Part shown: positions 1-64,000 of the stretch, in pieces
How positions within the stretch are numbered: the first letter of the stretch is position 1
Layout of the letters: each line of letters begins with the position of its first letter
Sequence record: NC_071015.1
Reading direction: 5' to 3' (one strand)
Length of the DNA: 64,000 bases
Made by a program: the position numbers and the translations under genes
Notes under the pieces: model-generated
What the model was told of the DNA's origin: nothing
The model's database searches: none
The model's input: the letters and a program-made list of their open reading frames with translations, nothing else

Positions 1-2
1 AC

Positions 3-185
3 TGTACTCAGGATGAAGGTAACTTATGTCGGACGTGTTGTGGGGAGAAGCTGGGAGCGATTAAAACCCGTGTAAGTGCTGAGGCAGTTTACATCTTTAC
101 TCAATTCATGTTGACACGTATGAAAGCCATGCACGTTTCACAGCTGAAAACAATCACCATGTCATTAGAACAAATCGTACGATAA
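3..185 (+). CDS. 3' end of an RNA polymerase beta-prime-like subunit, probably virion RNAP (phiKZ gp80-like); partial
   Basis: Manual translation CTQDEGNLCRTCCGEKLG...FMLTRMKAMHVSQLKTITMSLEQIVR*. The C-x7-C-x2-C zinc site and MKAMH motif are typical of beta-prime fragments. Not in the ORF track because it is cut by the window edge. Confidence 0.65.
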   Translation, partial: CTQDEGNLCRTCCGEKLGAIKTRVSAEAVYIFTQFMLTRMKAMHVSQLKTITMSLEQIVR

Positions 186-191
186 GCATAA

Positions 192-221
192 CCCTTACCC
201 CTCCGCAAGGAAGGGTAAGGG
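192..221. terminator. Intrinsic terminator hairpin between convergent genes
   Basis: CCCTTACCC-ctccgcaaggaa-GGGTAAGGG between the stops at 185 (+) and 233 (-). Confidence 0.7.
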
Positions 222-232
222 AGTATGTTTAA

Positions 233-1099
233 TTACAGCTCAAATGCTGCATCGGACTTCATGAAGCTATCCAGGCCGCTCAGCATACGCTTATTCAGCG
301 AGTTGTTTGCAGATTCCAGTTTGCCCATCAGCTCACCGTAACCGGTCATTTTCGGGGATACTGCGCTACCGATTTTGTTACGTTGTTCATCGGTGACATC
401 TTGACGAGCAAAGGTGTACGCGTTCAGCTTGTCATTAAGTTGACCCATCTCAGCGGACAGGGCGGATTGTGAGCGAGCAAATGCGGCACCCACCCCCCAG
501 ACGTTGGAGTTATCCGGGTCGGCATCTTTCAGCGCATCTTTCAGCAGTTTGATAACGTGATCCAGTTCTTTACTTTCGAACCCGATCTCTTTAAACGCTT
601 CCCCACCCACTTGTTCCTTCAGGGCTTCGGCTTTAGCGATCAGACCTTTGATCCCTTCGCCCATACCGGACACAGCCTTGTCCATGTTTTTGTCCCACTC
701 GGTACGCTTAGCGGGTTCTTTGGCGACGACTTCTTTTACTACTTTATCAGCTTTTGCTTTGATAGCTTTGGTTTCGTCTTCTTGTTCTTTAACCGTTTTC
801 TTCTTCCCGGTCAAAAACTCTTTGATGGCTTTGATGAGTGCAGCTAACCACTCTTTCACTTTACCCGCCGTTTTCTTAACGCCGTCCAGGAAGCCCTCAT
901 TACCGGCAACAGAACCCATGTCAGCCACATGCAGTTTCAGTACCGCATAAGCGTAGTTCCCATCAGAATTAAGTTGGGCCTTTCCGGACATTGCCAGATT
1001 AAGGTTTTCACACCCAGTCACCATCGTGGCTAAGTGTTCGATCTCTCCGAAGCATGCACTCATTATTATGATACCTTTTTTAACAGTTATAATGGACAA
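233..1099 (-). CDS. Virion head/internal protein of a phiKZ-type paralog family
   Basis: AGNE|GFLDGVKK...EWLAALIKAIKEF has the S/A/G-x-E prohead protease site followed by the amphipathic helix seen in phiKZ/SPN3US internal head proteins. The true start is probably the second Met. Confidence 0.6.
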   Translation of the reverse strand: MSIITVKKGIIIMSACFGEIEHLATMVTGCENLNLAMSGKAQLNSDGNYAYAVLKLHVADMGSVAGNEGFLDGVKKTAGKVKEWLAALIKAIKEFLTGKKKTVKEQEDETKAIKAKADKVVKEVVAKEPAKRTEWDKNMDKAVSGMGEGIKGLIAKAEALKEQVGGEAFKEIGFESKELDHVIKLLKDALKDADPDNSNVWGVGAAFARSQSALSAEMGQLNDKLNAYTFARQDVTDEQRNKIGSAVSPKMTGYGELMGKLESANNSLNKRMLSGLDSFMKSDAAFEL

Positions 1100-1130
1100 A
1101 AGATTGACAAAAAAAAATAATGATAGCTCG

Positions 1131-1157
1131 CTCTACGTACCCACTGGGTACGTAGAG
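1131..1157 (-). terminator. Intrinsic terminator
   Basis: Perfect inverted repeat CTCTACGTACCCA-c-TGGGTACGTAGAG, with a T-tract downstream on the minus strand. Confidence 0.7.
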
Positions 1158-1162
1158 TTCTA

Positions 1163-1828
1163 TTAAAGTGTCGCTGCCAACGTGACCGTTAAAATTTCGG
1201 TGGTGGTGTTGTAGTTATGAGAGTACAGTTCAATACGATTAAAGAACGACATCTCTTCATACAACGTTGCCACGTCCTGATTAAATCGGTCTTCAGCAAT
1301 TTCAGCCGACATTTTATTTAGGATCGAGCGAAACATCATTTCCAACTGACCGTAGAGTTGGCTGTTTTCGAAATCTTCTTCTGGTTCTATAGACACCATC
1401 GCAAGACCATCGATTTCACCAAACCCAGCATTGATACCCAGTTGATGAGCATAAATAGCAAAGGCCACATCCGTGATGATCTGCTGTTCGTGATCGAGTA
1501 AATCCTCATCATCGTCTTGCAACGGGTCGCCTTCCAGCGCCAGCCCACTTTGATCAGGAGTAGGGCGTGCAAACACAATGTTTAACACCCCCTCGATTAC
1601 AACATGCGACTGCTCTGTAGACAGTCCTTCGAAATAGTCAGCCAGCTGTGGAATCTTAAACTTATAAGTCACCGGAGCCAACTCGGGAATGACCCCTGCA
1701 CTAGTTAATGGCATTTTAATAGGTCCTAACATATCGGTGATAGAAACCGGGAGTGTATCACTCCCAGTCAAACTCGGCATTGACATAAAGTCTAATCCGA
1801 GTGAAGTCGGCATTAAATTCGTAGTCAT
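1163..1828 (-). CDS. Hypothetical acidic protein, possibly virion-associated
   Basis: 221-aa ORF in the operon; contains an ALE|G motif resembling a protease site. Confidence 0.55.
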   Translation of the reverse strand: MTTNLMPTSLGLDFMSMPSLTGSDTLPVSITDMLGPIKMPLTSAGVIPELAPVTYKFKIPQLADYFEGLSTEQSHVVIEGVLNIVFARPTPDQSGLALEGDPLQDDDEDLLDHEQQIITDVAFAIYAHQLGINAGFGEIDGLAMVSIEPEEDFENSQLYGQLEMMFRSILNKMSAEIAEDRFNQDVATLYEEMSFFNRIELYSHNYNTTTEILTVTLAATL

Positions 1829-2150
1829 ATTTTAAGTAGAACTCCCCGCTTACGAGCAACGAATAATAGATCGGATCTTCACTGATCTCTGTTACTCGTT
1901 TTCTCATTTCTTCGTAGATAATGAGTGCCGATGGTTTATCTAATTCACCCAAGCACGAGACCATATAGGCCAGCATTTGGTTGTCGAATTCCAGCGGCGC
2001 AGTTGGTCCTTCTAATAAACGCTCGGATACCATATACGCGATCATGTCGTTAAAGTGACACGGGTCGGTATCCACGGCAGTAAGAATCTTTTTGTTCTTA
2101 TACGAGAACGTGAGAATTTCTTGCTTTTCCATACCCATGTTCATTGACAC
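1758..2150 (-). CDS. Hypothetical protein
   Basis: 130-aa ORF co-oriented and overlapping its neighbours. Confidence 0.55.
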   Translation of the reverse strand: MSMNMGMEKQEILTFSYKNKKILTAVDTDPCHFNDMIAYMVSERLLEGPTAPLEFDNQMLAYMVSCLGELDKPSALIIYEEMRKRVTEISEDPIYYSLLVSGEFYLKYDYEFNADFTRIRLYVNAEFDWE

Positions 2151-2532
2151 ATAACCTTATCATTTCGTCATAAGTAAAGACCATGACATCATGAATACCA
2201 TTAAGTTGATCGGCGAAACTTTCAATGTCCGACCAGTTGACAGCCAGAATTGCCTGTAACCCGATATTGGCATTACCGTAGATGATGTCAAAACTTTCAT
2301 CTGATCCATCACACAGCTCGGCTGCGCAATCACCCATCGTCAGTTTGGCATGTTCCATCACCGACATTTCCGTCAGGTCCAGGCCATACTTTTTATGGTG
2401 TTCTAAAATAATCCACAGCGCACCGCCAATTGTCTCTAAAGTGTCTTTGCAACTGACACCGGGAACACGTACATTCAACGTTATTAATTGAGTAATCATA
2501 TTCACACCAAAGATAAAAGACCCCAGGGACAC
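2098..2532 (-). CDS. Hypothetical protein
   Basis: 144-aa ORF in the operon; start probably MITQ. Confidence 0.55.
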   Translation of the reverse strand: MSLGSFIFGVNMITQLITLNVRVPGVSCKDTLETIGGALWIILEHHKKYGLDLTEMSVMEHAKLTMGDCAAELCDGSDESFDIIYGNANIGLQAILAVNWSDIESFADQLNGIHDVMVFTYDEMIRLCVNEHGYGKARNSHVLV

Positions 2533-2553
2533 ATAGTCCCCAGAGTCTAGTAG

Positions 2554-4194
2554 TTAAATACGCGAACCGCTGTCAATGAGTGTGAAGTTCTTCATCTTCT
2601 TATCAAAGATAACACGGCGTTTACGGTGGTACTCCACTTGCTTTGGAATATCTGGGCAAACAAAGTACAGGAAGATCGGATCGAGGTCAGGCCACCATTT
2701 ATCAATAGGGCGAGTTCGACCAACCATCTGGTCGTTACGCTGTGAAGAACTCACAGAGACGGGGCTAAACACGATATAGAGCTTCGGAATATCCTTACCG
2801 GTACCACAGGAACCCGGAGTGGTAATAACCACCTGGTGCTCACGGTATGCGGTTTTGGTCTCCTTCTTATTACTCTGCTCTGCGGTAAACACTATCGCAT
2901 CTAAGTCAGGGTAATCTTTCTTAAGACGTTTAAGGAAGAGTTCACACATCTCCACGGTTTGGAAGAACCACATGGCCTTCTGTCCGTCTCGGTATGTGTC
3001 GAGGTAATACGTCACAAATGCATCTTTAAGCATCTGATAGTATCCCTCAAAAACCTGACTGCGTTTCATTATAGCTTGTTCGAACTTCACGTGAGAATAC
3101 CCACCAAACCCTTTCGTGTTGATGCGGTACTTGTTCACATCGATGCGGTGACTGTACGCAATGACATGAATGTACTTGGTATACTCCGGTGGTCGAAGAT
3201 AGCAGTGGTACGGGAAGATCGTATTGTAGATACTGTTGATGAAATCGTCATCACCTTGTAAGGTGGCCGAGAGCGCTGCTGTCTTTATGTGGTTACCAAA
3301 CATAAGAGACATGTAAACCGAATAGATCGATTCATGCGCTTCATCAATGATCCTAAATCCGCACTGGAGATCGTTGAGAACTTCATCCAATCCTGGTAAC
3401 GCCGGATCTTCTTTCATTCTTTTAATGTAAACATCGATCTTCGTTAGCGGAAGGATAATAATGGAGGGGTTGATCAACCCGTCTTTCATGGTTCGATGCA
3501 GATCTTCCACACTGTATTTATCAACGACCAAAATGTCCGTTGGGTGGATATCAAGGAATTCACCAAAGGCTTTAATCCAGATATCAATATAACGTGGCAA
3601 GACCGTTATGAGAACGCGCTTACCGAGTTGTACTGCCGTCCAGATAGCACAAAACGTTTTACCTTGACCGGTCCCCATGTTGTTAATAACTAAAGGTTTA
3701 GGCCCTTTCATGAATTGCGTGTAATCTTCCTGCATTTCATTACGGGGTTTAATGTTGGGGTCTTTCAATTTAAAAGACACATCAACAGCCGGAATAACCT
3801 TTTCTTCTTGTACGAGTATGCGAGATGGGCTGTACCCATGCTCCGTCATATACTTAATCAGTTCGTCGAGTTTTTCAACGGCGAATCTGAGTTCTGACTT
3901 ATCCGTATTAAATCGAGCAAACACATGACTGACTTCCCATTTAAACGCATTCGGTCCGGCACCGAGAACGGGAACTTTCTGAACCCTATAAAAGTTTTTC
4001 TTACAAAAAGGAAGAAGCACTTGCTGAACGAGTTCGGGTTTAAAGTCAGTCAGACGAACGTAAGTACTCGCCTTGTGAACAACTAGTGTTCTTCTCATCT
4101 GAACAAACCTCTTATAGCCACCAGAACCCAGATAAATAGCGGGTCCAAAGGATACTTGCCTAAATAATACCCACCCTAGTAACTTTAAATGCAT
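2554..4194 (-). CDS. SF2 (DEAH-type) helicase, phiKZ gp75-like
   Basis: Walker A GTGQGKT, DEAH, SAT and QMVGRTRP motifs; follows the nvRNAP subunits. The true start may lie downstream (MRRTL). Confidence 0.9.
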   Translation of the reverse strand: MHLKLLGWVLFRQVSFGPAIYLGSGGYKRFVQMRRTLVVHKASTYVRLTDFKPELVQQVLLPFCKKNFYRVQKVPVLGAGPNAFKWEVSHVFARFNTDKSELRFAVEKLDELIKYMTEHGYSPSRILVQEEKVIPAVDVSFKLKDPNIKPRNEMQEDYTQFMKGPKPLVINNMGTGQGKTFCAIWTAVQLGKRVLITVLPRYIDIWIKAFGEFLDIHPTDILVVDKYSVEDLHRTMKDGLINPSIIILPLTKIDVYIKRMKEDPALPGLDEVLNDLQCGFRIIDEAHESIYSVYMSLMFGNHIKTAALSATLQGDDDFINSIYNTIFPYHCYLRPPEYTKYIHVIAYSHRIDVNKYRINTKGFGGYSHVKFEQAIMKRSQVFEGYYQMLKDAFVTYYLDTYRDGQKAMWFFQTVEMCELFLKRLKKDYPDLDAIVFTAEQSNKKETKTAYREHQVVITTPGSCGTGKDIPKLYIVFSPVSVSSSQRNDQMVGRTRPIDKWWPDLDPIFLYFVCPDIPKQVEYHRKRRVIFDKKMKNFTLIDSGSRI

Positions 4195-4227
4195 CTTTCT
4201 TTTTGGGGAGAATTCTCCCCAAGTAGT

Positions 4228-4710
4228 TTAACCTAACGAGTCTTTACCCCAAATAAACATTTTCACCCCAATAGTGGAAAACCCTCGACCGGTTAAAAAT
4301 ATGGTTCCTTTGGTAAGGTCAATTTCCCCACGAATACTCATTTTTGGAAGTCCCTCTTTATCTAAGTCACCAGGAGCAAACGCGTCCCACGCTAAGATGT
4401 ATTCATTATTCTTTTTCTTACCATCAAAGGTAGGAACAAATTTACGCAACCGTGGTCCGAAATCTATCCATGAATCCCCTTCACCAAGGGTAAACCCGTT
4501 AATATAAAATGACACTTTTTCAGGGAAAGGAGTCGGGACTTTAAATACCACATCCCTTTCAATTTCATAGTCACGGGTTCCTATGATTTTATCATTAGGT
4601 TCAAGATTAGGAATGGTGGGGGCAAAGTAATCGTAAAGACCGCGATTTATATTAAAGACGTTATCATCGCTCATAAATACCTCACTAAACATGGGAAGTC
4701 CCTTTCCCAT
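4228..4710 (-). CDS. Hypothetical protein, paralog of 4721..5374
   Basis: Shares R[KR]FVPTFD-x4-NE-x-I-x2-W and I[RK]G...GTI-x3-G-x-GF with its neighbour. Confidence 0.65.
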   Translation of the reverse strand: MGKGLPMFSEVFMSDDNVFNINRGLYDYFAPTIPNLEPNDKIIGTRDYEIERDVVFKVPTPFPEKVSFYINGFTLGEGDSWIDFGPRLRKFVPTFDGKKKNNEYILAWDAFAPGDLDKEGLPKMSIRGEIDLTKGTIFLTGRGFSTIGVKMFIWGKDSLG

Positions 4711-4720
4711 AACTTACGTA

Positions 4721-5374
4721 TTACACTTCGTGACCGAGGCCTGGATTCAGCACGCTGTCCTGAACGATCACACCGTCTTCTGTTCCTTTGATGGTATCAT
4801 CCAGCAGATCTTCTTCTTTCAGACCGTAGCTGGCCAGCAGATCAGAACGGATTTGCGCTTTCAGCTCTTCCGGATCTTTGGCTGCCTGATTCGGGAAGTA
4901 CGCAATGGTCCGTTTATAATGGCTTTCTACCAGACTTTCCAGTGCTTGGCGAGAGCGGGTCATTTTGAAATCCTGCTCCGGTTCGTACGCGTAGACTTCA
5001 ATGTCCACGGATTCAAACCCTTCGCCGTTGATACTGATGGTACCCAGATCTTTAATGACGTGACCGCGAATCTTGATCAGGTTGTCGTTGGCGCGTTCTT
5101 CGGGTTCGGCATTTACCCCGAGATTGGACCACTGCACGATCAGCTCGTTGTCAGCTTTGGCTTGATCAAAGGTAGGGACGAAACGACGTCCACCATTCGG
5201 CATGCCGATATCAATGCCTTCCATCCCGTCATTAATATAGACCAGGAGGAATAACGCGTTCTCTGGTAACTGATCTTCGATTACCAGGGTTTCACCACGT
5301 TTAACGGTATACTTCTTAGCGGCACCCACAGGGGTCAGACGGTTTACATCTTCTACTTTCATTTTCTTAGCCAT
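4721..5374 (-). CDS. Hypothetical protein, paralog of 4228..4710
   Basis: 217 aa, RBS GAGG upstream, shares motifs with its neighbour. Confidence 0.7.
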   Translation of the reverse strand: MAKKMKVEDVNRLTPVGAAKKYTVKRGETLVIEDQLPENALFLLVYINDGMEGIDIGMPNGGRRFVPTFDQAKADNELIVQWSNLGVNAEPEERANDNLIKIRGHVIKDLGTISINGEGFESVDIEVYAYEPEQDFKMTRSRQALESLVESHYKRTIAYFPNQAAKDPEELKAQIRSDLLASYGLKEEDLLDDTIKGTEDGVIVQDSVLNPGLGHEV

Positions 5375-5406
5375 TGTAAAACCTCTAGTTAATTTAGTCT
5401 TATTGA

Positions 5407-5414
5407 TAATATAG
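5407..5414 (-). promoter_or_regulatory. Putative early (virion RNAP) promoter core
   Basis: Minus strand reads CTATATTA, like the phiKZ early consensus TATATTAC. The motif recurs before several operon heads. Confidence 0.55.
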
Positions 5415-5463
5415 AGCCAAAAGTATATAACTACCTTCCTTTTATAGGGAAGGTAGTTTTTGT

Positions 5464-5721
5464 TTACTGGGAGAACTCGTGCACGGTGGTGTAAGAACCG
5501 ATGTCAGAGCTGAACACACTGACGGTCCCTAAATAGTTCGCCATGTCCAGGGGATAGGTAATACCGCGGTCATCGTCGTGACTGGAAAGCACGTGACCGT
5601 CACCGGTAAACCCACCGACCTGTTTGGTAAAAGGCGCCTGACGAATACCACCTGCCGGTGAGCGCACTTTAAAATACTCACCCAGCTTCATTTGAGTTAC
5701 TTCGGTAATAGATGTTGACAT
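5464..5721 (-). CDS. Small hypothetical protein
   Basis: 85 aa with RBS GAGG. Confidence 0.55.
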   Translation of the reverse strand: MSTSITEVTQMKLGEYFKVRSPAGGIRQAPFTKQVGGFTGDGHVLSSHDDDRGITYPLDMANYLGTVSVFSSDIGSYTTVHEFSQ

Positions 5722-5730
5722 GGGTACCTC

Positions 5731-5916
5731 TTATTGATTACCTGGCCATACAACAGCATCTGCTTTTCCAGTAAGGACTTTCAATGCAGCTTTAATGCGA
5801 CACTTCAATCCTAACAGACCTGTTGCTCGTTTTGGACGCGCGGGCATCCAAATATAATTAATTTGCGCCTGGTTCTCTTTTACATGCTGAACCAGTTGAT
5901 TAAGACGCCATTCCAT
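5731..5916 (-). CDS. Small phage hypothetical protein
   Basis: 61 aa with RBS; W-x-PARP...RIKAA-x2-VL-x-GKADAV-x-W resembles a recurrent phage small-protein family. Confidence 0.6.
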   Translation of the reverse strand: MEWRLNQLVQHVKENQAQINYIWMPARPKRATGLLGLKCRIKAALKVLTGKADAVVWPGNQ

Positions 5917-5960
5917 AAAACCCCCTGTAAAATAAAGAGGGGAAAAGTCCCCTCATTAAA

Positions 5961-7982
5961 TTAACCGCGAGCGATAGGATGCATGAACGCTTCCAATGCC
6001 CCACCTTGCCGATTTCGAGTCATCATGTTGTTTGGGTGACCCAGCAATGCACTTGCCTGCCAACCGTACAACAGACTGTTACCCAATCCGCGGTTCAGAA
6101 CTGCGTCGTGAAGACTGATAAAGTTACGCGGTTCGTCTCCGATCGGAATACCGTAATCCAGATGTTCCGGATCACGAGCCATACATGCCCACAAGAAGAT
6201 ATCGTGCATTACGATGTTGGCTTCTTTATACTTCTCGTCTACCACCTTCCAGAAGGCAATCATCGTCTCTCCGTGGATCTCTGGAGTGACTTTGACGTCC
6301 CAACGACGGTTAACGTGTGGGAACTTCAGGAAGCTCTCTACACGACGACGATACGCATCCAGGTCTTCGTTGACCTGAGGAAGTTCAAATGCCGGCTCTT
6401 TAAAGTTATAGTCTTTCAACGATATCTTAAAGGTACGGCCTTCTTCTTCCATGGGACGGGACAGGAGATACTCGATGAACGTTTTGGTCATACGAGCGTC
6501 ACGAGATGCGATAGTGGTAGTGAGAATAGGGAAATGCACCGCCTTCTTATTATCGAACATCGGGTTAACAATGTTGACACGCAGCTTGATCGACTCATAC
6601 GTACGCAGACGTGTAGTATCCAGGTCATCCAGGCTATCCATGAATTGATAGTCCGAGAAGTCCTGTTGGGTGTCTTTGTCCAGAATGATGTATGGATCCG
6701 ATTCCTCATTGAGGATATCTTTATGGAAATAGATAAAGTCGCCTGACTCATCGGTGGTGATGTAATCGGTATCGGCTCGGTTAACCACAAACCCTTTGGA
6801 TGTTGCAGTACCGATACGGTGTTTGGTTTTCAGGATAGACTGACCAATTGGTTCGGCAAAGGTGGAGCCATAGAACAATCCAGGAACCGCACCTTTTAAT
6901 GTATACGGGTTGTACGGAATCGCAGACTCCATCTTCCCGAAACATTTCGAACACGCTTTACCGTCGCGTCCGTGATTACACCAGGCCACCGAGCGAATAC
7001 GAATGGTGTCGCCGGTTTCCAGCTTTTCCAGTTCAGGGTAGGTCAGTAAGGTGGTGGATCCGTCTTCATTGATCATCCACTTACCAACCAGGGATTTCTT
7101 AAACTCTTTACTGATGAGTTTAAGTACCGGACCTGTTGTAGAACCACAATCGGTCTGATAACGAATCCCCTGCACCACCTGAGACACGTTGTGGATCTTT
7201 TTATGGAACCACTCGGAGTCTTGCAGCGCAGAGCCGTTACTGATCAGGGAGAAACCAGCGCCTTTGGAATCTCCCAAAGAGTCAGCCAGGTTGGTGATCC
7301 CATCGGCATAACTGGTTTTAACTGTATTCGGGAGAATTACGTTGTTCAGATCGAATACGTCACCACGAGAGATGATCAACTGATAAGACTGAACAGAGGA
7401 AACAGAACGGGTACGATAGAGCAGTCCGAAGACGTCTTTATCGAATTCCGGCTCGGTCATCATAATCTGTTCAAATTCTTTACCGGCGTCAGCCTGGCTG
7501 GTAATGCCTTCATCGACACGGCGTTTGAGATCAGCGATCTTTGGATGGCGATAGACATGCACAACGTTAACAGCACGTGCAGAAACTACCCCTACCTCTC
7601 CTTTAATTGAAAGATAGTTATGGCTTTGGTTATGCCACGTAAAGACCAGCTGTTTAATGAGATCGTAAAAAACAGGGTCGTCGTGTTTAACCATTAACCG
7701 CCCAAGGAAATTGTCAATCGGTTTCTTAAGCAGGTCATCATCAATAAATGCCTGACGTCCCTTCACAGACCTAAGAACCGCGAGTTCATCAATACAATAC
7801 GGTTCGGTATTAAAATGACGATGGACTACTAAACTGAACCAAGTCAACGCTAACATCCAGGTATCGGTGATTTCCTTGTCACCATGATCATCCATCACTT
7901 CAATTTTAACGCGTCGTTCGGTGAACTGAAGCATAGACAAGCAAGAGAGGTTAGCGAATTCCCGTAGTTTTATCGTCTTCAC
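5961..7982 (-). CDS. Non-virion RNA polymerase beta-prime C-terminal subunit (phiKZ gp74-like)
   Basis: DCG motif, RS-x3-C...C-x2-CFG zinc site and EPIGQSILKTKH bridge/trigger-region motif; follows the beta subunit. Confidence 0.9.
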   Translation of the reverse strand: MKTIKLREFANLSCLSMLQFTERRVKIEVMDDHGDKEITDTWMLALTWFSLVVHRHFNTEPYCIDELAVLRSVKGRQAFIDDDLLKKPIDNFLGRLMVKHDDPVFYDLIKQLVFTWHNQSHNYLSIKGEVGVVSARAVNVVHVYRHPKIADLKRRVDEGITSQADAGKEFEQIMMTEPEFDKDVFGLLYRTRSVSSVQSYQLIISRGDVFDLNNVILPNTVKTSYADGITNLADSLGDSKGAGFSLISNGSALQDSEWFHKKIHNVSQVVQGIRYQTDCGSTTGPVLKLISKEFKKSLVGKWMINEDGSTTLLTYPELEKLETGDTIRIRSVAWCNHGRDGKACSKCFGKMESAIPYNPYTLKGAVPGLFYGSTFAEPIGQSILKTKHRIGTATSKGFVVNRADTDYITTDESGDFIYFHKDILNEESDPYIILDKDTQQDFSDYQFMDSLDDLDTTRLRTYESIKLRVNIVNPMFDNKKAVHFPILTTTIASRDARMTKTFIEYLLSRPMEEEGRTFKISLKDYNFKEPAFELPQVNEDLDAYRRRVESFLKFPHVNRRWDVKVTPEIHGETMIAFWKVVDEKYKEANIVMHDIFLWACMARDPEHLDYGIPIGDEPRNFISLHDAVLNRGLGNSLLYGWQASALLGHPNNMMTRNRQGGALEAFMHPIARG

Positions 7983-10068
7983 GTTCTTTCCTCAAAGTTA
8001 AGCCAAAATCAGAAAACATGTTGTCAATTACCTGAAGAGAATGGTTCTTCTTCTCTTCACCCGGTTTCACCAATTCCGGGATTAAGAACGGATTGTCAGC
8101 ACGGATGATACGTTTCACACCCATCTCCAACAATTCCGCTGAGTTCGCCAAAGCCAACATACGAACCGCAGCAGCACCGCCTTTCTGGTTAATGAACAGA
8201 CGACCTTCAGTTTCACCCACGTTTCGGTTTAACGTTGCACGATAGAAATCACGAGCACGTTCATGTTTCGACAGAGACGTAGGCAGACCAAAGATATTCA
8301 GTTTCGGTGTAGATTGACAAGAAATATCATCCCCGAACTTATCCAGCATGATGTAATACACACTGCTGATTACGATAGGGTGTCGAGTACGGATAGTTTC
8401 TCCGAACTCATTTTCATACGTAACCGGGGTGGGTTGAATCTCTGGATAGTTATCCACCAACCGCTCGATGATTTTCACACCTTGCAGGTCATTGGTGTTG
8501 TTACCGAGGGCGCTGAATTCATTTTCGTCTTTCGCAATCCAGTGAAGATGGTTAATGCGCTGTTCTTCTGTGAACTTGTCAACGACCGCAGCTTGTTCAG
8601 GAGAAACGGTATCATAGAAATCGCGGGCAATTTTAAATGCTGCATCATAATTGCCGGCTTTGTACTCTGCCATGATCTTCGGATACAGATGGATATTGAC
8701 AAAGTTGATGTCAAGTTCCATAAAGGAGTTATAAATTTGACGTTTATACCCCGGCGTGTTACCAACGATCATGTCTGCACGGTTTCCGTAATCATCCACC
8801 GGAGCCATGTGGCTGGGGAGGATTTTCATGATAACGGATTTGTTTCCGTCCATCCCGGTATTTTTGAAACGAACTTTCCCTTCAACATCTTCACGCAGAT
8901 GGATCTGAATACGCCAATCTTTCAACTGGATATTCCCCATCTTACGTTTCACCTTAGTAAACTTCCCGTTGCTGTTAGGCGTGGTAAAGTCACGGGTGAT
9001 ACCACCGGCACCGTGGAAATGGATGAGGTTCCACAAATCTCTGGAGAGCGGGACTTTCTTGTTAATGTATTGGCGCTGTTTACTGCGATACCAGGTTACC
9101 AATGCATTCGCGAAAGCGTTCTGCTCTTCTTCGATCCGCTCCAGGATCAACGTGTGGGGTTGGGTACGTTTCTCGGCACGTTTATTGTTGGACAGGTTTT
9201 TATACCGCTCTGTTTCAACAACGATGTCGGCTACAACACAACCCGGTGAACTGTAGAACAGGATATCGTAAATCGGATCCGGTTCCATCAAAGCTTTCTT
9301 AGTTAAGGAAGCCATGGCGTTATCGGTATCTTTACGACGAAAACCCATCACGATCCCATCGGGACGTACACGTTGTCCGGACAGTGGGAACGGTTGATGG
9401 TTGTTCAAATCACCGTACAGGTTAAGCGGAACATATTCATCTTCGTTCCACTGATGTTCGTGACTGCGTTTAAACGTTACCCCAATTTTCTTGGCATAAT
9501 GTTCAAAGATAACTACGGCGTCCTCTTCGGTATAAACGTGGGACATCGCAGCAACCATGGTTTGGACACCAGGACACCACTCTCGGCTCTCGGTGATACG
9601 AGAAGAGGTGGCAAATACTGTGTTCTTACCGAATTTGGCTTTCTTCTGCAGTAGGCGGAGGAGATCATTGTTATAATGATACTCAAACCCGAGATCCATA
9701 TTTTGAGCATTAAAACGGGGCATCTCGAGTAAATCATAAAGTCCGGTCTCAAGATCTTTAACGATAACGTAAATGGTCCCCCACATATTGGGTTCTTTAT
9801 CGTTAAGGATATTCTTGACAAACAGAACTTCCTCGACCTCTATTTCAGAAGTGGTTTCAACCTTACGAGCTGTTCTAGCATACTCCTGCTCATCACCAGA
9901 AATGTATTTACGGTTCGTGCTACCCCAAATAACGGCAGCCTTACCTTGGTTTTTACCGAGCATGTACAAACGAGATGGTGAGTTTACAGATCGGTTGGTG
10001 TTCATCCCGATCGCCACACCCGCTGTGTTCGGCTTTATTTGGTTTTTCTGACTCATAATGCTTAACAC
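7951..10068 (-). CDS. Non-virion RNA polymerase beta C-terminal subunit (phiKZ gp71-73-like), uninterrupted
   Basis: KNTGMDGNKSV, ADMIVGN, YYIMLDKFG and RNVGETEGR are beta-subunit conserved regions. Confidence 0.92.
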   Translation of the reverse strand: MLSIMSQKNQIKPNTAGVAIGMNTNRSVNSPSRLYMLGKNQGKAAVIWGSTNRKYISGDEQEYARTARKVETTSEIEVEEVLFVKNILNDKEPNMWGTIYVIVKDLETGLYDLLEMPRFNAQNMDLGFEYHYNNDLLRLLQKKAKFGKNTVFATSSRITESREWCPGVQTMVAAMSHVYTEEDAVVIFEHYAKKIGVTFKRSHEHQWNEDEYVPLNLYGDLNNHQPFPLSGQRVRPDGIVMGFRRKDTDNAMASLTKKALMEPDPIYDILFYSSPGCVVADIVVETERYKNLSNNKRAEKRTQPHTLILERIEEEQNAFANALVTWYRSKQRQYINKKVPLSRDLWNLIHFHGAGGITRDFTTPNSNGKFTKVKRKMGNIQLKDWRIQIHLREDVEGKVRFKNTGMDGNKSVIMKILPSHMAPVDDYGNRADMIVGNTPGYKRQIYNSFMELDINFVNIHLYPKIMAEYKAGNYDAAFKIARDFYDTVSPEQAAVVDKFTEEQRINHLHWIAKDENEFSALGNNTNDLQGVKIIERLVDNYPEIQPTPVTYENEFGETIRTRHPIVISSVYYIMLDKFGDDISCQSTPKLNIFGLPTSLSKHERARDFYRATLNRNVGETEGRLFINQKGGAAAVRMLALANSAELLEMGVKRIIRADNPFLIPELVKPGEEKKNHSLQVIDNMFSDFGLTLRKEREDDKTTGIR

Positions 10069-10090
10069 CTCTATGTAAGTTACACACAGA

Positions 10091-10098
10091 TAATATCT
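10091..10098 (-). promoter_or_regulatory. Putative early promoter core
   Basis: Minus strand AGATATTA about 25 nt upstream of the beta gene. Confidence 0.5.
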
Positions 10099-10125
10099 GC
10101 TTGATTATCTTTAGCGCAAAAATTA

Positions 10126-10482
10126 TTGGAGTTACTCATGCCTATCTCTCTTCCCGGAGGCAACGACTATTATTACAGTGATGAGTTCAAAACGATCATA
10201 CGGTCCTGTAAAGATGTTCTAGTTCAAAATGCCCAATTTAGCGAATTTGCTGATAACAGCATCCGTTTTGCGTATCGGTACAACTTTCATAAGTTCTTAC
10301 GAAATCTACGGACGCAACGGTCTGAAACACCAGCAGTTCCAGAGGAGTTGATTTGGACCGTCAGCTACATTAATGGTATTGAAGATCCTACACAAGACTT
10401 CAGCCACCTAACGGGGATCCTCACGGTTAACATGGAGCTGGTTGACATGTTAATTCAGGCTACTCGTACTCGTCGCGAATAA
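10126..10482 (+). CDS. Small counter-oriented protein, possibly T4 gp53/LysM-like baseplate domain
   Basis: LIWTVSYINGIEDP resembles the W-x5-N-x-I-x-DP motif of gp53-like proteins. It is followed by the terminator at 10502-10529. Confidence 0.45.
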   Translation: MELLMPISLPGGNDYYYSDEFKTIIRSCKDVLVQNAQFSEFADNSIRFAYRYNFHKFLRNLRTQRSETPAVPEELIWTVSYINGIEDPTQDFSHLTGILTVNMELVDMLIQATRTRRE

Positions 10483-10501
10483 AAAAAAGAAACCAAGTAA
10501 T

Positions 10502-10529
10502 CTACCCCCTACTATACAGTAGGGGGTAG
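10502..10529. terminator. Bidirectional terminator hairpin
   Basis: CTACCCCCTACT-atac-AGTAGGGGGTAG between convergent genes. Confidence 0.7.
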
Positions 10530-10552
10530 TTATTTACTTTTTACGTTTCTGA

Positions 10553-12058
10553 TTAATAACCGTTCAGGTCGGCATACCCGTTAGTGAGTCCGTTACCCAC
10601 AGAGGTATTGTTCCCACTGTTAACGGTGTTCCAGTTATTCCCACCGTTGTTGTTAGGACCTGCCGGAACCATGCTACCGGTGTACGGATCACGAACAAAC
10701 CCGTTCGGTGTCATTCCACCGCCATTCCCAATCCCAAACATCGGGATACCGGAACCCATCGGCATTTGCTGTTGCATCATGTTCGGCATGAACATGTTGG
10801 CCGGCACCATCATCCCGTTAACACTTACCATCCCCATTTGCTGCTGAGGTTGTTGGAAGTCTTCAGAAATGAAACGACCGTCTTCTGCCAGGCGACGAAC
10901 ACGCACCATACCGTTTGCGTTCAGGAATTTGTATTCGTAAATCCCGTTACTCTGGGAGTACTCACAACCCTGATAGGTTTCACCCGGAAGGGGATCCGGT
11001 GCACGCGGTGCAGAGGAAGGAACCTGACCTGCATTTTGAACTGTTTGGTTGTTACCGGAAGAAGTGTTGATTACTCCTGCTAGCGGATTGTAACTACTGA
11101 TGCGTTGACCACCGCCATTGGAAGCTGGGGTTTCTGGTGCAGACGTCATGTTGTAGTTATTGTAATCCAGCGGTGGAATCAGTTTCTTGATTTCACCAAT
11201 TCCATCCAGTTCTTCCAGCCATTCCAGATCAACCCCATAAATGCCGATAGAATCGAACTCTTTACGGAACTTACCGATCAGGCTGTTCAGGTCAGAAACA
11301 ACCAGCGCGTAAGAATGCAGGTATGCAATCAGTCGAGCTGCATCCGGCGAGGTCGCAGAATAGCGTTTACGGCTCGGATCGATAACGGCCGGGATCGCCA
11401 GCTCAAACAGTGCAATCACAATCTGCAATGCCTGCATGGAAACGTTCGCCCCGTTAAACGTCAGACGGTCACCGTGTTTCATGTGCTCGTTCTGGCTGAC
11501 GGTACGATACAGTTCCGTATAGAACGGGAAGCTTGGCGTAGCCGTGTAATACGCGGTTTCGTCGTTATCTGTTTTTCCACCTTTAATAAGGGAGAAGTTG
11601 ATCAGACGGGTATCGACGTTTTGATCTTCCAGGGTGATGGAAATCATTTTGATGACTTCATGCACTTCCTGACGCACGGCTTTGCTGATGCTTTTGAACG
11701 GCTCAAGCAGCTCCAGCATCTTCCCGTTTAGGGTTTTACCAGACTTCTTCCCTGCCACGTTAACGATCACATCAAAGATCGGCTGGAAGGTGCTGTAAAT
11801 TTTTGCTGCCGTCAGTTTACGGATAACCTTGAAGATTTCCGTTTCTTTCGACATGATGGATTCACAGGCCGGATGGAAGAAGACTTTACCGATCGTTACA
11901 CCGTTCAGGTTTTCAGACGTAGGGAGATAAGTTTGCTTATCATCTACTTTTACCGGCACTTCTACTCCGCCCATATTCAGCATGAGTGCGTAATCCTCGG
12001 TAAAGCTTACACCCCAGGATTTCAGCATCGCTTCATACAGTTTGTTTAATTTGTTCAT
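10553..12058 (-). CDS. Core Chimalliviridae protein (phiKZ gp70 position) with a Q/M/G/N-rich disordered C-terminus
   Basis: Lies between the PicA candidate and the nvRNAP beta gene; low-complexity tail visible in the translation. Confidence 0.65.
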   Translation of the reverse strand: MNKLNKLYEAMLKSWGVSFTEDYALMLNMGGVEVPVKVDDKQTYLPTSENLNGVTIGKVFFHPACESIMSKETEIFKVIRKLTAAKIYSTFQPIFDVIVNVAGKKSGKTLNGKMLELLEPFKSISKAVRQEVHEVIKMISITLEDQNVDTRLINFSLIKGGKTDNDETAYYTATPSFPFYTELYRTVSQNEHMKHGDRLTFNGANVSMQALQIVIALFELAIPAVIDPSRKRYSATSPDAARLIAYLHSYALVVSDLNSLIGKFRKEFDSIGIYGVDLEWLEELDGIGEIKKLIPPLDYNNYNMTSAPETPASNGGGQRISSYNPLAGVINTSSGNNQTVQNAGQVPSSAPRAPDPLPGETYQGCEYSQSNGIYEYKFLNANGMVRVRRLAEDGRFISEDFQQPQQQMGMVSVNGMMVPANMFMPNMMQQQMPMGSGIPMFGIGNGGGMTPNGFVRDPYTGSMVPAGPNNNGGNNWNTVNSGNNTSVGNGLTNGYADLNGY

Positions 12059-13602
12059 AATTTAAAATATGCCTCGAGATTAGAGAAGAAGTTTGAACCA
12101 GCCTGTTGAGCGGTCATGCTGTCACCGAGAACGGTGGCGGTAGTGTTTACCGCGAAGGTTGGGAAGACGCGGCTGATCATACCCGCCGGAACACCAGTGT
12201 CTTCGATGTTGAACCCACAACCTTGATTACTTTCGTCCACCACCATGACGTTCACAATGCAGTTACCGAACAGTTCTGCCGTTACATCAAAACGAATCGG
12301 CGTCATTTGGTTAAGACGCAGTCCGTTGATTTTGGCAAAGATCTGGTTACGCAAGTCGTTAATAAAGCCATCGAGTTTGCTCGGTAACATGAAGTCGTCT
12401 TGTTCCAGCGACATCGGGTTATACGGCAGAATCGTGATATTATCCAGAGGACCGTCACCTCCAAAACTGTCACAGTTAGAACCACGGAAGGAAATTTCAG
12501 ATAACCCATACTTCATCATCAGATCAAGAATGTTGGCTTCGATTTCGTGAGCCATGAATTCCTGATAAGAACTGCCACCGAACCCTTCAGTATCCAGGGT
12601 GAAGTCATTAACCTGATACTGCGTTGCATCCATCAGAACCAGGTCGAGCACTTCATTGAGGTTTTCAAATGCCATCAGCAAATCAGAAACCATATAGCCT
12701 GTGAAGCCACGGTTGCTGGATCTGCCCATGATGGACATCATTTCGGCGAAGAAGTTGTCACGTAACAACTGCGGTTCGGTATTGCCAGCCTGATAGCTTA
12801 CCCCACTCAGCGCGTCAAACATGTTGTCGCTATGGCCTTCGGTGTACCCAACGTCCATGGTGCCGTTACCGATCAGGTTATTACGCTGATAGTTGGTACT
12901 GGCTTTTAACAGGTCTTCAGCGTATTTAGACGGGTTCATGTTCTGGCGTTTGGATGCAATTACCCCAACGCGAGAAATGTCTGTTCCGGCAACGGTAGTT
13001 TGCGGGACCATACCCGGAAGACCTTCATCTTCCATACGCTCCAGAATGTCACCTTGTGCAGCTTGTTCCATGGTGTAATCAATAACGTCATTTGGGCGTA
13101 ACGAAATCAAACTGGTGTTTGTGTTACCGCCGTCATTAAACAGATAATCAGTACGGTTACCGATATTGCGTTTAATGTTGGTTGGGTTATTGATGTCCAT
13201 CGAACTGGTGATGGTTTCTTGCGTTTTCCAGGACATTGTCGGGTGGAACATTGCCCCCAGGCTTAGTCCGCTCATTCCTTCGTTGTTGCTGACGTAGCCA
13301 ACGACATTCATGTATTCAACCATAACCGGACTGTCTTGAGTTACAAAGGTCATGATCATGATACCGCGAGACGTATTCCAACCGTCTTTGATTTCGGCGA
13401 AGGCGTTGGCCTGAGCATTCAGACCACCGGAGTACACTGCTGCACGTTGAATGGTGGATTGACTTACCCCACCGGCATAGTTTTCACTAACCAGCTCATC
13501 GATGAGCTGACTATCGAGATCCATCACTGGGTTACGCACAACCTGATTTTGATAGTAGTTGGTTAAACCTGCACGTGCACTTACCAGACGAATGCCACTC
13601 AT
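12055..13602 (-). CDS. picA: Probable phage-nucleus protein import factor PicA/Imp1 (phiKZ gp69-like)
   Basis: 515 aa, directly downstream of the gp68-like gene in the conserved order chmC, gp68-like, picA, gp70-like, beta. Synteny-based call. Confidence 0.6.
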   Translation of the reverse strand: MSGIRLVSARAGLTNYYQNQVVRNPVMDLDSQLIDELVSENYAGGVSQSTIQRAAVYSGGLNAQANAFAEIKDGWNTSRGIMIMTFVTQDSPVMVEYMNVVGYVSNNEGMSGLSLGAMFHPTMSWKTQETITSSMDINNPTNIKRNIGNRTDYLFNDGGNTNTSLISLRPNDVIDYTMEQAAQGDILERMEDEGLPGMVPQTTVAGTDISRVGVIASKRQNMNPSKYAEDLLKASTNYQRNNLIGNGTMDVGYTEGHSDNMFDALSGVSYQAGNTEPQLLRDNFFAEMMSIMGRSSNRGFTGYMVSDLLMAFENLNEVLDLVLMDATQYQVNDFTLDTEGFGGSSYQEFMAHEIEANILDLMMKYGLSEISFRGSNCDSFGGDGPLDNITILPYNPMSLEQDDFMLPSKLDGFINDLRNQIFAKINGLRLNQMTPIRFDVTAELFGNCIVNVMVVDESNQGCGFNIEDTGVPAGMISRVFPTFAVNTTATVLGDSMTAQQAGSNFFSNLEAYFKL

Positions 13603-13604
13603 TG

Positions 13605-15257
13605 TTACTCTACCTCTAAAGTGTTTGATAATTTAATAAGGTCCAGGAGTTCCCGTTTGATTTCTGGGACCAGGTCTACCTGATACATCTGACCTGAGCT
13701 CATCAATGAAACAAACTTCTCATTCCCCAGCAGGCCCGGTTCGATGGTTGAATCCCATCCCGACGTGCTGAGTTCATCCAGGAAATCTGATACCGCTTTG
13801 ACCAAAATGTTTTCTGTACTGGACGTGGATTGCCCAATATAGATGTCACACATTTCTGCCAAGGCCTCACGGTCTTTGGTTGACAGTTTAAAATCGTCAT
13901 CCAGGAACATAGGAGGATAACTTGGATTACGAACAATCGAACACAGTTGTGCCAGATGTTCAAACCCGAGTTCGTATAACTTCACCTGAGCCAAACAGAT
14001 CGCCGCCATCAGCTGATCGTAGTTTAACGCCGGGTACAGGTTATAGTTGATGTCTCCCTTAAATACAAGCTGTAGTAGCTTTATATGTATCAAGGTTAAC
14101 CGGAAATTCCAGATACGCGGAAGTGTGTTAAACAGTCTTTCCGCAAGTTGTTGATCTCGAATCCCTAACCCTAAACACTGGTCATGGAAGAAATCTTTCG
14201 ACTTACGAACAAACTCGGTTTTTGGATCTCCGAATTCATCGACGCCGTCAACTTCGATATATAAGGAATACGTAAAATATTCCGCCTGCGCGATTTCATC
14301 AGTTCCGTTAACCGCCTGGGCGATACGGTAGCTTTCTGGAATCGATTGGTCATCAGAACCTGGCTTAGGGTCATTAAAGGTTTTGAACTTCACCTCTGAC
14401 CCGCCTCGAATCTCCCCTTCCACCAGTGAGTTCAATTCTTTCGAAAGGTTCTTGCCGCTGACCTTGCTTGGCAAAAATGTCAGACACAGTTTATTGAACA
14501 ATCCCTTATACACGATGTAATCAATGTACTTGGTTTCACTCAACACCGCGATGCTGTTTCGCCGACCTTCTTGACGCAGGCACGATGCTCGAACATAGGT
14601 ATCGAGAATCTTCCAGCCTTCCATGTCAGTCAACGCCTTGATACGAGAAATCAAGTGCTCACCGGCAATGGCATCTTTAAAGTCTTTCCCCGCCACATTT
14701 GTCACGTGATCCAACAGCTGGTTGACAATGGGGAAGGAAGCTTGTGCAGCAAACGCGAACTTGACCAGCTCGCCATACTTGCGATTATCGATGGTTGTTT
14801 CTTCTGGGTAATCCCCCAGCTGAGACATGGCCATCAGATCTTTCGGCGCTTCGGTACGTCCAGTGACGGTGGCACCATACGCAATATCGCTTGGCGGGAT
14901 GATCCGGTAAATTTCATTGATTACCTTTTCAAGCCGGCTGGTCAGGAACTTGTAGTCCTGGTTGTTTTTGCGGTACTCTTGCAATTCTTCTGAATCAGGT
15001 TCGTCAAAATACCCCGGTTCTAAAATGCGCTTACCCGCTTTCAGCTGTTCCCACAATTGATCAAGTTGGGTGTCGGAACAACCTTGAAAGAATTCATTCA
15101 GGTATTCAAACAGTTCCTGGTTGGCGTCCCCGCCATTAACCTTTTGTACGCCACGAAAGATAATCTCTTCATTATTGTGTTTAATCACAATAGCGTCGAT
15201 GTTTTTCTTTCCGGACATTCGAGTATCATAACGCATTATTAAAATCCTCTTCGCCAT
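13605..15257 (-). CDS. Probable nvRNAP promoter-specificity (sigma-like) subunit, phiKZ gp68-like
   Basis: 550-aa helical protein at the conserved position. Synteny-based call. Confidence 0.65.
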   Translation of the reverse strand: MAKRILIMRYDTRMSGKKNIDAIVIKHNNEEIIFRGVQKVNGGDANQELFEYLNEFFQGCSDTQLDQLWEQLKAGKRILEPGYFDEPDSEELQEYRKNNQDYKFLTSRLEKVINEIYRIIPPSDIAYGATVTGRTEAPKDLMAMSQLGDYPEETTIDNRKYGELVKFAFAAQASFPIVNQLLDHVTNVAGKDFKDAIAGEHLISRIKALTDMEGWKILDTYVRASCLRQEGRRNSIAVLSETKYIDYIVYKGLFNKLCLTFLPSKVSGKNLSKELNSLVEGEIRGGSEVKFKTFNDPKPGSDDQSIPESYRIAQAVNGTDEIAQAEYFTYSLYIEVDGVDEFGDPKTEFVRKSKDFFHDQCLGLGIRDQQLAERLFNTLPRIWNFRLTLIHIKLLQLVFKGDINYNLYPALNYDQLMAAICLAQVKLYELGFEHLAQLCSIVRNPSYPPMFLDDDFKLSTKDREALAEMCDIYIGQSTSSTENILVKAVSDFLDELSTSGWDSTIEPGLLGNEKFVSLMSSGQMYQVDLVPEIKRELLDLIKLSNTLEVE

Positions 15258-15304
15258 TACATATCAATAATATTCTTCTGAAAATATTTAGCGAAAGCAA
15301 AAAA

Positions 15305-15330
15305 CCTAGAGAGGGAATTCCCTCTCTAGG
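15305..15330 (-). terminator. Intrinsic terminator after the chmC-like gene
   Basis: CCTAGAGAGGG-aatt-CCCTCTCTAGG with a T-tract on the minus strand. Confidence 0.7.
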
Positions 15331-15349
15331 CTGGGTAGAAGAATACTAT

Positions 15350-16138
15350 TTAGAAGTCGATATCATCGAAATCATCGGCCGGAGCAGAGCGCTGTTGCTG
15401 ACCACCGCCGTTGCCACCACCATTGTTACTACCGCCACCGCTATTATTGTTATTCCAATTGCCGCGATTACCGCCGCCATTGTTATTGTTGCCGCCGCCC
15501 CAGCTGTTACCGCCACCGTTCCCACGGTTGCCACCGCCGTTGTTCTCTTTCTTCTCACGTGGTTTGTACGCATCCCACTCAGCCTGATCCAGGAACTTAC
15601 GAGAGAAGTCGATGAACGCTTTGGCGTAGACACGTGACATCAGACCACGGTCTTCGTACGGTTCGCCACCGTTGGATACCAGGATCGTGGACTCGTACGG
15701 AGAAGTGAACGGGAACATCACTTTGTACGTTCCTTTACTGTAGCCCACTGCAATGCGGCCATCTGCGTCACGGATTACGGTGAACGTACCCAGAGTAGAC
15801 GGATGATCGTTCAAGCGACCACCAGAACCGAAGGTGACTTTCTTCACGTGGTACTGTGCTTTGGTGAAGTTCGTATCACGGATCGCGTTTTCCATCAGTT
15901 CGAACAGGGCGTTACGGTCGAACACGGAAAGTTCCACTTCTTTGGACTTCGCGTTCTTGTCGTCCTGGCCGTAGTGACCGTCGTTTACTTTGAAGTAGAT
16001 TGCGCCATTCAGACCGATATCCCAGAACCAGGTTGCCGGGTATTTAGCACCGTCTACCGGTTTGTCCGATTTCGGCATCGGGTAGCGGAAGTCGTTCAGG
16101 ATGGTCTGCGGGCGACGCTGAAAGGTTTTCTGTTCCAT
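15350..16138 (-). CDS. chmC: Probable ChmC-like single-stranded nucleic-acid-binding protein
   Basis: Beta-rich N-domain, G/N-rich linker and acidic tip DDFDDIDF; immediately upstream of the gp68-like gene. Confidence 0.6.
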   Translation of the reverse strand: MEQKTFQRRPQTILNDFRYPMPKSDKPVDGAKYPATWFWDIGLNGAIYFKVNDGHYGQDDKNAKSKEVELSVFDRNALFELMENAIRDTNFTKAQYHVKKVTFGSGGRLNDHPSTLGTFTVIRDADGRIAVGYSKGTYKVMFPFTSPYESTILVSNGGEPYEDRGLMSRVYAKAFIDFSRKFLDQAEWDAYKPREKKENNGGGNRGNGGGNSWGGGNNNNGGGNRGNWNNNNSGGGSNNGGGNGGGQQQRSAPADDFDDIDF

Positions 16139-16151
16139 TATAAATTCTCTC

Positions 16152-16991
16152 TTAAATCATTTTCAAAAGGATGTCTTTCTCTGGACTGTTGTTCAGAGAG
16201 CGAATTGAGCGAGCAACCTGACCAGGTGGGGAGGCAGTGCTCCACCGTGCTGCTTCAGCCAGTTGTTTAATTTCGTTCTTTACGGCAATTGAGTGAGCGT
16301 AGAAATTGGTGGAGTTATCTCCAAAAATCTGAATGGTCAACTTACTCAACGGAATATTGGTTAACTTATCTGAACCCGTTAGCTTAGTATAGAACAATGT
16401 GTAATTCTTTATTGTTCCGGTGTGGGACTCCAGCAGGTTAAGACGGGAGTATGATTCACTGGTGACTAAATCCACCGCGTGGTGTGTGATAATCAATGCC
16501 TGCCCTGCAAAAGGAGGAATGGTTGAATCGACCTTAATGATGCCTTTGTCAAACTCAACCAACAGTTTATCCAGCACGTTCTTTTCTAACGTGTGAATCG
16601 CTTTCTGTTTTTCCGTTCCTTCTCTTTCCACATTCTTAAGCTTAGCCAAAGGAAACAACCTGGGGAGCCCTCTATACGAAGGGTAATAGAGTTTTAACTC
16701 CAGGTCGGTCTTTAGTTTCATCGAGACAATGAACTCAGCAAGCCCAACAATATCCTCTTTACATGCCTGAAATAACTCATTGACCGTGGGAGTGTATTGA
16801 TCGTAAGCTTGCCGTGCATTGCGCACAATGGTTCGTAAGTTTATTAATAAGGAATGGTATCGCTTCATGTCTGTGCCGGGCAACACCTCAAACGCCAATG
16901 CTGTCCCGACACTAATGGGTACCGTTCCTTTGGTTCTTTCATTCATGACCCATAGCCTCAGAAAGAATCTCATCCAACAACGCACGATCAA
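16152..16991 (-). CDS. Core protein, possibly a FEN/PIN-like 5'-3' nuclease fold
   Basis: LLINLRTIVRN resembles the FEN N-motif and IFGDNSTNF resembles the H3TH GD motif. Weak. Confidence 0.45.
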   Translation of the reverse strand: MIVRCWMRFFLRLWVMNERTKGTVPISVGTALAFEVLPGTDMKRYHSLLINLRTIVRNARQAYDQYTPTVNELFQACKEDIVGLAEFIVSMKLKTDLELKLYYPSYRGLPRLFPLAKLKNVEREGTEKQKAIHTLEKNVLDKLLVEFDKGIIKVDSTIPPFAGQALIITHHAVDLVTSESYSRLNLLESHTGTIKNYTLFYTKLTGSDKLTNIPLSKLTIQIFGDNSTNFYAHSIAVKNEIKQLAEAARWSTASPPGQVARSIRSLNNSPEKDILLKMI

Positions 16992-18096
16992 TATCGTCGT
17001 TTTGTTGCAGAGTCGACTCCATAAAGTTGAACAAACTATCCTTGAGATTGGTACGGGTCAAGGCCACACCTTTATACATCTCCGGCGTGTACAGGGTGTC
17101 ATCAATCTCAATGTTGTCTTCTTTGGCGTTATCTAAATCGAAGAAATAGTTCGGGAACTGTTCCTTGTATTCATTAATTAACGAATCGGTGACTGAACTT
17201 AACCCACCCACCAAACGAATGTGTGTATTCTTCGGCGGATTCTTTTTAAGGTAGTTGTTCAGTTCAGTTCGGACCTGCTTGCTGTCCATTTCTCTATTGA
17301 TAAGAATTTTGTCATAAATCAGCGCATTCTTATTTTCCCAAAACTCGGCTTTAAACTCATCCTTGTTAAACCAGAAGCGATACGCTCCTTTCGGGTGCAT
17401 CTCGCCAAACGCGGTTCGGTCAAAAGACCCACCACAGATAATTTTATCTTTGTTTGAAGGCTTGTGAATATGTCCACTGAAAATGGCGTGCTTGGCTAAC
17501 GCATTCCATTTCACGGAATCATACAAACTGCCTTTCTTGTTTGCAATCGGAGGAAGCTGGTAATCAAATCCCCCGTGCAAGAAAATGAAATCCACCTGGG
17601 TTAGATTCCATTCAGCCAGCAACTTTAACGCTTGATCATAAATGATTTCAGTCGACGTATGACCAAAGTTGTCAGGCACATACATGACATGAATGTCAAG
17701 ATCAGGAATGTGTTCGATGCTGAGGGTATTGATGTACTTGATATACTGAGACTCTTTCGGTTTCAATATGTCAAACATCTCAGGCTGTCCCCAGTCATGG
17801 GAAGACGTCCCTTCCAGAACACGAACATGCACTTTTTTATCATGACAGATTTGCAGATGCTTTTTAATCCACCGTTGACAGATTAAAATGTTCGGATCAT
17901 TGGCCTGTGCTAAGTCATGAAAGAAATCCCCACCGTAGACACTGAAGTCAATCTCGTCAAGATTGTTTTCCTTATAATAGAAGGTATCCATATTCCCCAG
18001 GATATGACGAGTCGGTGTATGTGGGTGCAGTGTGTGATGGTCGGTTGAAAATAAAGCATTAAACAATTTATCGGTTTTCATTCTGTTCCTCTGCAC
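16939..18096 (-). CDS. Mre11/SbcD-like metallophosphoesterase nuclease
   Basis: D-x-H (TDHH), GDFFHD, GTSSHD, LHGGF and SGHIH calcineurin-like motifs. Confidence 0.88.
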   Translation of the reverse strand: MQRNRMKTDKLFNALFSTDHHTLHPHTPTRHILGNMDTFYYKENNLDEIDFSVYGGDFFHDLAQANDPNILICQRWIKKHLQICHDKKVHVRVLEGTSSHDWGQPEMFDILKPKESQYIKYINTLSIEHIPDLDIHVMYVPDNFGHTSTEIIYDQALKLLAEWNLTQVDFIFLHGGFDYQLPPIANKKGSLYDSVKWNALAKHAIFSGHIHKPSNKDKIICGGSFDRTAFGEMHPKGAYRFWFNKDEFKAEFWENKNALIYDKILINREMDSKQVRTELNNYLKKNPPKNTHIRLVGGLSSVTDSLINEYKEQFPNYFFDLDNAKEDNIEIDDTLYTPEMYKGVALTRTNLKDSLFNFMESTLQQNDDIDRALLDEILSEAMGHE

Positions 18097-18107
18097 CCAC
18101 CGTTTCG

Positions 18108-18896
18108 TTATTCGCTAAACGGATCGAATTTCTCTTCTTGTGCGGGTTGTGAATTATTGGTTTCTACTTTATTCACAGTGCCGTTAAATTCAAATTGATT
18201 GTCCGTGATCTCATTGATCAAAGCAATCTCCTCTTTGGTGATCAGCTCGTTGCGCGCATTCTTATACAGAATAGCTTCAACTTGTTTAAGCAGATCTCCG
18301 TCCGGTTGAATCGGCTGACCTTTATACGTATAGGTATCACGAATATAGATCACCTGCTTCACAACCGTTGGATCGATACCTTTGGAGAGATAGTACTCGT
18401 AAGGAACCAATGCGGTCAGGGTATCGTAATCCGGGTTCTGTTGAGCAACCCCGCTCAGAATACTTGACAGAGAAGTCATGATCTGATCCACTTCATCCTT
18501 ATTAGGGATGTTTGCCGCATGTGACGCCGTGCGGGTGTACTGATCAAAGATGGCCTGCTGATTCGCGTTCAGGTCCATGTCGATGAACTTACGGATCAAC
18601 ACCACCGGCTGCTGATCGTCGTTCAGAATGATCACGCCTTTGGTGTAGCCATCAGTCAGTTTGTTCCACGCTTCCTGGTTAAAGTAGTTACGCCCACTGA
18701 CATTGCCAATGGCAAACTGTACCAACCAGTGTTCCACGAAATACTGTTCATCCATCAGAACGTATTCAATAAACTCGCCGTCCTGGGTTTGGATCACCGT
18801 TTTACCGTTGATCTCTACACTTCTGATACTCCCCAGCAGATCAACCAGCTTGCTGTGTTTGGAAACATCAATACCTTCAAATACATTAGCGGACAT
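18108..18896 (-). CDS. Hypothetical protein in the core block
   Basis: 262-aa ORF in the operon. Confidence 0.7.
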   Translation of the reverse strand: MSANVFEGIDVSKHSKLVDLLGSIRSVEINGKTVIQTQDGEFIEYVLMDEQYFVEHWLVQFAIGNVSGRNYFNQEAWNKLTDGYTKGVIILNDDQQPVVLIRKFIDMDLNANQQAIFDQYTRTASHAANIPNKDEVDQIMTSLSSILSGVAQQNPDYDTLTALVPYEYYLSKGIDPTVVKQVIYIRDTYTYKGQPIQPDGDLLKQVEAILYKNARNELITKEEIALINEITDNQFEFNGTVNKVETNNSQPAQEEKFDPFSE

Positions 18897-19329
18897 TGTT
18901 TAGCGCCCTTCCTTCATCAACTAACTTGTATGTTTCGCCGTTGATCAATACCGACTTAGCCAGATCGTAAGTCTTCCCATCTTGGGCAACGACACCTGAA
19001 AGCCGAAGAGTGAACATTTTATCGCCCTCTTTTTCCCGGCTCGATTTTGCTTCAACAGAAGCACTATCAAAAATTTGCAATAAATACTCGGTCAGGTTTT
19101 TCTTTATGTCTTCCAGGAACCGTTCTTCGCTTCCTTTGTCATCCTGATGTTTCGCCATCACATATTGATAGCTGTGAATATTTCGCAGTACGATACATTG
19201 ATCAATTCGGTTGGCGAACCAATACGCCATCGCTCGATCAATCTTAACAGACGGTTCGGTAATAAACCCTACTGTGTCCATTGTTGCAACAACACCTTTT
19301 GCCATCTTAGTATTCTCCAATAGAGACAA
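18886..19329 (-). CDS. Hypothetical protein in the core block
   Basis: 147-aa ORF with RBS GGAG. Confidence 0.7.
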   Translation of the reverse strand: MSLLENTKMAKGVVATMDTVGFITEPSVKIDRAMAYWFANRIDQCIVLRNIHSYQYVMAKHQDDKGSEERFLEDIKKNLTEYLLQIFDSASVEAKSSREKEGDKMFTLRLSGVVAQDGKTYDLAKSVLINGETYKLVDEGRALNNVR

Positions 19330-19362
19330 TCAAAAGATAAAAAAAAAATAAAGATAAGTGAA

Positions 19363-19389
19363 CAGGATCTCCCGTAATGGGAGATCCTG
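19363..19389 (-). terminator. Intrinsic terminator
   Basis: CAGGATCTCCC-gtaat-GGGAGATCCTG with T-rich sequence following on the minus strand. Confidence 0.7.
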
Positions 19390-19399
19390 CACATGGTTG

Positions 19400-19555
19400 T
19401 TATCTGTTGCGCGTTGCCATTTGACGGTTTGCATTGCGGTAACGGATGATCTGGTCTCTGATGCCATAATAAAACGCACCACCAAATACCAGGGCACCAA
19501 CACCCGTAAGAAATGCAGAAACAATAGCTACGCCAGTTGAATCGAATAAGTGCAT
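19400..19555 (-). CDS. Small single-pass membrane protein (51 aa), absent from the ORF track
   Basis: Manual translation MHLFDSTGVAIVSAFLTGVGALVFGGAFYYGIRDQIIRYRNANRQMATRNR*; RBS GGGGT; hydrophobic helix followed by a basic tail. Confidence 0.65.
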   Translation of the reverse strand: MHLFDSTGVAIVSAFLTGVGALVFGGAFYYGIRDQIIRYRNANRQMATRNR

Positions 19556-19644
19556 AAGAACCCCACTATATAAATTAAGTTTTAAACTGTTTAGGTTTAC
19601 TACTTAAATGATATAGGCCTGAAAGAGTATGTAACTAAATGGGA

Positions 19645-20382
19645 TTAGTCTTTACACTCGTCCCACGTTTCTTTGCACAGTACCACTGATTCGGGAAGTT
19701 TACCGTCATCAAACAGTTCTTTAATGACAGGGTAAATCACAGCTGCCTGTTCCCCGTAACACAGTGAGACGTGCAGTAACAGACCATCAAAAGAATGCTG
19801 GAAACCACCTTCCTTCAGTTCTTTATGACGAGCCTGGACAGCAGGGGAATCCAGTTCTAACGCACACGCACGCCAGCGGGAACCGGGATCGCCCAACATT
19901 TTTACTCCTACAACTTTGGCAGTATATACCTTATCGTTTTTGGTAGGGTAGACGTCTGGGTTACGCTTATCGTACATAATCGTGGAATGCAACCGATTAA
20001 TGGGGATAAGATCAGCTCCTTCTGGTAATGCGGGGACAATCGCCCCATACAGCTTAGACCCACTACCCAGGTCTACTTGCAATTCAGCGTATCCGTGACC
20101 ACTCATTAATTTCTTCACCTTTATGACTGTTTCGTTGGTCAGCCCAGCCTGGGCACTTTCAAGACAATCGGCAATATGCTTGGTCAGGGCGGTTTCGCTA
20201 CCCTTGTGCTTTTCTTTAAAACGATCAAGCAAAATTGCCAGAAGTATTTCTTCTGTCACACCATTGGTAGTGAATTCAATTTTTGCCTGACGAACATTAT
20301 CGTTGTCATATACTTTATACTGATCCACATCGTCAGTCTTTCGTCTGACCTTTACGAGCTCAGTTTGATGGACAATTGGCAT
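19645..20382 (-). CDS. 2H phosphodiesterase, Acb1/T4 57B-like, with an N-terminal Tad1-like extension
   Basis: LHSTIMY and LHVSLCY are the two H-x-T/S catalytic motifs. ELDSPAVQARH resembles Acb1 VLDSEYLRCRH (recalled). The N-terminus has NGVTEEILLAILLDRF. Confidence 0.8.
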   Translation of the reverse strand: MPIVHQTELVKVRRKTDDVDQYKVYDNDNVRQAKIEFTTNGVTEEILLAILLDRFKEKHKGSETALTKHIADCLESAQAGLTNETVIKVKKLMSGHGYAELQVDLGSGSKLYGAIVPALPEGADLIPINRLHSTIMYDKRNPDVYPTKNDKVYTAKVVGVKMLGDPGSRWRACALELDSPAVQARHKELKEGGFQHSFDGLLLHVSLCYGEQAAVIYPVIKELFDDGKLPESVVLCKETWDECKD

Positions 20383-20548
20383 CTGGTGTTTCCTTGCCCA
20401 TGTCGATGATGAACTGACGAGTTTGTTCGCGAGTCATCCCTTGGGGTGGGTAAATGGTTTCGGAATTGAGGGCTTTATCCATTCGTTCAATATCAATAAT
20501 CACGGTAGGTTCTGGATTAGTCATTTGTTTTATCCAAAAAAAAAACAA
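20360..20548 (-). CDS. Small hypothetical protein overlapping the start of the Acb1-like gene
   Basis: About 54 aa from MTNPEP; the stop overlaps the downstream start region. Confidence 0.5.
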   Translation of the reverse strand: MFFFWIKQMTNPEPTVIIDIERMDKALNSETIYPPQGMTREQTRQFIIDMGKETPDANCPSN

Positions 20549-20588
20549 AGGTAAGGTAACGGGACATTACTGCCCCGTTACACTTTAA

Positions 20589-21254
20589 TTACTGATCACT
20601 TTCTTCCTGGGCTTTCTTACGCAGTTCTTCCACCTCTTCCACGCTCAGAATGTTCCCATTGATGGTGCTCGTTGGGTCAAACAGGTTCTTCGCAATGTGC
20701 AAGTTGGTTGCCTGCCAAGTACGGTGAATATCCACACGCTCGGAGAACGACAGATGCGACAAGGTATCACGAGAGGAGTTGAAGATAGTACGGTTCAACG
20801 TATTTTCTTCTTGATCGTAAATCACCTTTCCGTCAATTGCCCGGTTATAGAAATAGTTCTCACGTTCGATACCCGAACAGAGTTCATTAAAGTCACCGTC
20901 ATACCCAGAAACCCGATCTTGTTGATACAGGTCCATCAGTAATGGGTTGGCCATAATGTAATCTCGCATGAAACCAGTCGCCTGTTGCTGGTACTGGACT
21001 TCCGAGAGATAACCAATTTCAAACCGTCCAACGAACTGTCCGTCTTTACCATTGATACGGTTACTGAATTCCCACATACGGCTATTCATAAACGTTTTGT
21101 GGGCTTCTTTCACCGACTCCAAGGTTTCCCCTAACCAGCCCGTCAGATTGTCGTACTTCTGATACAGGTTGGTCATGTAGTTATTCAAGGCACTGGCGCT
21201 ACTGTCCGTTAATGAGCCACTGGAGCCTCGAACAAAAGCACTTGTTACATTCAC
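20589..21254 (-). CDS. Core protein downstream of the nvRNAP beta-prime N subunit
   Basis: 221 aa, abuts the beta-prime gene; YIMANP motif. May correspond to phiKZ gp59 by position (unverified). Confidence 0.6.
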   Translation of the reverse strand: MNVTSAFVRGSSGSLTDSSASALNNYMTNLYQKYDNLTGWLGETLESVKEAHKTFMNSRMWEFSNRINGKDGQFVGRFEIGYLSEVQYQQQATGFMRDYIMANPLLMDLYQQDRVSGYDGDFNELCSGIERENYFYNRAIDGKVIYDQEENTLNRTIFNSSRDTLSHLSFSERVDIHRTWQATNLHIAKNLFDPTSTINGNILSVEEVEELRKKAQEESDQ

Positions 21255-21256
21255 TA

Positions 21257-22915
21257 TCAGTCCTCCGCGATAGGTTCGCTCAGCATTAACGAGTTGATGT
21301 TCAACAAGTTAGTTTTAGTGTGCGTCGCAAAGCGGCTGGTTTTAAACAGTCGATTTGGATCCAACATTTGATGGTGTCCCCAGCTACTATATGCTTCAAT
21401 CTTCGACATCATGTCGGGGATGAAGATAACGTACATTTGGTCGCCATCGAAGTCGGCCCCGTATTCCTTAACCGTGGTAATGGGAATACGAATGGATTTG
21501 TCATCCAGGTCACGACTGAATTGAACAAAGAACGCACGGGCTGAGAGATATTGAATCGACGGGTTTCGCCCAGCTGTTACCATTGCATAGCGGTTGGTTT
21601 CAATCCAGGTATAGAACTCTTCGATTAACGGGTGACGAGTGTGCGCTGCGGTACGGATGATCTCCTTGATCTTTAACGGAGTATACCCTTTACGGTATAG
21701 CCAGCTCGTCAGGTGTTTGTCCAGACAAGTTAACCCGTATAACCACGGCAACACAATAGTATCAGAACGACAGACGCCCGATTCACCGGTAATGATAGAA
21801 CGACCAGTAAACGGAAGTTTACCTGCACCGGCGTGATAACGAATCATCCCTTTCTTACCGAACAGGATGTTCTTCTGCACTTCCATCAACGCGTCAACCA
21901 AGGGTTTCATGTTTCGACCCATCAGTTCTTCGTTTTCTTCTTCAGCACGAACATCGTCACCCGGATAGGTATCAGCCAGGGTGAAGTAGATCTTGTCAAG
22001 ATCCGTTTGCTCTTTGTTAATGTAACGGTCACGTTGATCCGATTCCACCACGGTGGTGATTTTGTTCGGCAACGGAAGGTATTTAAAGACCGCTTTACTA
22101 TTGAACTTATCCCAGAAGGCCGCAAAGTTTTCACGGTCTTTCTCTGACAGGTCAACCACTTTACTGACATCGTGTTCAATTGCACCACGGATGATGTAAT
22201 CGAGATTATCAATAAAACTGTTATACCCGAACGGGACATTCAATGCAGCCCGGAATGCTTCGATCTTAGCTGCGATCTTGAATGCGTTGTTATTGGGATC
22301 CTTGAAGCGCTTCTCTGCTCGCACATCCGGGTTAATCCAGTACTCAACGAGATTAACTTTTGGGGATTTGGTATTGAGCTTGCTAAAGAAGATCGCCCAC
22401 ATGGCTGGACTTATGAACCCTGAAACAAAAGCTGGGCGTTTTAACCACACTTTGGTTTCAATTTTGGTTGCCAGCGGTTTGACCACTTCCGACCCACAGT
22501 TATCGCAAATAACATTCATGCCATCATAGATGTTACTGCGAAACTTTTTACATTGGCAAGACGCCACTGTATCGAAATTATTCCCTTCGTACTCAGTACG
22601 CAGGAGATCAACAACAGCCTGACGATGTTCTTCGATATTGAAGTCAAAGTCATTGAGATAGATCGGTGTGGTCACCGACGTATCGTGCTTCAAATCAAAA
22701 TCTTCAAAATCAGGATAAAGGGGTGTGTAAAACGTAGGATCATCTTTTCTTGGGGTAACACCCGAAGCTTCGATCATCTTATTAAAGAGTAATCCGGGGA
22801 CCATATTCTCATCCGCGTATTTACTCAGAATGTCTGCCATCGTACTTGACATAAAAAATAAACCCCTATAGTAAAACAGGGAGAGAGGGCTTTCACCCAC
22901 CCTCCCTGTTATCAC
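21257..22915 (-). CDS. Non-virion RNA polymerase beta-prime N-terminal catalytic subunit (phiKZ gp55-like), uninterrupted
   Basis: Catalytic ADFDGD, N-terminal CxC...CxxC zinc finger, FTGRSII and GRNPSI motifs; directly after chimallin. Confidence 0.93.
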   Translation of the reverse strand: MITGRVGESPLSLFYYRGLFFMSSTMADILSKYADENMVPGLLFNKMIEASGVTPRKDDPTFYTPLYPDFEDFDLKHDTSVTTPIYLNDFDFNIEEHRQAVVDLLRTEYEGNNFDTVASCQCKKFRSNIYDGMNVICDNCGSEVVKPLATKIETKVWLKRPAFVSGFISPAMWAIFFSKLNTKSPKVNLVEYWINPDVRAEKRFKDPNNNAFKIAAKIEAFRAALNVPFGYNSFIDNLDYIIRGAIEHDVSKVVDLSEKDRENFAAFWDKFNSKAVFKYLPLPNKITTVVESDQRDRYINKEQTDLDKIYFTLADTYPGDDVRAEEENEELMGRNMKPLVDALMEVQKNILFGKKGMIRYHAGAGKLPFTGRSIITGESGVCRSDTIVLPWLYGLTCLDKHLTSWLYRKGYTPLKIKEIIRTAAHTRHPLIEEFYTWIETNRYAMVTAGRNPSIQYLSARAFFVQFSRDLDDKSIRIPITTVKEYGADFDGDQMYVIFIPDMMSKIEAYSSWGHHQMLDPNRLFKTSRFATHTKTNLLNINSLMLSEPIAED

Positions 22916-22939
22916 AGATTAATCACACTGTACTACTGA

Positions 22940-24850
22940 TTAGTAATGGCTGTAACCGCCGTGCAGACCAATGGTGTTCGCCTGCATGTTCTGGTTGATC
23001 ATTGCGGTAATCGCGTAGTTCAGGTAATCGTTGTTGCTGTTCATGCTCCACATGGAGGCCATGTTAGAACCGGACAGAGACAGGACGCCAGCGTGTGCCA
23101 TTGCCTGAGCGAAGGTATTGAAGAAGGCGTTTTCCCAGATCAGACGACGGTTCCAACCTTCTACGATCACGTTTGCACCGAACAGCTGGTTCAGACGAGT
23201 GAAGATGTTGAACTGACGTACTTTCAGGTTGTCGCCACCCAGGAAACCGTTCACCAGACCCTGGTACTCGTGGATCGCTGATTCGTTGTTGCCGTAGTAC
23301 TGCTCCTGACGCAGGAACATGCCGTCAACTTCGGCCAGGTCGAACCATTTGCCATCTTTGCCCTGTGCGATACCGGCCGGCAGCATGATGTTGGTTGCTT
23401 TCAGGATCGCTTCACCCGGTGCCCAGTCTTTACGCGGATCGCGGTTAGCCAGGCTAGCGTTTTTCGCCGCCAGTTTGCTGAACTCACCTTTGGACAGAAC
23501 GTCCAGCAGATTGATCAGTGCACGGTGGTAGGTAGAGCTGGACGGTTTGGAAACCAGGTTCCACCAGAAGTCGCTGTTCGCAACGTCACGGCTGAAGGTT
23601 GCCAGATCCAGAACGTATACCGCGTTCGGCGCAACATAGGTGCTCAGCCACTGGTTAACAACCTGAGTGTTCAGGATGTTTTTGTCAGTGATGAACTGTG
23701 CAGTACCGTACGCACCCTGCAGAACCTGCGACAGGTAGAAGTTGAAGTTACCGATGTTACCACGGTTACCCACTTCTTTACCGCGCAGCGCTTCGGCGAA
23801 GTAGTTCGGCTGGTTAGCACCGATTGCACCGTACAGGCCCAGGAGTGCGGTCAGCATGCTGTTGTTGTTGTTCAGGGTTTCGCCCGGAACGGTAACACCA
23901 GTGGAGATAACCGGTACCAGAGGACCGACAACACGACCCGGGTTCTGCGCACGCGCTTGACCGAACTGAGACACCGACATCGCTTCCAGGCTTACGGTCA
24001 TGTAGTTGGTGGCTACAGAGCGGGTCTGAGAACTGTTCGGGTTCTGCGTGTTGTTTTTGTTGGTGGTGGAGATTTTCACCGCCAGGTTGTACGGGGTCGG
24101 CTGGCCGTCGATGGTCAGACGGTGTACCGGTTCGATACGGGCTACTGCTGCGTCGTCTTTGCCGAACATGTTACCGTCTTTGAACGGGTTAGGCATGTCC
24201 AGGTTCATGACCGTCAGATCCAGGTAGGCGATGTTCAGCAGCGCGGTGTGCCATTCTTTCAGAATGGAGGTACGCACGTCGATGATCATGTCTTCGTATT
24301 TGACGGAGTTTTTCACGAACGGTTCCAGATCCAGAACAGTCGGGGCCAGGATGATGACCTTTTCCATCTGCTTGCCGTCAACGTAGCCGTACTGCGTTTT
24401 CACTTTTTCCAGCAGCTGCATGTCCATGAAAGACGTGGCCGGTTTGGCGATACCGCGCGGTACAGATTCGTTTTGCAGGTAGATGGATTCGGTGACTTCG
24501 GTCACGCCTGCTTTGTAGAACAGAACCGGCATAACGTAAACGCGTGCGCCGATCACAGTTGACAGGGTGATGCCCGGCAGCTGAGGAGAGATGTCCGGCG
24601 TCATGTTCTGCACGTTTTTCGGCAGCGTCATTTTCTGCGCTTCGGAGGCGGTGTTTTTGTTCAGCGCTTTCAGAACTTCTTCGACACTTTTAACAACGTC
24701 GTTCACTTCGGTGATGCTGTTGTTGGAAGAGATGAGGTTCTGCGAAGTCAGCAGCGCGAACAGTGGGTTGTTTTTATCCACGGAGTTTTTACCTGCGTTA
24801 TTGTTGTTGGAAGAATTCTGGGATTCGTTGTTTAAAGAATCGAGAGACAT
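22940..24850 (-). CDS. chmA: Chimallin, major phage-nucleus shell protein
   Basis: 636 aa with an N/S-rich N-terminal arm and strong high-expression codon bias. It lies between the DNA polymerase region and the beta-prime N gene, as in known nucleus-forming phages. Confidence 0.85.
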   Translation of the reverse strand: MSLDSLNNESQNSSNNNNAGKNSVDKNNPLFALLTSQNLISSNNSITEVNDVVKSVEEVLKALNKNTASEAQKMTLPKNVQNMTPDISPQLPGITLSTVIGARVYVMPVLFYKAGVTEVTESIYLQNESVPRGIAKPATSFMDMQLLEKVKTQYGYVDGKQMEKVIILAPTVLDLEPFVKNSVKYEDMIIDVRTSILKEWHTALLNIAYLDLTVMNLDMPNPFKDGNMFGKDDAAVARIEPVHRLTIDGQPTPYNLAVKISTTNKNNTQNPNSSQTRSVATNYMTVSLEAMSVSQFGQARAQNPGRVVGPLVPVISTGVTVPGETLNNNNSMLTALLGLYGAIGANQPNYFAEALRGKEVGNRGNIGNFNFYLSQVLQGAYGTAQFITDKNILNTQVVNQWLSTYVAPNAVYVLDLATFSRDVANSDFWWNLVSKPSSSTYHRALINLLDVLSKGEFSKLAAKNASLANRDPRKDWAPGEAILKATNIMLPAGIAQGKDGKWFDLAEVDGMFLRQEQYYGNNESAIHEYQGLVNGFLGGDNLKVRQFNIFTRLNQLFGANVIVEGWNRRLIWENAFFNTFAQAMAHAGVLSLSGSNMASMWSMNSNNDYLNYAITAMINQNMQANTIGLHGGYSHY

Positions 24851-24944
24851 TGGGTCATTCCTTATACGATATAGGCTATAGATTAACGTTAATTTACAGG
24901 GTGGGAGATACTAAAGAAAACATTTGTTTCTTTATACACTCTAA

Positions 24945-24952
24945 TAATATAG
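24945..24952 (-). promoter_or_regulatory. Putative early promoter for chmA
   Basis: Minus strand TTGAAGT-CTATATTA, about 95 nt upstream of the chmA start. Confidence 0.55.
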
Positions 24953-25118
24953 ACTTCAATTATTTTAGCGTCATAAAAATTTGACAGTAAATCGTATGAA
25001 TACATATCAATAGACGTACGACTCCCGTCTGTCATCTAAGGACAAGCCTTAGATGTTATTTTACATATAATAGAAACTTTCATTAATTTTTTAATGAAGC
25101 TTCTTTGAGGTCCCATTA

Positions 25119-26213
25119 ATGTCATACTTCAGACTTAACAACAATGGGCTGGATAACGGTGTTCAAGAATATGCGGCATTGAACAACCTGCGACGAATCA
25201 TGGATCGAAACAATGATCGGTTTATCGACTATATCCATCTCGGTAATCGGGTGCTTGAAAACCAGAACCCATTGGTCACTTTTATCCAACTGTTTTCCGT
25301 GAACGTAGAATGGTCTCAGGAATACTTAATTAATGTGATCAAGAACAACGTTCAACATTACGCCAGTGAGGTCAACTTCACATCCTTGTATAATAAAGGA
25401 AAGGACCACATTGGTAGCATCTATCCAGAAGCGGATCACCATACCTTACTTGTCGTACCGTTTGGGAATCCTTCTCCTGAGCAAATAGATGCGTATTTCA
25501 GTATTCCTTTAAATGAGCTGATTCCGTTCTATCCTATCTACAGCACGGATTATATCCAACGCTGGGATATCATGGAGATGATTGATACTCGTCAACGTAA
25601 GAATGGCACAGAGCTGTTCAGCATCGTTCAGATCGATCCCTGGGCATTGTTAATCGGATATTATCGCTGGCTGAAGTCAGGTCGGGAATACGGTAACTCC
25701 CCGCACGGTTATTTGGCAGCGTATCCGCTGATGAACTGTTATCTGTATCATAACGAACTGGTCAATTACAACTACCTGAATGGGCAGCATGAAAAGATCA
25801 ATGTCGTTAAAGGGTATTGGACATTAGAACCTTACTTTGTTCAGCTCACCGAGTATACCGAGTTCAAACACAAGAAACTGTTAGGGACCATGTTGAAATC
25901 GTTCCGACATTTCTATCGGTATAATCGGGCTGTTAACCCCACCGTGGATCAAACTAAGTTTCTCTTTCCGCCGATGTACAAAAGCGGAATGTTTGTTCAA
26001 TTGAACTGGGTATGGTCGCTGGCTTCACTGGGGATGGCTAAACATTATCTTCACTACATGAACTTTGTGGGTACAGTGGACGGCACCATGTCTAATGACC
26101 TGGACATGTACTTTACCAAAGTGCAATTACAAAACCAATTGAACCAAATCAAAAGCGAACCGTGGAAGAAACACTTTAATCAGGTTTGGAACGACGTCAA
26201 AAAACTCAAATAA
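25119..26213 (+). CDS. Counter-oriented core protein (phiKZ gp52 position), probably virion-associated
   Basis: 364 aa between the DNA polymerase and chmA; synteny-based. Confidence 0.6.
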   Translation: MSYFRLNNNGLDNGVQEYAALNNLRRIMDRNNDRFIDYIHLGNRVLENQNPLVTFIQLFSVNVEWSQEYLINVIKNNVQHYASEVNFTSLYNKGKDHIGSIYPEADHHTLLVVPFGNPSPEQIDAYFSIPLNELIPFYPIYSTDYIQRWDIMEMIDTRQRKNGTELFSIVQIDPWALLIGYYRWLKSGREYGNSPHGYLAAYPLMNCYLYHNELVNYNYLNGQHEKINVVKGYWTLEPYFVQLTEYTEFKHKKLLGTMLKSFRHFYRYNRAVNPTVDQTKFLFPPMYKSGMFVQLNWVWSLASLGMAKHYLHYMNFVGTVDGTMSNDLDMYFTKVQLQNQLNQIKSEPWKKHFNQVWNDVKKLK

Positions 26214-26220
26214 ACATAAG

Positions 26221-26249
26221 AACTCTACCCGGAATATCCGGGTAGAGTT
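26221..26249. terminator. Bidirectional terminator
   Basis: AACTCTACCCGGA-ata-TCCGGGTAGAGTT between convergent genes. Confidence 0.7.
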
Positions 26250-26273
26250 AGCAAATGTTTTTACATAAAATTA

Positions 26274-28346
26274 TTAATGTTCGTCACTGACTAAACGGGT
26301 AATGCTGTCGTTCATGAAATACAACCCGGTTGAGTTCAGCACCTCATAAACACACTTCAAGTTTTGCTTGATGACGGTACGGTAATCAATCGCTTGTTTG
26401 ATTTCTTCTGGGATATCTCCGATGTACTGAAGACGTTCCATCGGAACAATGATGTTACCTAAATCACCACGCCCCGTTGACTCGATATACCCTTCCAGCC
26501 GTTTACGTAGATCTTCATCACCGATCTTCGCAATCCACTCCTTCATCTTTGTTTTCGATCCCAGATCTACTGACATCTTAACTCCGACATAAGGAAGCTC
26601 AGGCGCAGGACCGTATTTCTCTGAAAACACTTGTTCCCACATTTCGTGGTAGAAGTAAACAGATGCTTCGGGCTTACTGTATGCCTGACGGGTTTTGATC
26701 GACTGACGGGACAACCATTTCCAATCCCCACTTTGAATGTCATCAATGATGGTACGTTCCAGATCCCCAATCTCTTTTAATGTTTCAGGAGCATTAAGTT
26801 TCTTTTTGTGCTCGATCGCTTCTAAGGTATCGCTCATTAACTTCTGAGCAAACGCTTTGATGTTCGAAGCAATCTTCGATGACTTTAAGTGTACTCCTTT
26901 GATTTCCATATCGGGTTCTTCGTTCATCACCCCTTCCACCATTTGCTGACTAGCATAATAGTGTTTTGACATCAGGGTAGTAACGTAGGCGCCGAAATAG
27001 TACTCGTTCTTCATCCCCAACATGCGCAGGTTTTTCTTCGCCACGTTTAAGTTGGCTGAAAGCTGCTGATGCTGGTCCACAGAGATCATGCGGATGAAGT
27101 AGGTTAACACGGCATTCAGTTTCACCCCTTTGTCACGGTCATGGGTATAAGCTTCAATCATCTCGTCCACGGTATAGATGGAGGAGTCTGTATCGGAAGT
27201 CAATACACAGTCGCGAACTGCAGAGGTTACATCGAACAGACCAGACGGTGGAATCGGTGACTTGAAGAAGATGTTCAACAGGTCAGCGTATTTGTTTTCC
27301 ACGTACATGTGGTGTTCGTTCAGGGCATTGATCTGAGTCTTACTTGGTTTACGACCAAGCTTAGAGATGGCCAGGACATATTTATCACCGTTATCCGGTT
27401 TTAAATAGTCTTCATCTGTTTTACCGTCTTCTGGAACTTTGATATCCACGTACTCGTCGAAGAACGTAGAGATCACATCACGGTTGTGATTAAACAGAGA
27501 AACCAAGTCCAAGGTATAAAGGATAGACGCCAACATCAATGGGCTGGTTTCTTTTAAGAAGGATTCAATCACCCCCATGTGGTGGGCAGATGTCCAGTAC
27601 CGGCTGGAACAGTACTTAACCCGATCCATCACTTCATCTACGGTCGGGTAATGAAGCTTATACTTCTCCATAACCGATTCGAGTTTCTTCATATCGGTTA
27701 CCTGAATACGGGCTACGATCGACTGTAACGTGTTTTCAGGGGTGTTATAGAAACGGTTACCGGCAATGAACTGTTCGTTGATTAAGTTGGCTGTGGACGT
27801 CAGGCAACGGCAAGTGGACGTTAATGATGTATGTCCAGTCTTGTTGTTGATTGGTGTCCCTTCTGACGACATGGCTCCCGATTGGGCGTTGTTAAAGATC
27901 TTAAAGGCGTTTTGTAATTCGTTATATTTGCCATACAGATCACTGCTTTTCGGAACCGATTGGCGCAGGTCTTTATAATACTTACGGTTATCGATAAACA
28001 ACCGGGTTCCGATGGAGTTTACACACTCTTCTTCATCCGAGTTGGTGTAGGCCACCATCGACGGGGAGAAGTGATAGTTCTTTTGCTGTACATACTTCAA
28101 CACGGAAGAGAACGGGATCACTTTGAGTTCACGGTCTTCCATTTTGTTTTTGATAATGACTTTGGCGAGACGGGACTTGAATTTTTCTTTATTAGCTTTA
28201 AAGTACTTCACCAAGTTCTGTCTGATCTCTTCTTCATCGCCACCTGTTTTCGCTTTAATAACCATGGTATACTGGTTAATCGCGTGTTTCAAGATGTTGC
28301 GATCACTCTCATATGTTTCTGAGAGAAATGGACCCACTCCAGACAT
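26274..28346 (-). CDS. Family B DNA polymerase, polymerase-domain subunit (phiKZ gp50-like)
   Basis: K-x3-N (KIFNNAQSG), SDTDSSIY catalytic motif, KNEY and EIKGV. No exonuclease domain, consistent with the split polymerase of this group. Confidence 0.92.
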   Translation of the reverse strand: MSGVGPFLSETYESDRNILKHAINQYTMVIKAKTGGDEEEIRQNLVKYFKANKEKFKSRLAKVIIKNKMEDRELKVIPFSSVLKYVQQKNYHFSPSMVAYTNSDEEECVNSIGTRLFIDNRKYYKDLRQSVPKSSDLYGKYNELQNAFKIFNNAQSGAMSSEGTPINNKTGHTSLTSTCRCLTSTANLINEQFIAGNRFYNTPENTLQSIVARIQVTDMKKLESVMEKYKLHYPTVDEVMDRVKYCSSRYWTSAHHMGVIESFLKETSPLMLASILYTLDLVSLFNHNRDVISTFFDEYVDIKVPEDGKTDEDYLKPDNGDKYVLAISKLGRKPSKTQINALNEHHMYVENKYADLLNIFFKSPIPPSGLFDVTSAVRDCVLTSDTDSSIYTVDEMIEAYTHDRDKGVKLNAVLTYFIRMISVDQHQQLSANLNVAKKNLRMLGMKNEYYFGAYVTTLMSKHYYASQQMVEGVMNEEPDMEIKGVHLKSSKIASNIKAFAQKLMSDTLEAIEHKKKLNAPETLKEIGDLERTIIDDIQSGDWKWLSRQSIKTRQAYSKPEASVYFYHEMWEQVFSEKYGPAPELPYVGVKMSVDLGSKTKMKEWIAKIGDEDLRKRLEGYIESTGRGDLGNIIVPMERLQYIGDIPEEIKQAIDYRTVIKQNLKCVYEVLNSTGLYFMNDSITRLVSDEH

Positions 28347-28429
28347 CTATCTTCCCTCATTGGAGAAAAAAAAATTAAGGTAATAACGATTACCGAACCT
28401 ACCTTATGGTAGGCTCAGTAATCAGTTAA

Positions 28430-28852
28430 TTATTTATCATTGACAACCAAAGTGTATTCGACATTAAGGTTGTTAAAGAAGTCCAGAATGGGGCCGCGAT
28501 GATATTCCTGGAATTGACGTACCACAATGGTAGCTTCACGTGTCACGATCGACTGCAATGAGTCTTCGTTAATCCAAGGGAAGCCGATTGCGATCAGGTT
28601 GCTTTTGGTCACATCCAGCTGAAGAATGAAATAATCATACTTCGACGGGTCATTGACATTATCAACCTTGTCCTTGAACAGGCTGTAGAAATTGGCGTGT
28701 TTCAACTGGATATCGGGGTCAATGATGCGGGCGGTATTGAAATCAGCGATGGCTGTCACAATAGCACCTTTATATTGATCCCCGAAGATCCCAGGGGCGA
28801 TCATATCAAAGTTGATGATATCCCCTTTCTTTACACTGGTGAGAGTGGTCAT
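28430..28852 (-). CDS. Beta-rich (SH3-like) hypothetical protein, possibly virion
   Basis: 140 aa next to the DNA polymerase; GDIINF and IGFPWI motifs. Confidence 0.55.
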   Translation of the reverse strand: MTTLTSVKKGDIINFDMIAPGIFGDQYKGAIVTAIADFNTARIIDPDIQLKHANFYSLFKDKVDNVNDPSKYDYFILQLDVTKSNLIAIGFPWINEDSLQSIVTREATIVVRQFQEYHRGPILDFFNNLNVEYTLVVNDK

Positions 28853-29517
28853 AAATCAAAAACCTCTAACATGATGATCGGGAAGGTTATCAAAACATTC
28901 CCGTGCTTCACCTTGTCGCCTGGCAGGTCCAATACAGTTATGTCTCGAACCAATTCATGAGGAAGAAGATTTAAGTTGATGGCTTTATACAGGAAATGGT
29001 TTAACCCTTCCAGTTGCGCACCATTATAAATACCTAACCATTCGGCCAGGTGGTTAACAAAATCGCCACCCTTGATACGCTGACCACTGAAAACATAATC
29101 CCAGCTTGGGGGATCTTCAGTTACCAATACGGCATGATCATTCACGTATTCAACGAAGAATTCCAACGGACCCCACAGATACCCGTCATCAGATCCGTCT
29201 AATACGGCTTCCAGCTTTTCTAAACACTCCTTTACTGACGTGTCAAAGCTAGCGACCTTTTCCACCAAAGTGACATCATCTTCACTGGCGAACCCGTAAT
29301 TGATTGCACCACCCACACTGGAAAAGAATTGGGCGCAGATTTTCCGCTGCCACGGTTTCAAGGTGTCCTTTTTAATTTGTGCTTTATAAGCTTCTTGAAA
29401 ATTTAACATCACTTTCAAAATACTTTCATCATCGATGACTTCATCCTTAAAGTCACCGAGTTCGATAATGCCTTCCAGCAACTTATCGTATTCGAAATGG
29501 TTGGCGCGAATAAACAT
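28849..29517 (-). CDS. Hypothetical protein
   Basis: 222-aa ORF in the operon. Confidence 0.65.
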   Translation of the reverse strand: MFIRANHFEYDKLLEGIIELGDFKDEVIDDESILKVMLNFQEAYKAQIKKDTLKPWQRKICAQFFSSVGGAINYGFASEDDVTLVEKVASFDTSVKECLEKLEAVLDGSDDGYLWGPLEFFVEYVNDHAVLVTEDPPSWDYVFSGQRIKGGDFVNHLAEWLGIYNGAQLEGLNHFLYKAINLNLLPHELVRDITVLDLPGDKVKHGNVLITFPIIMLEVFDL

Positions 29518-29524
29518 GCATGCC

Positions 29525-29923
29525 TCAGCTACACGTAAAGGTCATATGAGCAGTAGTGTAATTGGCTGCCATGACGCAGTAGATGTCAGAGTAATCCCGA
29601 GAGATTCCATCCAGCCACATTTTAAACATCATGTAGTCATTCTGAAAACGGTTATCAACCGCCGCATTTCCAGTATTAACACTTTCCGTATTGAAGTTCG
29701 GGTCGTACGGAATATCGTGACGAACGCCGTACGCCAATAACAAAAGGGCAATGGCACTTATCATCACTTCCGTGGGCAACCCAGGAGCAGTAAGGTTATA
29801 ACTAAACGTTTTGCTTAAAGGATCCTTACCAAGGTCCCATGAGCCGTTATTCAGATTCGAAAGATCCATTAGTGCGGTCCTTAATATAGAAACGTTGATT
29901 ACGAAAATAATAATCCTCAACAT
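29525..29923 (-). CDS. Hypothetical protein
   Basis: ORF in the operon; start probably MDLSN. Confidence 0.55.
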   Translation of the reverse strand: MLRIIIFVINVSILRTALMDLSNLNNGSWDLGKDPLSKTFSYNLTAPGLPTEVMISAIALLLLAYGVRHDIPYDPNFNTESVNTGNAAVDNRFQNDYMMFKMWLDGISRDYSDIYCVMAANYTTAHMTFTCS

Positions 29924-30158
29924 TGTCCGAGATATTTAATTCGTTCATCAGCTGGTATAAAATAGGTTTGATCTCTCTTTTTATACTCACATCCGATGGA
30001 CCGAACCATCTGGACAGTTCTGCATTAAGAATTTCCTCCCGACGATGCGAGAGGAAATTCAAAGCAATGCTAAAGAGTCGTTCCTGATCCAGCTTATAAC
30101 GTTTTGCCACCTGGGACAATGGGAGAATACTGCAAGAGTATATTTCCACATTGTTCAT
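29847..30158 (-). CDS. Hypothetical protein
   Basis: 103-aa ORF overlapping its neighbours. Confidence 0.55.
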   Translation of the reverse strand: MNNVEIYSCSILPLSQVAKRYKLDQERLFSIALNFLSHRREEILNAELSRWFGPSDVSIKREIKPILYQLMNELNISDNVEDYYFRNQRFYIKDRTNGSFESE

Positions 30159-30912
30159 CCATTTGCCTCATAGCCATCTGCTTTTTGAACAAAGATTCAA
30201 TAAGTTCTTCGGGAGCCAGCTCACCCATGAATTCATAGACATCAAAACTGTCTTCGAACTCTACCGCCAACTTTTCCATAAACTCATCGAACCGACCTTT
30301 TAGCCTGTCATACAGTTCTGCGTTAGGATCCGGTAAATCCACCAAAGGGTTTGGCAGGTCTAATCCATTCTTCCCTTCCATTAAGATAAATGTCAGGTTA
30401 TCTCCATAACGCAGTAACGTATAGTCTTTCTTTGGATCGATGCCTTTGTTGGATTCAAGGTAATCTTTGAATTCCAGTAACAAGTCATCAAACTCTTCAA
30501 CTACTGCATCCGACTCATACCAATATGCCAGATCGGCCACCCGACAATGCCCAACTGTCATGAAGCAACCGACGGACTTTATCAACCATTCGCGCAACCC
30601 TTCCACTACCAGAGGAATGTCTTTTTCATACATCATTCGAAAAGACATCATCATCTTTTTGCGCACGTGTTCTTCAATGATGCGATCAAATGAAGTAAAC
30701 GTAACCAGCATATTACCAATCGAAGGCTCGGCTAAGTTCTTCGGCGCTTGGGTAATCGGACACAAGGTACCCGAGGTCCTGTTCATGGTTATCTCTTCGC
30801 TCATCGAGGTCCAGCATGTGGTTGTAAGTGGCATCCAGATCCATTGCAATGCCGTAACGTTTAAAAGTCCCAGCACTATGGGTAACCAGTTTATACCGCA
30901 GACGGTTATCAA
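30094..30912 (-). CDS. Hypothetical acidic protein
   Basis: The true start is probably MLVTF near 30713. Confidence 0.6.
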   Translation of the reverse strand: MITVCGINWLPIVLGLLNVTALQWIWMPLTTTCWTSMSEEITMNRTSGTLCPITQAPKNLAEPSIGNMLVTFTSFDRIIEEHVRKKMMMSFRMMYEKDIPLVVEGLREWLIKSVGCFMTVGHCRVADLAYWYESDAVVEEFDDLLLEFKDYLESNKGIDPKKDYTLLRYGDNLTFILMEGKNGLDLPNPLVDLPDPNAELYDRLKGRFDEFMEKLAVEFEDSFDVYEFMGELAPEELIESLFKKQMAMRQMDEQCGNILLQYSPIVPGGKTL

Positions 30913-31249
30913 ACCCGGACAGAATAAACTGTTTCTTAATGTCGAAGACTTCTTGACGAATCACTTCTGCTAAGAAGCCCAGACGGTAGTCATCCGGATA
31001 GCGCTCATACTGCTCATCGATCGCAGAATCAATGTTTCTGATATTGCTGTTCATTGCACCCAGAACCATATCAAGAACAAGAATGAGATAGTAGTTCACA
31101 CACTCTTCTAACTTCTCATCTTCTTTCAATTGCGAAGTCAATGCAATTGCGATGCTGGTGCGTAAATTACGTTGATCAAAGTTGTACATTATTGGATCCA
31201 GGGGCAGAAAGGTTGTGATGGACAGATAACTGAAATTGCAAATTGCCAA
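30713..31249 (-). CDS. Hypothetical protein
   Basis: Start probably MYNFD. Confidence 0.6.
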   Translation of the reverse strand: MAICNFSYLSITTFLPLDPIMYNFDQRNLRTSIAIALTSQLKEDEKLEECVNYYLILVLDMVLGAMNSNIRNIDSAIDEQYERYPDDYRLGFLAEVIRQEVFDIKKQFILSGFDNRLRYKLVTHSAGTFKRYGIAMDLDATYNHMLDLDERRDNHEQDLGYLVSDYPSAEELSRAFDW

Positions 31250-31493
31250 GATCGGTCAGGACCGCAACGTCACAAGACGGAATCCCTAACAGCCGATGCT
31301 CAGCGTAGTCTTTCACACTTTCATAAACCGCAGAATGTTCGAAAGATAAGTTACGATCGTAAAATCCCGGACTTACTGGAAAACCGTTATCCAGACAAAC
31401 TTTGGTCAGCATGGCTCGAGCGATTCCAATGTCATTTGCCGACAGGATATTAAAAGCATTGCGCTGATGTGCCAGATTAAACAAAATTTTCAT
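31176..31493 (-). CDS. Hypothetical protein
   Basis: 105-aa ORF downstream of phuZ. Confidence 0.55.
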   Translation of the reverse strand: MKILFNLAHQRNAFNILSANDIGIARAMLTKVCLDNGFPVSPGFYDRNLSFEHSAVYESVKDYAEHRLLGIPSCDVAVLTDLGNLQFQLSVHHNLSAPGSNNVQL

Positions 31494-31535
31494 AGTAATA
31501 AGAGCCCTGGGATATCCCAGGGCCTCCAGTTGGAT

Positions 31536-32492
31536 TTACATCATGCCGTCAGAATCAGCGGCGGCGCCGAATGGGTTTTTCGTCTTGTTACGGAAAGTGC
31601 CCGACAGTTCATCTTCTTTGATGTTCTTGTTTTCGACCATTTCTTCGATCCCTTTCAGGGTGTCGCCATGATCGAGAACAGCGTGGATGCTGTGACTGAT
31701 GCCGTGGAAGCTAGTGCCGAATACACCGGCTTTACGGTACAGCATGTTTTCAAACGGAACTTTGATATCGTCACCGTTCGGATACAGGCTGATTGCCGCA
31801 ACTGGGCGACGGCCGTATTTGGACAGATCGCTTTCCGGCAGGAAGGTCAGCTGAGTGAGGATCGGATCTGCATCTACAACGTCATTGTAGAAGAAGAAGT
31901 TCTTCACGTCGGCATAGTCGATACGCTCGTTGTTCAGGTTGAACATCATGATCGTATTGTCAATGCGTGCTGCAGCTTGCGCATTCACTTCGCCCTGCGT
32001 CAGGTCCTTTTTGTTTTCCAGATAGGAGAACAGAACCGAGTTACCCAGGTTAGTCTGGTTGTACAGGGAGCCCAGCGCTTCGATGGTATTTTTCTGCTCG
32101 TTAAAGGTGGTGGTATCACCGATGACGATAGACAGTACCGGGATCTTGCGTTGAAGCATGTAACGGACCAGCCATGGACCGAGACCTGAACCAGTACCGC
32201 CACCACAGGAGAACACCACGATGTTCATTTTGTTAGGGGTGTATTTGGCCAGGAGTTGTTTGGCGAAGTCAGCGTATTTGTCTTTGTGGGCTTTACGGTT
32301 ACCACCGGATCCTTCAGCACCTTCCAGACGTTCCAGCGGGAACAGGCCTTCGGAGATCGGGTTGGCTGCCGAGGAATCGATCCCAACGATGGTTTCGATG
32401 TTGCCGCCATGGCGCGCATCTTTCAGGTAACGGTTTGCGATGTTGATACCTGTGCCGCCAACTGCATAGATGTTAAAGTCTTTTGAGCTCAT
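31536..32492 (-). CDS. phuZ: PhuZ tubulin/FtsZ-family spindle protein
   Basis: AVGGTGINI, tubulin signature GGGTGSG, T7-loop region and a C-terminal DSDGMM tail. Confidence 0.95.
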   Translation of the reverse strand: MSSKDFNIYAVGGTGINIANRYLKDARHGGNIETIVGIDSSAANPISEGLFPLERLEGAEGSGGNRKAHKDKYADFAKQLLAKYTPNKMNIVVFSCGGGTGSGLGPWLVRYMLQRKIPVLSIVIGDTTTFNEQKNTIEALGSLYNQTNLGNSVLFSYLENKKDLTQGEVNAQAAARIDNTIMMFNLNNERIDYADVKNFFFYNDVVDADPILTQLTFLPESDLSKYGRRPVAAISLYPNGDDIKVPFENMLYRKAGVFGTSFHGISHSIHAVLDHGDTLKGIEEMVENKNIKEDELSGTFRNKTKNPFGAAADSDGMM

Positions 32493-32628
32493 TACTATGT
32501 TTCCTTCATGGGTGAGTTTGATTCTGATTGTCCGTAAAGCCTTAAATCGTGTTATAAGGCATTTACGTCTCTAAATGATAGTTGTACCAGTAATAGTTAA
32601 ATAAATCGCTCTGAAGCGTTTATAGAAG

Positions 32629-33030
32629 CTATTGGAGCATCTGACACAGAATGTTCTCTGCATCATCGCTGATGTGTTGGAAAATACCGTCTTGCAGTTC
32701 CTGCTGGTCATGCGCCAGAATGGGAACGTCGAATTCGATTCCCGCCCCGATTGGTGTGGCGATGAAATGATACCCGCCTGCTTCATTAGGGATATCGTTT
32801 CCGAAGAACGCCGCCTGAAGTTTTACCAGGAACTGCCCTGGACCTGCTTCATCGACCGGATAGGCCACAATCATGATACGCAGATTCAGATCGCCTTCAG
32901 TGATATGGAAACCGAAGCCTTGCATGTCTTCAATATTCCACCAGTTGGGAACGAGTTTCCCTTTGTTCTCTTCACAAATTTCACGAAGCTTGTGAACAGC
33001 AAACTGGATGATGTTGTTAGTTTGATTCAT
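32629..33030 (-). CDS. Hypothetical early protein
   Basis: 133 aa with RBS. Confidence 0.6.
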   Translation of the reverse strand: MNQTNNIIQFAVHKLREICEENKGKLVPNWWNIEDMQGFGFHITEGDLNLRIMIVAYPVDEAGPGQFLVKLQAAFFGNDIPNEAGGYHFIATPIGAGIEFDVPILAHDQQELQDGIFQHISDDAENILCQMLQ

Positions 33031-33391
33031 ACATATCCTCTACTTTTTGGATCTTCTCTGCGAGTAATGGAGCAATGTGTGCTTTGATCAATTCGACAAT
33101 ATTTTTATGCGGAATTGCCAAGCTCTTTTTAAAGAAGGTGATGGATTCACGTTCTCGTACTTTCAAATGACTGATACCAACAAAGACATTTTTATCGGTA
33201 CGATTAAGATCGATGTCGACTCGGCAAAGCAGACACTCTTTCTTACTGGTCATGTAACGAAAGCTCACAAAAAGGTTTTTGCGATCACCGGGGTTTAACA
33301 CCTTGATGAAGTAAACATTCTTGTAAGGTTTCTGTTCTTCTTTGAGAGCCGCATTCAGCAAGATCTCATTTACGAGTTCGATTAAACTCAT
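33017..33391 (-). CDS. Hypothetical early protein
   Basis: 124 aa with RBS GGAGG. Confidence 0.6.
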   Translation of the reverse strand: MSLIELVNEILLNAALKEEQKPYKNVYFIKVLNPGDRKNLFVSFRYMTSKKECLLCRVDIDLNRTDKNVFVGISHLKVRERESITFFKKSLAIPHKNIVELIKAHIAPLLAEKIQKVEDMYESN

Positions 33392-33812
33392 TGCGCCCTC
33401 CTTTATTATGTTCCTCTATAGCCTTAACGAGGCGAGGGTTAGCATCAACAACGAGTCTGACCATGGCATCTATTTCAGAAACGGTCAAATACTGCTCATC
33501 ATTTATTACGCACGGTGATCGAACTCCGCAATATCGAAAATCAATACCTTTAGTATGTTTAATGATATCAAGAATATCCACCGGCTCTCTTACTAATGGA
33601 GTCATCACAGCCAATGTATAATAATGTTGAACAGTTTCTGCTTGATCAGTAATCGGCAGTTTAGAGACATACACGAAGAAGTTTGGAAAAGTCTGATGAG
33701 AATATCCTTCAGGCTTATCGTAGTCGTGATAGTCTTTTGAGTAGATTGATTTGATTACCATTGAGATAACACGTTGAATCGTACCCACTGCCATATCCAT
33801 GTTTGTACTCAT
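33366..33812 (-). CDS. Hypothetical early protein
   Basis: 148 aa, RBS GAGG; promoter-like motif at 33844-33851. Confidence 0.65.
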   Translation of the reverse strand: MSTNMDMAVGTIQRVISMVIKSIYSKDYHDYDKPEGYSHQTFPNFFVYVSKLPITDQAETVQHYYTLAVMTPLVREPVDILDIIKHTKGIDFRYCGVRSPCVINDEQYLTVSEIDAMVRLVVDANPRLVKAIEEHNKGGRNEFNRTRK

Positions 33813-33934
33813 TGTTAAAACCTCTATGGTATATGCAAGACGATAATATTTGTCTAAAAAATAATAACCCTGTAAAAAATAAAAGAAGAATAACCACTCT
33901 AGCTACTCGTTGTGAGTAGCTAGAGCTAATTATG

Positions 33935-35779
33935 TTATTGCTTGTTAGGGTGAATGGTCGCGTACATAAAGACAGCGGCATGCACGGCTTGATCAACGTT
34001 ACCAGTCGTTGCCAGGGTTTCTTTGTAATTATCGAATATACGCAACGCGTTTTCCAACGAGTTGGTTGTTTCGGTAAATAACGTTTGTGCATTTACTGGG
34101 GCGTTTGAGTTCAAACGCTGATGACTTATCTGAATGGCAAGATTACCTGCCATTTCATTATACACCAGATAATGTTCCAACCCGCAGGCAGTGAAAGTGA
34201 TAAGATGACGGTAACCGGAAACTTCGACTTTCGGTTTAGGTGCAAACATCTGTGTCAGCTGATTCACCAGCGGATCATTTTTGGGTCCGCGGATCTCGAC
34301 CGTTTGACCGCTCGGCAGCTGTAATTGACGAACCTCAATAGCCGGTTGAGTCAAAATAGAGTGGCCGGTATAATGATTCGCCAACGGATTAACCCCCGCT
34401 ACCGGATTTTGAATGTTTCCGTAATCAAGTTTGGCAAAAGTTGGCTTTACGAAATTTTCGTACAACTGATCAACCAGCTTGTCAACAATTTCTTTTCTCT
34501 CGCCGGACATGGCATTGTCAGCAAACCACGACGGGCTGCGTTCTTTGAGCACATCAACAAAAATGGATTTCATGAAATCTTCTTGCGGGGTCATTTCGTT
34601 TTCCTTTTCTTCAGGTTCAGCATTGGTATACCAGCCGGCATGATTTTTATCCCACGGTTGGGCAACGTGATCACGAGTCGCGTGACCGTATACGCTTTGG
34701 TGAGCTTGGATTTCTTTAATGCGGTCATCAACGTCACCTTTACGAATACGTTCCAGTACCCAGTTGCTCACTTTCTTTCTGAGCATTTTGATTCCATTAG
34801 CCGTCAAGGTATAATCAAGGTTATGCTCGATAAGATGAAGCATAGGAACTTGGATATCACCCTTTAAATGATCCCAGTAGTTTGTTTTGAGGTTCTTTAT
34901 AATTTCAAGACGAATTGGAGAAGTCTCAATCATTTCCCAAATCTGCTGGCATTTCTGATCGTTATTCAGCGCATTATACTCGATCACCGCTTTAATCAGA
35001 CCTAATGCTTCAGCTAGTGTAGTGGCCGGAGGGAGTTCAAGGGCAGTATAGGTGTTAATGTGTGTAGTGCCAGGTGATGAAGTAGCCGGACGCGTAGAGT
35101 GCATGTTCTTCATGTTCTCATGCATTTTCTTAGTTCCTTGAGCAGAGCGAATTTTAGCATCGCGAACTTTGTTGAATTCGAGCTTGATCGTATTGTAACG
35201 TTTGCCCAGATCGTCTTCAATAAGTAACGCTTTGAAATACTCGTCACCCCAGATACGTTTGATAATATCTGACTGTTGAGCGGTGAAGTCACGCAGTATC
35301 GCATGGAACTGCATTTCAGCCTGATTAGCTTTCCATGGTTCGTTATTAGCGATCGCTTTCTTGAACTTTTCCCAACGGTGTTGTGCACCGTCGATCACAT
35401 TTTTAGTGTTAGCAAACTTAACACCAGCGCTCTTCACACCTTGTACGTCTAAGATGGAAACACCTTTTAAAGCCTCGATCCTTGCAAGGATGTAGGTCGC
35501 CCATTTCGCGATTTCTTCTGCGATGGGGAATTTAAACAACTCTTTACAAATGTCGATCAACATTCCACCTTGACGTAAGTTGATAACTTTGTCAATGACA
35601 TTGCCGTATTCAGAAGTATCGACCGTTTGGATAATGCCGGTTTCAACCATGTCAAAGTTATTTAAAATGCGCTCTGCCAGATTAGGCGTTTTACCGCCGT
35701 AATTTTCGAAATTGGTCAGAGCCGGGCAATCGACGATTGCATTTACCAACTGCGCTTTAATTTCATTATTCATTTTCAT
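33935..35779 (-). CDS. Large hypothetical protein
   Basis: 614-aa ORF with no recognisable catalytic motif. Confidence 0.75.
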   Translation of the reverse strand: MKMNNEIKAQLVNAIVDCPALTNFENYGGKTPNLAERILNNFDMVETGIIQTVDTSEYGNVIDKVINLRQGGMLIDICKELFKFPIAEEIAKWATYILARIEALKGVSILDVQGVKSAGVKFANTKNVIDGAQHRWEKFKKAIANNEPWKANQAEMQFHAILRDFTAQQSDIIKRIWGDEYFKALLIEDDLGKRYNTIKLEFNKVRDAKIRSAQGTKKMHENMKNMHSTRPATSSPGTTHINTYTALELPPATTLAEALGLIKAVIEYNALNNDQKCQQIWEMIETSPIRLEIIKNLKTNYWDHLKGDIQVPMLHLIEHNLDYTLTANGIKMLRKKVSNWVLERIRKGDVDDRIKEIQAHQSVYGHATRDHVAQPWDKNHAGWYTNAEPEEKENEMTPQEDFMKSIFVDVLKERSPSWFADNAMSGERKEIVDKLVDQLYENFVKPTFAKLDYGNIQNPVAGVNPLANHYTGHSILTQPAIEVRQLQLPSGQTVEIRGPKNDPLVNQLTQMFAPKPKVEVSGYRHLITFTACGLEHYLVYNEMAGNLAIQISHQRLNSNAPVNAQTLFTETTNSLENALRIFDNYKETLATTGNVDQAVHAAVFMYATIHPNKQ

Positions 35780-36110
35780 CTTCCTTTACATAAGTTACGA
35801 AACCGTTATCATCAATTTCAATGCCGGAGATCACTCGGGCTTCTCTGAGAATTTGGATAACGTTCAGCATTTTTCTGGGAACCCCTCGAACCACGTAATA
35901 CGGATAACCTTGTTGCAGGTTATACTCGAACATGAAATCAAGGAGGCGTTTAACTCGGCCATCCTGAACCTGGAAATAACGGTTCGGTTTCTTTTCCAGT
36001 GAAACAACATAATCGCTACCCCCGGCTAAGAGGGTAACGTTATACGGCCACGGTTTCACAAAAGAGTTGACGTCGGTCAGCTCCATTACCACATCTCTCC
36101 GTTTCGGCAT
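35766..36110 (-). CDS. Hypothetical protein
   Basis: 114-aa ORF in the operon. Confidence 0.55.
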   Translation of the reverse strand: MPKRRDVVMELTDVNSFVKPWPYNVTLLAGGSDYVVSLEKKPNRYFQVQDGRVKRLLDFMFEYNLQQGYPYYVVRGVPRKMLNVIQILREARVISGIEIDDNGFVTYVKEDENE

Positions 36111-36595
36111 TTGTTCATCAGAAACTCAGTACGTCTTGCAGAGTTCTTGATCGGATTGCCTTCATTGATGAAGCAGTGGGAAATATGCAGCTTGTTGCTG
36201 TCGGTAAAGACATGTTTAAAATCGTCCACCGAACTGTGTGCAAAATGACACTCTTCCACACCCAGCACTTGTACGTTACGCAATGAAGAGTTGACGATAT
36301 ACGGATTGATCAGATCTACCTTATGAAGGGTAACCCCGCCTTCAAGGATCGGGGTGTTATTATCCGTAAACGTAATTGTGTTTTCGGTACCGATGATACG
36401 CAGTGACAGGTTATGATTTCCCACCTCTTCGTAGAACCCGTTGGAGAAATCGATCAGGGGATTGAGATCGTTATCGGTCAGGTTATCCATGTACTCTTCG
36501 GTCAGATGTTGTTTAACCGACAGCTTACCGCCTGTCAAATGGTCAGTAATAACACACAGCTGGTTATCGATTACAACGCTATAACGTTTGGTCAT
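36086..36595 (-). CDS. Hypothetical protein with beta-helix-like repeats, paralog of 36607..37056
   Basis: G-x-VTL-x4-L-x2-P-x-I-x-NSSL-x2-V is shared with its neighbour. Confidence 0.65.
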   Translation of the reverse strand: MTKRYSVVIDNQLCVITDHLTGGKLSVKQHLTEEYMDNLTDNDLNPLIDFSNGFYEEVGNHNLSLRIIGTENTITFTDNNTPILEGGVTLHKVDLINPYIVNSSLRNVQVLGVEECHFAHSSVDDFKHVFTDSNKLHISHCFINEGNPIKNSARRTEFLMNKCRNGEMW

Positions 36596-36606
36596 GCTGA
36601 ATTCCT

Positions 36607-37056
36607 CTAAACTAAAATGTTGTTAAAATAGACGGCATGGGAAGCATACGGTCTTTGTTTAGGATTGGCTTTAAAGCTGCACTCATTGAAAGTCAGCTCT
36701 CCGAAATGGGAATAGCCGATATGTTCAATGTGTGAATTAATAATGGTTGCCCTGGGAATAAGGCTAACGTAAGACAGACTACTGTTTGTAATCTTTGGAT
36801 CGTGCAGGTGGGAAGACTTTAGTGTCACATCACCGCGCAGATTAAAACCACGGCGTTCTAAAAGTGTAGAGATGCCGTAGAGTTTAAGATCAAGTTCACC
36901 CACATTGATGGCGTGCTCAAGATCATTCATTGCTTCAAAAGCCGGAGAAATGTCAGGCTTATTAAATGGTTTAAATTTGATACGCAACGACCCGTTTGTT
37001 TCGAGGTCATTTATAATCAAAATACCACGTTCTATAACAAAGGCGAGTCGTTGCAT
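36607..37056 (-). CDS. Hypothetical protein, paralog of 36086..36595
   Basis: Same shared motif as its neighbour. Confidence 0.65.
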   Translation of the reverse strand: MQRLAFVIERGILIINDLETNGSLRIKFKPFNKPDISPAFEAMNDLEHAINVGELDLKLYGISTLLERRGFNLRGDVTLKSSHLHDPKITNSSLSYVSLIPRATIINSHIEHIGYSHFGELTFNECSFKANPKQRPYASHAVYFNNILV

Positions 37057-37063
37057 AATTCAG

Positions 37064-37309
37064 TTACTCCTGATCAACGTAATACTGCTTGCGACGTGTA
37101 TCTGCAAAAGGTTCACCAAACACAGCACGAGCATTAGAACACATCCAGCACCCACATGCTTTTGGTGTCGCCGCCACTTTTCCGATAATTAACTTATCAG
37201 TTTGTTGACGGTACCCAAAAGGATTCCAGGTACAAGCATTCCAATAGCGCGACACTTTGGTTTTCTTGACTTGCAGTTTGTGACGACGATAAGCACGAGT
37301 ACGGGTCAT
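37064..37309 (-). CDS. Small basic protein with a CxCxxC motif
   Basis: TPKACGCWMCSNAR; Arg/Lys-rich N-terminus. Confidence 0.65.
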   Translation of the reverse strand: MTRTRAYRRHKLQVKKTKVSRYWNACTWNPFGYRQQTDKLIIGKVAATPKACGCWMCSNARAVFGEPFADTRRKQYYVDQE

Positions 37310-37396
37310 AATTAAGTTCCGAGAGATGTGGGGAGCAACCCTATGTTGCTCCCTTAAGTGGGATCTCGGAATGGCGATGGTGTCGCTGTTTGGTCA

Positions 37397-37783
37397 TTAC
37401 GCGGCAACCTGAGTTTTGGTCAGCAGTTTGTAACGGTAAGCCGGATCGACTTTATGAACAGGAATGAAATCATCCCCGTGACGCTTCAAGTTGATCTTGT
37501 CAACCAGCACGTCATTGATCTTCAGATGGACCACCACGCGATTACGGGCTGCGTTGAATCCCCACAACTGAGTTTCAATGTCTGCGCCGTTGGAGTGAAA
37601 CTTTACTTCTGATCCCAGCTTGGAATCGGCCAGCAGTTTTGTTGCACGGTTAACCACCTGCATAATGGCCGGTGAGGTAACAGTTGAATTCAGTTTCTTA
37701 GCACACATGTTAATACCCAAATCAGTTAAGAGTTTTAGACCACGAACCTTGCCAAATCTTTTCCAACGCCAGCAACTTGACAA
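37397..37783 (-). CDS. Hypothetical protein
   Basis: Start probably MCAKK near 37708. Confidence 0.55.
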   Translation of the reverse strand: MSSCWRWKRFGKVRGLKLLTDLGINMCAKKLNSTVTSPAIMQVVNRATKLLADSKLGSEVKFHSNGADIETQLWGFNAARNRVVVHLKINDVLVDKINLKRHGDDFIPVHKVDPAYRYKLLTKTQVAA

Positions 37784-38399
37784 TCAAATCATCCAGATGG
37801 CGCAGGAAAATAGCCTTGTACGGGTTCTTAGGATTTTCCGGAGTGAGTTTATCGTGGTGTTCTACGTGATAAAGCACATCACCAGGCTCATTGATAAAAC
37901 TGAGCATGTATCCGTACTCAGTGTAATTAATGTGCAGGCGCCCGTCGATATGATCAACAATGTAATCGAACCCTTCCACTTGAGCGAACGCATGAACCCG
38001 CTCACGCATTCCGTCTTCGCTGTACCAGCGGCGAGCCATGTTGGCTACAACACAGCCAATGAAGTCAGTAGTGATGCGATTATGCAGCTCGTCGTCCAAA
38101 GGGGTTTCTTTTTCAAAGTCAGAAAGCTGAACCCCAAATACATAAGGACGACCATGAAGGAAAGTAGTAGCCGTGACAACGGTCGGATCGTTTTGCGGAA
38201 TCTGATCCAGTAACGGCACAATACCTGACGTTTTAAAGATGAAATCAAACGAAGTACCGTCCACACTGAAACTTTCTTTGAAATCCACTTCTCGCCAGTT
38301 GGGCACAGAGAGCATACGTTTACAGACATCACCAACCAGCGTTTTAAACTCCGGTTCCAGAGACCACACTTGATCAAGGGTATAATTTAATTTGCTCAT
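37722..38399 (-). CDS. Hypothetical protein
   Basis: 225-aa ORF in the operon. Confidence 0.65.
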   Translation of the reverse strand: MSKLNYTLDQVWSLEPEFKTLVGDVCKRMLSVPNWREVDFKESFSVDGTSFDFIFKTSGIVPLLDQIPQNDPTVVTATTFLHGRPYVFGVQLSDFEKETPLDDELHNRITTDFIGCVVANMARRWYSEDGMRERVHAFAQVEGFDYIVDHIDGRLHINYTEYGYMLSFINEPGDVLYHVEHHDKLTPENPKNPYKAIFLRHLDDLIVKLLALEKIWQGSWSKTLN

Positions 38400-38716
38400 T
38401 TCACTTCCTTTATCCGTAAGGTCATAAATGCTTGGGTGAGATCAGCAACCAACTGATCATCAACTTGGTTATTTGCTAACGCCGTACCAGGCAAAATAAA
38501 GACATCAATCTTTTTACCGTTAATGTCGCCTGTGATTTCTATCCGGTCGTCGTTATAAAGAGGAAGCAGTCCGGTACTGTACAGCGCAATGGTATAATGG
38601 GAATCCAACGCGCCCTTTCTAAAGAACGCACGCTCGGTTTCACCTGACACCACTTTGCCTAATACAATCCCAACGAACTTAGACACCCTCTCCTTGTGCT
38701 TCTTCGGTAGCGCCAC
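38396..38716 (-). CDS. Hypothetical protein
   Basis: 106-aa ORF with an ATGA-type overlap. Confidence 0.6.
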   Translation of the reverse strand: MALPKKHKERVSKFVGIVLGKVVSGETERAFFRKGALDSHYTIALYSTGLLPLYNDDRIEITGDINGKKIDVFILPGTALANNQVDDQLVADLTQAFMTLRIKEVK

Positions 38717-39302
38717 TGTACTCTCCTAACGAAACTACCCGTCCACTTGCAAGATCAGCCAAAATGTAATCCCCAAGAAGATGCCAGATGCGATTCTCCA
38801 GCACACTGGCAGGAGTGGTGTTCTCAAAACTGATAGAAAGTTCTGTATTCACCGCTTCTTCTAAGGCATAGACGGGACGATTCGGATTGCCTATTTCCTG
38901 AACCAGTAAGACCTGGCTGTCCAAATCACGATGGTATTTAATCTCAATACCAAACGGCGATTCAAAGTTGGTCCAGATACTGAACCCTGCCAGCATATCG
39001 GTAATACCGTTTTCTAATCCCAACCGTTTATGAATAAGTTTGGTTAACGTCACCGCAATAACTTTATTGCCCAGATCAGGGTTATCGAGTTCATATGGCT
39101 CGAGTGGAACGACATCGTCATCCAGCTTAAACCACACGCTGTTGTTATAGTCACTTGAACGACACGTGATCCGGATACCGGGAAGCAGTTCTTGTTCGAC
39201 AATATCAGAACCTTTCATAACCTTAGCTTGTTCAGCAAGGGAAATGAATGCCGAGCGGATCTGATTAATCAAATCAGAATTCAGTCTTACAAATGTACTC
39301 AT
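38679..39302 (-). CDS. Hypothetical protein
   Basis: 207-aa ORF. Confidence 0.65.
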   Translation of the reverse strand: MSTFVRLNSDLINQIRSAFISLAEQAKVMKGSDIVEQELLPGIRITCRSSDYNNSVWFKLDDDVVPLEPYELDNPDLGNKVIAVTLTKLIHKRLGLENGITDMLAGFSIWTNFESPFGIEIKYHRDLDSQVLLVQEIGNPNRPVYALEEAVNTELSISFENTTPASVLENRIWHLLGDYILADLASGRVVSLGEYSGATEEAQGEGV

Positions 39303-39952
39303 TAATACACCTTCAGTTCAAATGGAGTAAAAGTATTGGTTACCATATCTTTCGCAATGGCGCGGCTAATATGAAGCATAGCACTGCCAAAAGCACGGCA
39401 ATCTTCTAACACGACATCTTCAAGCTTGTCACCGTTCAGGTTGATGACTGAGCAGTTGCCATTAACAATGAGCAAGCGATGGCCGGTCGCCAGCGTTGCC
39501 GAGAATTCTTCACCAGTAGGATGATCAACGGCACACAGTACATCGTAGTACGTGTCCCCTTTGTGGTCTGCAAATCCAAACATGGCCTTTGTAATTTTGG
39601 CAGCTACTTCATCTGCTTCTGGATAATCTTTTTCATTTAAAGGGTAAAAAGCAGGATCGATATAACCGGCCGTTTTAACCACGGTGTATCCAGCAACTTT
39701 ACCCGTGGCGATATACGTCTCGTCATCTGCTTTAATTTCAACCGAAACAGGAACACTATCTACCAATAAAATTTCGTGTTCGCCCGCTGTGGCATTTTGA
39801 TCAATAGTTTTAAGGAAAGAAGAAATGGCGATAGCTGCTTTTTCAACGATGTTTTTAGTAATAGTTGTCATGGTAAACCCTCTAAGGTAAATTAAGTTAT
39901 TGTTACTTCCCCTTAATGATGTAGGCTTGAATTTTAATCCAAATAAAAACAC
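39302..39952 (-). CDS. Hypothetical protein
   Basis: Start probably MTTITK with RBS GAGG. Confidence 0.65.
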   Translation of the reverse strand: MFLFGLKFKPTSLRGSNNNLIYLRGFTMTTITKNIVEKAAIAISSFLKTIDQNATAGEHEILLVDSVPVSVEIKADDETYIATGKVAGYTVVKTAGYIDPAFYPLNEKDYPEADEVAAKITKAMFGFADHKGDTYYDVLCAVDHPTGEEFSATLATGHRLLIVNGNCSVINLNGDKLEDVVLEDCRAFGSAMLHISRAIAKDMVTNTFTPFELKVY

Positions 39953-39990
39953 AGAAAGAACCCTACCTCCATCTGGAGGTAGGGGATCTA

Positions 39991-40611
39991 TTATGCTTTC
40001 AGAAAAGCAGCTTTGATATAGCTTGCCATTTTAGTGGCAATGGCGGCTGCCGTTGACGGAGTGTTTAAGGCATTGAATTTATCGTACAGGATAAAGACCA
40101 CTTTATCATCGGCGCTAATGGTGGCATCGAAATAGATGTCATTTTCCTGGGCACCGTCAAACGGATGAGTAAACTGCAAATCGAGTTTAACCCCGGACAT
40201 GCCGTCCACAGTAACATCTTTCATGTTGGTAAATGCTGAACAGATGTTACTGGCCAGACCGAGACGCTTAATGTAGTTGTTCAGCATGGCGTCTTGAAGA
40301 ATGATCCAGTCTTGTTCGAAGGTGTCTTTGAACAGAGCTTTCATTTCGCTAATGGTTTCTGCCTGCGGAATGGCGATCTTTCCAATCAGACCGTCCATGT
40401 ACGTAACGTAGGCAAAAATGTACGGTTTCACTGACGGCGTTTCCAATCCTGCCTGCTGGCTAGTACCAGGTAAACCGCTGCGAATAAAGTCAACGAGAAT
40501 CGTTGACTGGTTGTGATAACCGATGACGAAACGAATGTTCTCACCGATTGTCGGCTCAATGAGGTTATAGAGGGTGTCATGAATTTCATTGAGGGCTTCT
40601 TTGTTAAACAT
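39991..40611 (-). CDS. Hypothetical protein
   Basis: 206 aa, RBS GGAG, followed by the terminator at 39961-39984. Confidence 0.65.
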   Translation of the reverse strand: MFNKEALNEIHDTLYNLIEPTIGENIRFVIGYHNQSTILVDFIRSGLPGTSQQAGLETPSVKPYIFAYVTYMDGLIGKIAIPQAETISEMKALFKDTFEQDWIILQDAMLNNYIKRLGLASNICSAFTNMKDVTVDGMSGVKLDLQFTHPFDGAQENDIYFDATISADDKVVFILYDKFNALNTPSTAAAIATKMASYIKAAFLKA

Positions 40612-40638
40612 ACTTTACTCCATTGGGGTGGGTGAGTG

Positions 40639-41124
40639 TTACAACATGTTACCGTAAGGGATGGACCAAATTTTAGTCTTTCTTAATCCAAGCCAATAAT
40701 ATCTATTTGAAATCCAATAGCCTCGTTTTAATGTTCGAGGGCCTTTAGTTCCATTTACACGAAGGGGTGTGTCGCCTTTCACTTCTAAAAGAAGCACACT
40801 ACCGTACTCCTTCTTAATAAGAAAGCGACGACTGCACAAATCACCATGTTGATCAGTATACCGTACTCTGACAATCTCGGGTTTCCAGTCCCCGCCATGG
40901 TAACGTAACTGTTGCAAATCTTTATGAAAGAAATTACGAACCTCTTTGATCTTAATCCGTCGATTATATTTCCGATTGCGAATCTTTATCCGCAAACGCT
41001 GCCAAATTTGCCAAAGGCGACCACGGTGTGTTTCGCCAGTGAGTTCAAAATAGAACGCGTCTATGTTGGTCTCGTCCACGTAACGAATATTATCGTCCAT
41101 ATCAAATTTCGACATCTGGTTCAA
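40639..41124 (-). CDS. Hypothetical basic protein
   Basis: 161-aa ORF. Confidence 0.55.
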   Translation of the reverse strand: MNQMSKFDMDDNIRYVDETNIDAFYFELTGETHRGRLWQIWQRLRIKIRNRKYNRRIKIKEVRNFFHKDLQQLRYHGGDWKPEIVRVRYTDQHGDLCSRRFLIKKEYGSVLLLEVKGDTPLRVNGTKGPRTLKRGYWISNRYYWLGLRKTKIWSIPYGNML

Positions 41125-41713
41125 GCCAGCTTTCTTCTAACATGATGGAATGGTCATCAGGACAAAGACGACCTGGATCCCGCCAGTGATACTTAACGTT
41201 ACTCAAGATATGAGTAACCGATTCAGGTGTGATATCAACAGGCAAACTACAGATCGGGTAGTTATCCGATTGCGCTAAACTAACGATCCGTTCATACGCC
41301 CCGTGAGCAACTTCGGATTTTAACGTTTGTCCGTTAGGTAATTTAACGGAGAAGTTTCCTTCCAATAAGGCGTTCCTGATTATTTCTTCGAGGTTGGTAT
41401 TTTGTTCCAACACGCCGTAGAAATAATTCACCAACCCAATGTAGCAAAGATATTCAAATTGGTTATCTAATTGGGCCCAGGATTTTTCTGATGTCACGCT
41501 ATAACGCAGGCTGGCCATTTTCTTTTTATTGACCCATACCTCTACTAGCGTTCCGCCGTTCTCAATGTCTTCAATAAAAGTAATGGTCGGAGTGAATTGA
41601 ACATTCTTTAAAAAGACAGATCTGACGGTGCCCGCAATTTCATTAATCGCTTCTTGTTTGACGGTCCGTGCTATAGATCGCAACAGGCCATTGGTTATAG
41701 TTAATGCTAACAT
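41102..41713 (-). CDS. Hypothetical protein
   Basis: 203-aa ORF with RBS. Confidence 0.65.
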   Translation of the reverse strand: MLALTITNGLLRSIARTVKQEAINEIAGTVRSVFLKNVQFTPTITFIEDIENGGTLVEVWVNKKKMASLRYSVTSEKSWAQLDNQFEYLCYIGLVNYFYGVLEQNTNLEEIIRNALLEGNFSVKLPNGQTLKSEVAHGAYERIVSLAQSDNYPICSLPVDITPESVTHILSNVKYHWRDPGRLCPDDHSIMLEESWLEPDVEI

Positions 41714-41727
41714 CAGTTCCCCTTAGT

Positions 41728-42024
41728 TTATCGTGAATAACGATACTTATGCGCTTTCCAAGCATCGTTGATATTTTTAAGCTTTGTGAAATCCATTCCA
41801 GAATGAAAAGACATCAGAAGAATCAATTCATCTGAAATGTGGGTGACCTCACCCTGCATGATCTTTCTGAAATTGTACCGAGGGATGGAACATTCCATGG
41901 CAAACTTATCCCAGGATTCAGGGGTGGTCAGTCCGGTACTTTTTAAGTACTCAGCTACACTTGGTGGTGCCGAAGGTTTATGTAACCCCGGAAATATAGA
42001 AAGTAGCTTATTGTGATTTTTCAT
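41728..42024 (-). CDS. Putative XRE-type helix-turn-helix protein
   Basis: WDKFAMECSIPRYNFRKIMQGEVTHIS fits the XRE helix 2-turn-helix 3 plus G pattern. Confidence 0.5.
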   Translation of the reverse strand: MKNHNKLLSIFPGLHKPSAPPSVAEYLKSTGLTTPESWDKFAMECSIPRYNFRKIMQGEVTHISDELILLMSFHSGMDFTKLKNINDAWKAHKYRYSR

Positions 42025-42460
42025 CGGTTACCTGAGTGCGATAATCATTATAGGTCGCTTGGAAGCGAAGTTGAGTGCAATCGATCTCAATGAAAATGTC
42101 GTGGGCGTGCATAACTGAGGTATGGACATAATCATTATAGACCGCCAGGTAAACTCGGTTATAACGGATCCCATCATCATGATCACGCTGAACTCGACGG
42201 ACCAATGCTTCCATCTGTGTTCTGTCTGTGTTATCGAAATGGACAAAACTTGGAGGCGGTATGATCACTTGTTGGATTTCGTAACCCACAGCTTTTTCGA
42301 TATTGAACAAACCGGTAACGAACTCATGTTCTTCTACGACACCGATATGGGTAGGAATTCTGATTCCAACGATCCCTTGTTGAATCACCAGGCGATCCAG
42401 AATCTTGAATACAAGCTGATCCAGGTCTGAACCAATCAGGGTATTTGTCATAGGTAACAT
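42008..42460 (-). CDS. Hypothetical protein
   Basis: 150-aa ORF. Confidence 0.6.
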   Translation of the reverse strand: MLPMTNTLIGSDLDQLVFKILDRLVIQQGIVGIRIPTHIGVVEEHEFVTGLFNIEKAVGYEIQQVIIPPPSFVHFDNTDRTQMEALVRRVQRDHDDGIRYNRVYLAVYNDYVHTSVMHAHDIFIEIDCTQLRFQATYNDYRTQVTDEKSQ

Positions 42461-42464
42461 GATG

Positions 42465-42737
42465 TTAATCCTTCTTATTGACCAGTTCTACAATGAGTTC
42501 CATCATTCCTACATCAACAGCCTGATGGAAGGGAACCGAACGGTTGGAAGAAAAAGAGACCACAACTTCATTGTTTTGAATAACAGAAGTAACAAGCGGA
42601 GTCTTATCCTTTTCAAACCAACCTGTGATAGCATAGGCCACGCCATTGTCGAAGTTGACAATCATTGTTTCACTGGTGTGCATGGCCGCTTGGAATTCTT
42701 CATACAGTCTTTTCTGTACGCAGGCGATAGTAATCAT
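42465..42737 (-). CDS. Hypothetical protein
   Basis: 90-aa ORF. Confidence 0.55.
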   Translation of the reverse strand: MITIACVQKRLYEEFQAAMHTSETMIVNFDNGVAYAITGWFEKDKTPLVTSVIQNNEVVVSFSSNRSVPFHQAVDVGMMELIVELVNKKD

Positions 42738-42814
42738 TTCATTTACCTTCTGAAAATATTCATAAGTATAGATATCCCAGTTACCTTTTAGGTAACCAGG
42801 AAATTGAATTTATT

Positions 42815-43384
42815 TTAATCTTCAACAACATGATCAAGTAATGATTGGAAATCGATTCCGTAATAGACCCAAAAACCAATCGGAGTATGGGGATAACACT
42901 GAATGGTGCAATAGGAGCCATTCGCTTTGATCATTTCGAGTGATTCTTCCACGCTGCATCGTTCTGGAACAAAATCATCAGGTTCCGTTTCACAATCAAG
43001 CACGGTTCCTCGATCGGAGGTTTCATCGATTACATTATAATCGAGATAGGATCCTGCTTTACATAATTTTGCAATTTCTTCAAATTGATCGATCCTGAAC
43101 GGTGGGATAAGTTCGTAGAGTTCTGGATTGTTTTCTTTAACCCATTGCATCAACGTTTGAACATCGTACGAAGCAATATCGATATTGCCGATCCCACAAG
43201 TATCTGTTTCATATTCGATACGCAGCTCTGCTAAGAAATCTTTCTCAATGATCTCTGAAACAGGAACAATGACAGATTTGTCCCTTTTAGCAAGGTACTT
43301 CTCCACAGTTGTGTAATCAGTGGTATTCTCTTTGGTAGCTAAACGGAATTCTAACAGTTTCATTTTCATATGTCCTATATACAT
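42815..43384 (-). CDS. Hypothetical protein
   Basis: 189 aa; C-terminal YPHTPIGF-like motif seen in phage hypotheticals. Confidence 0.6.
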   Translation of the reverse strand: MYIGHMKMKLLEFRLATKENTTDYTTVEKYLAKRDKSVIVPVSEIIEKDFLAELRIEYETDTCGIGNIDIASYDVQTLMQWVKENNPELYELIPPFRIDQFEEIAKLCKAGSYLDYNVIDETSDRGTVLDCETEPDDFVPERCSVEESLEMIKANGSYCTIQCYPHTPIGFWVYYGIDFQSLLDHVVED

Positions 43385-43778
43385 AACTCTAGTTACCCAA
43401 TTGGGTAACTAGAGTTTAATTAATTCGGGGAATTTTTTCTATCGGTATTTCTTATCTTTCATTTTTCTTTTGGAGTCAATCTCTTTTCTCTTGTTCTCTA
43501 ATTATACTTACTTAATATAATTAAATATAATTAATATATATTACCTTAAAAGGTAAGAGAAGAAGGTAAGAATGAAATCTGACCCCAAACCCCTTTAAAG
43601 CAAGAAAAAAGAAGAGAAAATCATGAACTCTATTTTTACCACAAAGGGGAAAACAAGTAAGATAAAGACCATGACTACATATAATACGAAGCGGCTATTA
43701 ATTTTTAACTGTCATTCAATATGTAAATAACATAGTAAAGCAGATAGGGAGTTACCCCTATCCACTTTGTATGGTCAT

Positions 43779-44447
43779 TTAGACGGCATTACCCAAACGC
43801 AGGTTCTGATCCACATGCTCACGCAGTGCTTCATGCAGCCAGTGGTTCACCGGGTCTTTGGCAATGCTCGCCTCATAGCTTCGCATCACACCAAAGTGAA
43901 CCGGGAACAGTTCGCTCATCGGACCCTTAACTGCCGCTGTGCTCACATCAACAAATACAGTCAGCTTGTTGAAGATGTTACGACGGATTACCACACGGGT
44001 CGGCATGATCTCATTCAGCAGGCTACTGGTGTATTTCAACTCATGCTCCTGCTGGACGTTCAGTAAACGCTGCAGGAACGGGATCTTCATGATGATTGGA
44101 CGAATATCCATTGCGCCGATTTGGCTTTCGATATACTGACTCGCATCGTCATGATATTTTCGGCCGTATTTATGGTACCAGACTTTCATCTCATTCAGAA
44201 CGCGTTTATTGATCGTAGGCGTCTTGCTGAGTTTAAAGTGTTGTTTGGTACCGAGAGCTTCAATGATGAGCGTGTAGAGCTTCCCATCCTCGCTCAGTGA
44301 CAACCAAACGACCAAACCGGGCATTTCCCATACCGGGCTGTTGAACTTGGACTTAACCAGCAGTTCATTGGCTTTCTTCAGATTCCCTTCAACAATCTTG
44401 ATGAACAGCGCGATGAAGATTGCTTGGATGTGGTTATAATTAAACAT
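43779..44447 (-). CDS. Hypothetical protein
   Basis: 222 aa with RBS. Confidence 0.65.
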   Translation of the reverse strand: MFNYNHIQAIFIALFIKIVEGNLKKANELLVKSKFNSPVWEMPGLVVWLSLSEDGKLYTLIIEALGTKQHFKLSKTPTINKRVLNEMKVWYHKYGRKYHDDASQYIESQIGAMDIRPIIMKIPFLQRLLNVQQEHELKYTSSLLNEIMPTRVVIRRNIFNKLTVFVDVSTAAVKGPMSELFPVHFGVMRSYEASIAKDPVNHWLHEALREHVDQNLRLGNAV

Positions 44448-44520
44448 GACCTTTTCTTTCCTCAGAGTGAATGAGCAACGATTTCGAATGAATTAGTTAC
44501 CAAATGGCAACTAAATGAAA

Positions 44521-44922
44521 TCAAAGTATGGGGGATTTATTGAACTCTTGTTCTTTGAACTTAGCGAGCTCTTTGGGTGGTTTAGTGAAAGATCCACTAA
44601 TTTGTTTGCTATTGGTACCGTATTTGACCCAGATGAGATATTCATCATCTTCATGGACCATACTGACCTCAGCAGAAAACTTGAACACGGCAAGGTCGCA
44701 TACACTCTGAATAATCTCAGGTGTTAACTCGTCGTTATAGACCCACTGTTCAATAATTCCTTTTTGAATTGATTTTACTGCCCTGTTAAAGAGATCTTCT
44801 TGTACTGATTTTCTTTCCCTATCTTCTTCTCTTTTGTTCATGAGATAAGGGACTATCCAGAAATGCAGTAACGAGGCAGTAACTACCCCACATGTAAAAC
44901 CCTGCATAAACACTTGAAACAT
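44521..44922 (-). CDS. Hypothetical protein with an N-terminal membrane anchor
   Basis: Hydrophobic residues 2-27 followed by a charged region. Confidence 0.6.
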   Translation of the reverse strand: MFQVFMQGFTCGVVTASLLHFWIVPYLMNKREEDRERKSVQEDLFNRAVKSIQKGIIEQWVYNDELTPEIIQSVCDLAVFKFSAEVSMVHEDDEYLIWVKYGTNSKQISGSFTKPPKELAKFKEQEFNKSPIL

Positions 44923-45122
44923 AATTCACCTTCGGTGTAGTCAATAAGGATACTTCACTTCGTTCAGTAATTTATTTAAATTATCCTTCCGGATAGACCC
45001 CTACCCCTTCCATTAAGATAGGGATATGGGTAAAAATAAATTATTCAAAGTAAGAGAAGAATCAATTTAAAGAAAAGATGGTTAGCAATCCCCGTATTAC
45101 TACAGTCATGCTAACCAATATG

Positions 45123-45383
45123 TCAAGCACAGAGTTTATCCATTACTTCTTTGACCATGATCTCAACAACAGTCGGATCCGGCACATCGCTCAACTTACC
45201 TTTAGCCAGCCTTTGTTGTACCACACTGATGGTGGCATCAAAGATCTGATCCAGTTCGATATCCAGCACGTCTTCATGCTTTAACACTTCATGATAGACA
45301 CGCAGGTAATCTAAGTGAACCACCTCTTTAGGCGGGCGTGGTTTAACAGCACGAGGTTTTGATTGAGCAGACTTTTTACGCAT
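45123..45383 (-). CDS. Small hypothetical protein
   Basis: 86 aa; basic N-terminus, acidic C-terminus. Confidence 0.6.
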   Translation of the reverse strand: MRKKSAQSKPRAVKPRPPKEVVHLDYLRVYHEVLKHEDVLDIELDQIFDATISVVQQRLAKGKLSDVPDPTVVEIMVKEVMDKLCA

Positions 45384-45385
45384 TT

Positions 45386-45505
45386 CTAACTCCCGGGTTT
45401 CTTCTTTCGGTCAGTCTTACACTTCGACCAACGATAATTAATAAACAGCGCTAATGAGATCCCAAACAAAAATAACATCAAGATCCAGATAACTTCTTCC
45501 CACAT
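45386..45505 (-). CDS. Small membrane protein (39 aa), absent from the ORF track
   Basis: Manual translation MWEEVIWILMLFLFGISLALFINYRWSKCKTDRKKKPGS*; exactly fills the gap between two genes. Confidence 0.65.
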   Translation of the reverse strand: MWEEVIWILMLFLFGISLALFINYRWSKCKTDRKKKPGS

Positions 45506-45506
45506 A

Positions 45507-46112
45507 TTAAACCCCGAAGACATCCTCCATGGTCACAATTTCGTCATTTGCAGAGACGTAATGTAACTGACCATTGCGGAATTCACCATTAAACGTTGTG
45601 TATTTATCTTCGTTTCCTTTTCGGACCAGGATCTCAAAACGACTATCATACGTTTTGCTATGCTTGTGGTGGGCGGTAACTTTGTAACCCAAACAATAAT
45701 CAATGTCCGGATTAATGTTATCGGCAAAGCTTTGAATGGTGGATTTCATTTCATGCAATGCACGCATACTGATCCAACTTTCAATAAAACGACCCACTAC
45801 GTCGAAACGATTGTTAACATCCCCTGTTAAAGAATAGCGAAAGTCATGGGGACGGATTGCAGGGGAGAGAAAATCGCTGATCCCTTCTTTGGGACGAGTA
45901 AAGACAATTTCACCGGTCTGGGGACTTTCCATTCCGAATGTTAAGTAACGTTCCCTTCGATTGATGATGAACTCGAACGCTACGATAAATTTATTTTGTA
46001 ACTCATTGTTCCGTAATTTGTACGGATTAACAACGCGTGTGTTTACGGCCTGTACTGAGAAGTGCTGGCTGAGTTTGTTGGACAGTTCCAGGCGGATAAG
46101 TTCGGTATTCAT
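45507..46112 (-). CDS. Hypothetical early protein
   Basis: 201 aa, RBS GAGG; promoter motif at 46155-46162. Confidence 0.65.
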   Translation of the reverse strand: MNTELIRLELSNKLSQHFSVQAVNTRVVNPYKLRNNELQNKFIVAFEFIINRRERYLTFGMESPQTGEIVFTRPKEGISDFLSPAIRPHDFRYSLTGDVNNRFDVVGRFIESWISMRALHEMKSTIQSFADNINPDIDYCLGYKVTAHHKHSKTYDSRFEILVRKGNEDKYTTFNGEFRNGQLHYVSANDEIVTMEDVFGV

Positions 46113-46283
46113 ATAAACCTCTATGTAGAAAACTAAAGTGTAGTTACATACTAATAATATCTGCCCATTATTTTTTAATGGAAAGTATTTATATTATGTA
46201 AGGAAAATCACTCAGCGCCACTGCTTGATTTTTCTGACTCATGATAAGTAATCATCTTTTCAGCTTGAATAATTATCAGGCAC

Positions 46284-46804
46284 AGAGATATTATGCAAAA
46301 CTAATATCTCTTTTTCTTTATGGGCATTTACGAGTACCCATAAAGAAGATCGAATGCCATCGTCTCTTCTAAATATCCAAATAGTAACCTCTAGATTTAA
46401 TTAAAGTGGGGATCCGCCATCTCCCCCTTTCTTTATAGGCATTTGCTCTGTTGAGTGTCTATAGAGAAAGAGCCGTCAACTCTTTCATCGGTCCTTCTGC
46501 TATTAACTGGCTGTCACCCAGTTATGTGCCTCCTGCTATAATTAAAGTGAGAGGATGTCCCCTTCCATCATCCTCTTGCTTTCTTTATGGGTTTTCTTAC
46601 GAGAATCTATAAAGAAAGCCTCCTGTGTTATAGGGACTTCGGTCCCTTATTTCTGTATGTTTGTTTATCGAAGCGAACATACAGAAGTACTTAGCCGTAG
46701 TTCAACTTAAATTTTATTTAGTTTGAATGATTTGTTCGCCCATTTTTGGGCGGGGGTTTATTTACCCCCTCTTTCTATGTCTATTCACGAGTACACATAG
46801 AAAG
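46284..46804. repeat. Array of five double-hairpin units
   Basis: Related long hairpins TTTCT(TT)ATR...YAT(AA)AGAA at 46314, 46427, 46578, 46651 and 46771, each directly preceded by a shorter RGRGA..TCYCY-type hairpin. Confidence 0.7.
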
Positions 46805-46915
46805 CGAAACCAGCTGGTATCGCCCGCTTCATGGTTGCACCTATGAAGTTTCTTTTTTGGCCCTGAGATTCAACGCCATGGTCAAAGGGCTATTTTTATT
46901 TGAAAAGGAATTACC

Positions 46916-47173
46916 ATGGAAACCACTGAAGTGCGGACATTGTCCTTTTCTGAAGTGCTCAACGGACTTAAAGCTGGTCGTAAGTATCAGCGTCGCGGTT
47001 GGGCTGGAAAGGGTTTATACGTTCAGCTGCATGGATCATTACCCGCCGTCTCTTTAGAGGGCGAAACCAAGTACATCGATAAGTTCTTCGTGATTGTTAA
47101 TGGAGAGCGGGTGAACACTTGGGTTCCTTCTGTAAGCGATTTGCTGGCAGAAGACTGGATCGAAGTTCTTTAA
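46916..47173 (+). CDS. tad2: Tad2/DUF2829-family protein, putative sponge for immune signalling nucleotides
   Basis: LSFSEVLNGLKAG-x4-RRGWAGKG...WVPSVSDLLAEDW matches the DUF2829 family motifs; RBS AGGA. Confidence 0.82.
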   Translation: METTEVRTLSFSEVLNGLKAGRKYQRRGWAGKGLYVQLHGSLPAVSLEGETKYIDKFFVIVNGERVNTWVPSVSDLLAEDWIEVL

Positions 47174-47481
47174 GAAAAAGAGCCACACCAGGGAAATGCG
47201 CTAAAAGTAAAAAATAAATGCAGAATTTATTATCTGCAACGAACAAGTATGGCAGACCGTGTTTGCAATACTCTTTTCCCGACCGGGGGGATGCGCTTGA
47301 TGCGAAGCCGGTGTTCTCTTGGGACATTACCTGTTCCAGTCAGCCTAAAGAGAATTATATCGACAGGACCACAATCTGGTTGATCAATCAGTAACGAAGT
47401 TTCTTGTCAAGATTAGACGAACATCCTTTTAACACAGCCTTGTTGAAAGCACACCAATGTTCCCTGATTGAGATTAAATAG

Positions 47482-47688
47482 ATGAAACTTTATTTACTGA
47501 AAATAACCGAGTCAGTCGGTTACGATGAGTACGACGCTGTCGTCGTCTCGGCGTCCTCTGAGAGTGATGCCAAACAAGTAGCTGCAGGGCATTTATTGTT
47601 CGACTACTATGACGTGGAGATCGAATTGATTTCCGAAACATCCCTGGTTGAACGCGGGTTAGTCCTGTCATCGTTCAACGCAGGTTAA
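47482..47688 (+). CDS. Small phage hypothetical protein
   Basis: GYDEYDAVVV-x-A-x-SE-x2-A...VLSSFNAG resembles a recurrent phage family. Confidence 0.65.
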   Translation: MKLYLLKITESVGYDEYDAVVVSASSESDAKQVAAGHLLFDYYDVEIELISETSLVERGLVLSSFNAG

Positions 47689-47882
47689 AAGAAACCCCGC
47701 TGTCCTTCCCAACGTAATAGATATTGATCGGGTGTTACATTGACCAAGGTGTCAGGTAAGCCGAAACGACTGATTGAATTGCAAGTAAGAATTAGACTGA
47801 CTTGAATGTTAAGCGGGGATTCGATTACCTTCCCTTATAAAAGTTTTATTAAGATAGAGCTTTAATAAGGGACGAGAATTTA

Positions 47883-47958
47883 GCTTCTGTAGTTCAGTCG
47901 GTAGAACGGCGGACTGTTAATCCGTATGTCACAGGTTCGAGTCCTGTCAGAAGCGCCA
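47883..47958 (+). tRNA. tRNA-Asn (GTT)
   Basis: Acceptor GCTTCTG/CAGAAGC, anticodon loop CT-GTT-AA, TTCGA T-loop, encoded CCA. Confidence 0.97.
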
Positions 47959-48005
47959 CATTTAGTGACTTGAAATTTACAAGATCACACACAGCAAACA
48001 AAATT

Positions 48006-48093
48006 GGAGAGTTGGGTGAGTGGCTGAAACCACACCCCTGCTAAGGGTGCATACCTTCGGGTATCAAGAGTTCGAATCTCTTACTCTCCGCCA
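48006..48093 (+). tRNA. tRNA-Ser (GCT)
   Basis: Acceptor GGAGAGT/ACTCTCC, CT-GCT-AA loop, long variable arm with TTCG, encoded CCA. Confidence 0.96.
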
Positions 48094-48133
48094 GTTTCAC
48101 CTGCGCAACCATTGAATCCGTTTAAGGAATAAA

Positions 48134-48502
48134 ATGAAAGTAGTTATCTACGGTCGCCCTAACTGTCCTTGGTGCGATAAAGCTAAAGAGCTGTGTGACA
48201 GCGAAGGCATTGAGTACGAGTATATCAATATTCGTGAAGTGGGGATCGACGGCGTTAAACTGTCTCAGATTTGTGGTACAGAAGTTACCACGGTTCCGCA
48301 GATTCTGGCTGACGGTGTTCACATTGGCGGATACGATAAATTCGCTCCTTTTGTTTCTGAGAACGAAGTAGAGAATCCAAACATGGATTACTTTGTTCGG
48401 GAACGCGGTGAAGGCGATTGGCAAAAGGCCAGTTTCGAGTATTACACTCGTTGTAAACCGTTGTACGAGATGGATTACAAGAAAGAGCCGAAAGTAATAT
48501 AA
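48134..48502 (+). CDS. Glutaredoxin with a C-terminal extension
   Basis: CPWC active site, TVPQI and IGGYD. Confidence 0.9.
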   Translation: MKVVIYGRPNCPWCDKAKELCDSEGIEYEYINIREVGIDGVKLSQICGTEVTTVPQILADGVHIGGYDKFAPFVSENEVENPNMDYFVRERGEGDWQKASFEYYTRCKPLYEMDYKKEPKVI

Positions 48503-48540
48503 TCCCTATTATATGTCAGGAAGTGTATGTCTAGCTTTTG

Positions 48541-48894
48541 CCGCCTATAGCGCGCTTAAGAAGGGTATACCAGTTGACATCCAGGGATTGTAAGACCTTC
48601 CAGTGCCGTGTGTGGCGATTGGGAAGGCGACAACCCCCGTGCAGCTTTCACCTGTTGCGGGGGATTAAATCCAAGAGTGAACGGCGACTTAAGTTCGCTA
48701 CTGTAAGTAGCTCTTGGTGGGTGGGACCTCTGAAAGGAAGAGGTGCTGTCGCAACGCGTTTGATAGAATGTCCAGTAGCATAAGCTGAATGCATCTCCGG
48801 CGTAATCGTCGGGACTATGTTGGTAGAACCCGAACTCCAACCTGGGCGGTTATAAAAAACAATATCTATCTTAACTGGGAACGTTGTACCCTTT
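48541..48894 (+). ncRNA. Candidate large structured RNA
   Basis: Several local hairpins plus long-range helices in a region without a credible ORF. Strand assumed from neighbours and G-U wobble pairs. Confidence 0.5.
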
Positions 48895-49183
48895 ATCCTT
48901 AACCTTTTTGTGCCAGCAGTCGAATTCAGAATAAGCTACAAACTACATCATACCTGACGATGAGCCTATTCCTGATCGAACTGATTTGGCACATCTCTTT
49001 AGAGTGGTCATTAATTGATCATTCTTACCCGCTTGGGGGTTCTGAACGAAAGCGACATATCTACCGTTATACAGCGCTGATGCTCACAACGGTTCAGAAG
49101 GGACTTGATAGTCTTCCTTTACGCGATATCGGAACCCCCAACCACATCTACATGACGGTATAGTGTAGATCCCATGGGGTGGG

Positions 49184-49287
49184 GCGTCGAAACATCTGAA
49201 GAGTCCATCGACGAGATAAATAATGTGGACGAAACGGGTTTCACTACTAGGTATTCCAGTTACCTCAGTGAAACCGTCATGTCGAGC
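49184..49287 (+). ncRNA. Type I hammerhead ribozyme
   Basis: CUGAAGA (49196-49202), stem II GUCCA/UGGAC, GAAA (49231-49234), stem III, GUC cleavage triplet (49276-49278), stem I ACAU/AUGU. Confidence 0.88.
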
Positions 49288-49647
49288 TGTGCCTTAACCG
49301 TGAGCAGCAACCGAGGGGAAACCAAGGTTAAAAAGAAGCGTTATAAGGAATGGGTTAAATGTTAGCAGGATTGGACAACCTTTTGGAATCCTTTTCTGCT
49401 TGGGCAACATTAATCACATTCATAACAAACGGTCCGCTCTTTGCCCGAGAGAAGTTGTTGACATCAATGTAGACAGCCCTTTGAAGATTTGGTTTGTAGC
49501 TTGGGGTTGCTCCCAATCTGCCTATCGAGTCTTTCTTGGAGTGTTTGCCATGACACCTTACATATCCCCTACTCTGCCTAATGGTGGGGTAGGGGTTTAT
49601 GTTTGCCTTTTGATCTTTTGTAAGCTTACAAAAAGAAAGGAACATTT

Positions 49648-50493
49648 ATGAACCCAGTTGATTTCTCAATTGACTATGTCATGAATGGTGCGAATAACAT
49701 TAGCGAATATTTGCTCAAGCTGGCCTTTGAAAACCCCAACAACGGGTACGGGGCAGTATGGGGATCCATTAATAATGAATTCTCCATTGAGCAAGGTATT
49801 CGTGAAAAGGTTATCTTGAAGATGGTCGCTCCGATGCTCCAAGTGGCAGGCGGAACAACCGAGATTATCGATCTCTCCAGTGCACTGATCAATAATCTTC
49901 AAGGCGGCATCATTCATGTTAACGTCCCCGATTTCTTAACCGGTGGACGGCGTATCCTGGAAGTGGTTGAAGTTTATCCGGGTAATATCAATCGTGCTAT
50001 TACTAGCGGATACAATTTCTCTAACTACGCCAGCTGCGGTGCTGGACAAATTAACAACTCCTTAAACCGTCTGATCAACGGTCTGGATGATGGTAATGTT
50101 CAGCGTACATTCACAAGCTTCACGATTGTCGGAAACAACTCCTTCCTGATTCGTGATGCTGGCTCGGCATTGTTCAACATGCTGGCCAAAGTCATTCTCT
50201 CGTATGACGACAACTTCTCTGTTGTTCCTGTGAAGATGTACGACAAGTTTTATGAGCTTGTTGAGTTAGGGGTGAAAGCCTACATCTATAAGAAGTGTAA
50301 ACGAGGAATGCAAGAAGCGGTCTCTCGTTTCGGTGTTACCGTTGATGACTTGCAAGATGATCTGCAAGAGTTCTCCAGTGCGGCTCAAGAGTTCAAAGAG
50401 TTCTATGAGACCCAGATGAAGAAATACATGGCGTACGCTGATCCGAAAGGTAAAGCTGATCAAATTAAGATGATTACTCCGAGGAAACGGTAA
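49648..50493 (+). CDS. Probable virion structural protein
   Basis: 281 aa, RBS AAGGAA; head of the plus-strand operon. Confidence 0.6.
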   Translation: MNPVDFSIDYVMNGANNISEYLLKLAFENPNNGYGAVWGSINNEFSIEQGIREKVILKMVAPMLQVAGGTTEIIDLSSALINNLQGGIIHVNVPDFLTGGRRILEVVEVYPGNINRAITSGYNFSNYASCGAGQINNSLNRLINGLDDGNVQRTFTSFTIVGNNSFLIRDAGSALFNMLAKVILSYDDNFSVVPVKMYDKFYELVELGVKAYIYKKCKRGMQEAVSRFGVTVDDLQDDLQEFSSAAQEFKEFYETQMKKYMAYADPKGKADQIKMITPRKR

Positions 50494-51974
50494 TGGCTGC
50501 TAAAACTATGTTTCCTGACGGGATGATCGGATATCGTTTCCTGGAACTCACGGAAGAAGAGAAGTACGAACGTCAGATGGCGGATCCGGAACTTGTTGAA
50601 TTGTTAGCGGGTATTGAAAGCGCTAGCAATAATACGGTCAGTCTGTTTGAACCGGCTTTGAAATTCAACAGCTTTGGCGGGATGGAGTCATTCACTCAAC
50701 TTCCGGCTTTTGTTGCCGGAATGGAAGCCTTATCACCTAACTTCAATTATAATCGAGACAATGCCGTTAAGGATGTCTTTGATCAGTTGGACGACGGTGA
50801 GCTCATGATTAACCCTCGTTGGGTTTCCCGGCTACGTTCCTTTGTGTATGGCTTTGCGACTAAGAACAACGAACACACCGAGTTCTTTGGTTCCCCGTTC
50901 TTAGGGACCCACCGGGTGGTCTTTAAATCAGAGGACCGCCAGACGTTCTTTAAAGATATTTTCGATATCGATGAAATCCGTCTGCGCGATGAGTTGATCA
51001 AGACCAAATGGATCAACAAAGACTTTAAAGTCTCGTCCGATGCCTTTAACCTGACCATTGTTTACCTGATGTACCGGGTATGGAATTCTGATCTGGCGAA
51101 GAACATGAAAGAGGAGGCGTTGATCAACTTGATCATGCTTTTCCATTATCGTATTCTGACCTCGATCATGAACTACTACTTCGGGTATCTGGTTAAACCG
51201 AAGGTAGCGACTGCCGCGTATAACAAGCTGTCTCTGAAGTTTGATATCAAGCGTTATAACTCATGGTCTGATCTTTTCCGTGCCCGTGCTGAATTCATTA
51301 TCAACCCGCGTACCGGTATTCACTTTGATACCTTTACCAAGATGGACAATGACAAGAAAATCGTGTACATGGTCAACGACATGGAGTCTCGCCTCAAAGG
51401 GGTAATCAACGATTACACCAAAGTGTTGTACGAGGTTAAAGACTCCGTAGACCTGGTAGAAACCGATTCAGGGTTGGCAGTGCTGGACGGTGAGCTGAAC
51501 ATTAAAGACGTACAAAAACGAGAGACCCGTTATAAAGGGTATATCGCAAATGTCCTTAATGATAAGAACAGTTTCTTTAAACAGGAGCTGGTAACTTATG
51601 CAGCCGAAGCAATTCAGCGTACTGACCAGGATAAGCTTGAAATGATTATCCGCGAATTCCCTGCACAGTACGCCCATGACAAAGGTGAGAAATATCGGGA
51701 GTTTGTTGACGACGTAACGACACACATGTTTGAATACCTCGCAACGAACTCAATCCGTCATAACGATTTGAAGAACGTATTCTTTAAAATTCGTGGGGCG
51801 TATACATCCAGTAAATCCACCAACGCGTTATTGCTGAAGCTAAGAAACAACGGCGATGAGATCGTTAAGGCAATGACCGGGATCAAGACGGAGATTAAGA
51901 TCACGTCCCTGCGTACCAGCCTGATGCTCTACATCGTGTTACGTACTTTGGTTATGGATGCAATGGTGAATTAA
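50493..51974 (+). CDS. Probable virion head protein
   Basis: 493 aa; repeated G-x-E sites in the N-terminus (GIES, GMES, GMEA). Confidence 0.6.
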   Translation: MAAKTMFPDGMIGYRFLELTEEEKYERQMADPELVELLAGIESASNNTVSLFEPALKFNSFGGMESFTQLPAFVAGMEALSPNFNYNRDNAVKDVFDQLDDGELMINPRWVSRLRSFVYGFATKNNEHTEFFGSPFLGTHRVVFKSEDRQTFFKDIFDIDEIRLRDELIKTKWINKDFKVSSDAFNLTIVYLMYRVWNSDLAKNMKEEALINLIMLFHYRILTSIMNYYFGYLVKPKVATAAYNKLSLKFDIKRYNSWSDLFRARAEFIINPRTGIHFDTFTKMDNDKKIVYMVNDMESRLKGVINDYTKVLYEVKDSVDLVETDSGLAVLDGELNIKDVQKRETRYKGYIANVLNDKNSFFKQELVTYAAEAIQRTDQDKLEMIIREFPAQYAHDKGEKYREFVDDVTTHMFEYLATNSIRHNDLKNVFFKIRGAYTSSKSTNALLLKLRNNGDEIVKAMTGIKTEIKITSLRTSLMLYIVLRTLVMDAMVN

Positions 51975-52585
51975 TGAAAGGCAAGTATGGGGTCATTGAG
52001 GGATTAGATTTTGCCGGAAAATCCGAACTGGCAAAAGCAGTAGCAGAACGGTTAGGTTGGGCATTGGTCAGTGAGCCCTATACAGGGAACGAACATGCCG
52101 CCGAAGTGAAGCGCATGAATAATGCCAATTACTTACCCAAGCATTACGAGATGATGATGATCATCGCTGGTCGAATTGACTGCTTTAACGATGTGATCGC
52201 TGCACATCGCGATACCGGTTTAATCTCTGATCGTAATGTGGTAAGTTCTATGGTATATCAATCCACTGAACAGTTCCCGTTGTACGATGTGTTGTCTATG
52301 AACGACAAGGCATTGCTGTTAGCTGGACATGATATCTATCCGGACTATCTCTTCTTCCTTGATATCCCACACTCGGTCTTCTTGGACAGACTGGCTAACT
52401 GCAACCGACCTATCGATGAAAAAGATATTTGGTTAAAAGATAAAGCCAATTGGGATACCTTACGTCAGAAGTATCTTGAGTCCCTGGAACTGATGAGCCT
52501 TGCTGGAGTGACTGTTCATCAGATCGATGAACACACTACCGTGGACGAAATGGTTTATCTGCTCGGCGAACTAAAAAATAAATAA
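51974..52585 (+). CDS. tmk: Thymidylate (dTMP) kinase
   Basis: P-loop IEGLDFAGKS, xEP and DR-x3-SS-x-VYQ motifs. Confidence 0.88.
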   Translation: MKGKYGVIEGLDFAGKSELAKAVAERLGWALVSEPYTGNEHAAEVKRMNNANYLPKHYEMMMIIAGRIDCFNDVIAAHRDTGLISDRNVVSSMVYQSTEQFPLYDVLSMNDKALLLAGHDIYPDYLFFLDIPHSVFLDRLANCNRPIDEKDIWLKDKANWDTLRQKYLESLELMSLAGVTVHQIDEHTTVDEMVYLLGELKNK

Positions 52586-52630
52586 GTCATAGTCCCCTAC
52601 CCACTCCGTGAGGAGGGGTAGGGGTTATGT

Positions 52631-53089
52631 TTATTGATCTTTGCCTTCGGCTTCTCTTACAGAACGGACTGCTCGACCGGTCATGGAGATTAGAAATGTT
52701 TTCATTTCCCCATTGGCCAGCAACTGTGCTGCTACATCCGGACTGAGTTTGTTCCACTCAACCGTATCCAGGATCGCATCTTCAATCGCTTTGCTAAGCT
52801 GAATGCTCAGGCCAGTGATCATACCCAGTGCCATGTTAGCAAACTGCTTAGAAATTGCGATCAGGTTCTGACGTGATGGATCTGCCGGATCAACCGGAAT
52901 CTCTTTATCAAAGATCATGATAAAGAACCCAAACAGGCCGCCTTGAATAGTTTCTGGTGCAACCCCACTGGAACGGCAAACATCCACCAATTTGTGAATG
53001 TCTTTAGTGCCTAATTTTTCTACCTGAGCCTGGCCAAACACTTTAGCCAAAGAAATCATGAAACCTTGAACTTCATCTGCGTATGACAT
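52631..53089 (-). CDS. Hypothetical protein
   Basis: 152 aa with RBS GAGG. Confidence 0.6.
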   Translation of the reverse strand: MSYADEVQGFMISLAKVFGQAQVEKLGTKDIHKLVDVCRSSGVAPETIQGGLFGFFIMIFDKEIPVDPADPSRQNLIAISKQFANMALGMITGLSIQLSKAIEDAILDTVEWNKLSPDVAAQLLANGEMKTFLISMTGRAVRSVREAEGKDQ

Positions 53090-53090
53090 A

Positions 53091-53516
53091 TTAACCTCTG
53101 TTGCAAAATTTGTAAGCCATCAGACCGACGGACTCGTTGTGTAAACATGCATCAATCGCGCTGGCCGGTAACAGCTTATCAGCAATTGAAGTGCGAATAA
53201 AATCAAAGTAAGCTTTTAAGTTACCTTCACGATAGCCGGCTACAGCTGCACGACCATATTCGCGCAGGTTAGCGCCTAATGGGGAACCTTTCTCCAGCGG
53301 AAGCAGTTGATCAACTGCCACCCATTGAGCCGCCATGAAGATTTGACCTTCTTTGCTAGCCGGATCAAAGTTAGCTTCTTTTGCGTTTAGCTCCAGTGCT
53401 TCAAACGGAAGGGTTTTAAAGGCAATTTTACTGCGAGTACCAGAGATGTTTAAACCGCTCAGTAATTCAAACAGAGCGGATTCAGTTGCAGCGAAGTCAT
53501 TGTTAATAGTGTTCAT
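53091..53516 (-). CDS. Hypothetical protein
   Basis: 141 aa with RBS. Confidence 0.6.
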   Translation of the reverse strand: MNTINNDFAATESALFELLSGLNISGTRSKIAFKTLPFEALELNAKEANFDPASKEGQIFMAAQWVAVDQLLPLEKGSPLGANLREYGRAAVAGYREGNLKAYFDFIRTSIADKLLPASAIDACLHNESVGLMAYKFCNRG

Positions 53517-53572
53517 GATCTCTTCCTTATTAATTTTAATTTAAGATTAAAGTGGTTAACAGGGTATTACAG

Positions 53573-53863
53573 TTACTGAATGATGGTACGAACTTTGTGA
53601 CAAGCAGCCAGCAGAGTGGTAGCGTCCCGCATTGCAGGAAGAGATGCCGCACCCATTGCACGGTTCAGACGCGTTCTGAAAAACGCTCTGAGATTATCCA
53701 ATGTGGACAGTTGATCTTCTTTAGACAGACCCACTAACTGCTCCATGATTTCACCGGCACGGAAATTCATTGTGGCGACCATGTCGGTAGCTTTCTGAGA
53801 CTGTACGTTCATTGTGTTCATGATAAATCCTCTAAGGTAGTTAAATATGTTTGTGCTATACAC
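53573..53863 (-). CDS. Small hypothetical early protein
   Basis: Start probably MNTMNV near 53821; promoter motif at 53869-53876. Confidence 0.55.
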   Translation of the reverse strand: MYSTNIFNYLRGFIMNTMNVQSQKATDMVATMNFRAGEIMEQLVGLSKEDQLSTLDNLRAFFRTRLNRAMGAASLPAMRDATTLLAACHKVRTIIQ

Positions 53864-53957
53864 ATTGGTAATATAGGTCTGAAAAGGAATCCAACTGAAT
53901 TGTGAGTAATACTTTGTAAGGCTCTATAACGAGCTATAACAGTATGCTTGCCTGTAA

Positions 53958-56288
53958 GTGAGGAAATCCCCTATGAATAAATTAGATGTCGCCAAGAAGG
54001 TTATGGCGCATTTAGGGCTTAAGTATACAAGCTTGCCCAATTACCTAATGGACGATAAGAATAAACGTACCGAACTCAAAGAAGAAGACGAACGTATTCT
54101 TGCCCATTATGAAGAAGACAGCCTGTGGACCATTAAGACGGTTCGGTTCTTAAAAGACTTTCAGCGCTACCGTGCTGGGGTACATTTAGAGACCACAAAC
54201 AAATCGTTCTTACGTACGGCTGAGATCTTCCGCAAGATGGGGGTGAAGAACTATTACTTCATGCTCCAGCTCAATAACCCGTTATTAAGAGACGTGGATC
54301 CGTGGGATCCTAATCTCACCGATGCACAGCGGACCATGGTGCTAAACGAATGTAACGAAAACATTTGGTACATCATTCGTGAGGTGGTGGTCATTGGTGG
54401 TCGGCGTTTCCGTGGTAACCGTGCGGTACTGTCATTTATTTGGTCATGTCTGTGCCATATCCCAACTACCATTCTGATGCCTCGTCAGTCAGGTAAAACA
54501 GTAGGGATGCAAGTCCTGGCTTTCATCATGCAGTACTTCATTGGACGTGGGTACCGTACCGGGTTAATCACCCTGGCGGCTTCTAACCGAATGCAGTTTA
54601 TTGAAGCCATCAAAAAGATTCGTGCAGGTCTTCCTGATTACCTCATCAATATCACTTATAAAGATAAAGATGCGGGTAACGTTCTGTCATACGAAGCGTT
54701 CGGTGTAGAGAACAAAAACACCTTCGAGGTACGTGTTCCCTCTGGCGGTCGTGACGGCGCAGAGAACGTATCGCGTGGTGCGACACTTGAAGCCCTCTTG
54801 TATGACGAACCGGCATGGACCAAGTTCATTGAGGAGATTATCAACGGCTCGGGTCCTGCGACCCTGACTGCACAAAAAGAAGCCCGTGAAAAAGGGATCC
54901 CTTACTTTACTGCCAAAGCCACCACCCCTAACTCGATTTTGAAAGAGGAAGGGAAATACATGCACGACGACTTCATGGACTCTACGGAGTGGCGTGAAGT
55001 GTTCTTTGACAGTTTCTCTGAATCTCATCTGGTCGAGCGTTTAATCAAAGCAGCACCGATCAAAACCACGTCACCTAAAGTTGGGATGATGTTTACACAC
55101 CTGCAACTTGGCTTTGGTCATGCGTGGGTGAAAGAGACCATGGACAAACTGGGTCTGTCGTGGTCAAAGGCAAAAATTGACTTATTGATGATGTGGACCG
55201 AAGAAGGGATGAACAAACTCTTCGACGACTTCACTCGTGAGAAGTTAGCCGAATGTAAAGAAGAGCATGTGTGGAATGAGGAGATCAATGACACAGGTCT
55301 GTTCGTTGACTGGTTCATTGATAAAGAAGGGCTGGATTATTACATCGGTAATGAAGATGAATATATCCTGCTTGGAATGGATACCTCGGATGCAAACAAC
55401 CGAGATGCGGTGACTCTGGTACTGCGTCGAATGAAGACCGGGGAGAACATTGCGACGGGCCGTTATCCACTCGCCTTCTTGGATGACGTGACGGATGTGT
55501 TAAAAGAGCTGTTGATTCGTATCCCCAATAGCTTGCTCGTTATCGAGCGTAACCGCGCGGCCCACATGATCGAGCGTCTGCTGTTAACCTTGCCGGCCTA
55601 TGGTATTGACCCGTTCCGGCGTATTTATAATGATATTGTTAACGATCCGATTAAATACAAGAACGAGTTTCGTGACGTGCAGGAAGTGCACTTTAAAAAT
55701 CGTACTAAGGAATTCTACCTTAAATACAAAGGCAAGTTCGGGTTCTATACGGGCCCTGAATCACGTCGTCGTATGTACGGGTTTATTCACGAAGCCATTG
55801 CCATGACCGGTTCTGGTATTCGTTATAAACTGCTGGTCGATGAGTTGATCGGATTAGAAGTGGATAAAGACGGTCGTATTGATCACCGTAGCGGTGGACA
55901 CGATGACTTAGTCATTGCCTGGCTTCTGACCTATGACTTTATCAAAGTGGGGTATAACAAATCGTATTACGGTATTCCACAGGGGATGGCGTTAACGGAA
56001 ATCAAATCGTTGAAAGACACGGCTGATTCTCCGAAGTACACCCGTAACCAATTGGAAGTCTTCATCAAGATTAAAGAACGCATTAACAACTTGACTAAGG
56101 AGTTGATGCAATCGGATAACAATACCATTGCGGTGCGTATTGAGATGGAGATCCGTAAACTTTCTGAGTTCCTGCCAAAGGAAATGAAGAAGACGATTAC
56201 TATCGATGAGATTATTGAAGGAGCGAAACAAGAGCGTAACAAACGTGCCATTGAATCGCGCAAACGCAGTAGCCGTCGATATTACTAA
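53958..56288 (+). CDS. Terminase large subunit (phiKZ gp25-like)
   Basis: Walker A MPRQSGKT, Walker B LLYDE, nuclease motifs LGMDTS and HDDLVIAW. Confidence 0.93.
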   Translation: MRKSPMNKLDVAKKVMAHLGLKYTSLPNYLMDDKNKRTELKEEDERILAHYEEDSLWTIKTVRFLKDFQRYRAGVHLETTNKSFLRTAEIFRKMGVKNYYFMLQLNNPLLRDVDPWDPNLTDAQRTMVLNECNENIWYIIREVVVIGGRRFRGNRAVLSFIWSCLCHIPTTILMPRQSGKTVGMQVLAFIMQYFIGRGYRTGLITLAASNRMQFIEAIKKIRAGLPDYLINITYKDKDAGNVLSYEAFGVENKNTFEVRVPSGGRDGAENVSRGATLEALLYDEPAWTKFIEEIINGSGPATLTAQKEAREKGIPYFTAKATTPNSILKEEGKYMHDDFMDSTEWREVFFDSFSESHLVERLIKAAPIKTTSPKVGMMFTHLQLGFGHAWVKETMDKLGLSWSKAKIDLLMMWTEEGMNKLFDDFTREKLAECKEEHVWNEEINDTGLFVDWFIDKEGLDYYIGNEDEYILLGMDTSDANNRDAVTLVLRRMKTGENIATGRYPLAFLDDVTDVLKELLIRIPNSLLVIERNRAAHMIERLLLTLPAYGIDPFRRIYNDIVNDPIKYKNEFRDVQEVHFKNRTKEFYLKYKGKFGFYTGPESRRRMYGFIHEAIAMTGSGIRYKLLVDELIGLEVDKDGRIDHRSGGHDDLVIAWLLTYDFIKVGYNKSYYGIPQGMALTEIKSLKDTADSPKYTRNQLEVFIKIKERINNLTKELMQSDNNTIAVRIEMEIRKLSEFLPKEMKKTITIDEIIEGAKQERNKRAIESRKRSSRRYY

Positions 56289-56343
56289 CAAAAAAAAAGA
56301 AAGCATAGTCCTCTACTCCCCAATTGGGGAGTAGAGGTTATGT

Positions 56344-56874
56344 TTATGATCCGAGGTGAAGTTCTAATTGTCCATTAAGAATGGACTTAGCGAAATAGCT
56401 AATGGCGATCTCTGTAACTTCTTCCAGCGCTTTTTCCAGCGATCCGTCAGGACTGACAGTAAGTAAGCCCAACACCTGCATTCCATCCGTTATTCGGATT
56501 TCCATCATCGGTGCGATAGACAGCTTTGAAATCTTAATAAGAATATTTTCAATTTCTACTTCCCCTTCTTCTTTTGGAATTTGAGAAGAGATTACCCAGG
56601 CAGATCGTTTAGCTTGACGATACGCTAAGCCCTCAAACATTTCCATAATAAGCAGATTCAGTCTAGGGTAGTCCGGGAGAATCGCCAAAATGTCATTAGG
56701 GACGTGGCCCAAATAAACGTTGTCGATATAAACAACCACCCCGTTAAACGTACTGGTGATTTGTTTACAAACCAGGATATTATCCTGAATAAAATGCTCA
56801 TTTTTGGTTGTGTTAAAACGAGCATTAAAAATGGCAGTAGAAATTTGGTTCACAAGTTGGGCGGTAATAAGCAT
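56344..56874 (-). CDS. Hypothetical protein, probable paralog of 56936..57496
   Basis: Colinear similar motifs along the whole length. Confidence 0.6.
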   Translation of the reverse strand: MLITAQLVNQISTAIFNARFNTTKNEHFIQDNILVCKQITSTFNGVVVYIDNVYLGHVPNDILAILPDYPRLNLLIMEMFEGLAYRQAKRSAWVISSQIPKEEGEVEIENILIKISKLSIAPMMEIRITDGMQVLGLLTVSPDGSLEKALEEVTEIAISYFAKSILNGQLELHLGS

Positions 56875-56935
56875 TGGTATTCTCCATTCATTTTAAACAT
56901 TAAAGAGTGTGGTAATCAACGTGAATAGCGCTGTG

Positions 56936-57496
56936 TTAATCTACCATGTTGCGGATATGAATTTCACCAGGAAGAATCTCAAAAATAAACCCTTCACCAA
57001 AACACTTGTCAAGAACAATAGCTCGGATGGATTGCCCTATCATGAGCTCAGCATTTAACTGATCCTGAACGTGGAACGGAAGTTGGACCATCAGCTGGTC
57101 ATTAAAACAGACGGTCCAAATATCTATAGGACCAATTTCAATGGTTTTCTTTAAAACCTTAAATCCATATTTGTTAAAATCCCAATTGAATTCTTTACAC
57201 TCAGCGGTGATATTCTGGGCGTGTTGATATGCGACACTTTTTGCCAACAGAGTAAAGAGCTCTTTAAGACGATCTTCTAAATCATTCAGGTCACGAGTGT
57301 CACTGATTGTTCCAATAGAAACGCCGTGAATAAAAAGATCTGTTACAGTTTGATACGTCAAAACTTTCTTGACCAAGATGGCATTATTACCCAAATCCAC
57401 CCAACTTTGATCATCATAAGCAGGACCGTTGATAAACTTAGCGTTTCCCTTAATAGCCTTTGCCAGAGCCTGGATGGTGGGTTTGTTTATTTGCAT
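56936..57496 (-). CDS. Hypothetical early protein, probable paralog of 56344..56874
   Basis: RBS GAGG; promoter motif at 57540-57547. Confidence 0.6.
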   Translation of the reverse strand: MQINKPTIQALAKAIKGNAKFINGPAYDDQSWVDLGNNAILVKKVLTYQTVTDLFIHGVSIGTISDTRDLNDLEDRLKELFTLLAKSVAYQHAQNITAECKEFNWDFNKYGFKVLKKTIEIGPIDIWTVCFNDQLMVQLPFHVQDQLNAELMIGQSIRAIVLDKCFGEGFIFEILPGEIHIRNMVD

Positions 57497-57608
57497 TATT
57501 TAATCCTCAAGTTAAATAGGTTTCAGATATACACGCTAATAATATCTACCTCAAATTAAATACACATATAAACCCCCTACCCCTCCTTTCGGAAGAGTAG
57601 GGAAGTTG

Positions 57609-59351
57609 TTATGTAGTTGGTGTAGCGATTTTCTTACAGATCGCTGCAGAGACACCCAGCTGAAGCTCGGCACCGGTGCTGTCACGACGTACCCAACGGA
57701 TATACACACCTTCACCGTCACTGACAGTCATGTCATTGATAGGAAGGGTCTTATAGTCCGCCAGCGGGATTGCCGTGCGTGCTGTACCGTCTGTCTTCAC
57801 AATGTCAAAGTGAGTCGGCTGTGGAGCTAAGACTTCTTGACGTGGATCGAACATCGGTTCAAACGCATCGTACCCTTTTGCCGTAAACTCAGCCACAGTT
57901 GCCACATCAGCAAAGCGACCTGGGTTACCGCCCCCAACCGGTGTCCAGAACTCCAACGTCAAGTTGTTGAACGGCGGACGGGAATACGAATGACGCACAT
58001 CCCATTTACGTCCAACGGCTGTCGGTGGATTGTACAGCGTGATGGTGGTATGCTGAACAAATGCCCACGGCTCATAAATAGCTGAGACGTCGCGCATGTT
58101 CAGGTTAAAGACCAGCGGTTGCTCTTCACCGTACTTCTGACCATTGAAGACCGGAGAGGTGGCGTTGAGGGTAACCTGGTCAGTTACATCCCGGCAATAC
58201 TTACGATCGAGATCAGTGAGATAATGCTTAAGGCGATAACCAACAGCCGGATCCCAATATGGATAAGTGTAGATACGAGGACTGTACGAACCTTGTGAAG
58301 GAGTCGCGACAATTTCATATACTTCTGCCATGTGGTTAGGTTGACCCGGATCTGCAATCATGGCCTGCTCATGTTCTTTGAAGAAATAAGACAGAACCAC
58401 ATCAGCAGAAATCTGACCTACGGTAGTAGGTTTGTACGATCCCAATCCGTGAAGCTGGAAACCATTGTCTCCATTAAAGGAGTTCACCGGCATTTCCACA
58501 GACTCCCCGTCCTGATAGTGAATAACTGCACGGAATTCGACAGCACTCAATGGTAGGTTAATGGGGATGAACATGGTGTTCGGTTTAGTACTGTTGGTAA
58601 ACCACGGGGCCAACAGTTCGATAGACTTGATGTAACGTTTATCCAACTGATGATCACGCAGATATGCACAGTGCTGAACCACAACCGGATAGGTCGGTGG
58701 AATAGGACGTCCGGCCTGATCGTAATACACCAGGGTACAACGCGTGCCGTTCGGTAATGCAGTTTCGTTCTGTGTGACCGAGAACGAGTTACATCCCATG
58801 ACCGTTTTGTTTTCCAGGTTATCGTACACTACTGGAGAAACTGTGATTTGGGCATCAATCAATTCCTGACCGCTATAGGTCGCAGAAATGATCTCACCTT
58901 TGTCACTGATCAATGCGCCTTTATAAAGAAGCGCATACGCAGCGTCCGGCGCTACGGCATTGGCATCTACACGGGCAAACGCAGGACGAACTGAGAAATC
59001 AATGGCTAATGCCAGTTCACCTTGTAAGAAGCCATACTCATGCTGCGGAAAGAGTTCATAGTCTGACGTGTCTTTCTCAGGCAGCAAGAAGTAGTTTACA
59101 AAAGTGGACTTCCAGGTATTGTACCGGTCAACATGACTGACCTGCAAAATACGTTTGTTTTCCGTATCGTGAACCAGCTCTCCTTCCAACGGAACGATGT
59201 ACTTCGTCATGTCCGCAATCGGGTGAATGTCCGGGTCAAAGATTTGGGGGAGATACCACTGCCGTTTGATATCACCCTCATTACGAATGCCCGGGTTGTT
59301 CGCCGGGACCACATCTTCATTGAGTGTGGCGGTGGGTTTAGAATCAAACAT
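57609..59351 (-). CDS. Virion structural protein (phiKZ gp26 position)
   Basis: Position between the terminase and sheath genes. Confidence 0.7.
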   Translation of the reverse strand: MFDSKPTATLNEDVVPANNPGIRNEGDIKRQWYLPQIFDPDIHPIADMTKYIVPLEGELVHDTENKRILQVSHVDRYNTWKSTFVNYFLLPEKDTSDYELFPQHEYGFLQGELALAIDFSVRPAFARVDANAVAPDAAYALLYKGALISDKGEIISATYSGQELIDAQITVSPVVYDNLENKTVMGCNSFSVTQNETALPNGTRCTLVYYDQAGRPIPPTYPVVVQHCAYLRDHQLDKRYIKSIELLAPWFTNSTKPNTMFIPINLPLSAVEFRAVIHYQDGESVEMPVNSFNGDNGFQLHGLGSYKPTTVGQISADVVLSYFFKEHEQAMIADPGQPNHMAEVYEIVATPSQGSYSPRIYTYPYWDPAVGYRLKHYLTDLDRKYCRDVTDQVTLNATSPVFNGQKYGEEQPLVFNLNMRDVSAIYEPWAFVQHTTITLYNPPTAVGRKWDVRHSYSRPPFNNLTLEFWTPVGGGNPGRFADVATVAEFTAKGYDAFEPMFDPRQEVLAPQPTHFDIVKTDGTARTAIPLADYKTLPINDMTVSDGEGVYIRWVRRDSTGAELQLGVSAAICKKIATPTT

Positions 59352-62157
59352 GTTTCACCTCAAAGTGACCTTCAATTTTAATCTTCCCTTGAAGGTACTG
59401 TTCATTAATGACACTGATAAAGGTTAGCTGGTCAGGCGTGAGTGTGATCATATCCAGATTGTTGTACGGATGAACAGTAAAGAACCGCAAATCCAGGCCC
59501 AGAATAATCGGGTCGTATTTCAACAACCATTGCCATTCACGAGTCAGGTCATCCACAACTTGTGCCGAATAAGGAACGTCATTACCAGATGGGGTAGGTG
59601 CTTCCAAGAAGCCCAGAATCAAATGGTTAATGACCAAGCTCAAGAAAGGACTGTAGAGTCGATACTTGTCTTGTTCCATGTACACTGTCTGTGTGGGAAC
59701 CTTCGGCTTGTAGGTCGCATGCTGGGTCAGGTAATCAGAGATCTGTTTATCCAATGCCCGTGCTGCGTCATATCCCCAATAGGTGTCATACCAGTCCACG
59801 TATTTGTTCGCAGAGTAGATATGTTTCACTTCATAAGGGAATCCGTTATAAGCCATCATGTTACTGCCGTGGTTGATGTCTTCTGACCAATCCAACGAGT
59901 CAGTCAAATACAGTCGCCCACCCACAATGGTTTTAGTCGGACGATCAATGCGCAGATTATAACGACCGTTATAGCCCAACACCCCGTCTGCTACAAACCC
60001 CAACTCACTGGTTTTCACCAACCCGTTCTTTGAAAGTCCCGTGCCCCGATACTGAATGAACTGAGAGCCTTCTTCCAGCCACATCTTATTAATGATGTAA
60101 ACGTTCGGGAAATCGAGGATATAATCCACGTTCTCCGTCAGCGGGTGACGGTTCATCCAGATATCAATCTGACCGGGTTCCATCGGAAGTTGAACCCCAC
60201 CGATGTTCCACTTATGGGTAATCCCAAAGGACAGAGAGTTATCCAAATGCTCCAGCTCAAACTCATTGTACAAATGAGCCGTGTCAAAGACCACCAGACC
60301 AACGTAGTTAATCGTATCAAACTGGAAAACGACCCAATCATTCTCGATGCGGTATTCGTCAGTGTCCGTGATGTCAATCCATTCACCTGTAGGATACCCA
60401 CCTGGGGGTAAGCCCGTATTGGTATCAGGTGATTCGTTGACCTTTAATACTTTTAGTTCACCACCGTTAGGTGCGTACGGATCAACCCCGTCCTGACTGA
60501 CCAGCAGTTCATTGGTAATCGGATCAAGCGGTTCCCAATCCGGATCAATAACCCACGCTGCTTTATAGACACGGAACCCGTAACCTTTTCTCAGCTTCAC
60601 ATCGGTTTTGCTTACCACGTAATCCAACCACGTGGTTGCACGACCTAAAGACCACTCTACATACCCACACCCTTCTTTAGGGGCGTACCACTCCTGGTTC
60701 TTCACTCCCACCAAACGCAGTAACAGACCGTTCATGTCATATTCGTACGCGGTAGAGCTTTCAACAAACGTAGGAGGAACTTGGTAACCCAACCCAGAGG
60801 TGTAAGGCGGTGTAGGATGAAGATCCACAAAGTCTGGTTCACCCGGCGTAATGGCTGGCATATATAAAGGTGAGTTCGACATCGCGATACTGCACCCGTT
60901 ATACCCTAACCCGTCACGTACCGAATCGGTAGTCAGCTTTTGAATAATCCCGTTCAGCACATAGTTGGTCGGTGATTTTTCTAATTCTGCTGCACGCCAC
61001 TCTTTAATGTTGGCATTTACCCCGGTCATGGCCCGCAGAATGGTGCCCGGGTCTTCCAACAGATAAAGGTCATTGATACGACTGGATGTCGGACCCAGTG
61101 GAACTTTCCAACGGGTACTGTGATAGATCACCACTACCTCGATGTCTTTAATCGTGGTGTTGTCGGTGGTGTCTTCAGCGATCAATCGGTTCGCTAAGAA
61201 CTCGATGTAATCGGCAGCCATGCCGTAGTCTTGATGGGTCAGTTGCCGGACAGCATCTTCACTGTTGCGATGGTAGTAATAACCGTGATTATTTCGCTTA
61301 CTACGAACATAGTAGTGGCAGTCATCATAATAGCGATAATAATGAGGTTTTTCGATGAACCCAGGAAAGAGAATAACTTTCCTTTTGCTGTCAAGAGTCG
61401 ACAGGTAATCGGGCATGGTCGAGTAGTCATAGCTCACAATCAATTCAACCGAAGGGTCATATGCCGCTTCGATCAAATCGCCTGGTACGGGCTGAACATC
61501 CTCAATCGGTTTCAGTTCTCCATTGTGGAAGAATGATACCATTCCCATGTTAAATGCTTTCCACGTATCGTAGTTACTTCGTACGCGAGCAAAGTCGTTA
61601 GGTGAAACATAGATTCCACCCACATGACCAAAACTGTATTTCAGTTGGTCAGCCGCTTTGATATTGCGAACATTGATATCGGTAGAGTAGCAGTGCAGAT
61701 AAAGGTTCTTATCCAGCGGTAACGGGAAATTATGATTGAGCGGTAAACACACCAACGTGACGCCATCTTCGCAGGGCATGATGTAAACTTCATCACGCGG
61801 AAACATTGAACCGTTTCCTTTATATACGTCAATGGCTACTGCCCGTCGGTGAGAGAATACAGCCGCGGTGATCCAGGTATCGACAGGATACCAGCTTTTC
61901 CCACGATTGCCGAAGTTCCAGAATCCGGTATCGAGCCCACCTAAGGTGAAGACATGATAGCGAGTCAGAACTTTGGGTAAGTAGCGACGCTTACCCATAT
62001 AAACGAAATCGTTGAGTAATCCCTCTGTGCCTGAAACCCGTGCCAGTTTAATCTGGAACTGAGAATCAAGCTCAGGGTTACCCCACATGTTTCGTACGGC
62101 ATAATCGACTAAAGGGTTCCTGTCTTGGGTGTAATCAAGTTGATACGCGGTTGACAT
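59344..62157 (-). CDS. Large virion structural protein (phiKZ gp27 position, probably baseplate/tail)
   Basis: 937 aa; synteny-based. Confidence 0.7.
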   Translation of the reverse strand: MSTAYQLDYTQDRNPLVDYAVRNMWGNPELDSQFQIKLARVSGTEGLLNDFVYMGKRRYLPKVLTRYHVFTLGGLDTGFWNFGNRGKSWYPVDTWITAAVFSHRRAVAIDVYKGNGSMFPRDEVYIMPCEDGVTLVCLPLNHNFPLPLDKNLYLHCYSTDINVRNIKAADQLKYSFGHVGGIYVSPNDFARVRSNYDTWKAFNMGMVSFFHNGELKPIEDVQPVPGDLIEAAYDPSVELIVSYDYSTMPDYLSTLDSKRKVILFPGFIEKPHYYRYYDDCHYYVRSKRNNHGYYYHRNSEDAVRQLTHQDYGMAADYIEFLANRLIAEDTTDNTTIKDIEVVVIYHSTRWKVPLGPTSSRINDLYLLEDPGTILRAMTGVNANIKEWRAAELEKSPTNYVLNGIIQKLTTDSVRDGLGYNGCSIAMSNSPLYMPAITPGEPDFVDLHPTPPYTSGLGYQVPPTFVESSTAYEYDMNGLLLRLVGVKNQEWYAPKEGCGYVEWSLGRATTWLDYVVSKTDVKLRKGYGFRVYKAAWVIDPDWEPLDPITNELLVSQDGVDPYAPNGGELKVLKVNESPDTNTGLPPGGYPTGEWIDITDTDEYRIENDWVVFQFDTINYVGLVVFDTAHLYNEFELEHLDNSLSFGITHKWNIGGVQLPMEPGQIDIWMNRHPLTENVDYILDFPNVYIINKMWLEEGSQFIQYRGTGLSKNGLVKTSELGFVADGVLGYNGRYNLRIDRPTKTIVGGRLYLTDSLDWSEDINHGSNMMAYNGFPYEVKHIYSANKYVDWYDTYWGYDAARALDKQISDYLTQHATYKPKVPTQTVYMEQDKYRLYSPFLSLVINHLILGFLEAPTPSGNDVPYSAQVVDDLTREWQWLLKYDPIILGLDLRFFTVHPYNNLDMITLTPDQLTFISVINEQYLQGKIKIEGHFEVKHV

Positions 62158-62180
62158 TTATATACCCCAAGAAAAAGGAA

Positions 62181-63056
62181 TCAACGACCGTTGAGGTAGA
62201 ACTCAACTGTCTTAATGAACTGGGTAACGTTCGTGTCGTTCTTCACGTTCAGCTCTTCGCCCACTCGAGTATTCTGGTAGATCTTCTGAGTAGCCGCACT
62301 GAAACAGATCGCTGTAAACAGCGTCGGTAACTCAATGGCCGCACCCATCATCATTTTGAAACCAGAGGTGGAGAAGAAAATAGAAGAACCCGCCGCAACC
62401 AATCCGCCCAGATCCAGACGTGATAATGCAAAAAGAGTTGGGTCTGCTTTGATCGCAGCCAACAGATCTTCCAACGTACCGAGATAGCCCAGATCATTAA
62501 TAACATCATTAACCTGAGTTTGCGGAATACGCAGTGCACGAGAAATGGCGTTTTGAGCGATGAACGTATAGTCTACATCCGGGCTTTCAGTCAGGCAAAC
62601 ATAGTAGTGTGCCAGGATGATGCGCAGACGTAACCGTTGTACCAGATCCAATGTTACCGCCCCACCTAACGCTGAACCCAGAGCATTTGCGAATGCTTTG
62701 ATAGTGTAAGGACGAACGGTTTTAATTAGCGTCAAGTTATTCTTCTGCAAATCCTGTTGAAGGGTCGCAGCGAGTAACATTAAGTTGTATTCCGGAACGT
62801 TGATATTGCGGCCATCTTTATTAAAGTAGGTGCGCTGATCGAAGATCGTAACCGGTTCACGTTTGTAGTTGGTAAGGGAGATGGGGAAGATAAAAGGAGG
62901 GAGTCCGAAATCGCTTTTACGGTCAACAGCGTAAATACCACGATTGTCGATCAACTCTAAACGGTCAGTGCTCTGGAGCAGTTTGATCGTCTCTTTAATC
63001 TTATCCTTAATCTGGAATCTACTACCGACAGTAGTATTATAACCATTTAGAATCAT
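62181..63056 (-). CDS. Virion structural protein (phiKZ gp28 position)
   Basis: 291 aa, divergent from the sheath gene. Confidence 0.65.
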   Translation of the reverse strand: MILNGYNTTVGSRFQIKDKIKETIKLLQSTDRLELIDNRGIYAVDRKSDFGLPPFIFPISLTNYKREPVTIFDQRTYFNKDGRNINVPEYNLMLLAATLQQDLQKNNLTLIKTVRPYTIKAFANALGSALGGAVTLDLVQRLRLRIILAHYYVCLTESPDVDYTFIAQNAISRALRIPQTQVNDVINDLGYLGTLEDLLAAIKADPTLFALSRLDLGGLVAAGSSIFFSTSGFKMMMGAAIELPTLFTAICFSAATQKIYQNTRVGEELNVKNDTNVTQFIKTVEFYLNGR

Positions 63057-63163
63057 AACTCTAGTCCTGAAATAATGTTATGCGTGTTAACGTTAACTAT
63101 CATGCCCGAAATTTGGGTCATACGATTGATTTTTTTGATCAAAAAAATTAATGAGGTTTTACT

Positions 63164-64000
63164 ATGGATACTTTTAGCAAAGTGATCCCAGGTAAAGTTG
63201 TTAATAATGGTATTGTTAGTCGGGAGACTTTCCCTAACGCAACGCCGGTTATTTCTTCACCTGCTCACTTTCCAGACTTCGCGGCGGTGACCCCTAAAGG
63301 GGAAACAAAGCGCGCGACGGTATCGGTAGCCACCTTCAACGAAAAGTTTGGTGACACTACTGATCCGTACGGTCTTTATTACAACCCGGTGACTTACGCC
63401 ATTCAACAGTTAGGTGCGGCAGGACAAGCTTCTTTTAGCTTCAAACGTCTGACCAATAACACTGTGCGTGCGCGCGTCATCAAAGGCGTTGGTATTTTTG
63501 CTGGTTCCGTTCCGAATTACGATCGTGCGACTAATGGCGATTATAAATACGATGCAGCGGGTAATCCGGTAGTCAGTAAAGATGCCCCGACGGTTGAAGG
63601 TCTTTGGGTCTGCCCAGGCGTTCTGCAATCCAGCGGTGACATCGGTTCTGCAAAGAGCTTTGAAATCACTGCGGATGCATCCGTTCCTGGAATCCCGGCT
63701 GGTACTACCGGTACGTTCTATCCGCTGGCTGAACTGATCTCTGGTATCGGCGATGCATACAACACCAGCTACGCAGCGATCGGCCATCAGAGCCTGACCG
63801 ACTGGAACGAGCTGGCGCGTTTCGTGACCACCAATGGCGCGTTCCCGTTTGTTCTGAACATCGGTACGCTGCTCGACTCTGGTCTGCGTTCTCCGGCAAG
63901 CACCGTCACCGGTACCCCGGATACTACCTTCACGATGTTCGACGTGGTGACCAGCGACAATGTTCGCTATAACCTGAAAGCAGCCGTGGACGCCTATACA
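63164..64000 (+). CDS. Tail sheath protein (phiKZ gp29-like), 5' part, truncated by the window end
   Basis: Manual translation MDTFSKVIPGKVVNNG...PAHFPDFAAVTPKG...FGDTTDPYGLYYNPVT...FKRL, open to the window edge; RBS GAGG. Absent from the ORF track. Confidence 0.8.
   Translation, partial: MDTFSKVIPGKVVNNGIVSRETFPNATPVISSPAHFPDFAAVTPKGETKRATVSVATFNEKFGDTTDPYGLYYNPVTYAIQQLGAAGQASFSFKRLTNNTVRARVIKGVGIFAGSVPNYDRATNGDYKYDAAGNPVVSKDAPTVEGLWVCPGVLQSSGDIGSAKSFEITADASVPGIPAGTTGTFYPLAELISGIGDAYNTSYAAIGHQSLTDWNELARFVTTNGAFPFVLNIGTLLDSGLRSPASTVTGTPDTTFTMFDVVTSDNVRYNLKAAVDAYT

What the first reader, a model, noticed from the sequence alone, without database searches (positions are those of the whole stretch)
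19645..20382. Apparent Tad1-like plus Acb1-like anti-defence fusion protein
Seen: the C-terminal ~150 aa has two 2H motifs (LHSTIMY, LHVSLCY) and aligns by eye along its length with T4 57B/Acb1 as I recall it. The extra N-terminal ~95 aa contains IEF-x2-NGVTEEILLAILLDRF, close to the recalled Tad1-family core NG[IV]xxExLL[AE]I[VL]xDRL. The Tad1 ligand loop looks shortened and the C-terminal RxxRxVxG tail is missing. Known: Acb1 cleaves CBASS cyclic nucleotides, while Tad1 is an oligomeric sponge for gcADPR and cyclic oligonucleotides. Inference: either a capture-and-cleave enzyme, or a Tad1 fold reused as an oligomerisation scaffold. It sits inside the nucleus core block, and the shell cannot stop small-molecule signalling defences.
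Basis: partly seen in the sequence, partly recalled or inferred. Interest (0 to 1): 0.8.

Follow-up and report, generated by a model that had tools for sequence, protein, structure and literature searches.

The report
Truncated Tad1 fused to Acb1 nuclease
A jumbo phage of Kosakonia has welded a cut-down copy of a signal-sponge protein (Tad1) onto an intact signal-cutting enzyme (Acb1), two anti-immunity genes that sit side by side as separate genes in its relatives; the sponge half has lost its ligand pocket, so it probably now serves as an accessory handle rather than a sponge.

Summary
Window 19645..20382 (-) is a 245-aa ORF of Kosakonia phage Kc263 (GenBank product: 'RNA 2',3'-cyclic phosphodiesterase').

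**C-terminal half (residues 93-245).** It is a bona fide Acb1-family 2H phosphodiesterase. It scores 46.6 bits on Pfam PF23474 (cut-off 27), both HxT/S motifs are invariant, and the closest solved folds are Acb1 enzymes.

**N-terminal half (residues 1-92).** It descends from Tad1. The homology is strong but transitive: fused N-domains match the stand-alone Tad1-like proteins of OBP/N1M2-type jumbo phages, which match validated or solved Tad1.

**Origin.** In at least 17 related jumbo phages tad1-like and acb1-like are adjacent separate genes at this syntenic site. They are fused only in the Kc263 and Erwinia AH04 lineages (15 protein clusters).

**State of the Tad1 part.** It lacks the beta4-alpha1 loop, the C-terminal lid and most pocket residues, so it is very unlikely to be a canonical sponge. 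It is still under purifying selection (dN/dS 0.22-0.33). Three Acb1-only relatives inside the fused clade keep only non-coding remnants of it.

**Best reading.** An Acb1 nuclease carrying an accessory, probably oligomerising, Tad1-derived domain. This is a new variant of known kinds; no such fusion turned up in the papers searched.

The parts
19645..20382 (-). Whole fused gene, 245 codons plus stop (QYN80028.1 of Kosakonia phage Kc263)
20107..20382 (-). Residues 1-92: Tad1-derived N-domain. The predicted fold is four beta strands (3-6, 10-14, 22-26, 31-34) followed by helices 44-58 and 65-82. Residues 83-92 form the linker.
20218..20280 (-). Residues 35-55: the best-conserved Tad1-family motif, running from the end of beta4 through helix alpha1. 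F37, N40, G41, T43, E45 and R54 are shared with stand-alone Tad1 proteins. The 8-9-residue beta4-alpha1 loop that should follow F37 is absent.
20116..20121 (-). Shine-Dalgarno-like AAGGTG, 9 nt before the internal Met93 codon. The same element precedes the start codon of the Acb1-only gene in relative L007.
20104..20106 (-). Codon of Met93. It aligns with the start Met of all stand-alone acb1-like genes, so it marks the fusion junction and is a possible internal start.
19648..20106 (-). Residues 93-245: Acb1-family 2H phosphodiesterase domain
19981..19989 (-). First catalytic motif, H132-S-T134
19765..19773 (-). Second catalytic motif, H204-V-S206
20360..20524 (-). Neighbour: a conserved small ORF of 54 aa (phrog_17259), not annotated in the Kc263 record. 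Its end overlaps the start of the fused gene by 23 nt. In some relatives the same peptide forms the N-terminal extension of the Tad1-like protein.
20556..20581 (-). Neighbour: an 11-bp hairpin followed by a T-run, lying between the upstream 221-aa gene and the small ORF. It may be a transcription-unit boundary; it is a pattern match only.

Best explanation
The gene encodes a two-module counter-defence protein. It arose when the tad1-like gene fused to the acb1-like gene next to it.

- **C-terminal module (residues 93-245).** It is a catalytically intact Acb1-family 2H phosphodiesterase. By family membership it cuts the cyclic di- and trinucleotide alarm signals of CBASS-type host immunity.
- **N-terminal module (residues 1-92).** It keeps the Tad1 fold core, a small beta sheet plus the two-helix hairpin. 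It has lost the beta4-alpha1 loop, the C-terminal lid and most ligand-contacting residues, so it no longer encloses a ligand.
- **Most likely role of the N-module (inferred).** It acts as an accessory handle joined by a flexible linker of about 12 residues, most probably an oligomerisation platform that brings two or more normally monomeric Acb1 domains together.
- **Dispensability and a second product.** The N-module is accessory, not essential. A conserved ribosome-binding-like element before Met93 suggests that free Acb1 may also be made from the same mRNA.

Shown here: the domain identities, the fusion origin, the loss of pocket elements, purifying selection, and repeated loss in relatives. 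Inferred: enzymatic substrates, oligomerisation, and internal initiation.
For: **Acb1 module**
- Pfam PF23474 scores 46.6 bits against a cut-off of 27, and phrog_755 gives E = 4e-22.
- PDB Acb1 7t26 aligns both His motifs.
- Foldseek of the AF2 model (pLDDT 87.8) puts Acb1-type enzymes first: 9q2g at 9e-9 and 7t26 at 5e-7. LigT and Usb1 are more than 1000-fold weaker.
- BFVD gives pEt-SU Acb1 with TMt 0.94.

**Tad1 origin of the N-module**
- An HMM of fused N-domains hits OBP/N1M2-type proteins at 38-48 bits and none of 307 decoys.
- hhalign, fused versus jumbo stand-alone proteins: probability 98.1%, E = 7e-14.
- hhalign, jumbo stand-alone versus SBSphiJ7 Tad1 and kin: probability 99.5%, E = 2e-22.
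- N1M2_39 hits the validated SBSphiJ7 Tad1 by tblastn at E = 4e-7.
- A profile built only from jumbo-phage sequences hits solved Tad1 8kbb at 3.6e-10 and 7uav at 5e-8.

**Fusion of neighbouring genes**
- The site is syntenic in all relatives examined.
- The pair is adjacent and separate in 17 phage genomes.
- Met93 aligns with the start Met of the stand-alone acb1 genes.

**Pocket loss** (residue roles from 10.1101/2023.11.15.567273)
- The loop and the lid are absent in 14 of 14 fused proteins.
- The CbTad1 N92 position is Asn in 27 of 27 stand-alone proteins, but in 3 of 14 fused ones.
- The R109 position is Arg in 26 of 27 stand-alone proteins, but in 1 of 14 fused ones.

**Still selected**
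- dN/dS is 0.22-0.33 for the N-module, against 0.05-0.09 for the C-module.
- There are no indels in the N-module within the Kc263 subclade.

**Loose tether**
- Linker pLDDT is about 70 and pTM is 0.60.
- The predicted domain orientation differs from that of the 58%-identical AH04 model (rmsd 14 A).

**Accessory**
- Three Acb1-only relatives inside the fused clade keep only non-coding remnants of the N-module.

**Monomeric Acb1**
- Acb1 is described as a monomeric enzyme (10.1101/2025.07.12.664507).
Against:
- The residues that hold the Tad1 hexamer together (CmTad1 R88/T95 and the M102/W103 patch) are not conserved in the fused proteins or in the jumbo stand-alone proteins. At most a dimer, or a different interface, can be expected.
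- The isolated N-domain model is poor (pLDDT 64.5), and Foldseek against the PDB found no Tad1.
- A profile of fused N-domains alone reaches Tad1 in the PDB only at E = 0.4.
- Repeated loss of the N-module also fits a domain of little use.
- No member of the jumbo-phage Acb1 clade found in the papers searched has been assayed.
Confidence: 0.55

Rival explanations
1. Capture-and-cleave, or dual anti-Thoeris plus anti-CBASS. On this reading the N-domain still binds a nucleotide signal (cyclic oligonucleotides or gcADPR) in an open, lid-less pocket. It either feeds that signal to the tethered Acb1 site or sequesters it.
For: - The fold core is kept: F37, the N40-G41 pair, T43, E45 and R54 are invariant across Tad1, jumbo stand-alone and fused proteins.
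- Basic residues persist at the positions of CbTad1 R113 (K or R in 14 of 14) and of the first lid Arg (K in 14 of 14).
- The domain is under purifying selection.
- Fusions of two signal-neutralising modules are known to give dual protection, for example Acb4-Tad2 (10.1101/2025.07.12.664507).
Against: - In CbTad1 the double mutants R109A/R113A and F82A/N92A each severely reduce gcADPR and cGAMP binding. The lid (residues 116-122) and the beta4-alpha1 loop cover the ligand.
- In the fused proteins the N92 and R109 equivalents are not conserved.
- The F82 position is variable.
- Both the lid and the loop are deleted.
- The R90/T97 pair of the trinucleotide site is also absent.
Confidence: 0.2
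2. Relic leader. On this reading the N-domain has no function of its own. The protein works as a plain Acb1, and the N-part is tolerated, or merely supplies the start of translation, until it is deleted.
For: - Three Acb1-only relatives within the fused clade retain only non-coding remnants of the N-module.
- The ligand pocket has been dismantled.
- The N-domain evolves 3-5 times faster than the C-domain.
- An SD-like element and Met93 are preserved, and in L007 they are the only start.
Against: - dN/dS of 0.22-0.33 is well below 1 at dS of 0.5-0.75.
- No stops or frameshifts occur in 15 clusters.
- Only one 4-residue indel separates subclades that are about 50% diverged.
- 18 N-domain residues are invariant in all 14 aligned fused proteins.
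- The first 8 codons overlap the upstream ORF, which explains only a small part of this constraint.
Confidence: 0.2
3. RNA-repair type 2',3'-cyclic phosphodiesterase or LigT-like enzyme, as the GenBank product name says, with no connection to immune signalling.
For: - The 2H fold is shared with LigT, CPDase and Usb1.
- Relatives are annotated 'RNA ligase'.
- Stand-alone relatives give weak Pfam 2_5_RNA_ligase2 hits of 12-15 bits.
Against: - Those hits are far below the cut-off of 27, whereas Acb1 scores 46-54 bits.
- The structural neighbours are Acb1 enzymes by more than three orders of magnitude in E-value.
- The constant partner gene is a Tad1 homologue, an anti-defence protein.
Confidence: 0.05

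Closest known systems
Acb1 (anti-CBASS protein 1; phage T4 57B, Erwinia phage FBB1 Acb1 in PDB 7t26/7t27, Burkholderia phage BCSR5 phosphodiesterase in 9q2g)
   Same: Residues 93-245 pass the Pfam PF23474 cut-off. Both HxT/S motifs align, and these enzymes are the best structural matches. The domain has the same size as stand-alone Acb1.
   Different: It carries a 92-residue N-terminal domain, whereas Acb1 is described as a monomeric single-domain enzyme. Identity to solved Acb1 enzymes is only 18-24%. No activity data were found for this jumbo-phage clade.
Tad1 (Thoeris anti-defence 1; SBSphiJ7 Tad1, CbTad1 in 7uav, CmTad1 in 8kbb)
   Same: The order of elements is the same: a beta sheet followed by two helices. 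The F...NG-x-T-x-E...DR core motif is shared. Homology runs through the stand-alone jumbo-phage Tad1-like proteins.
   Different: - The beta4-alpha1 loop is missing.
- The C-terminal lid is missing.
- The Asn and first Arg of the gcADPR/CDN pocket are missing.
- The Arg/Thr pair of the trinucleotide and hexamer site is missing.
- Helix alpha2 is shortened and runs into a linker.
- There is no Pfam PF24729 hit.
The split tad1-like | acb1-like gene pair of OBP, N1M2, Sureiya, Yubaba, SXP01 and the Aeromonas PS1/D3/AerS_266-type jumbo phages
   Same: It occupies the same syntenic site, after the virion RNA polymerase beta' gene and a gene of about 220 aa and before a small ORF, a virion protein gene and SbcD. 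It contains the same two modules in the same order.
   Different: There the modules are two genes, separated by one or two stops or by a short overlap. The Tad1-like protein keeps its loop, its Asn, both Arg residues and the lid. Here they form one polypeptide with a truncated Tad1 part.
Sponge-sponge fusion proteins (Acb4-Tad2 of Pasteurella phage Pm86; Sequestin fusions)
   Same: Two modules that neutralise immune signals sit on one polypeptide (10.1101/2025.07.12.664507).
   Different: Those fusions join two intact sponges. This one joins a degenerate sponge fold to an enzyme.
phiKZ gp184 (PDB 8y6v chain I)
   Same: It is another jumbo-phage protein in which a Tad1-like module (residues 134-226, E = 1.6e-16) is joined to a different module.
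   Different: In gp184 the Tad1-like part is C-terminal. The protein is a protease-processed minor capsid protein on the inner capsid surface (PMC11297242), not an enzyme fusion.

Membership tests
Acb1 (Pfam PF23474) | Scores above the curated family threshold | tested here: met
   46.6 bits against a cut-off of 27, covering residues 126-214. Stand-alone relatives score 50-54 bits.
Acb1 (Pfam PF23474) | 2H phosphoesterase fold with two H-x-T/S motifs | tested here: met
   H132-S-T134 and H204-V-S206 align with the two His motifs of 7t26. They are invariant in 14 fused homologues. The AF2 model has pLDDT 87.8.
Acb1 (Pfam PF23474) | Closest solved structures are Acb1 enzymes rather than other 2H enzymes | tested here: met
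   9q2g scores E = 8.6e-9 (TMt 0.71) and 7t26 scores 4.8e-7 (TMt 0.70). LigT, Usb1 and CPDase score 1e-3 or weaker.
Acb1 (Pfam PF23474) | Cleaves cyclic di- and trinucleotide signals | not testable with these tools
   This is a biochemical property. It is inferred only from family membership.
Acb1 (Pfam PF23474) | Single-domain, monomeric protein of about 150 aa | tested here: not met
   The protein is 245 aa with an extra N-domain. The monomeric nature of Acb1 is taken from 10.1101/2025.07.12.664507. The oligomeric state of this protein is unknown.
Tad1 (Thoeris anti-defence 1) | Sequence homology to validated or solved Tad1 proteins | tested here: met
   The homology is transitive.
- Fused versus jumbo stand-alone proteins: hhalign 98.1%, E = 7e-14.
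- Jumbo stand-alone versus SBSphiJ7 Tad1 and kin: 99.5%, E = 2e-22.
- Jumbo-only profile against 8kbb: 3.6e-10.

Direct tests are weak.
- A core-Tad1 HMM gives 16.8 bits, E = 2e-4, and ranks the ORF first of 661.
- A fused-only profile against the PDB gives E = 0.4, with Tad1 ranked first.
Tad1 (Thoeris anti-defence 1) | Fold: N-terminal antiparallel beta sheet plus two C-terminal helices | tested here: inconclusive
   - The predicted secondary-structure order fits.
- Foldseek against BFVD matches the N-part to N1M2_39 and OBP_060 at E = 3e-4.
- The isolated-domain model is poor (pLDDT 64.5), and Foldseek against the PDB gave no Tad1 in the top 50.
Tad1 (Thoeris anti-defence 1) | gcADPR/CDN pocket residues (CbTad1 F82, N92, R109, R113) | tested here: not met
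   From:
- The N92 position is Asn in 27 of 27 stand-alone proteins, but in 3 of 14 fused ones.
- The R109 position is Arg in 26 of 27 stand-alone proteins, but in 1 of 14 fused ones.
- The R113 position is K or R in the fused proteins.
- The F82 position is variable in all groups.

The alignment is uncertain by one residue at the N92 position.
Tad1 (Thoeris anti-defence 1) | C-terminal lid and beta4-alpha1 loop that cover the ligand | tested here: not met
   Both are absent in 14 of 14 fused proteins and present in 27 of 27 stand-alone ones.
Tad1 (Thoeris anti-defence 1) | Trinucleotide-site and hexamer residues (CbTad1 R90 and T97) | tested here: not met
   The R90 position is variable (A, V, P, L, K and others). 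The T97 position is D or E. Both are already changed in the jumbo stand-alone proteins.
Tad1 (Thoeris anti-defence 1) | Pfam PF24729 Acb2/Tad1 hairpin domain | tested here: not met
   The window protein and its N-part give no hit at E of 10 or below. Even the distant Tad1-like proteins P0011-P0019 score only 15-22 bits, below the cut-off of 27.
Tad1 (Thoeris anti-defence 1) | Homo-oligomer (hexamer as a trimer of dimers) that sequesters signals | not testable with these tools
   No multimer prediction or measurement was available.

The most novel reading that the evidence does not exclude
A sponge fold has been exapted. The Tad1-derived domain no longer sequesters signals. Instead it assembles the normally monomeric Acb1 nuclease into a dimer or higher oligomer, or pre-binds substrates in an open pocket and feeds them to the tethered active site. 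That would change the potency or substrate range of signal degradation in nucleus-forming phages. It would be the first sponge-enzyme chimera among anti-signalling proteins. It would also hint that stand-alone Tad1-like and Acb1 proteins of jumbo phages act as a physical pair.
Probability: 0.3. Interest if true: 0.7.

Novelty: new variant of a known kind. Interest (0 to 1): 0.55.

Why it matters
Phage proteins that neutralise nucleotide immune signals are known as enzymes (Acb1, Apyc1) or as sponges (Tad1, Tad2, Acb2, Acb4). Fusions described so far join two sponges. This case adds three things:

- **A conserved gene pair.** It shows a conserved tad1-acb1 pair at a fixed site next to the nucleus and virion RNA polymerase genes of chimalliviruses. 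These phages shield their DNA, but not the cytoplasm where small-molecule signals act.
- **A natural evolutionary series.** The series runs from an intact pair, to a fusion with a dismantled sponge pocket, to loss of the sponge part. It records how counter-defence modules are re-used and discarded.
- **Better annotation.** Records now call these genes 'RNA 2',3'-cyclic phosphodiesterase', 'RNA ligase' or 'ABC transporter ATPase'.

If the N-domain proves to be an oligomerisation or substrate-feeding module, it would be a new way of tuning a signal-degrading enzyme.

Tried and rejected
**Searches that led nowhere**
- A word-indexed search of the 5.8-billion-protein set with the 100-aa N-part found nothing, because the N-part is too divergent.
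- Pfam and NCBIfam give nothing for the N-part.
- Foldseek of the isolated N-domain model against the PDB gave no significant hit and no Tad1. The model is low confidence (pLDDT 64.5), so this is inconclusive rather than negative.

**Exhaustive phmmer of the N-part** against 1.84 billion representatives gave only four hits:
- a fragment of a fused protein;
- one fused representative;
- one stand-alone Tad1-like protein;
- a 2951-aa two-partner-secretion exoprotein with YDG repeats, matched in 8 repeats. I regard this last hit as a repeat-driven chance match and did not pursue it.

**Ideas considered and rejected**
- *Sequencing or assembly artefact creating the fusion:* rejected, because 15 independent clusters share it.
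- *A second Tad1-like gene in the window:* ORF 53576..53923 (-) scores only 8-10 bits with the Tad1 HMMs and has no Pfam hit, so I treat it as noise.
- *Promoters:* the sigma-70 promoter scan around the gene found no more sites than shuffled sequence does.

**Limits**
- The tree of Acb1 domains is neighbour-joining without bootstrap. 'One fusion, three or more losses' is the parsimonious reading, not a proven one.
- I did not scan the whole 254-kb genome for another Tad1 copy.

- I used it in no tool call and in no conclusion.
Full report
**1. What is there**

Window 19645..20382 on the minus strand is an ATG-started ORF of 245 codons. The window is 100% identical to Kosakonia phage Kc263 (MZ348422.1, 253,740 bp; window position = record position minus 124,000). 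Kc263 is a jumbo myovirus of the genus Branisovskavirus. The gene is QYN80028.1, annotated 'RNA 2',3'-cyclic phosphodiesterase'. The paper describing Kc263 does not discuss it (PMC8402661).

- the first 2H motif, H132-S-T134;
- the second 2H motif, H204-V-S206;
- the N-terminal motif at residues 35-55.

**2. The C-terminal half is an Acb1**

- Residues 126-214 hit Pfam PF23474 (Acb1) at 46.6 bits, against a gathering cut-off of 27.
- phrog_755 covers residues 93-244 at E = 4e-22.
- phmmer against the PDB finds FBB1 Acb1 (7t26) with both His motifs aligned.
- An AlphaFold2 model built on a 47-sequence alignment has mean pLDDT 87.8.
- Foldseek against the PDB places Acb1-type enzymes first: 9q2g/9q2y at 9e-9 to 7e-8 and 7t26/7t27 at 5e-7 to 3e-6, with TMt about 0.7. 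LigT, Usb1 and plant CPDase score 1e-3 or weaker.
- In BFVD the best single-domain match is the protein UniProt names Acb1 in Edwardsiella phage pEt-SU (TMt 0.94).
- The two His motifs are invariant in all 14 aligned fused homologues.

Membership in the Acb1 family is therefore met on every feature that could be tested. The exception is architecture, because this protein has an extra domain.

**3. The N-terminal half descends from Tad1**

Taken alone, the N-part has no Pfam or NCBIfam hit. The decisive lead came from relatives.

*The two halves are separate genes in relatives.*
- In Klebsiella phage N1M2, Pseudomonas phage OBP, Serratia phages Sureiya and Yubaba, and Shewanella phage SXP01, the two halves are separate adjacent genes in the same frame, with one or two stops between them.
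- Their upstream gene belongs to phrog_2428 (E about 1e-20).
- It hits the experimentally validated Tad1 of Bacillus phage SBSphiJ7 by tblastn (E = 4e-7; gene confirmed).

*Profile searches against the PDB.*

| Profile | Best hits |
|---|---|
| N-parts plus stand-alone proteins | CmTad1 8kbb at 2e-24; CbTad1 7uav at 5.5e-19 |
| Jumbo-phage sequences only (5 fused, 9 stand-alone) | 8kbb at 3.6e-10; 7uav at 5e-8; next unrelated hit at 0.06 |

*Local controls.*
- An HMM of the fused N-domains scores the OBP/N1M2-type proteins at 38-48 bits and none of 307 decoy ORFs.
- hhalign gives 98.1% (E = 7e-14, 78 columns) for fused versus jumbo stand-alone proteins.
- hhalign gives 99.5% (E = 2e-22) for jumbo stand-alone proteins versus SBSphiJ7 Tad1 and kin.
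- Tad1-family HMMs built without any fused sequence rank this ORF first of 661 window ORF pieces, at 36-37 bits.

*Direct links are weak.*
- hhalign of fused versus core Tad1 gives 71.7% over 22 columns.
- A core-Tad1 HMM gives 16.8 bits.
- A fused-only profile puts Tad1 first in the PDB list, but only at E = 0.4.
- The isolated N-domain model is poor (pLDDT 64.5), and Foldseek against the PDB returned nothing meaningful.
- In the full-length model the N-part is confident (block means 79-94). Its order of four strands and two helices matches the published Tad1 description.
- Foldseek against BFVD matches it to N1M2_39 and OBP_060 at E = 3e-4.

I conclude that homology to Tad1 is established through intermediates. 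Structural confirmation is still missing.

**4. It is a fusion of two neighbouring genes**

The site is syntenic in every relative examined. The gene order is: virion RNA polymerase beta', a gene of about 220 aa (phrog_3254), the Tad1-like and Acb1-like modules, a small ORF, a virion protein gene, a 262-aa gene, then SbcD.

- **Chimallin.** The chimallin homologue lies two genes upstream, at window 22940..24850. It is 83% identical to a product carrying PF25677.
- **Split pair.** Combining, the tad1-like and acb1-like genes are adjacent and separate in 17 distinct phage genomes. These are N1M2, Sureiya, Yubaba, OBP, SXP01, PS1, PS2, pAEv1810, AVP1, ACP1, CF8, D3, D6, D9, LAh10, AhC3_1 and AerS_266. 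They are also split in metagenomic contig L016.
- **Prior annotation.** The AerS_266 record already labels the pair 'Anti-Thoeris' and 'Anti-CBASS nuclease'.
- **Fused form.** It occurs in Kc263, in Erwinia phage AH04 (58% identical), and in 15 protein clusters of 240-245 aa in two subclades.
- **Junction.** Met93 aligns with the start Met of every stand-alone acb1 gene.
- **Rarity.** The fused N-domain has only three credible relatives within phmmer reach among 1.84 billion representative proteins.

**5. What the Tad1 part has lost**

Residue roles come from the CbTad1/CmTad1 study (10.1101/2023.11.15.567273):
- F82, N92, R109 and R113 bind gcADPR and cGAMP.
- Residues 116-122 form a lid.
- The beta4-alpha1 loop seals the pocket.
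- R90 and T97 bind trinucleotides and hold the hexamer together.

I mapped these residues through the alignment printed, and counted them by column in 10 core Tad1, 17 jumbo stand-alone and 14 fused proteins.

| Feature (CbTad1 numbering) | Stand-alone (core + jumbo, n = 27) | Fused (n = 14) |
|---|---|---|
| Q-x-G loop | present in all | absent in 14 |
| G-V..T lid | present in all | absent in 14 |
| N92 position | Asn in 27 | Asn in 3 |
| R109 position | Arg in 26 | Arg in 1 |
| R113 position | Arg in 27 | Lys in 10, Arg in 4 |
| R90 position | Arg in 9 of 10 core; already changed in jumbo | variable |
| T97 position | Thr in 9 of 10 core; E or D in jumbo | D or E |

The fold-core motif is kept in all three groups: F37, N40, G41, T43, E45 and R54. 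The canonical sponge pocket is therefore dismantled, while the stand-alone jumbo versions keep it.

**6. Is the N-part still doing something?**

I compared Kc263 pairwise with three fused relatives whose DNA I fetched (L012-L014). All are 245 codons without indels.
- dN/dS is 0.22-0.33 for residues 1-92.
- dN/dS is 0.05-0.09 for residues 93-245, at dS of 0.5-2.7.
- 18 N-domain residues are invariant across both subclades.

So the N-part is constrained, but more loosely than the enzyme.

Three Acb1-only relatives point the other way. L007, L015 and L017 fall inside the fused clade in a neighbour-joining tree of the Acb1 domain (no bootstrap). In them the N-module is no longer a gene. Only short non-coding remnants of its DNA lie ahead of an intact acb1. 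The matches to N-domain coding DNA exceed all 200 shuffles in each case, and one remnant still scores 17.4 bits on the fused-N HMM.

The parsimonious history is one fusion followed by at least three losses. The N-module is therefore accessory.

**7. The junction**

In the Kc263 subclade, the 15-20 nt before the Met93 codon contain AAGGTG or AAGGTA, 9 nt upstream of the ATG. The same element precedes the start codon of the Acb1-only gene of L007. The linker therefore overlaps a ribosome-binding-like site. Internal initiation giving free Acb1 is possible but inferred. The element is less clear in the AH04 subclade.

Linker pLDDT is about 70 and pTM is 0.60. The domain orientation differs from that of the BFVD model of the AH04 protein (rmsd 14 A at 58% identity). 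The two modules therefore look loosely tethered.

**8. Mechanism**

*Shown:*
- an intact Acb1-family catalytic domain;
- a Tad1-derived domain without its pocket elements;
- fusion of neighbouring genes;
- purifying selection on the N-part;
- repeated loss of the N-part in relatives.

*Inferred:*
- The enzyme half degrades cyclic oligonucleotide signals.
- The N-half, which keeps the sheet and helical hairpin that build Tad1 oligomers, acts as an accessory oligomerisation or tethering module for an enzyme that is otherwise monomeric.

*Rivals:*
- an open-pocket capture-and-cleave or dual anti-Thoeris function, disfavoured by section 5;
- a functionless relic, disfavoured by section 6;
- an RNA-repair phosphodiesterase, disfavoured by section 2 and by the partner gene.

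**9. Comparison and novelty**

Sponge-sponge fusions are described, namely Acb4-Tad2 and the Sequestin fusions. A Tad1 homologue is recognised in phiKZ (PMC11724313). I found no description of a Tad1-Acb1 fusion in the papers searched; absence from that library is not proof. I file the C-half as a member of Acb1. I file the N-half as Tad1-derived but failing the family's functional features. The whole protein is a new variant of known kinds.

Noticed in passing
window 20360..20524 (-): There is a conserved 54-aa ORF (phrog_17259, E = 5e-9) that the Kc263 record does not annotate. Its end overlaps the start of the fused gene by 23 nt. It is called as a 45-54-aa gene in L007, L012-L014 and L015. 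In Sureiya_00100, P0003 and P0004 the homologous peptide is the N-terminal extension of the Tad1-like protein, so the locus shuffles three modules rather than two.
   Followed up: partly
PDB 8y6v chain I (phiKZ gp184); phrog_22140 and phrog_23843: Residues 134-226 of phiKZ gp184 match the Tad1-family profile (E = 1.6e-16; 6e-10). gp184 is a protease-processed minor capsid protein on the inner capsid surface (PMC11297242). A Tad1-like module therefore appears to be packaged in the virion, which might deliver it with the DNA.
   Followed up: partly
window 20556..20581 (-): An 11-bp G+C-rich hairpin followed by a run of ten T lies between the 221-aa phrog_3254 gene and the small ORF. It may mark the end of one transcription unit and the start of the small-ORF/fused-gene unit.
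   Followed up: no
window 22940..24850 (-): This 636-aa 'hypothetical protein' is the chimallin (phage nucleus shell) homologue. It is 83% identical to the L007 product that carries PF25677. The local Pfam copy gave no hit for it.
   Followed up: partly
window 20589..21254 (-), 19400..19555 (-), 18886..19305 (-); N1M2_39; SXP01: Several GenBank product names in this block look spurious.
- 'Putative apolipoprotein C-I' is given to the 221-aa phrog_3254 protein.
- 'Photosystem I reaction center subunit XII' is given to a 51-aa hydrophobic peptide.
- 'Putative contractile injection system' is given to a 139-aa phrog_3294 protein.
- 'ABC transporter ATPase' is given to the Tad1-like proteins; the same name is attached to CbTad1 entry 7uav.
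   Followed up: partly
L002, L005, L006, L003 (junction of the split genes): In N1M2, Sureiya, SXP01 and OBP the tad1-like and acb1-like genes are in the same reading frame, separated only by one or two stop codons and 0-2 sense codons. In AerS_266 they abut, with stop and start overlapping. This tight spacing suggests translational coupling of the pair.
   Followed up: no
P0049: A 2951-aa bacterial two-partner-secretion exoprotein with 16 YDG repeats matches residues 23-71 of the N-domain in 8 repeats (E = 9e-7). I treated this as a repeat-driven chance match.
   Followed up: partly
window 53576..53923 (-): This 115-aa ORF is the second-best window hit of the Tad1 HMMs (8-10 bits, E = 0.02-0.08 among 661 pieces) and has no Pfam hit. 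It is probably noise, but I did not examine it further.
   Followed up: partly

Follow-up and report, generated by a model that had tools for sequence, protein, structure and literature searches.

Conserved double-hairpin modules in an unannotated gap of jumbo phage Kc263 and its relatives: a probable large structured non-coding RNA

The Kc263 locus and its neighboring genes

The stretch of DNA considered here, referred to as the window, comprises 64,000 nucleotides from the genome of the Kosakonia cowanii jumbo phage Kc263 (MZ348422, 253,740 bp, genus Branisovskavirus); adding 124,000 to a window coordinate gives the coordinate in the phage record. Within the window, an array of hairpins sits in an unannotated gap of 803 nt (46113-46915) between the gene of a 201-aa protein and a Tad2-like gene (Table 1). 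Two tRNA genes (47883-47958 and 48006-48093) are found about 1 kb downstream of the gap. No nuclease, ToxN, Cas or initiator family was recognizable among the neighboring proteins with Pfam or PHROG. In the literature, no description of such a hairpin-array RNA was found, and the paper on the Kc263 genome is silent on the gap. In general, transcription in nucleus-forming jumbo phages takes place within a protein shell, and their RNA has to be managed without factors from the host. To our knowledge, almost nothing is known about their non-coding RNAs.

The 201-aa gene is the closest companion of the array. Homologs of its product are limited to OBP-like and Aeromonas jumbo phages, in which they always adjoin the array and show 25-41% identity among relatives. 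In effect, the gene and the putative RNA have a common distribution and, apparently, a promoter region in common. The protein has no Pfam or PHROG match, and although an AF2 model reaches a pLDDT of 92, Foldseek against the PDB and BFVD gave nothing informative, and likewise the protein atlas. In this model, the C-terminal half (residues 115-190) may weakly resemble NTF2-like or cystatin-like folds, at a Z of ~6 that is within noise (VIA-align). The possibility that this protein is the binding partner of the RNA was considered and set aside, given a near-neutral pI (6-7.8) and structure searches that returned no recognizable RNA-binding fold. It is kept only as a co-regulated neighbor.

A first-pass annotation, made from the letters of the window only, had described the region as non-coding. 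This description is borne out by the relatives, among which no peptide is conserved in a consistent frame. Hidden small proteins were also considered and rejected, as the peptide similarity that can be detected spans 12-56 residues and, for one and the same DNA, falls in several frames and on either strand. The same annotation had associated the array with the Tad2-like gene, and this association is not conserved: Aeromonas relatives carry the array in front of tRNA genes, and in the Chaoshanvirus phages no Tad2-like gene is present between the two. The Tad2-like gene is a neighbor of the array and not its constant partner.

Table 1. Features of the Kc263 locus, in window coordinates
Feature	Coordinates	Strand	Remarks
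201-aa gene	45507..46112	-	ORF annotated as hypothetical; left of the gap, transcribed away from the array
Leftward promoter-like box	46141..46162	-	AGATATTATTAGTATGTAA; TATG with G at 46145
Small hairpin between the divergent promoter boxes	46165..46181	+	Conserved ATGGAA box; six pairs, invariant in close relatives
Rightward promoter-like box	46186..46201	+	TTATATTATGTAA; predicted RNA start at G 46198
5′ hairpin of the RNA	46201..46235	+	13 bp; compensatory changes in close relatives
Module 1	46284..46349	+	Short hairpin 46284-46311 (10 bp, perfect; second ATATTATG motif), long hairpin 46312-46349; CM match 47.5 bits
GCCAUCGU motif after module 1	46356..46363	+	Conserved; its GCC pairs with GGC upstream of the module
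Module 2	46399..46470	+	AAAGUG leader, short hairpin 46408-46426, long hairpin 46427-46470; CM match 42.6 bits
Spacer hairpin between modules 2 and 3	46499..46529	+	Compensatory changes (RNAalifold)
Module 3	46540..46619	+	AAAGUG leader, short hairpin 46549-46577 (C/U-rich loop), long hairpin 46578-46619; CM match 48.2 bits
Module 4	46632..46689	+	Short hairpin 46632-46647 with C(UUCG)G tetraloop, long hairpin 46648-46689; CM match 42.3 bits
Module 5	46738..46807	+	Small hairpin 46738-46751, short hairpin 46752-46769, long hairpin 46771-46804; CM match 42.5 bits
3′ hairpin	46804..46823	+	GCG..CCAGCUGG..CGC; conserved
Terminator-like hairpin 1 and U-tract	46826..46858	+	
Terminator-like hairpin 2 and U-tract	46858..46903	+	Predicted RNA 3′ end; just before the Tad2-like ribosome-binding site
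Tad2-like (DUF2829) gene	46916-47173	+	85 aa; Pfam PF11195, E = 9e-19; right of the gap
Extra weak long-hairpin copy	47831..47871	+	CM match 22.4 bits, E = 0.015; 12 nt before tRNA-Asn

Architecture of the hairpin array

The five double-hairpin modules that had been proposed for the gap are real, and all ten of their hairpins were recovered where they had been placed (Table 1). In each module, a GC-rich clamp hairpin is stacked directly against a long A/U-rich hairpin, and the gap between the two is 0-2 nt in every Kc263 module. The structured unit as a whole (~46198-46903) is larger than the five modules, as it also takes in hairpins at the 5′ end, in the spacers and at the 3′ end, plus two that are terminator-like. 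The folding energy of the 803-nt gap is -267 kcal/mol, with a z of -10.8 against dinucleotide-preserving shuffles. In addition, the A-rich 5′ end pairs with the 3′ U-tract in RNAalifold, with one covarying pair, so that a closing helix between the two ends of the molecule can tentatively be modeled.

Several details of the modules can now be described more precisely. The AATTAAAGTG leader seen in units 2 and 3 is indeed common to both, and constitutes the 5′ side of an extended short stem. Loops of the xxCG type had been reported for four long hairpins; three of them do carry such loops (UACG, AUCG and CACG), whereas that of unit 3 has a UUAC loop. These loops capture only part of a motif, R-AGU-R, that is conserved 3′ of the apex. 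The GCCAUCGU motif that follows module 1 is found in Kc263, N1M2, Yubaba, OBP, AH04, SXP01 and the locus L009, and is invariant in close relatives. In module 4, the short stem flips among relatives, and the 5′ arm of the long hairpin corresponds to a conserved UAUGUUUGUUU (in Kc263, N1M2, Yubaba, SXP01, OBP, L009 and L010).

The arrangement of the copies also bears on known kinds of repeat arrays. Module spacing is irregular (115, 152, 70 and 120 nt) and the copies are only 75-92% alike, in agreement with the earlier view that this is not a CRISPR array. An RNA anti-CRISPR (Racr) was rejected together with it on the same imperfect copies and irregular spacing, and because the spacers are conserved between phages. 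Similarly, a ToxI-like type III antitoxin array was rejected, there being no head-to-tail copies and no ToxN-family protein among the neighbors. The array does resemble ToxI, CRISPR and Racr arrays in that tandem repeated RNA units are present in a phage genome, and such arrays can be decoys. Nevertheless, the Kc263 units are not identical direct repeats, and the locus differs further in its irregular spacing, its conserved spacers and the lack of ToxN or Cas nearby.

Conservation and covariation of the long hairpin

The long hairpin has 15-19 bp and an A/U-rich composition. When 60 copies are aligned, their consensus is YCUUUCUUWAW-nnn-Y-AUUY-(loop)-R-AGU-R-nnn-WUWAAGAAAGR, with compensatory changes in 14 of its 17 pairs (RNAalifold). 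The base of the stem (CUUUCUUUAU / AUAAAGAAAG) is conserved in sequence, as are the apex pairs A-U, U·G and U-A (from AUU and AGU), while the middle of the stem covaries freely. Base and apex are conserved in this way not only among paralogs but also among phages with no more than 25-41% identity in the neighboring protein. The apical U·G is found in 41 of 56 copies and the apical U-A in 55 of 56; the apex wobble is under selection, not merely tolerated.

The first-pass annotation had suspected compensatory change in the stems, and such change was shown across ~20 related loci by means of alignments and a covariance model (CM). Among 57 CM matches, standard pairs occupy 93.6% of the cells, compared with 72.1% in column shuffles (none of 500 reaches the observed value) and 45-57% (~51% overall) when the partners are slid; 15 of the 17 pairs have changed on both sides and double-change cells amount to 207 against 48 expected, although the alignment was fitted to the model and includes many related sequences, so that these cells and counts are not independent events. 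Orthologous modules of close relatives (68-86% identity in the neighboring protein) provide individual examples. In module 4, GGGAC/GUCCC of the short hairpin is replaced by GGUCC/GGACC, and CUGUAUG/CAUACAG of the long hairpin by CCCUAUG/CAUAGGG. In module 3, AGGAUG/CAUCCU becomes AGGGUG/CACCCU.

A short hairpin abuts the long one upstream in 37 of the 57 matches, versus downstream in 18, and the 40 nt upstream of the long hairpin fold better than the 40 nt downstream or than shuffles (p ~1e-6). TATG had been pointed out in four of the five long stems as a possible promoter core. This is true in Kc263, yet only 16 of the 57 family members carry it, and on this comparison of sequences its presence within the long stems is probably incidental.

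Distribution among jumbo phages

The array is present in every relative examined (~20 loci), with four to six modules in the same order and at the syntenic location. These relatives are N1M2, Yubaba, OBP, AH04, Survivor, pEt-SU, SXP01 and the five Aeromonas phages AerS_266, ZPAH34, AhC3_1, CF8 and PS1, to which three IMG/VR contigs and five Logan/ENA contigs add further loci. Protein-based scans of IMG/VR returned five loci, two of which were OBP and pEt-SU again. In each relative examined, the gap upstream of the homolog of the 201-aa gene measures 0.6-1.0 kb and has the same architecture. The modules are positional orthologs; for instance, the fourth one combines a tetraloop-capped short hairpin with the UAUGUUUGUUU arm in the seven loci listed above for that arm. 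Spacers and module-specific features are also conserved between phages. In total, the array is kept across phages of Pseudomonas, Aeromonas, Shewanella and Enterobacterales, and its conservation over this range, despite 25-40% identity in the neighboring protein, implies an important function.

Apart from a few outlying copies, described further below, the hairpin family is confined to this location. In five whole genomes of 244-285 kb, all strong CM matches (five in Kc263, five in N1M2, six in OBP, four in AH04 and five in AerS_266) fall within the syntenic gap, and the genomes of phiKZ, EL, Goslar, Ea35-70 and SPN3US gave no long-hairpin match at E <= 0.1. Consequently, the hairpins are not a dispersed terminator, promoter or mobile repeat. 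Generic phage terminators were rejected on the same grounds: a GC hairpin with a U-tract is found, but not the dispersal expected of them, with all strong matches in one gap. An IMG/VR scan for the palindromic base motif returned 79 loci, all of which, apart from OBP, were unrelated single palindromes. The putative RNA is a feature of one clade of nucleus-forming jumbo phages only, the OBP/N1M2/Kc263/Aeromonas clade.

Strand asymmetry and the choice between RNA and DNA

In all 16 phages compared, the more stable fold is that of the + strand, the one directed towards the Tad2-like or tRNA genes, and its mean advantage is 35 kcal/mol. Their module helices contain 173 G·U pairs versus 9 A·C mismatches, and about 240 pairs are lost when the opposite strand is folded. 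Such a strong asymmetry fits the RNA-level roles that the first-pass annotation had listed among its options. It is also known that extra-stable tetraloops of RNA, such as UNCG and GNRA loops, classically replace one another. In module 4, such loops cap the short hairpin, namely C(UUCG)G in Kc263, Survivor and three metagenomic relatives (L105-L107), C(UACG)G in the locus L104 and C(GAAA)G in N1M2 and Yubaba. Together, strand asymmetry and tetraloop interchange point to an RNA that is read towards the Tad2-like gene.

The locus also occurs in three public sequencing runs of unknown kind, where only DNA-like contigs were found and no sign of an RNA. In one of them, the locus lies in a single 5.3-kb contig from a relative with 97% identity, at a depth of 195 over genes and gap alike, as genomic DNA would give; the other two hold only short, low-depth fragments of the locus. 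The changes in the 97%-identical relative are located in loops, or are an A>G that makes a U·G pair (46343) or a G>A that turns U·G into U-A (46675). Judging by these sequence patterns, the functional strand would be the + strand, and RNA is the better reading than DNA.

A role at the level of DNA would instead require hairpins in the single-stranded + strand, or cruciforms, that take part in packaging, in priming or in the initiation of replication. The occurrence of the array at only one place in each genome, in a gap that is divergent and A/T-rich, would suit such an element, as would the local minimum of cumulative GC skew at the locus and the tolerance of G·T pairs in single-stranded DNA hairpins. 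This minimum, however, is only local and follows gene orientation, with no genome-wide extreme. A replication origin was rejected on this basis, and because no initiator family is found nearby. The cruciform that had been suggested for the array needs pairing on both strands, but the - strand has A·C mismatches where the + strand has G·U. Moreover, tetraloop exchange and a selected U·G wobble are signatures of RNA, promoter and terminator signals flank the array, and the terminase gene is 7 kb away in Kc263. A DNA-level role is the least likely of the rival explanations and must be regarded as very improbable.

Transcription signals at both ends of the array

Conservation within the gap is highest over the leftmost 90 nt, in which GATAATATCT is followed by the small hairpin with ATGGAA and then by TTATATTATGTAA. 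Both promoter-like boxes are conserved in 16 of 16 relatives, and the leftward one (GATAATATCT) is invariant in close relatives. Its TATG precedes the 201-aa start codon by 33 nt, while the TATG of the rightward box is at 46195-46198. A motif search pairs the two boxes with each other, and the exact motif is otherwise nearly absent from the window. In phiKZ, the non-virion RNA polymerase (nvRNAP) starts transcription from late promoters at the G of TATG (PMC4666361). Under this rule, the RNA would start at 46198, with the 5′ hairpin directly after. The RNA and the 201-aa gene appear, from these boxes, to be expressed from a compact bidirectional promoter with predicted starts 53 nt apart.

At the other end, hairpins and U-tracts close the array before the ribosome-binding site of the Tad2-like gene in Kc263, N1M2, Yubaba, OBP, L009, L010, L012, Survivor and pEt-SU. 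In Chaoshanvirus, the array also closes with a hairpin and a U-tract, after which a second copy of the promoter box lies ~10 nt before tRNA-Leu. This second box supports the promoter assignment as well as the view of the array as a unit of its own. In L105-L107, the terminators are deleted, and the array continues directly into the Tad2-like gene in the manner of a leader.

These signals are relevant to the notion that the array is a cis-acting leader. In this case, the modules would be tandem terminators or attenuators, or double hairpins that modify the polymerase in the manner of put RNAs, and would set transcription into the Tad2-like and tRNA genes. The + strand has terminator-like short hairpins at 46408, 46632, 46735, 46752 and 46826, and a short hairpin plus CUUUCUUU, which is terminator-like on this strand only, occurs at 10 sites versus 3.1 expected. 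An A-tract (AAAG) upstream of the short stems and the loss of any terminator between array and Tad2-like gene in L105-L107 agree with this notion too. It is known that the put antiterminator RNAs of HK022 consist of two adjacent stem-loops with almost no linker, downstream of a promoter. By analogy, the adjacent stem-loops, near-zero linker and upstream promoter of the Kc263 array might be put-like. Nevertheless, Kc263 has five modules instead of one, there is no likeness in sequence, the polymerase is different, and some relatives have a terminator of their own.

Other observations are more difficult to accommodate in a leader. Termination would precede the 3′ arm of the long hairpin, leaving its conserved apex and strong covariation unexplained. 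Each genome has the hairpin family at only one locus, whereas the terminator motifs of phiKZ-like phages such as 201phi2-1 are dispersed. In addition, the gene downstream differs between lineages, and in Chaoshanvirus a terminator belongs to the array itself and a separate copy of the promoter to the tRNAs. A leader function is quite unlikely.

Known RNA classes

Neither sequence nor structure places the array in a described RNA family. A search of Rfam 15, which includes GOLLD, ROOL, HEARO, 6S and sRNAs, gave no match within the array, even at E = 10 for these families, and the best score inside it was 19.9 bits for a miRNA model whose gathering threshold is 81, all E values being >= 0.2. Over the whole window, only the two tRNAs reach the gathering threshold. 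A tRNA or tRNA-like gene was rejected, since neither ARAGORN nor the Rfam tRNA model finds a cloverleaf in the array. With regard to antisense targets, conserved single-stranded motifs occur in the Kc263 genome at chance level only. The hairpin-array family and its double-hairpin modular build are new, whereas large structured phage RNAs and multivalent hairpin RNAs are already known as kinds.

A close parallel exists with ROOL and GOLLD, two kinds of phage RNA without known function that reach 0.6-0.8 kb and more, are heavily structured and often lie beside tRNA islands (PMC12286853). The Kc263 RNA might, by analogy, be an RNA-only machine that folds or multimerizes without a dedicated protein, with the conserved parts of its hairpins making RNA-RNA contacts. 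Its size (0.6-1.0 kb), structure, phage origin and tRNA-adjacent position all have counterparts in ROOL and GOLLD (PMC12286853), and the order of its domains is conserved. The UNCG and GNRA tetraloops also speak for this reading, as does the palindromic CCAGCUGG loop-stem that several relatives have in their 3′ hairpin. The palindromic loop is not universal, however, and no pseudoknots or long-range tertiary pairs were found in the predicted structure. This is a string of simple, repeated hairpin modules with no ornate multi-junction fold, restricted to gammaproteobacterial jumbo phages, and without a sequence or structure match to ROOL or GOLLD. There is, in short, only a slim chance that the RNA belongs with these machines.

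A probable structured RNA with possible repeated docking sites

The locus very probably encodes, in a single copy, a highly structured non-coding RNA of ~0.6-0.7 kb. Such an RNA would be read on the + strand from a TATG-type promoter of the phage's non-virion RNA polymerase, placed back to back with the promoter of the 201-aa gene, and in Kc263 would end at the two hairpin and U-tract terminators before the Tad2-like gene. Its body is a fixed series of five paralogous modules (four to six in relatives).

What the RNA does is a separate question, and a first possibility is that it is not used as one molecule. The array may be a precursor, transcribed whole and then processed by a phage nuclease, or by RNase III, E or P of the host, into small hairpin RNAs, each with one long hairpin, that act separately, by analogy with tRNA clusters, ToxI arrays and CRISPR pre-RNAs. 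The stacked short and long hairpins would form a quasi-continuous helix of 23-30 bp, and RNase III needs a helix of roughly that length. Repeated hairpin units with variable spacers between them, and the position of the array at the head of tRNA genes that are themselves processed, would also be expected of a precursor. The same applies to the outlying single copies near tRNAs, such as the weak one in Kc263; outlying copies of the long hairpin are also found downstream of the Tad2-like gene in OBP (33.9 bits) and SXP01 (37.6 bits). Nevertheless, spacers and module order are conserved as they would be in one folded molecule, the possible closing helix with its one covarying pair would hold both ends of that molecule together, and no dedicated nuclease gene is recognizable nearby. 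A processed precursor is considered unlikely.

The reading tentatively preferred here, with somewhat less than an even chance of being right, is that the RNA is a multivalent docking platform that works through its repeated hairpin. A multivalent RNA had also been among the options of the first-pass annotation, and the four to six copies of one hairpin, with base and apex conserved in sequence, speak in its favor. The hairpin would be a docking site that one protein recognizes by sequence and shape, and the RNA would act in trans as a scaffold or sponge for several copies of that protein, which might be encoded by the phage or be a conserved gammaproteobacterial RNA-binding protein or RNase. 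Perhaps the short GC hairpins are folding insulators, which during co-transcriptional folding would prevent mispairing between the near-identical arms of neighboring modules. The conservation of module order and module-specific features fits a particle of defined build better than a loose sponge of the CsrB kind. Each short hairpin with the next U-rich 5′ arm resembles an intrinsic terminator, and the terminator-less array of L105-L107 runs into the Tad2-like gene; both observations go against a docking platform.

In its most specific form, the proposal is that this is a new class of large phage RNA needed in trans while nucleus-forming phages infect their hosts, whose five docking hairpins, presented on a single chain, would assemble a defined ribonucleoprotein. 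This particle would either sequester a host RNA-binding defense factor or RNase, or organize a phage protein (possibly the 201-aa one) for the traffic of tRNA or mRNA from the phage nucleus. Stated in such detail, the proposal is possible but doubtful.

Whichever function applies, the RNA stands out by its size, by covariation of unusual clarity, by the simplicity of its repeated build and by its constant place in the genome. Should it titrate a host protein, the phage would have in it a device for takeover or counter-defense that is based on RNA; if it works alone, it would join the short list of large phage RNAs without known function. The hairpin-array family could also be entered in RNA databases, and in ~20 genomes it corrects how an "empty" gap of 0.8 kb is annotated. 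For experiments, the repeated hairpin is a convenient handle, as a single 40-nt bait could be compared with a point mutant in the AUU/AGU apex.

Two known systems illustrate how repeated hairpins may be used. CsrB and RsmZ also contain many copies of one short hairpin motif per RNA, a likeness that suggests multivalent capture of a protein. Nevertheless, a sponge of the CsrB/RsmZ type was rejected, because the Kc263 hairpin loops have no GGA, which occurs only in the 5′ arms of the short stems. The array RNA also differs in being phage-encoded, in its much longer hairpins and in the conservation of module number and order. The pRNA of phi29, on the other hand, is a 174-nt monomer that multimerizes, and its function needs five or six copies of the hairpin domain. 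It is likewise a phage-encoded structured RNA. The Kc263 locus differs in having no link to packaging, and in that its hairpin copies are covalently linked and number four to six.

Additional copies of the promoter-like box and of the long hairpin

The predicted TATG-type promoter box upstream of the array is not the only copy of this motif in the group, and the long hairpin likewise has copies outside the five modules (see the table below). In Chaoshanvirus Aeromonas phages, a second box lies shortly before a tRNA gene, and it suggests a possible consensus for the promoters of tRNA and ncRNA genes in the clade. A third copy, the promoter-like motif ATATTATG, is found within the array itself and is kept in the related jumbo phages N1M2, Yubaba, SXP01, OBP, and Survivor. 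This copy may mark another start site or, alternatively, may be the promoter sequence reproduced in the RNA. Regarding the long hairpin, the outlying copies of OBP and SXP01 are stronger than the weak one of Kc263.

Outlying copies of the long hairpin and of the promoter motif (bits, score against the covariance model of the long hairpin)
Feature	Source	Position	Remarks
Sixth long-hairpin copy, weak	Kc263	window 47831-47871	22 bits; tRNA-Asn 12 nt downstream
Outlying long-hairpin copy	OBP	record 17071-17111	3′ of Tad2-like gene
Outlying long-hairpin copy	SXP01	L008:120-160	3′ of Tad2-like gene
Second promoter-box copy, TGTATGTAAC	Chaoshanvirus	L015:1465-1504, L016:1467-1506, L018:1021-1060	~10 nt 5′ of tRNA-Leu
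Third promoter-like copy, ATATTATG	Kc263	window 46284-46311	module 1 short hairpin, 5′ arm and loop

Variation around the Tad2-like gene

In three metagenomic relatives (L105, L106, and L107), whose 201-aa protein is 68% identical to that of Kc263, about 110 nt are missing relative to 46805-46903 of the window. This loss takes the 3′ hairpin and both terminator-like hairpins, and the Tad2-like gene, with its ribosome-binding site, directly follows module 5.

On the other side of this gene, the 300-nt spacer that leads to a 68-aa ORF (47174-47481) is conserved at the nucleotide level with three IMG/VR relatives (L009, L010, and L012). The core common to all of them is GACAGGACCACAAT.TGGTTGATCAATCA, and the spacer runs into a conserved start, ATGAAACTTTAT; it may be a further structured RNA or a leader. 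When the complete window was compared with Rfam at gathering thresholds, the two tRNAs were the sole matches; a hammerhead ribozyme at 49184-49287 does not attain a curated threshold in the Rfam copy used.

Near relatives in public data

A 5.3-kb contig from public run X7, with a depth of ~195, is ~97% identical to Kc263 over 45400-47800, and nearly identical words are present in several metagenomes from plants, food, silage, and groundwater. Thus, close relatives of Kc263 are widespread.

Follow-up and report, generated by a model that had tools for sequence, protein, structure and literature searches.

A conserved, modular non-coding RNA with a predicted hammerhead ribozyme beside tRNA genes in phiKZ-related jumbo phages

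Results

An RNA locus between tRNA genes and virion genes

The DNA that we analyzed (the window, a stretch of 64,000 nucleotides from record NC_071015.1) derives from the 253.7 kb genome of the Kosakonia jumbo phage Kc263 (MZ348422), to which it is 100% identical, and window positions equal genome positions minus 124,000. The segment under study, 48541-48894, falls inside a 1145-nt gap (48503-49647) without a conserved reading frame. Upstream of this gap in Kc263 are genes for tRNA-Asn (47883), tRNA-Ser (48006) and a glutaredoxin (48134-48502); downstream are virion genes, including one at 49648-50493 that has homologues across the phiKZ-type jumbo phages, down to PHIKZ042. An intrinsic terminator on the plus strand (49566-49605), which consists of a 13-bp stem followed by a T tract, precedes this virion gene. 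On the other side, a candidate sigma-70-like promoter (ATTACA, 18 nt, TATAAT; 48474-48503, plus strand) ends 7 nt ahead of the conserved RNA, matches of this kind being no more numerous in the region than in shuffled controls. The whole terminator-bounded unit runs on the plus strand from 48510 to approximately 49600.

Sensitive blastn located the same region, unannotated and in the same syntenic place, in the phages Survivor (Pantoea), Yubaba and Sureiya (Serratia), N1M2 (Klebsiella), pEt-SU (Edwardsiella), SXP01 (Shewanella), OBP (Pseudomonas) and AH04 (Erwinia). By blastn, nucleotide identity to the Kc263 region was 74-83% among the phage relatives, whereas the adjacent glutaredoxin gene gave no DNA match to them. 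When we searched with a pattern from the invariant core of the hammerhead ribozyme described below and then with nhmmer, four jumbo-sized contigs from IMG/VR (L018, L022, L023 and L026) and one metagenome contig (L081) were gained, so that in total 13 distinct jumbo phages or contigs carry the RNA, five of them metagenomic. In these 13 members the order of tRNA genes and glutaredoxin, RNA and virion genes is kept at one syntenic place, and the terminator is conserved in all of them. The gene immediately upstream differs among members (glutaredoxin, tRNA-Met or other open reading frames) while the RNA is constant. Yubaba, N1M2 and contig L081 have a tRNA gene right in front of the RNA, with 7-10 nt between the two, which suggests that the 5' end is set there by tRNA-type processing. 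The SXP01 locus carries a 370-nt insertion (860-1230 of L006) between the RNA and the glutaredoxin gene, and the latter (617-859) is annotated there as a 'putative virion structural protein'.

The RNA was absent from close Aeromonas relatives, from KPN8 and from an EL-like phage. Neither the RNA nor a cluster of its motifs was found by nhmmer in the syntenic loci of pAEv1810, D6, AerS_266 and CF8 (Aeromonas), KPN8 (Klebsiella) and HHBS47_1 (Pseudomonas), and a covariance model of one sub-domain (R1, described below) did not find that sub-domain in the complete genomes of the same phages apart from CF8. These five are the next-closest phages, with the neighboring virion gene at 43-69% identity, and the syntenic gaps of the six RNA-less phages are not conserved with one another. 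The OBP copy is too divergent for R1 and can be aligned by profile HMM. Beyond phages, a three-anchor pattern was searched in 185,579 bacterial and archaeal species genomes and returned three matches, all attributed to chance by nhmmer. At the position of the Kc263 RNA, pAEv1810 has about 850 nt of unannotated DNA after its tRNA cluster, with a strong terminator at the end (1020-1886 of L011). We detected no homology of this stretch to the RNA or to other Aeromonas phages, and it may be an unrelated non-coding RNA.

Conserved folding of the 5' domain

The initial annotation had read 48541-48894 as a candidate multi-helix RNA some 350 nt long, had pointed to the large ornate RNAs that often adjoin phage tRNA genes, and had named folding energy against shuffled sequences, as well as homolog collection with covariation, as ways to check it. 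Folding of the single sequence was marginally better than that of shuffled controls on the plus strand (z = -1.81, 4 of 100 shuffles as good) and gave z = -0.77 on the minus strand; with folding energies this marginal, the case for structure rests on comparative data. In an 11-sequence alignment, 79% of the cells were paired in a hand-curated structure, compared with 71% in shuffles, and 45 pairs were changed on both sides, compared with 26, with none of 500 shuffles as good. The covariation score of the curated structure was 0.336 and fell to 0.08-0.14 when pairing partners were slid by 1-3 columns. Both the genomic context and covariation thus bear out the many-helix RNA beside tRNA genes.

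All elements of the structure lie on the plus strand. It begins with a first hairpin domain (48515-48578), which comprises H1 (GUCAG 48515-19 with UUGAC 48574-78; 85% paired, three pairs changed on both sides), H2 (GUAUGUCU 48525-32 with GGGUAUAC 48563-70; 80% paired, four pairs changed on both sides) and a variable apical hairpin. The AH04 subgroup builds this domain differently, as a long stem. An invariant linker, GUAAGACC (48590-48597), is identical in 13 of 13 members. Two hairpins follow, H4 (CCUUCC 48596-601 with GGAAGG 48622-27) and H5 (CCCCCG 48634-39 with CGGGGG 48658-63), and both are present in all 13 members with differing stem sequences. A second linker, UAAAUCC, leads into H6/H7 (linker and helices together 48666-48717). 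H6 (CCAAGAG 48671-77 with CUCUUGG 48711-17) is 83% paired and encloses H7 (GGCGAC with GUUCGCU), which is 88% paired; stem variants such as AAGAG/CUCUU, AGG/CCU and AGGAA/UUCCU exemplify the covariation of this unit, which also has a loop-E-like internal loop (GUGAAC opposite AAGUAG). When each member was folded alone, H4, H5, H6/H7 and the H8 hairpin described below formed at constant places from differing sequences. The local hairpins of the initial annotation (CCUUCC/GGAAGG, CCCCCG/CGGGGG, CCAAGAG/CUCUUGG, ACCUC/GAGGU and GUUGG/CCAAC) were likewise recovered at the same place, with different sequence, in 11-13 homologues. We also checked the alignments by eye for a partner of GGGAU (48586-90), either in the 3' tail or in AAAUCC, and the results were inconsistent.

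The remainder of the segment folds into sub-domain 2 (48719-48891), which is closed by H15 (GGGU 48719-22, part of a UGGUGGG stretch, with ACCC 48888-91). H15 is 100% paired, with GGGC/GCCC as the AH04-group version and GGAU/AUCC as that of SXP01. It encloses the H8 hairpin (48724-47) and a long, interrupted and stacked stem made up of H9 (GCAACG 48751-56 with CGUUGU 48882-87), H14 (GAUAGA 48762-67 with UCUAUC 48865-70; CUAAAGA/UCUUUAG in the AH04 group) and H10 (GUCCAG 48770-75 with CUGGGC 48842-47). This long stem is topped by a four-way junction with H11, H12 and H13. The H11 loop is AAGCUGA, invariant across members as AAGCUNA, and H13 (GUUGG with CCAAC) has an invariant loop with GAACCCGAA (48826-34). 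We built the covariance model R1 of sub-domain 2 from seven members, and it recovered three AH04-group members on which it had not been trained, with E values of 8e-8 to 2e-10. In the R1 alignment, which is fitted to the model, 95.3% of cells were paired and 21 of 33 pairs were changed on both sides. Sub-domain 2 was single-copy in each of the four genomes tested (Kc263, AH04, Yubaba and SXP01). Contigs L026 and L023 are without the whole of it: a short unrelated stretch replaces its approximately 170 nt (at about 1000-1090 and 1140-1200, respectively), and UGGUGGG has become UGGUUGG.

A mid domain, a hammerhead ribozyme and an optional 3' module

Conservation and covariation continue beyond the segment into a mid domain (48899-49167, plus strand). 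It contains a hairpin of the Kc263/AH04 type (UGUGCCAG 48909 with UUGGCACA 48986) and, after it, a junction that is closed by a helix between GGGGGUUC (49035-42) and GGAACCCCC (49131-39). Two inner hairpins belong to this junction, as do two strands that are conserved, GAACGAAAGC at 49044-53 and GCGAUAUC at 49123-30. Nine of the 12 pairs of the closing helix were changed on both sides (for example CG:3, GC:2, UA:2, AU:2).

The mid domain is followed on the plus strand by a type I hammerhead (49185-49282), outside the 350-nt region itself. Its core consists of CUGAAGA (49196-202) and GAAA (49231-34). Stem I is formed by 49192-95 and 49279-82, stem II by 49203-07 and 49226-30, and stem III by 49234-44 and 49268-77, and a pseudoknot joins CGUCG in the 5' flank (49185-89) to CGACG in loop II (49209-13). 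Cleavage is predicted between C49278 and A49279, which places 769 nt between the first conserved base of the RNA and the cut in Kc263. Across the 13 members the core CUGANGA...GAAA is invariant, with variation (A, C or U) confined to the free N7 position, and the cleavage site is GUC followed by A, G or C. In the same 13 sequences 89% of the cells were paired and the covariation score was 0.373, compared with 0.154 in shuffles; stems I, II and III all covary, with four of four pairs changed on both sides in the open stem I, and the pseudoknot, three pairs of which covary, reaches 98.5% pairing. The Rfam Hammerhead_1 model matched the element at 16.6 bits (E = 3), below its gathering threshold of 34, and had no match at E up to 5 in the loci of nine relatives. 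From these comparisons we conclude that 49185-49282 is a complete, covarying type I hammerhead that is predicted to cleave. With type I hammerheads it shares the CUGANGA...GAAA...UH core, three covarying stems, an open stem I and a tertiary pseudoknot. It differs from them in its setting, which is not a satellite, a retrozyme or a stretch between mRNAs but the 3' end of a conserved non-coding RNA of large size.

KPN8 (L015, 774-860, minus strand) also has a homologous type I hammerhead, identical in the design of stem II and the pseudoknot, downstream of a minus-strand gene. No large RNA precedes it, so the ribozyme is more widespread than the RNA body. An apparent second hammerhead upstream in SXP01 proved to be only a partial motif and was taken as chance. 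The core pattern CUGANGAGUC...GACGAAACGGG was also seen in other contexts, namely L017, L019-L021, L024, L027-L029 and approximately 55 metagenome loci (L030-L092); the matching contigs are unrelated viral or metagenome sequences, several of them from gut samples.

Between the predicted cut and the terminator lies a structured 3' module on the plus strand (49279-49565), in which 20 of 44 predicted pairs were changed on both sides and UAACCGUGAG and GUAGACAGCC are invariant. This module is optional: it is present in nine members and absent in Survivor, pEt-SU and SXP01, where the terminator directly follows the ribozyme. As two members are without sub-domain 2 and three without the 3' module, not every part of the RNA is essential.

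Long-range helices and the extent of the RNA

The initial annotation had further proposed two crossing long-range helices, implying a pseudoknot or a switch, and a small H-type pseudoknot. All of the segments involved are present in the Kc263 sequence: CCGCCUA (48541) and UGGGCGG (48843); AAGGGUAUA (48561) and CCAGUUGA (48570), with their intended partners UUAACUGG (48871) and UGUACCCUU (48885); and UCGGG (48809), CCCGA (48829), GUUGG (48819) and CCAAC (48837). The crossing helices themselves (CCGCCUA/UGGGCGG, and AAGGGUAUA plus CCAGUUGA with UUAACUGG plus UGUACCCUU) behaved no better than shuffles in 11 homologues. For the four long-range and pseudoknot helices taken together, 66.7% of cells were paired in these homologues, compared with 64.7% in shuffles (47 of 500 shuffles as good), and eight pairs were changed on both sides where 9.5 were expected (441 of 500 as good). 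Moreover, CCGCCUA sits in the variable apical hairpin of the first hairpin domain, and the long-range strands are claimed by better-supported partners, GGGUAUAC by H2, ACCC by GGGU 48719 in H15, and others by H9 and H12. Homolog collection and covariation therefore upheld the local hairpins, and yielded other partners (H15, H9 and H14), but not the crossing helices. In the H-type pseudoknot, the GUUGG/CCAAC hairpin is conserved, whereas UCGGG/CCCGA fails the covariation test and is unsupported, since UCGGG is the 3' strand of the covarying H12 and the loop is invariant. A short core of the second long-range helix, CCAG 48570-73 with CUGG 48875-78 (3-4 bp), is about 82% paired across homologues; it becomes CCCG/CGGG or CCCG/UGGG in the AH04 group, which is a single clade-level change and amounts to weak evidence, and could possibly represent a 4-bp tertiary contact.

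These results bear directly on the proposal of a stand-alone RNA of about 350 nt that is held together by crossing long-range helices and has its 3' end made by the hammerhead. Complementary segments do exist in Kc263 and the CCAG/CUGG core is kept in most members, and a genuine hammerhead is indeed found downstream. The cut, however, lies 385 nt beyond the end of the 350-nt segment, past the conserved and covarying mid domain. Combined with the shuffle-level pairing of the long-range helices and the loss of their strands to H2, H12, H9 and H15, this makes a stand-alone 350-nt species highly improbable. Since the mid domain (48899-49167) belongs to the unit, the 350 nt constitute the 5' domain of an RNA of approximately 770 nt.

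Contigs from RNA libraries

We examined Logan contigs with at least 80% likeness to the region. Their four source libraries are of RNA or RNA-like, and two of these are wastewater metatranscriptomes. Contigs from relatives fell only on 48554-49700, and this restriction to the RNA suggests a stable transcript. In run X11, a 737-nt contig begins at the 5' boundary of the RNA (about 48503) and reaches into the ribozyme (about 49237), and a separate 207-nt contig covers 49295-49500, so that the cleavage site is unbridged in that run; in run X20 one 325-nt contig bridges it. Such contigs carry no proof of transcription, ends or strand; RNA libraries may also contain DNA, and the glutaredoxin gene alongside has diverged too far for use as a silent control for contig coverage. 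Read in this light, the pattern suggests a stable RNA that may be at least partly cleaved.

The neighborhood and the contigs also inform the idea that the element is a long structured 3' trailer with a role in cis and none in trans, protecting or processing the tRNA/glutaredoxin transcript ahead of it and insulating that transcript from the virion operon. The hammerhead would then merely remove the terminator. The element closes the tRNA/glutaredoxin unit on its 3' side, and in three members a tRNA immediately precedes it; this position would suit such a trailer, as would the terminator that follows, in three phages immediately after the ribozyme. However, the RNA has over 15 covarying helices and many unpaired positions that are invariant within its roughly 770 nt, which goes far beyond the needs of a stabilizer, the upstream gene varies while the RNA is constant, and the RNA-library contigs hold the RNA alone. 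We consider a purely cis-acting trailer unlikely.

Comparison with known RNAs and coding potential

We searched the window, the isolated element and the loci of nine relatives against Rfam, at gathering as well as permissive cutoffs, and obtained only tRNAs and the one weak hammerhead match. Searches of full texts on jumbo phages, phiKZ or Chimalliviridae in combination with hammerheads or non-coding RNA yielded no account of this RNA. It is a genuine family that matches nothing in Rfam or in the literature searched, in agreement with the earlier suggestion of an undescribed class.

The initial annotation had recognized no tmRNA, RNase P or intron consensus, and the Rfam and ARAGORN negatives matched. 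A tmRNA or tRNA-like identity was rejected, as neither ARAGORN nor the tRNA model detects anything besides the two true tRNAs; the strands of the H10-H13 junction connect as in a tRNA, but a 13-nt loop takes the place of the T loop and a CCA end is absent. A group I or II intron was rejected because there is no Rfam intron match and the element is intergenic and terminator-bounded. RNase P RNA was rejected as well, since no model matches and the look-alikes of its CR-I and CR-V motifs (GAAAGUCCGC, in L081, and AGAACCCGAAC) do not pair into P4. The CR-I look-alike strand, AAGUYCGC, has its local partner in H7, where an A-U pair has become G-C by compensatory change, and its pairing with the GAACCCGAAC loop fails in most members through a C-A mismatch. 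With bacterial RNase P RNA, then, the 350-nt domain has in common a similar size, a place beside tRNA genes and short CR-I/CR-V look-alikes, and it differs in matching no model, in not forming P4 and in carrying the look-alikes on a module that two members dispense with.

The same observations weigh on the possibility that the RNA is catalytic beyond its hammerhead, for instance as an RNase-P-like tRNA processor, a ligase or a splicing ribozyme with the invariant junctions as its active site. Invariant junction and loop nucleotides, tRNA-gene neighbors, a four-way junction with tRNA-like strand connectivity and the CR-I/CR-V look-alikes are what one might expect of such an RNA. Against this stand the lack of any match to Rfam ribozyme, RNase P or intron models in 10 members at E up to 5-10, the pairing of the CR-I look-alike in H7 and, in most members, not with that of CR-V, and the dispensability in two phages of sub-domain 2, which bears both motifs. 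We accordingly assign a second catalytic activity a distinctly low probability.

Comparison of the members did not reveal a reading frame that is open across all of them, although open reading frames of 81-97 codons are present over the region in Kc263. The sole CDS annotated in the gap, QYN80068.1 (63 aa, 49174-49365), starts inside the hammerhead, crosses the cleavage site and has no counterpart in the relatives; it is probably a false gene call. In N1M2, a hypothetical protein (N1M2_252; L004, 1307-1819, minus strand) is annotated opposite the conserved RNA and part of tRNA-Met, and it too is probably spurious, given that its frame is not conserved in other members. These reading frames, together with an HNH endonuclease gene at the syntenic place in the Aeromonas phage pAEv1810, could speak for an unannotated protein-coding gene or a decayed mobile element such as an intron or homing-endonuclease relic. 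Yet no frame stays open and an intron core is absent; the element occupies one location in all members and is single-copy in the four genomes tested; and compensatory base changes are the opposite of decay. A coding or mobile-element origin is hardly credible on these grounds.

Discussion

The locus specifies a conserved non-coding RNA that folds into several domains, has an intact hammerhead and is bounded by a terminator. Our analysis favors, as a reading that is probable though far from assured, that 48541-48894 is most of the 5' domain of a modular folded non-coding RNA, and that a body of approximately 770 nt, freed by the hammerhead, acts in trans. The RNA would have a promoter of its own or would be transcribed as the last part of the tRNA/glutaredoxin unit, and either the start of transcription or tRNA-type processing would define its 5' end. 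Locked by the pseudoknot between loop II and the 5' flank, the hammerhead would cut after C49278. This cut would free a body composed of the 5' domain, the mid domain and the ribozyme, ending in a 2',3'-cyclic phosphate, and would part from it the optional 3' module, which would receive a 5'-OH end, and the terminator hairpin. We found no phage-encoded RtcB ligase in five members, which leaves a subsequent ligation or circularization step without support.

The freed body would act in trans as a stable folded particle, and the invariant unpaired stretches (GUAAGACC, UAAAUCC, UGGUGGG, the loop AAGCUNA, the loop GAACCCGAA and an A-rich strand) would be its working surfaces. By analogy, it would most likely serve a phage or host protein as scaffold or decoy, or act as a self-assembling ornate RNA in the manner of GOLLD and ROOL. 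The latter are large phage-linked non-coding RNAs next to tRNA genes. The RNA described here resembles them in kind, not by descent: it is hundreds of nucleotides long, many-helix, modular, non-coding, phage-borne and tRNA-adjacent, and it has conserved unpaired nucleotides. Searched with the GOLLD and ROOL covariance models, neither Kc263 nor the loci of nine relatives gave a match, whether the cutoff was the gathering score or an E value of 10. Unlike GOLLD and ROOL, the Kc263 RNA has a built-in hammerhead that is predicted to define its 3' end, and it occurs only in one clade of jumbo phages that infect Gammaproteobacteria, not in Lactobacillales, rumen or lake sequences. GOLLD, ROOL and OLE are reported to form RNA-only homo-oligomers (PMC12286853). 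The self-complementary AGCU within the invariant loop AAGCUNA may be a hint of homo-oligomers here as well.

A more specific version of the trans-acting particle can be put forward tentatively, and we think it doubtful but worth stating: a self-maturing ornate RNA of one clade of phiKZ-related jumbo phages, 0.6-0.8 kb in size, that would trim itself and work as a particle at the time of infection. Such a particle might assemble from RNA only, through the palindromic AAGCU loop, or might form the core of a phage ribonucleoprotein, and it might serve in the handling of phage tRNAs or translation, or in blocking host defense.

Another precedent for phage non-coding RNAs by tRNA genes is provided by the stable RNAs of T4, species 1 and 2 (rnaC/rnaD), which lie where the tRNA cluster ends, are co-located and co-transcribed with phage tRNA genes and whose role is not known. 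They are about 140 nt long, are processed by host tRNA enzymes and are without a ribozyme, and we know of no homology between them and the Kc263 RNA, nor did we see any.

The structure of this RNA is supported by covariation in four separate modules, and it would provide a clear natural case of a hammerhead that sets the 3' end of a long non-coding RNA, as is predicted here. It also corrects the annotation of several phage genomes in which spurious open reading frames lie over it. Because the phages are culturable and their hosts tractable (Kosakonia, Klebsiella, Serratia, Pseudomonas fluorescens and Erwinia), the RNA is directly testable. Large, elaborately folded RNAs without known function are rare, and each of them has opened new biology.

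Follow-up and report, generated by a model that had tools for sequence, protein, structure and literature searches.

Hammerhead ribozymes cleave themselves, leaving 2′,3′-cyclic phosphate and 5′-OH ends. Thousands are known from bacteria and phages, and almost none of them, to our knowledge, has an assigned biological role. Closest to the element described here are the pseudoknotted type I hammerheads (Perreault et al. 2011, PMC3088659; RF00163, CL00010), in which a pseudoknot of 4–7 bp joins the stem I side to loop II. A stem I/II pseudoknot occurs in about 40% of hammerheads, such contacts are needed for fast cleavage, and phage intergenic regions are among the places where hammerheads have been found (PMC3088659). 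Two further viral systems bear on function. The haloarchaeal virus HF2 carries a hammerhead 5′ of a polycistronic gene block, and the 5′ end of a major polycistronic transcript lies within three nucleotides of the hammerhead site, a precedent for ribozyme-made mRNA 5′ ends (PMC3088659). Tailed phages of the gut carry theta ribozymes, minimal HDV-like elements that abut tRNAs and trim their 3′ trailers (PMC10879173).

We analyzed a hammerhead that likewise lies in an intergenic region, in Kosakonia phage Kc263. It has the 13-nt core, the GUC triplet, the open stem I three-way junction, and the G10.1-C11.1 and A15.1-U16.1 pairs of the pseudoknotted type I ribozymes. Unlike typical type I hammerheads, its stem III extends over ~40–44 nt in two helices and ends in a conserved YUCCAR loop, its stem I is only 3–4 bp long, it scores below the Rfam threshold, and it is fused to the 3′ end of a structured RNA of ~680 nt. 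Theta ribozymes share with it membership in a small self-cleaving class, residence in tRNA-containing non-coding regions of tailed phages, and a proposed part in protein-independent processing of RNA ends, but they belong to a different class and abut tRNAs, whereas in Kc263 ~1.1 kb separates the ribozyme from the closest tRNA, and the RNA that it abuts is large and not a tRNA. Unlike in HF2, the Kc263 ribozyme is separated from the genes downstream by a structured RNA, a terminator-like hairpin, and a promoter-like TATG. The element forms a new subfamily, so far unannotated, within a well-known class of ribozymes; the ribozyme itself is unsurprising, and its context is notable. It is annotated in none of the GenBank records of Kc263 and its relatives, a 2026 review of jumbo phage biology (PMC13282480) does not mention ribozymes, and literature searches on hammerheads in jumbo phages and on non-coding RNAs of Kc263 or OBP found nothing relevant.

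The Kc263 locus and its hammerhead

The 64,000-nt stretch of NC_071015.1 analyzed here (the window) is 100% identical to Kc263 (MZ348422, 253,740 bp), window coordinates being record coordinates minus 124,000. Kc263 is a myovirus and a relative of Pseudomonas phage OBP (PMC8402661); it is an OBP-like jumbo phage. A nuclear shell protein homolog is encoded on the minus strand at 22940–24850 (phrog_4795 match, E = 4e-116), and a split RNA polymerase is represented by two beta pieces (5961–7982 and 7951–10068) and a beta′ piece (21257–22915). The window also encodes a divergent family B DNA polymerase, counted among the markers of the phiKZ/OBP lineage. Chimallin-encoding jumbo phages are recognized by a shell protein together with split multisubunit RNA polymerases, both of which the window contains, and OBP is counted among these phages (PMC10299810). 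Homology supports the placement of Kc263 in the nucleus-forming lineage, as the original prediction had it.

That prediction also posited an intact type I hammerhead cut after position 49278. A direct reading of 48900–49800 finds every one of its elements and coordinates correct. The parts of the ribozyme are as follows.

49185–49189, plus strand: pseudoknot 5′ strand CGUCG, pairing with CGACG of loop II at 49209–49213
49192–49195, plus strand: stem I 5′ strand ACAU, pairing with AUGU at 49279–49282
49196–49202, plus strand: catalytic core C3-U4-G5-A6-N7-G8-A9 (CUGAAGA)
49203–49230, plus strand: stem II GUCCAU/GUGGAC (strands 49203–49208 and 49225–49230) with loop II
49231–49234, plus strand: core G12-A13-A14 and A15.1 (GAAA), the same in all sequences
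49234–49277, plus strand: long stem III, comprising an ACGG/CCGU base, a 6–7-bp middle helix, a 4–5-bp distal helix, and a loop
49278/49279, plus strand: predicted scissile bond between C17 (49278) and A1.1 (49279), with GUC at 49276–49278
49279–49282, plus strand: stem I 3′ strand AUGU, the sole part of the ribozyme on the predicted 3′ product

The core expected of the class is complete, with CUGAAGA, GAAA, an A15.1-U16.1 pair made with U49277, and an H17 residue, C49278. Its strands follow type I order, running from the 5′ strand of stem I through the core, the stem II hairpin, GAAA, the stem III hairpin, and C17 to the 3′ strand of stem I. The position of the cut is set by hammerhead numbering. 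Loop II, 16–18 nt long, contains the 3′ strand of the pseudoknot and a conserved A-rich tail; the resulting 5-bp helix (49185–49189/49209–49213), three pairs of which covary, supplies a tertiary contact linking stem II to the stem I side, of the kind that hammerheads need for fast cleavage at physiological Mg2+. At the base of stem III, ACGG (49234–49237) pairs with CCGU (49274–49277), and G49238 is bulged. The middle helix joins UUUCACU (49239–49245) to AGUGAAA (49267–49273) and the distal helix joins AGGUA (49249–49253) to UACCU (49261–49265), beneath a loop, UUCCAGU (49254–49260), that is conserved among relatives as YUCCAR.

We scanned both strands of the 64-kb window with a descriptor that requires CUGANGA, a stem II hairpin, GAAA, a stem III whose first pair is A-U, any base but G at position 17, and stem I; it finds a single hammerhead site, the one at 49185–49282. 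Dinucleotide shuffles of the window give 0.023 loose matches per shuffle, and none of 300 contains an equally good site. Rfam at gathering thresholds calls only two tRNAs in the window and no hammerhead. The Rfam hammerhead models had been put forward with the original prediction as a check; Hammerhead_1 (RF00163) gives the site 16.6 bits in a local E-value scan, short of its gathering threshold of 34, and the best score among relatives, 23.7 bits, is also below this value. The alignment to Hammerhead_1 matches the core and stem II perfectly, forces the model’s 4-bp stem III onto the start of the real 44-nt stem III, and mispairs stem I. Rfam misses the element because stem III is ~44 nt long and stem I only 3–4 bp, and the failure reflects a length variant, not a core defect.

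The minimum free energy fold of the isolated 113 nt differs from the hammerhead fold, and its folding z-score is unremarkable (z = −0.97). The nested hammerhead fold at −22.4 kcal/mol plus about −9.3 for the pseudoknot duplex is comparable to the minimum of −30.3. Since the ribozyme is pseudoknotted, thermodynamic folding of the isolated element is uninformative.

Conservation and covariation of the ribozyme

The same type I hammerhead occupies the syntenic position in 13 related phages or contigs, which cover five viral genera, unclassified phages, and metagenomic contigs, and at least seven host genera. By BLASTN, the non-coding block is kept in OBP, Serratia phages Sureiya and Yubaba, Klebsiella phage N1M2, Pantoea phage Survivor, and Shewanella phage SXP01. 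All share a gene order of tRNAs, glutaredoxin, ~1 kb of non-coding sequence, two virion-protein genes, and thymidylate kinase, and each has a hammerhead core at the equivalent place. IMG/VR loci fetched through the neighboring protein alone, which makes for an unbiased test, contain the ribozyme in five of five cases; Erwinia phage AH04 and a 1.2-kb metagenome contig bring the total to 13. There is one copy per genome, always at the fixed syntenic site. A hammerhead pattern scan of metagenomes yielded 30 loci, two of which (L043 and L044) fall in this family, the rest being generic hammerheads or chance matches.

Core alignments comprise 12 sequences, and Erwinia AH04, which was fetched later, has the same core. 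CUGA and GA are invariant in all 12; N7 alone varies (A, C, or U), which is usual in hammerheads. GUC...GAC, GAAA, CGGG...CCGUC, and three adenines of loop II are likewise invariant in these alignments, and the GUC cleavage triplet is present in 13 of 13 members. Conservation at the syntenic locus of related phages, another check attached to the original prediction, is thereby confirmed.

The helices, in contrast to these catalytic bases, change by compensatory substitution. We made a structural alignment by hand, with N padding and with stem III fitted to the model; MAFFT returned it unchanged. In this alignment 96.9% of cells are paired, compared with 29–44% when the partners are slid, and compensatory double changes occur in 19 of 28 pairs, the pseudoknot included. 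Shuffles never reach any of the observed measures. An alignment fitted by covariance model gives 89.9% paired cells against 30–42% when slid, and on both alignments helices I, II, and III are all kept by pairing. All four pairs of stem I covary (for example ACAU/AUGU, CUAU/AUAG, and CACC/GGUG), in a helix of only 3–4 bp that shrinks to two contiguous base pairs in pEt-SU. Stem II keeps G10.1-C11.1 invariant, and its fourth pair covaries between CG and UA. Stem III has an invariant ACGG/CCGU base, compensatory changes in 11 of 11 variable pairs, and 100% of cells paired; its fold is also obtained from each sequence alone.

Loop II had been predicted to pair with the flanks of stem I. Pairing with the 5′ flank stands, since it covaries among relatives, and the alternative with the 3′ flank proves specific to Kc263. 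Three of the five pseudoknot pairs show compensatory change (CG/UA/GC, AU/GC/CG/UA, and UA/CG), the versions seen being CGUCG/CGACG, UGUCG/CGACA, CAUCG/CGAUG, and GUUCG/CGAAC, and RNAalifold recovers the helix independently from a plain MAFFT alignment. A stem I extended through the 3′ flank, which we also considered, is not conserved, being seen in Kc263 and pEt-SU alone. For the loop of stem III, itself conserved, a covarying partner was sought in the loop of the neighboring hairpin and within the CUGGUGGG block; the candidates are unconvincing and none covaries.

When a covariance model is built from 11 members, the two members that did not enter it reach 91 and 83 bits, and Kc263 scores 90 bits. 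The model has one significant match in the window and none in the Aeromonas phage loci described below. G-U pairs and the asymmetric core fix the ribozyme to the plus strand. Judged from sequence comparison, the element is almost certainly a genuine hammerhead under selection for catalysis.

Structured RNAs and virion genes around the ribozyme

The ribozyme sits between two structured RNAs, modules A and B, in the following context.

47883–47958, plus strand: tRNA-Asn (Rfam 76 bits; ARAGORN)
48006–48093, plus strand: tRNA-Ser (Rfam 54.7 bits; ARAGORN)
48134–48502, plus strand: glutaredoxin/thioredoxin-like coding sequence (GenBank annotation of Kc263; same gene order in relatives)
48504–49183, plus strand: module A, a conserved structured non-coding RNA of ~680 nt whose 3′ end is continuous with the hammerhead
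49283–49565, plus strand: module B, a second conserved structured non-coding RNA of 283 nt that opens with the hairpin GCUGUGCCUUAACCGUGAGCAGC
49566–49605, plus strand: terminator-like hairpin CCCCUAC...GUAGGGG and UUUAUGUUUG, containing TATG at 49598–49601
49648–50493, plus strand: first gene of the virion-protein pair (DUF7484; Pfam PF24302, E = 8.6e-84)

The tRNAs show that the upstream context is transcribed from the plus strand, and the glutaredoxin/thioredoxin-like coding sequence ends right before the non-coding block. Module A forms conserved blocks in 11 phages, with conservation at least equal to that of the neighboring proteins. RNAalifold on a plain MAFFT alignment predicts 73 pairs in at least 14 helices, with compensatory change in 42 pairs. 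Paired cells amount to 89.1% against 35–45% when slid, a control that is somewhat generous because the structure was derived from the same alignment. Many G-U pairs fix module A, too, to the plus strand. No conserved open reading frame was found across the module A relatives, and we rejected a coding reading of the region: a 63-aa coding sequence annotated in Kc263 (49174–49365) and a minus-strand coding sequence over module A in N1M2 are unconserved in position, strand, and frame.

Searching all 4227 Rfam families against 48495–49190 gives no match even at E ≤ 10, none of 11 relatives has a match at E ≤ 1, and comparison with E. coli genomes reveals no similarity to module A. We rejected on these grounds (nothing in Rfam at E ≤ 10, no match in E. 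coli) its identification as RNase P, an rRNA fragment, a group I or II intron, tmRNA, GOLLD, or ROOL. A few of its short stretches resemble what we take to be motifs of RNase P and of 23S rRNA. In IMG/VR, a pattern scan for module A returned the same phages and one chance match (L050). GOLLD and ROOL are phage-borne non-coding RNAs that are hundreds of nucleotides long, have many helices that covary, and lie near tRNA genes, and module A is like them in these respects; it differs in having no Rfam match at E ≤ 10 and in occurring in jumbo phages of Gammaproteobacteria. We know of no self-cleaving ribozyme that forms a terminal domain of GOLLD or ROOL. The module A context is possibly new: the ribozyme is joined to a large structured RNA of nucleus-forming jumbo phages that seems not to have been described before.

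The hammerhead and module A occur together in 13 of 13 loci, and no other neighbor co-occurs with the ribozyme in this way. Aeromonas phages PS1, pAEv1810, D6, AerS_266, and CF8 are informative here. Their virion genes are 63–69% identical, and they also share the thymidylate kinase, the tRNA/thioredoxin context, the hairpin with TATG, and module-B-like pieces. Descriptor, Rfam, and covariance model searches find no hammerhead in the Aeromonas loci and nhmmer finds no module A; in place of both, these phages have extra, unannotated tRNAs. The predicted cut puts only 3–4 nt of the ribozyme downstream and keeps the rest of it, with the pseudoknot strand, on the side of module A. The ribozyme tracks the upstream ~680-nt RNA and belongs with it, not with the downstream gene.

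Module B begins 4 nt past the predicted cleavage site, and RNAalifold assigns it 53 pairs, 22 of them with compensatory change. Ten of the 13 hammerhead loci include it. In the remaining three, Survivor, SXP01, and pEt-SU, the hairpin directly follows the hammerhead and the ribozyme lies ~170 nt from the start codon. Module B is dispensable to the hammerhead, as these three phages carry the ribozyme without it. A consensus scan of the hairpin gives 13 pairs, 8 of them G-C, and then TTTATGTTTG, which makes it a G+C-rich hairpin with a U-run, as in an intrinsic terminator; the hairpin is conserved with covariation in relatives. TATG (49598–49601) lies within the U-run, 47 nt ahead of the virion gene’s ATG, and is kept in most relatives and in the Aeromonas phages. 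The late-promoter consensus of the phiKZ non-virion RNA polymerase is TATG, with G as +1, plus undefined additional sequence (PMC4666361). By analogy with phiKZ, the TATG of Kc263 is a candidate late promoter of the virion operon, if the same signal is used in the OBP-like clade. Because this conserved motif matches the phiKZ late consensus, the virion operon probably has its own start. The gene at 49648 encodes a protein with 80% identity to OBP gp010, whose annotation reads ‘putative virion structural protein’; this agrees with the prediction of a virion gene there. In 13 of 13 loci the ribozyme precedes the virion genes and shares their strand, at distances from 170 to about 1036 nt.

Possible roles of self-cleavage

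We propose, as the likeliest and most economical role of the cut, that hammerhead self-cleavage matures the 3′ end of module A independently of protein, a proposal to which we give roughly even chances. The ribozyme would be transcribed on the plus strand within a non-coding transcript of ~1.1 kb, with the tRNA/glutaredoxin genes on one side and the late virion genes on the other. Its fold would draw on three parts, namely the 3′-terminal nucleotides of module A, stems II and III of the ribozyme, and the 3–4 nt downstream, and the pseudoknot would stabilize it. Folding during transcription would lead to a cut after C49278, as predicted from the chemistry of the class. The 5′ product would be module A with the whole ribozyme and a 2′,3′-cyclic phosphate end; the 3′ product, a 5′-OH RNA that in Kc263 comprises module B and the terminator hairpin, would fall off because only 3–4 base pairs hold it. 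Maturation would consist in the removal of the downstream RNA, terminator hairpin, and U-tail, which would leave a structured, cyclic-phosphate-capped end on module A. The same cut would free module B, where present, as a by-product. The argument for 3′-end maturation draws on architecture and co-occurrence.

The original prediction assigned the cut a different purpose, that of separating the virion mRNA from the tRNA/ncRNA transcript and giving it an RNase E-resistant 5′-OH end useful in the phage nucleus. The ribozyme does lie 5′ of the virion genes and on their strand at all 13 loci, HF2 offers the precedent of a polycistronic transcript beginning within three nucleotides of a hammerhead site (PMC3088659), and host nucleases are reportedly kept out of the phage nucleus (PMC13282480); that the ribozyme might be required on account of this exclusion is plausible. 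This purpose is most plausible in Survivor, SXP01, and pEt-SU, where ~170 nt separate ribozyme and start codon. In Kc263, however, the 3′ product would start not with the virion-gene mRNA but with the 283-nt structured RNA, followed by a strong terminator-like hairpin and U-run and by the conserved TATG, which has the phiKZ late start-site consensus and lies 47 nt before the ATG. The Aeromonas phages have virion genes, hairpin, and TATG without any hammerhead, the ribozyme-to-gene distance is variable (170 to about 1036 nt), and the ribozyme tracks module A. We therefore consider it unlikely that the cut serves to start the virion mRNA. Nor is it probable that the ribozyme mainly makes the 5′-OH end of module B, acting as punctuation between two non-coding RNAs much as tRNAs do in polycistronic transcripts. 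The structured nature of module B, its start 4 nt past the cut, and the extra tRNA genes, themselves processing signals, that precede the equivalent region in Aeromonas phages would all fit such a role. Against them stand the three hammerhead-bearing phages that lack module B, the module-B-like sequence that Aeromonas phages keep without a hammerhead, and the inclusion of nearly the whole ribozyme, with its pseudoknot strand, in the upstream RNA; taken together, these make the role distinctly unlikely.

It is improbable, though conceivable, that the element is a regulated switch in which the pseudoknot, the YUCCAR loop, or the A-rich loop II senses a factor or the folding of module A, and cleavage sets the level of intact RNA by infection stage. 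The stem III loop sequence is conserved though not needed for catalysis, competing alternative folds exist, and pseudoknotted hammerheads are amenable to allosteric control according to Perreault et al. (PMC3088659), but no covarying ligand-binding or alternative-pairing element was found, none of the partners sought for the stem III loop covaries, and constitutive cleavage is the simpler account of the data. It is very improbable indeed that the motif arose by chance or is what remains, decayed and inactive, of a selfish element without a role in the phage. Rfam scores fall under threshold, stem I is short, and many hammerheads are housed in selfish elements (PMC3088659), but a comparable site arises in 0 of 300 shuffles, the catalytic bases never differ among phages whose hosts range from Pseudomonas to Shewanella, whereas the stems show compensatory substitutions, and each genome has a single copy at a fixed syntenic site.

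Returning to 3′-end maturation, its fullest form would make the hammerhead the built-in 3′-processing domain of an undescribed class of large (~680 nt), ornate RNA, specific to OBP-like nucleus-forming jumbo phages, encoded beside tRNA genes and often paired with a structured RNA of ~280 nt. This formulation, in our estimate, could equally well prove right or wrong. The locus exposes ~1.1 kb of conserved structured RNA where annotations are blank or hold spurious open reading frames, and it illustrates that annotation by Rfam thresholds overlooks hammerheads with a long stem III. Its single copy, fixed site, and fusion to a large structured RNA make the purpose of a phage hammerhead directly testable. 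If the ribozyme is indeed the 3′-processing domain of an RNA on the scale of GOLLD and ROOL, maturation of that RNA would be autonomous of host RNases, and the ribozyme would provide an experimental handle on the function of the RNA.

Conserved RNAs flanking the hammerhead

The hammerhead lies between two conserved RNAs, the second of which is followed by a short hairpin unit:

48504-49183: module A, a conserved non-coding RNA of ~680 nt with at least 14 covarying helices
49283-49565: module B, a second conserved structured RNA
49566-49605: terminator-like hairpin, directly followed by a conserved UUUAUG

The covarying set of module A includes the long-range helices GGGU/ACCC, GCAACG/CGUUGU, and UCCAG/CUGGG, and a central domain of ~200 nt is missing at two of the related loci (L009 and L011). 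A comparison with Rfam gave zero matches to module A, even at E<=10, and module A is a candidate for a new large phage RNA. Immediately 5′ of module A, at the extreme end of the glutaredoxin-like CDS, lies a sigma-70-like promoter match (48474-48503; ATTACA-18-TATAAT, 10/12). The region holds no more such matches than chance would give, and transcription in phiKZ-like phages does not depend on the host's RNA polymerase.

Module B comprises a hairpin (GCUGUGCCUUAACCGUGAGCAGC) and the motif CAAACGGUCCGCUC...GAGAGAAGUUGUUG, among other elements. It is missing in three phages that bear the hammerhead, parts of it turn up in Aeromonas phages without the ribozyme, and L011 carries an insertion of ~60 nt within it. 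Downstream, the TATG at 49598-49601 agrees with the late-promoter/start-site consensus of phiKZ, and the order of hairpin and TATG is kept even among the Aeromonas relatives. These sequence features may combine a terminator and a late promoter in one unit.

Gene annotation in Kc263 and its relatives

Two annotated ORFs overlap these RNAs, and a further gene carries an uninformative label:

49174-49365, + strand: QYN80068.1, a 63-aa hypothetical protein of Kc263, annotated across the hammerhead
L004 (N1M2 locus) 1868-2380, - strand: N1M2_252, 170 aa, annotated across module A
22940-24850, - strand: homolog of chimallin, the nuclear shell protein of phages (phrog_4795, E = 4e-116)

Because neither overlapping ORF is conserved in relatives, the two calls are probably spurious. 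Within Kc263's lineage, nuclear shell protein genes are annotated only as "hypothetical protein". In Aeromonas phages PS1, AerS_266, and pAEv1810, Rfam also places tRNA-like genes (L054 1544-1625, L055 1888-1965, and L052 439-519) in the seemingly empty gaps, where the GenBank records carry no annotation for them.

Stem III loop and hammerheads outside the family

Stem III is capped by a loop (49254-49260) that, like its counterparts in relatives, retains the sequence YUCCAR, while the helix beneath it covaries freely. This pattern suggests a tertiary contact or protein-binding site; a search for a covarying partner of the loop found none.

Outside the family, our covariance model matched an unrelated 17.5-kb IMG/VR contig (L014) three times inside 3.4 kb:

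8864-8953: hammerhead-like, 31.7 bits
11168-11249: hammerhead-like, 21.3 bits
12131-12208: hammerhead-like, 21.9 bits

The grouping resembles the hammerhead clusters reported from phage-like regions. A metagenomic type I hammerhead (L023 92-189, identical in L035) has a GUA cleavage triplet, a possible flank pseudoknot (CCGG/CCGG), and a loop II (CCGGUAUAUAAAUAAGG) similar to that of the jumbo-phage hammerheads, of which it may be a distant cousin.
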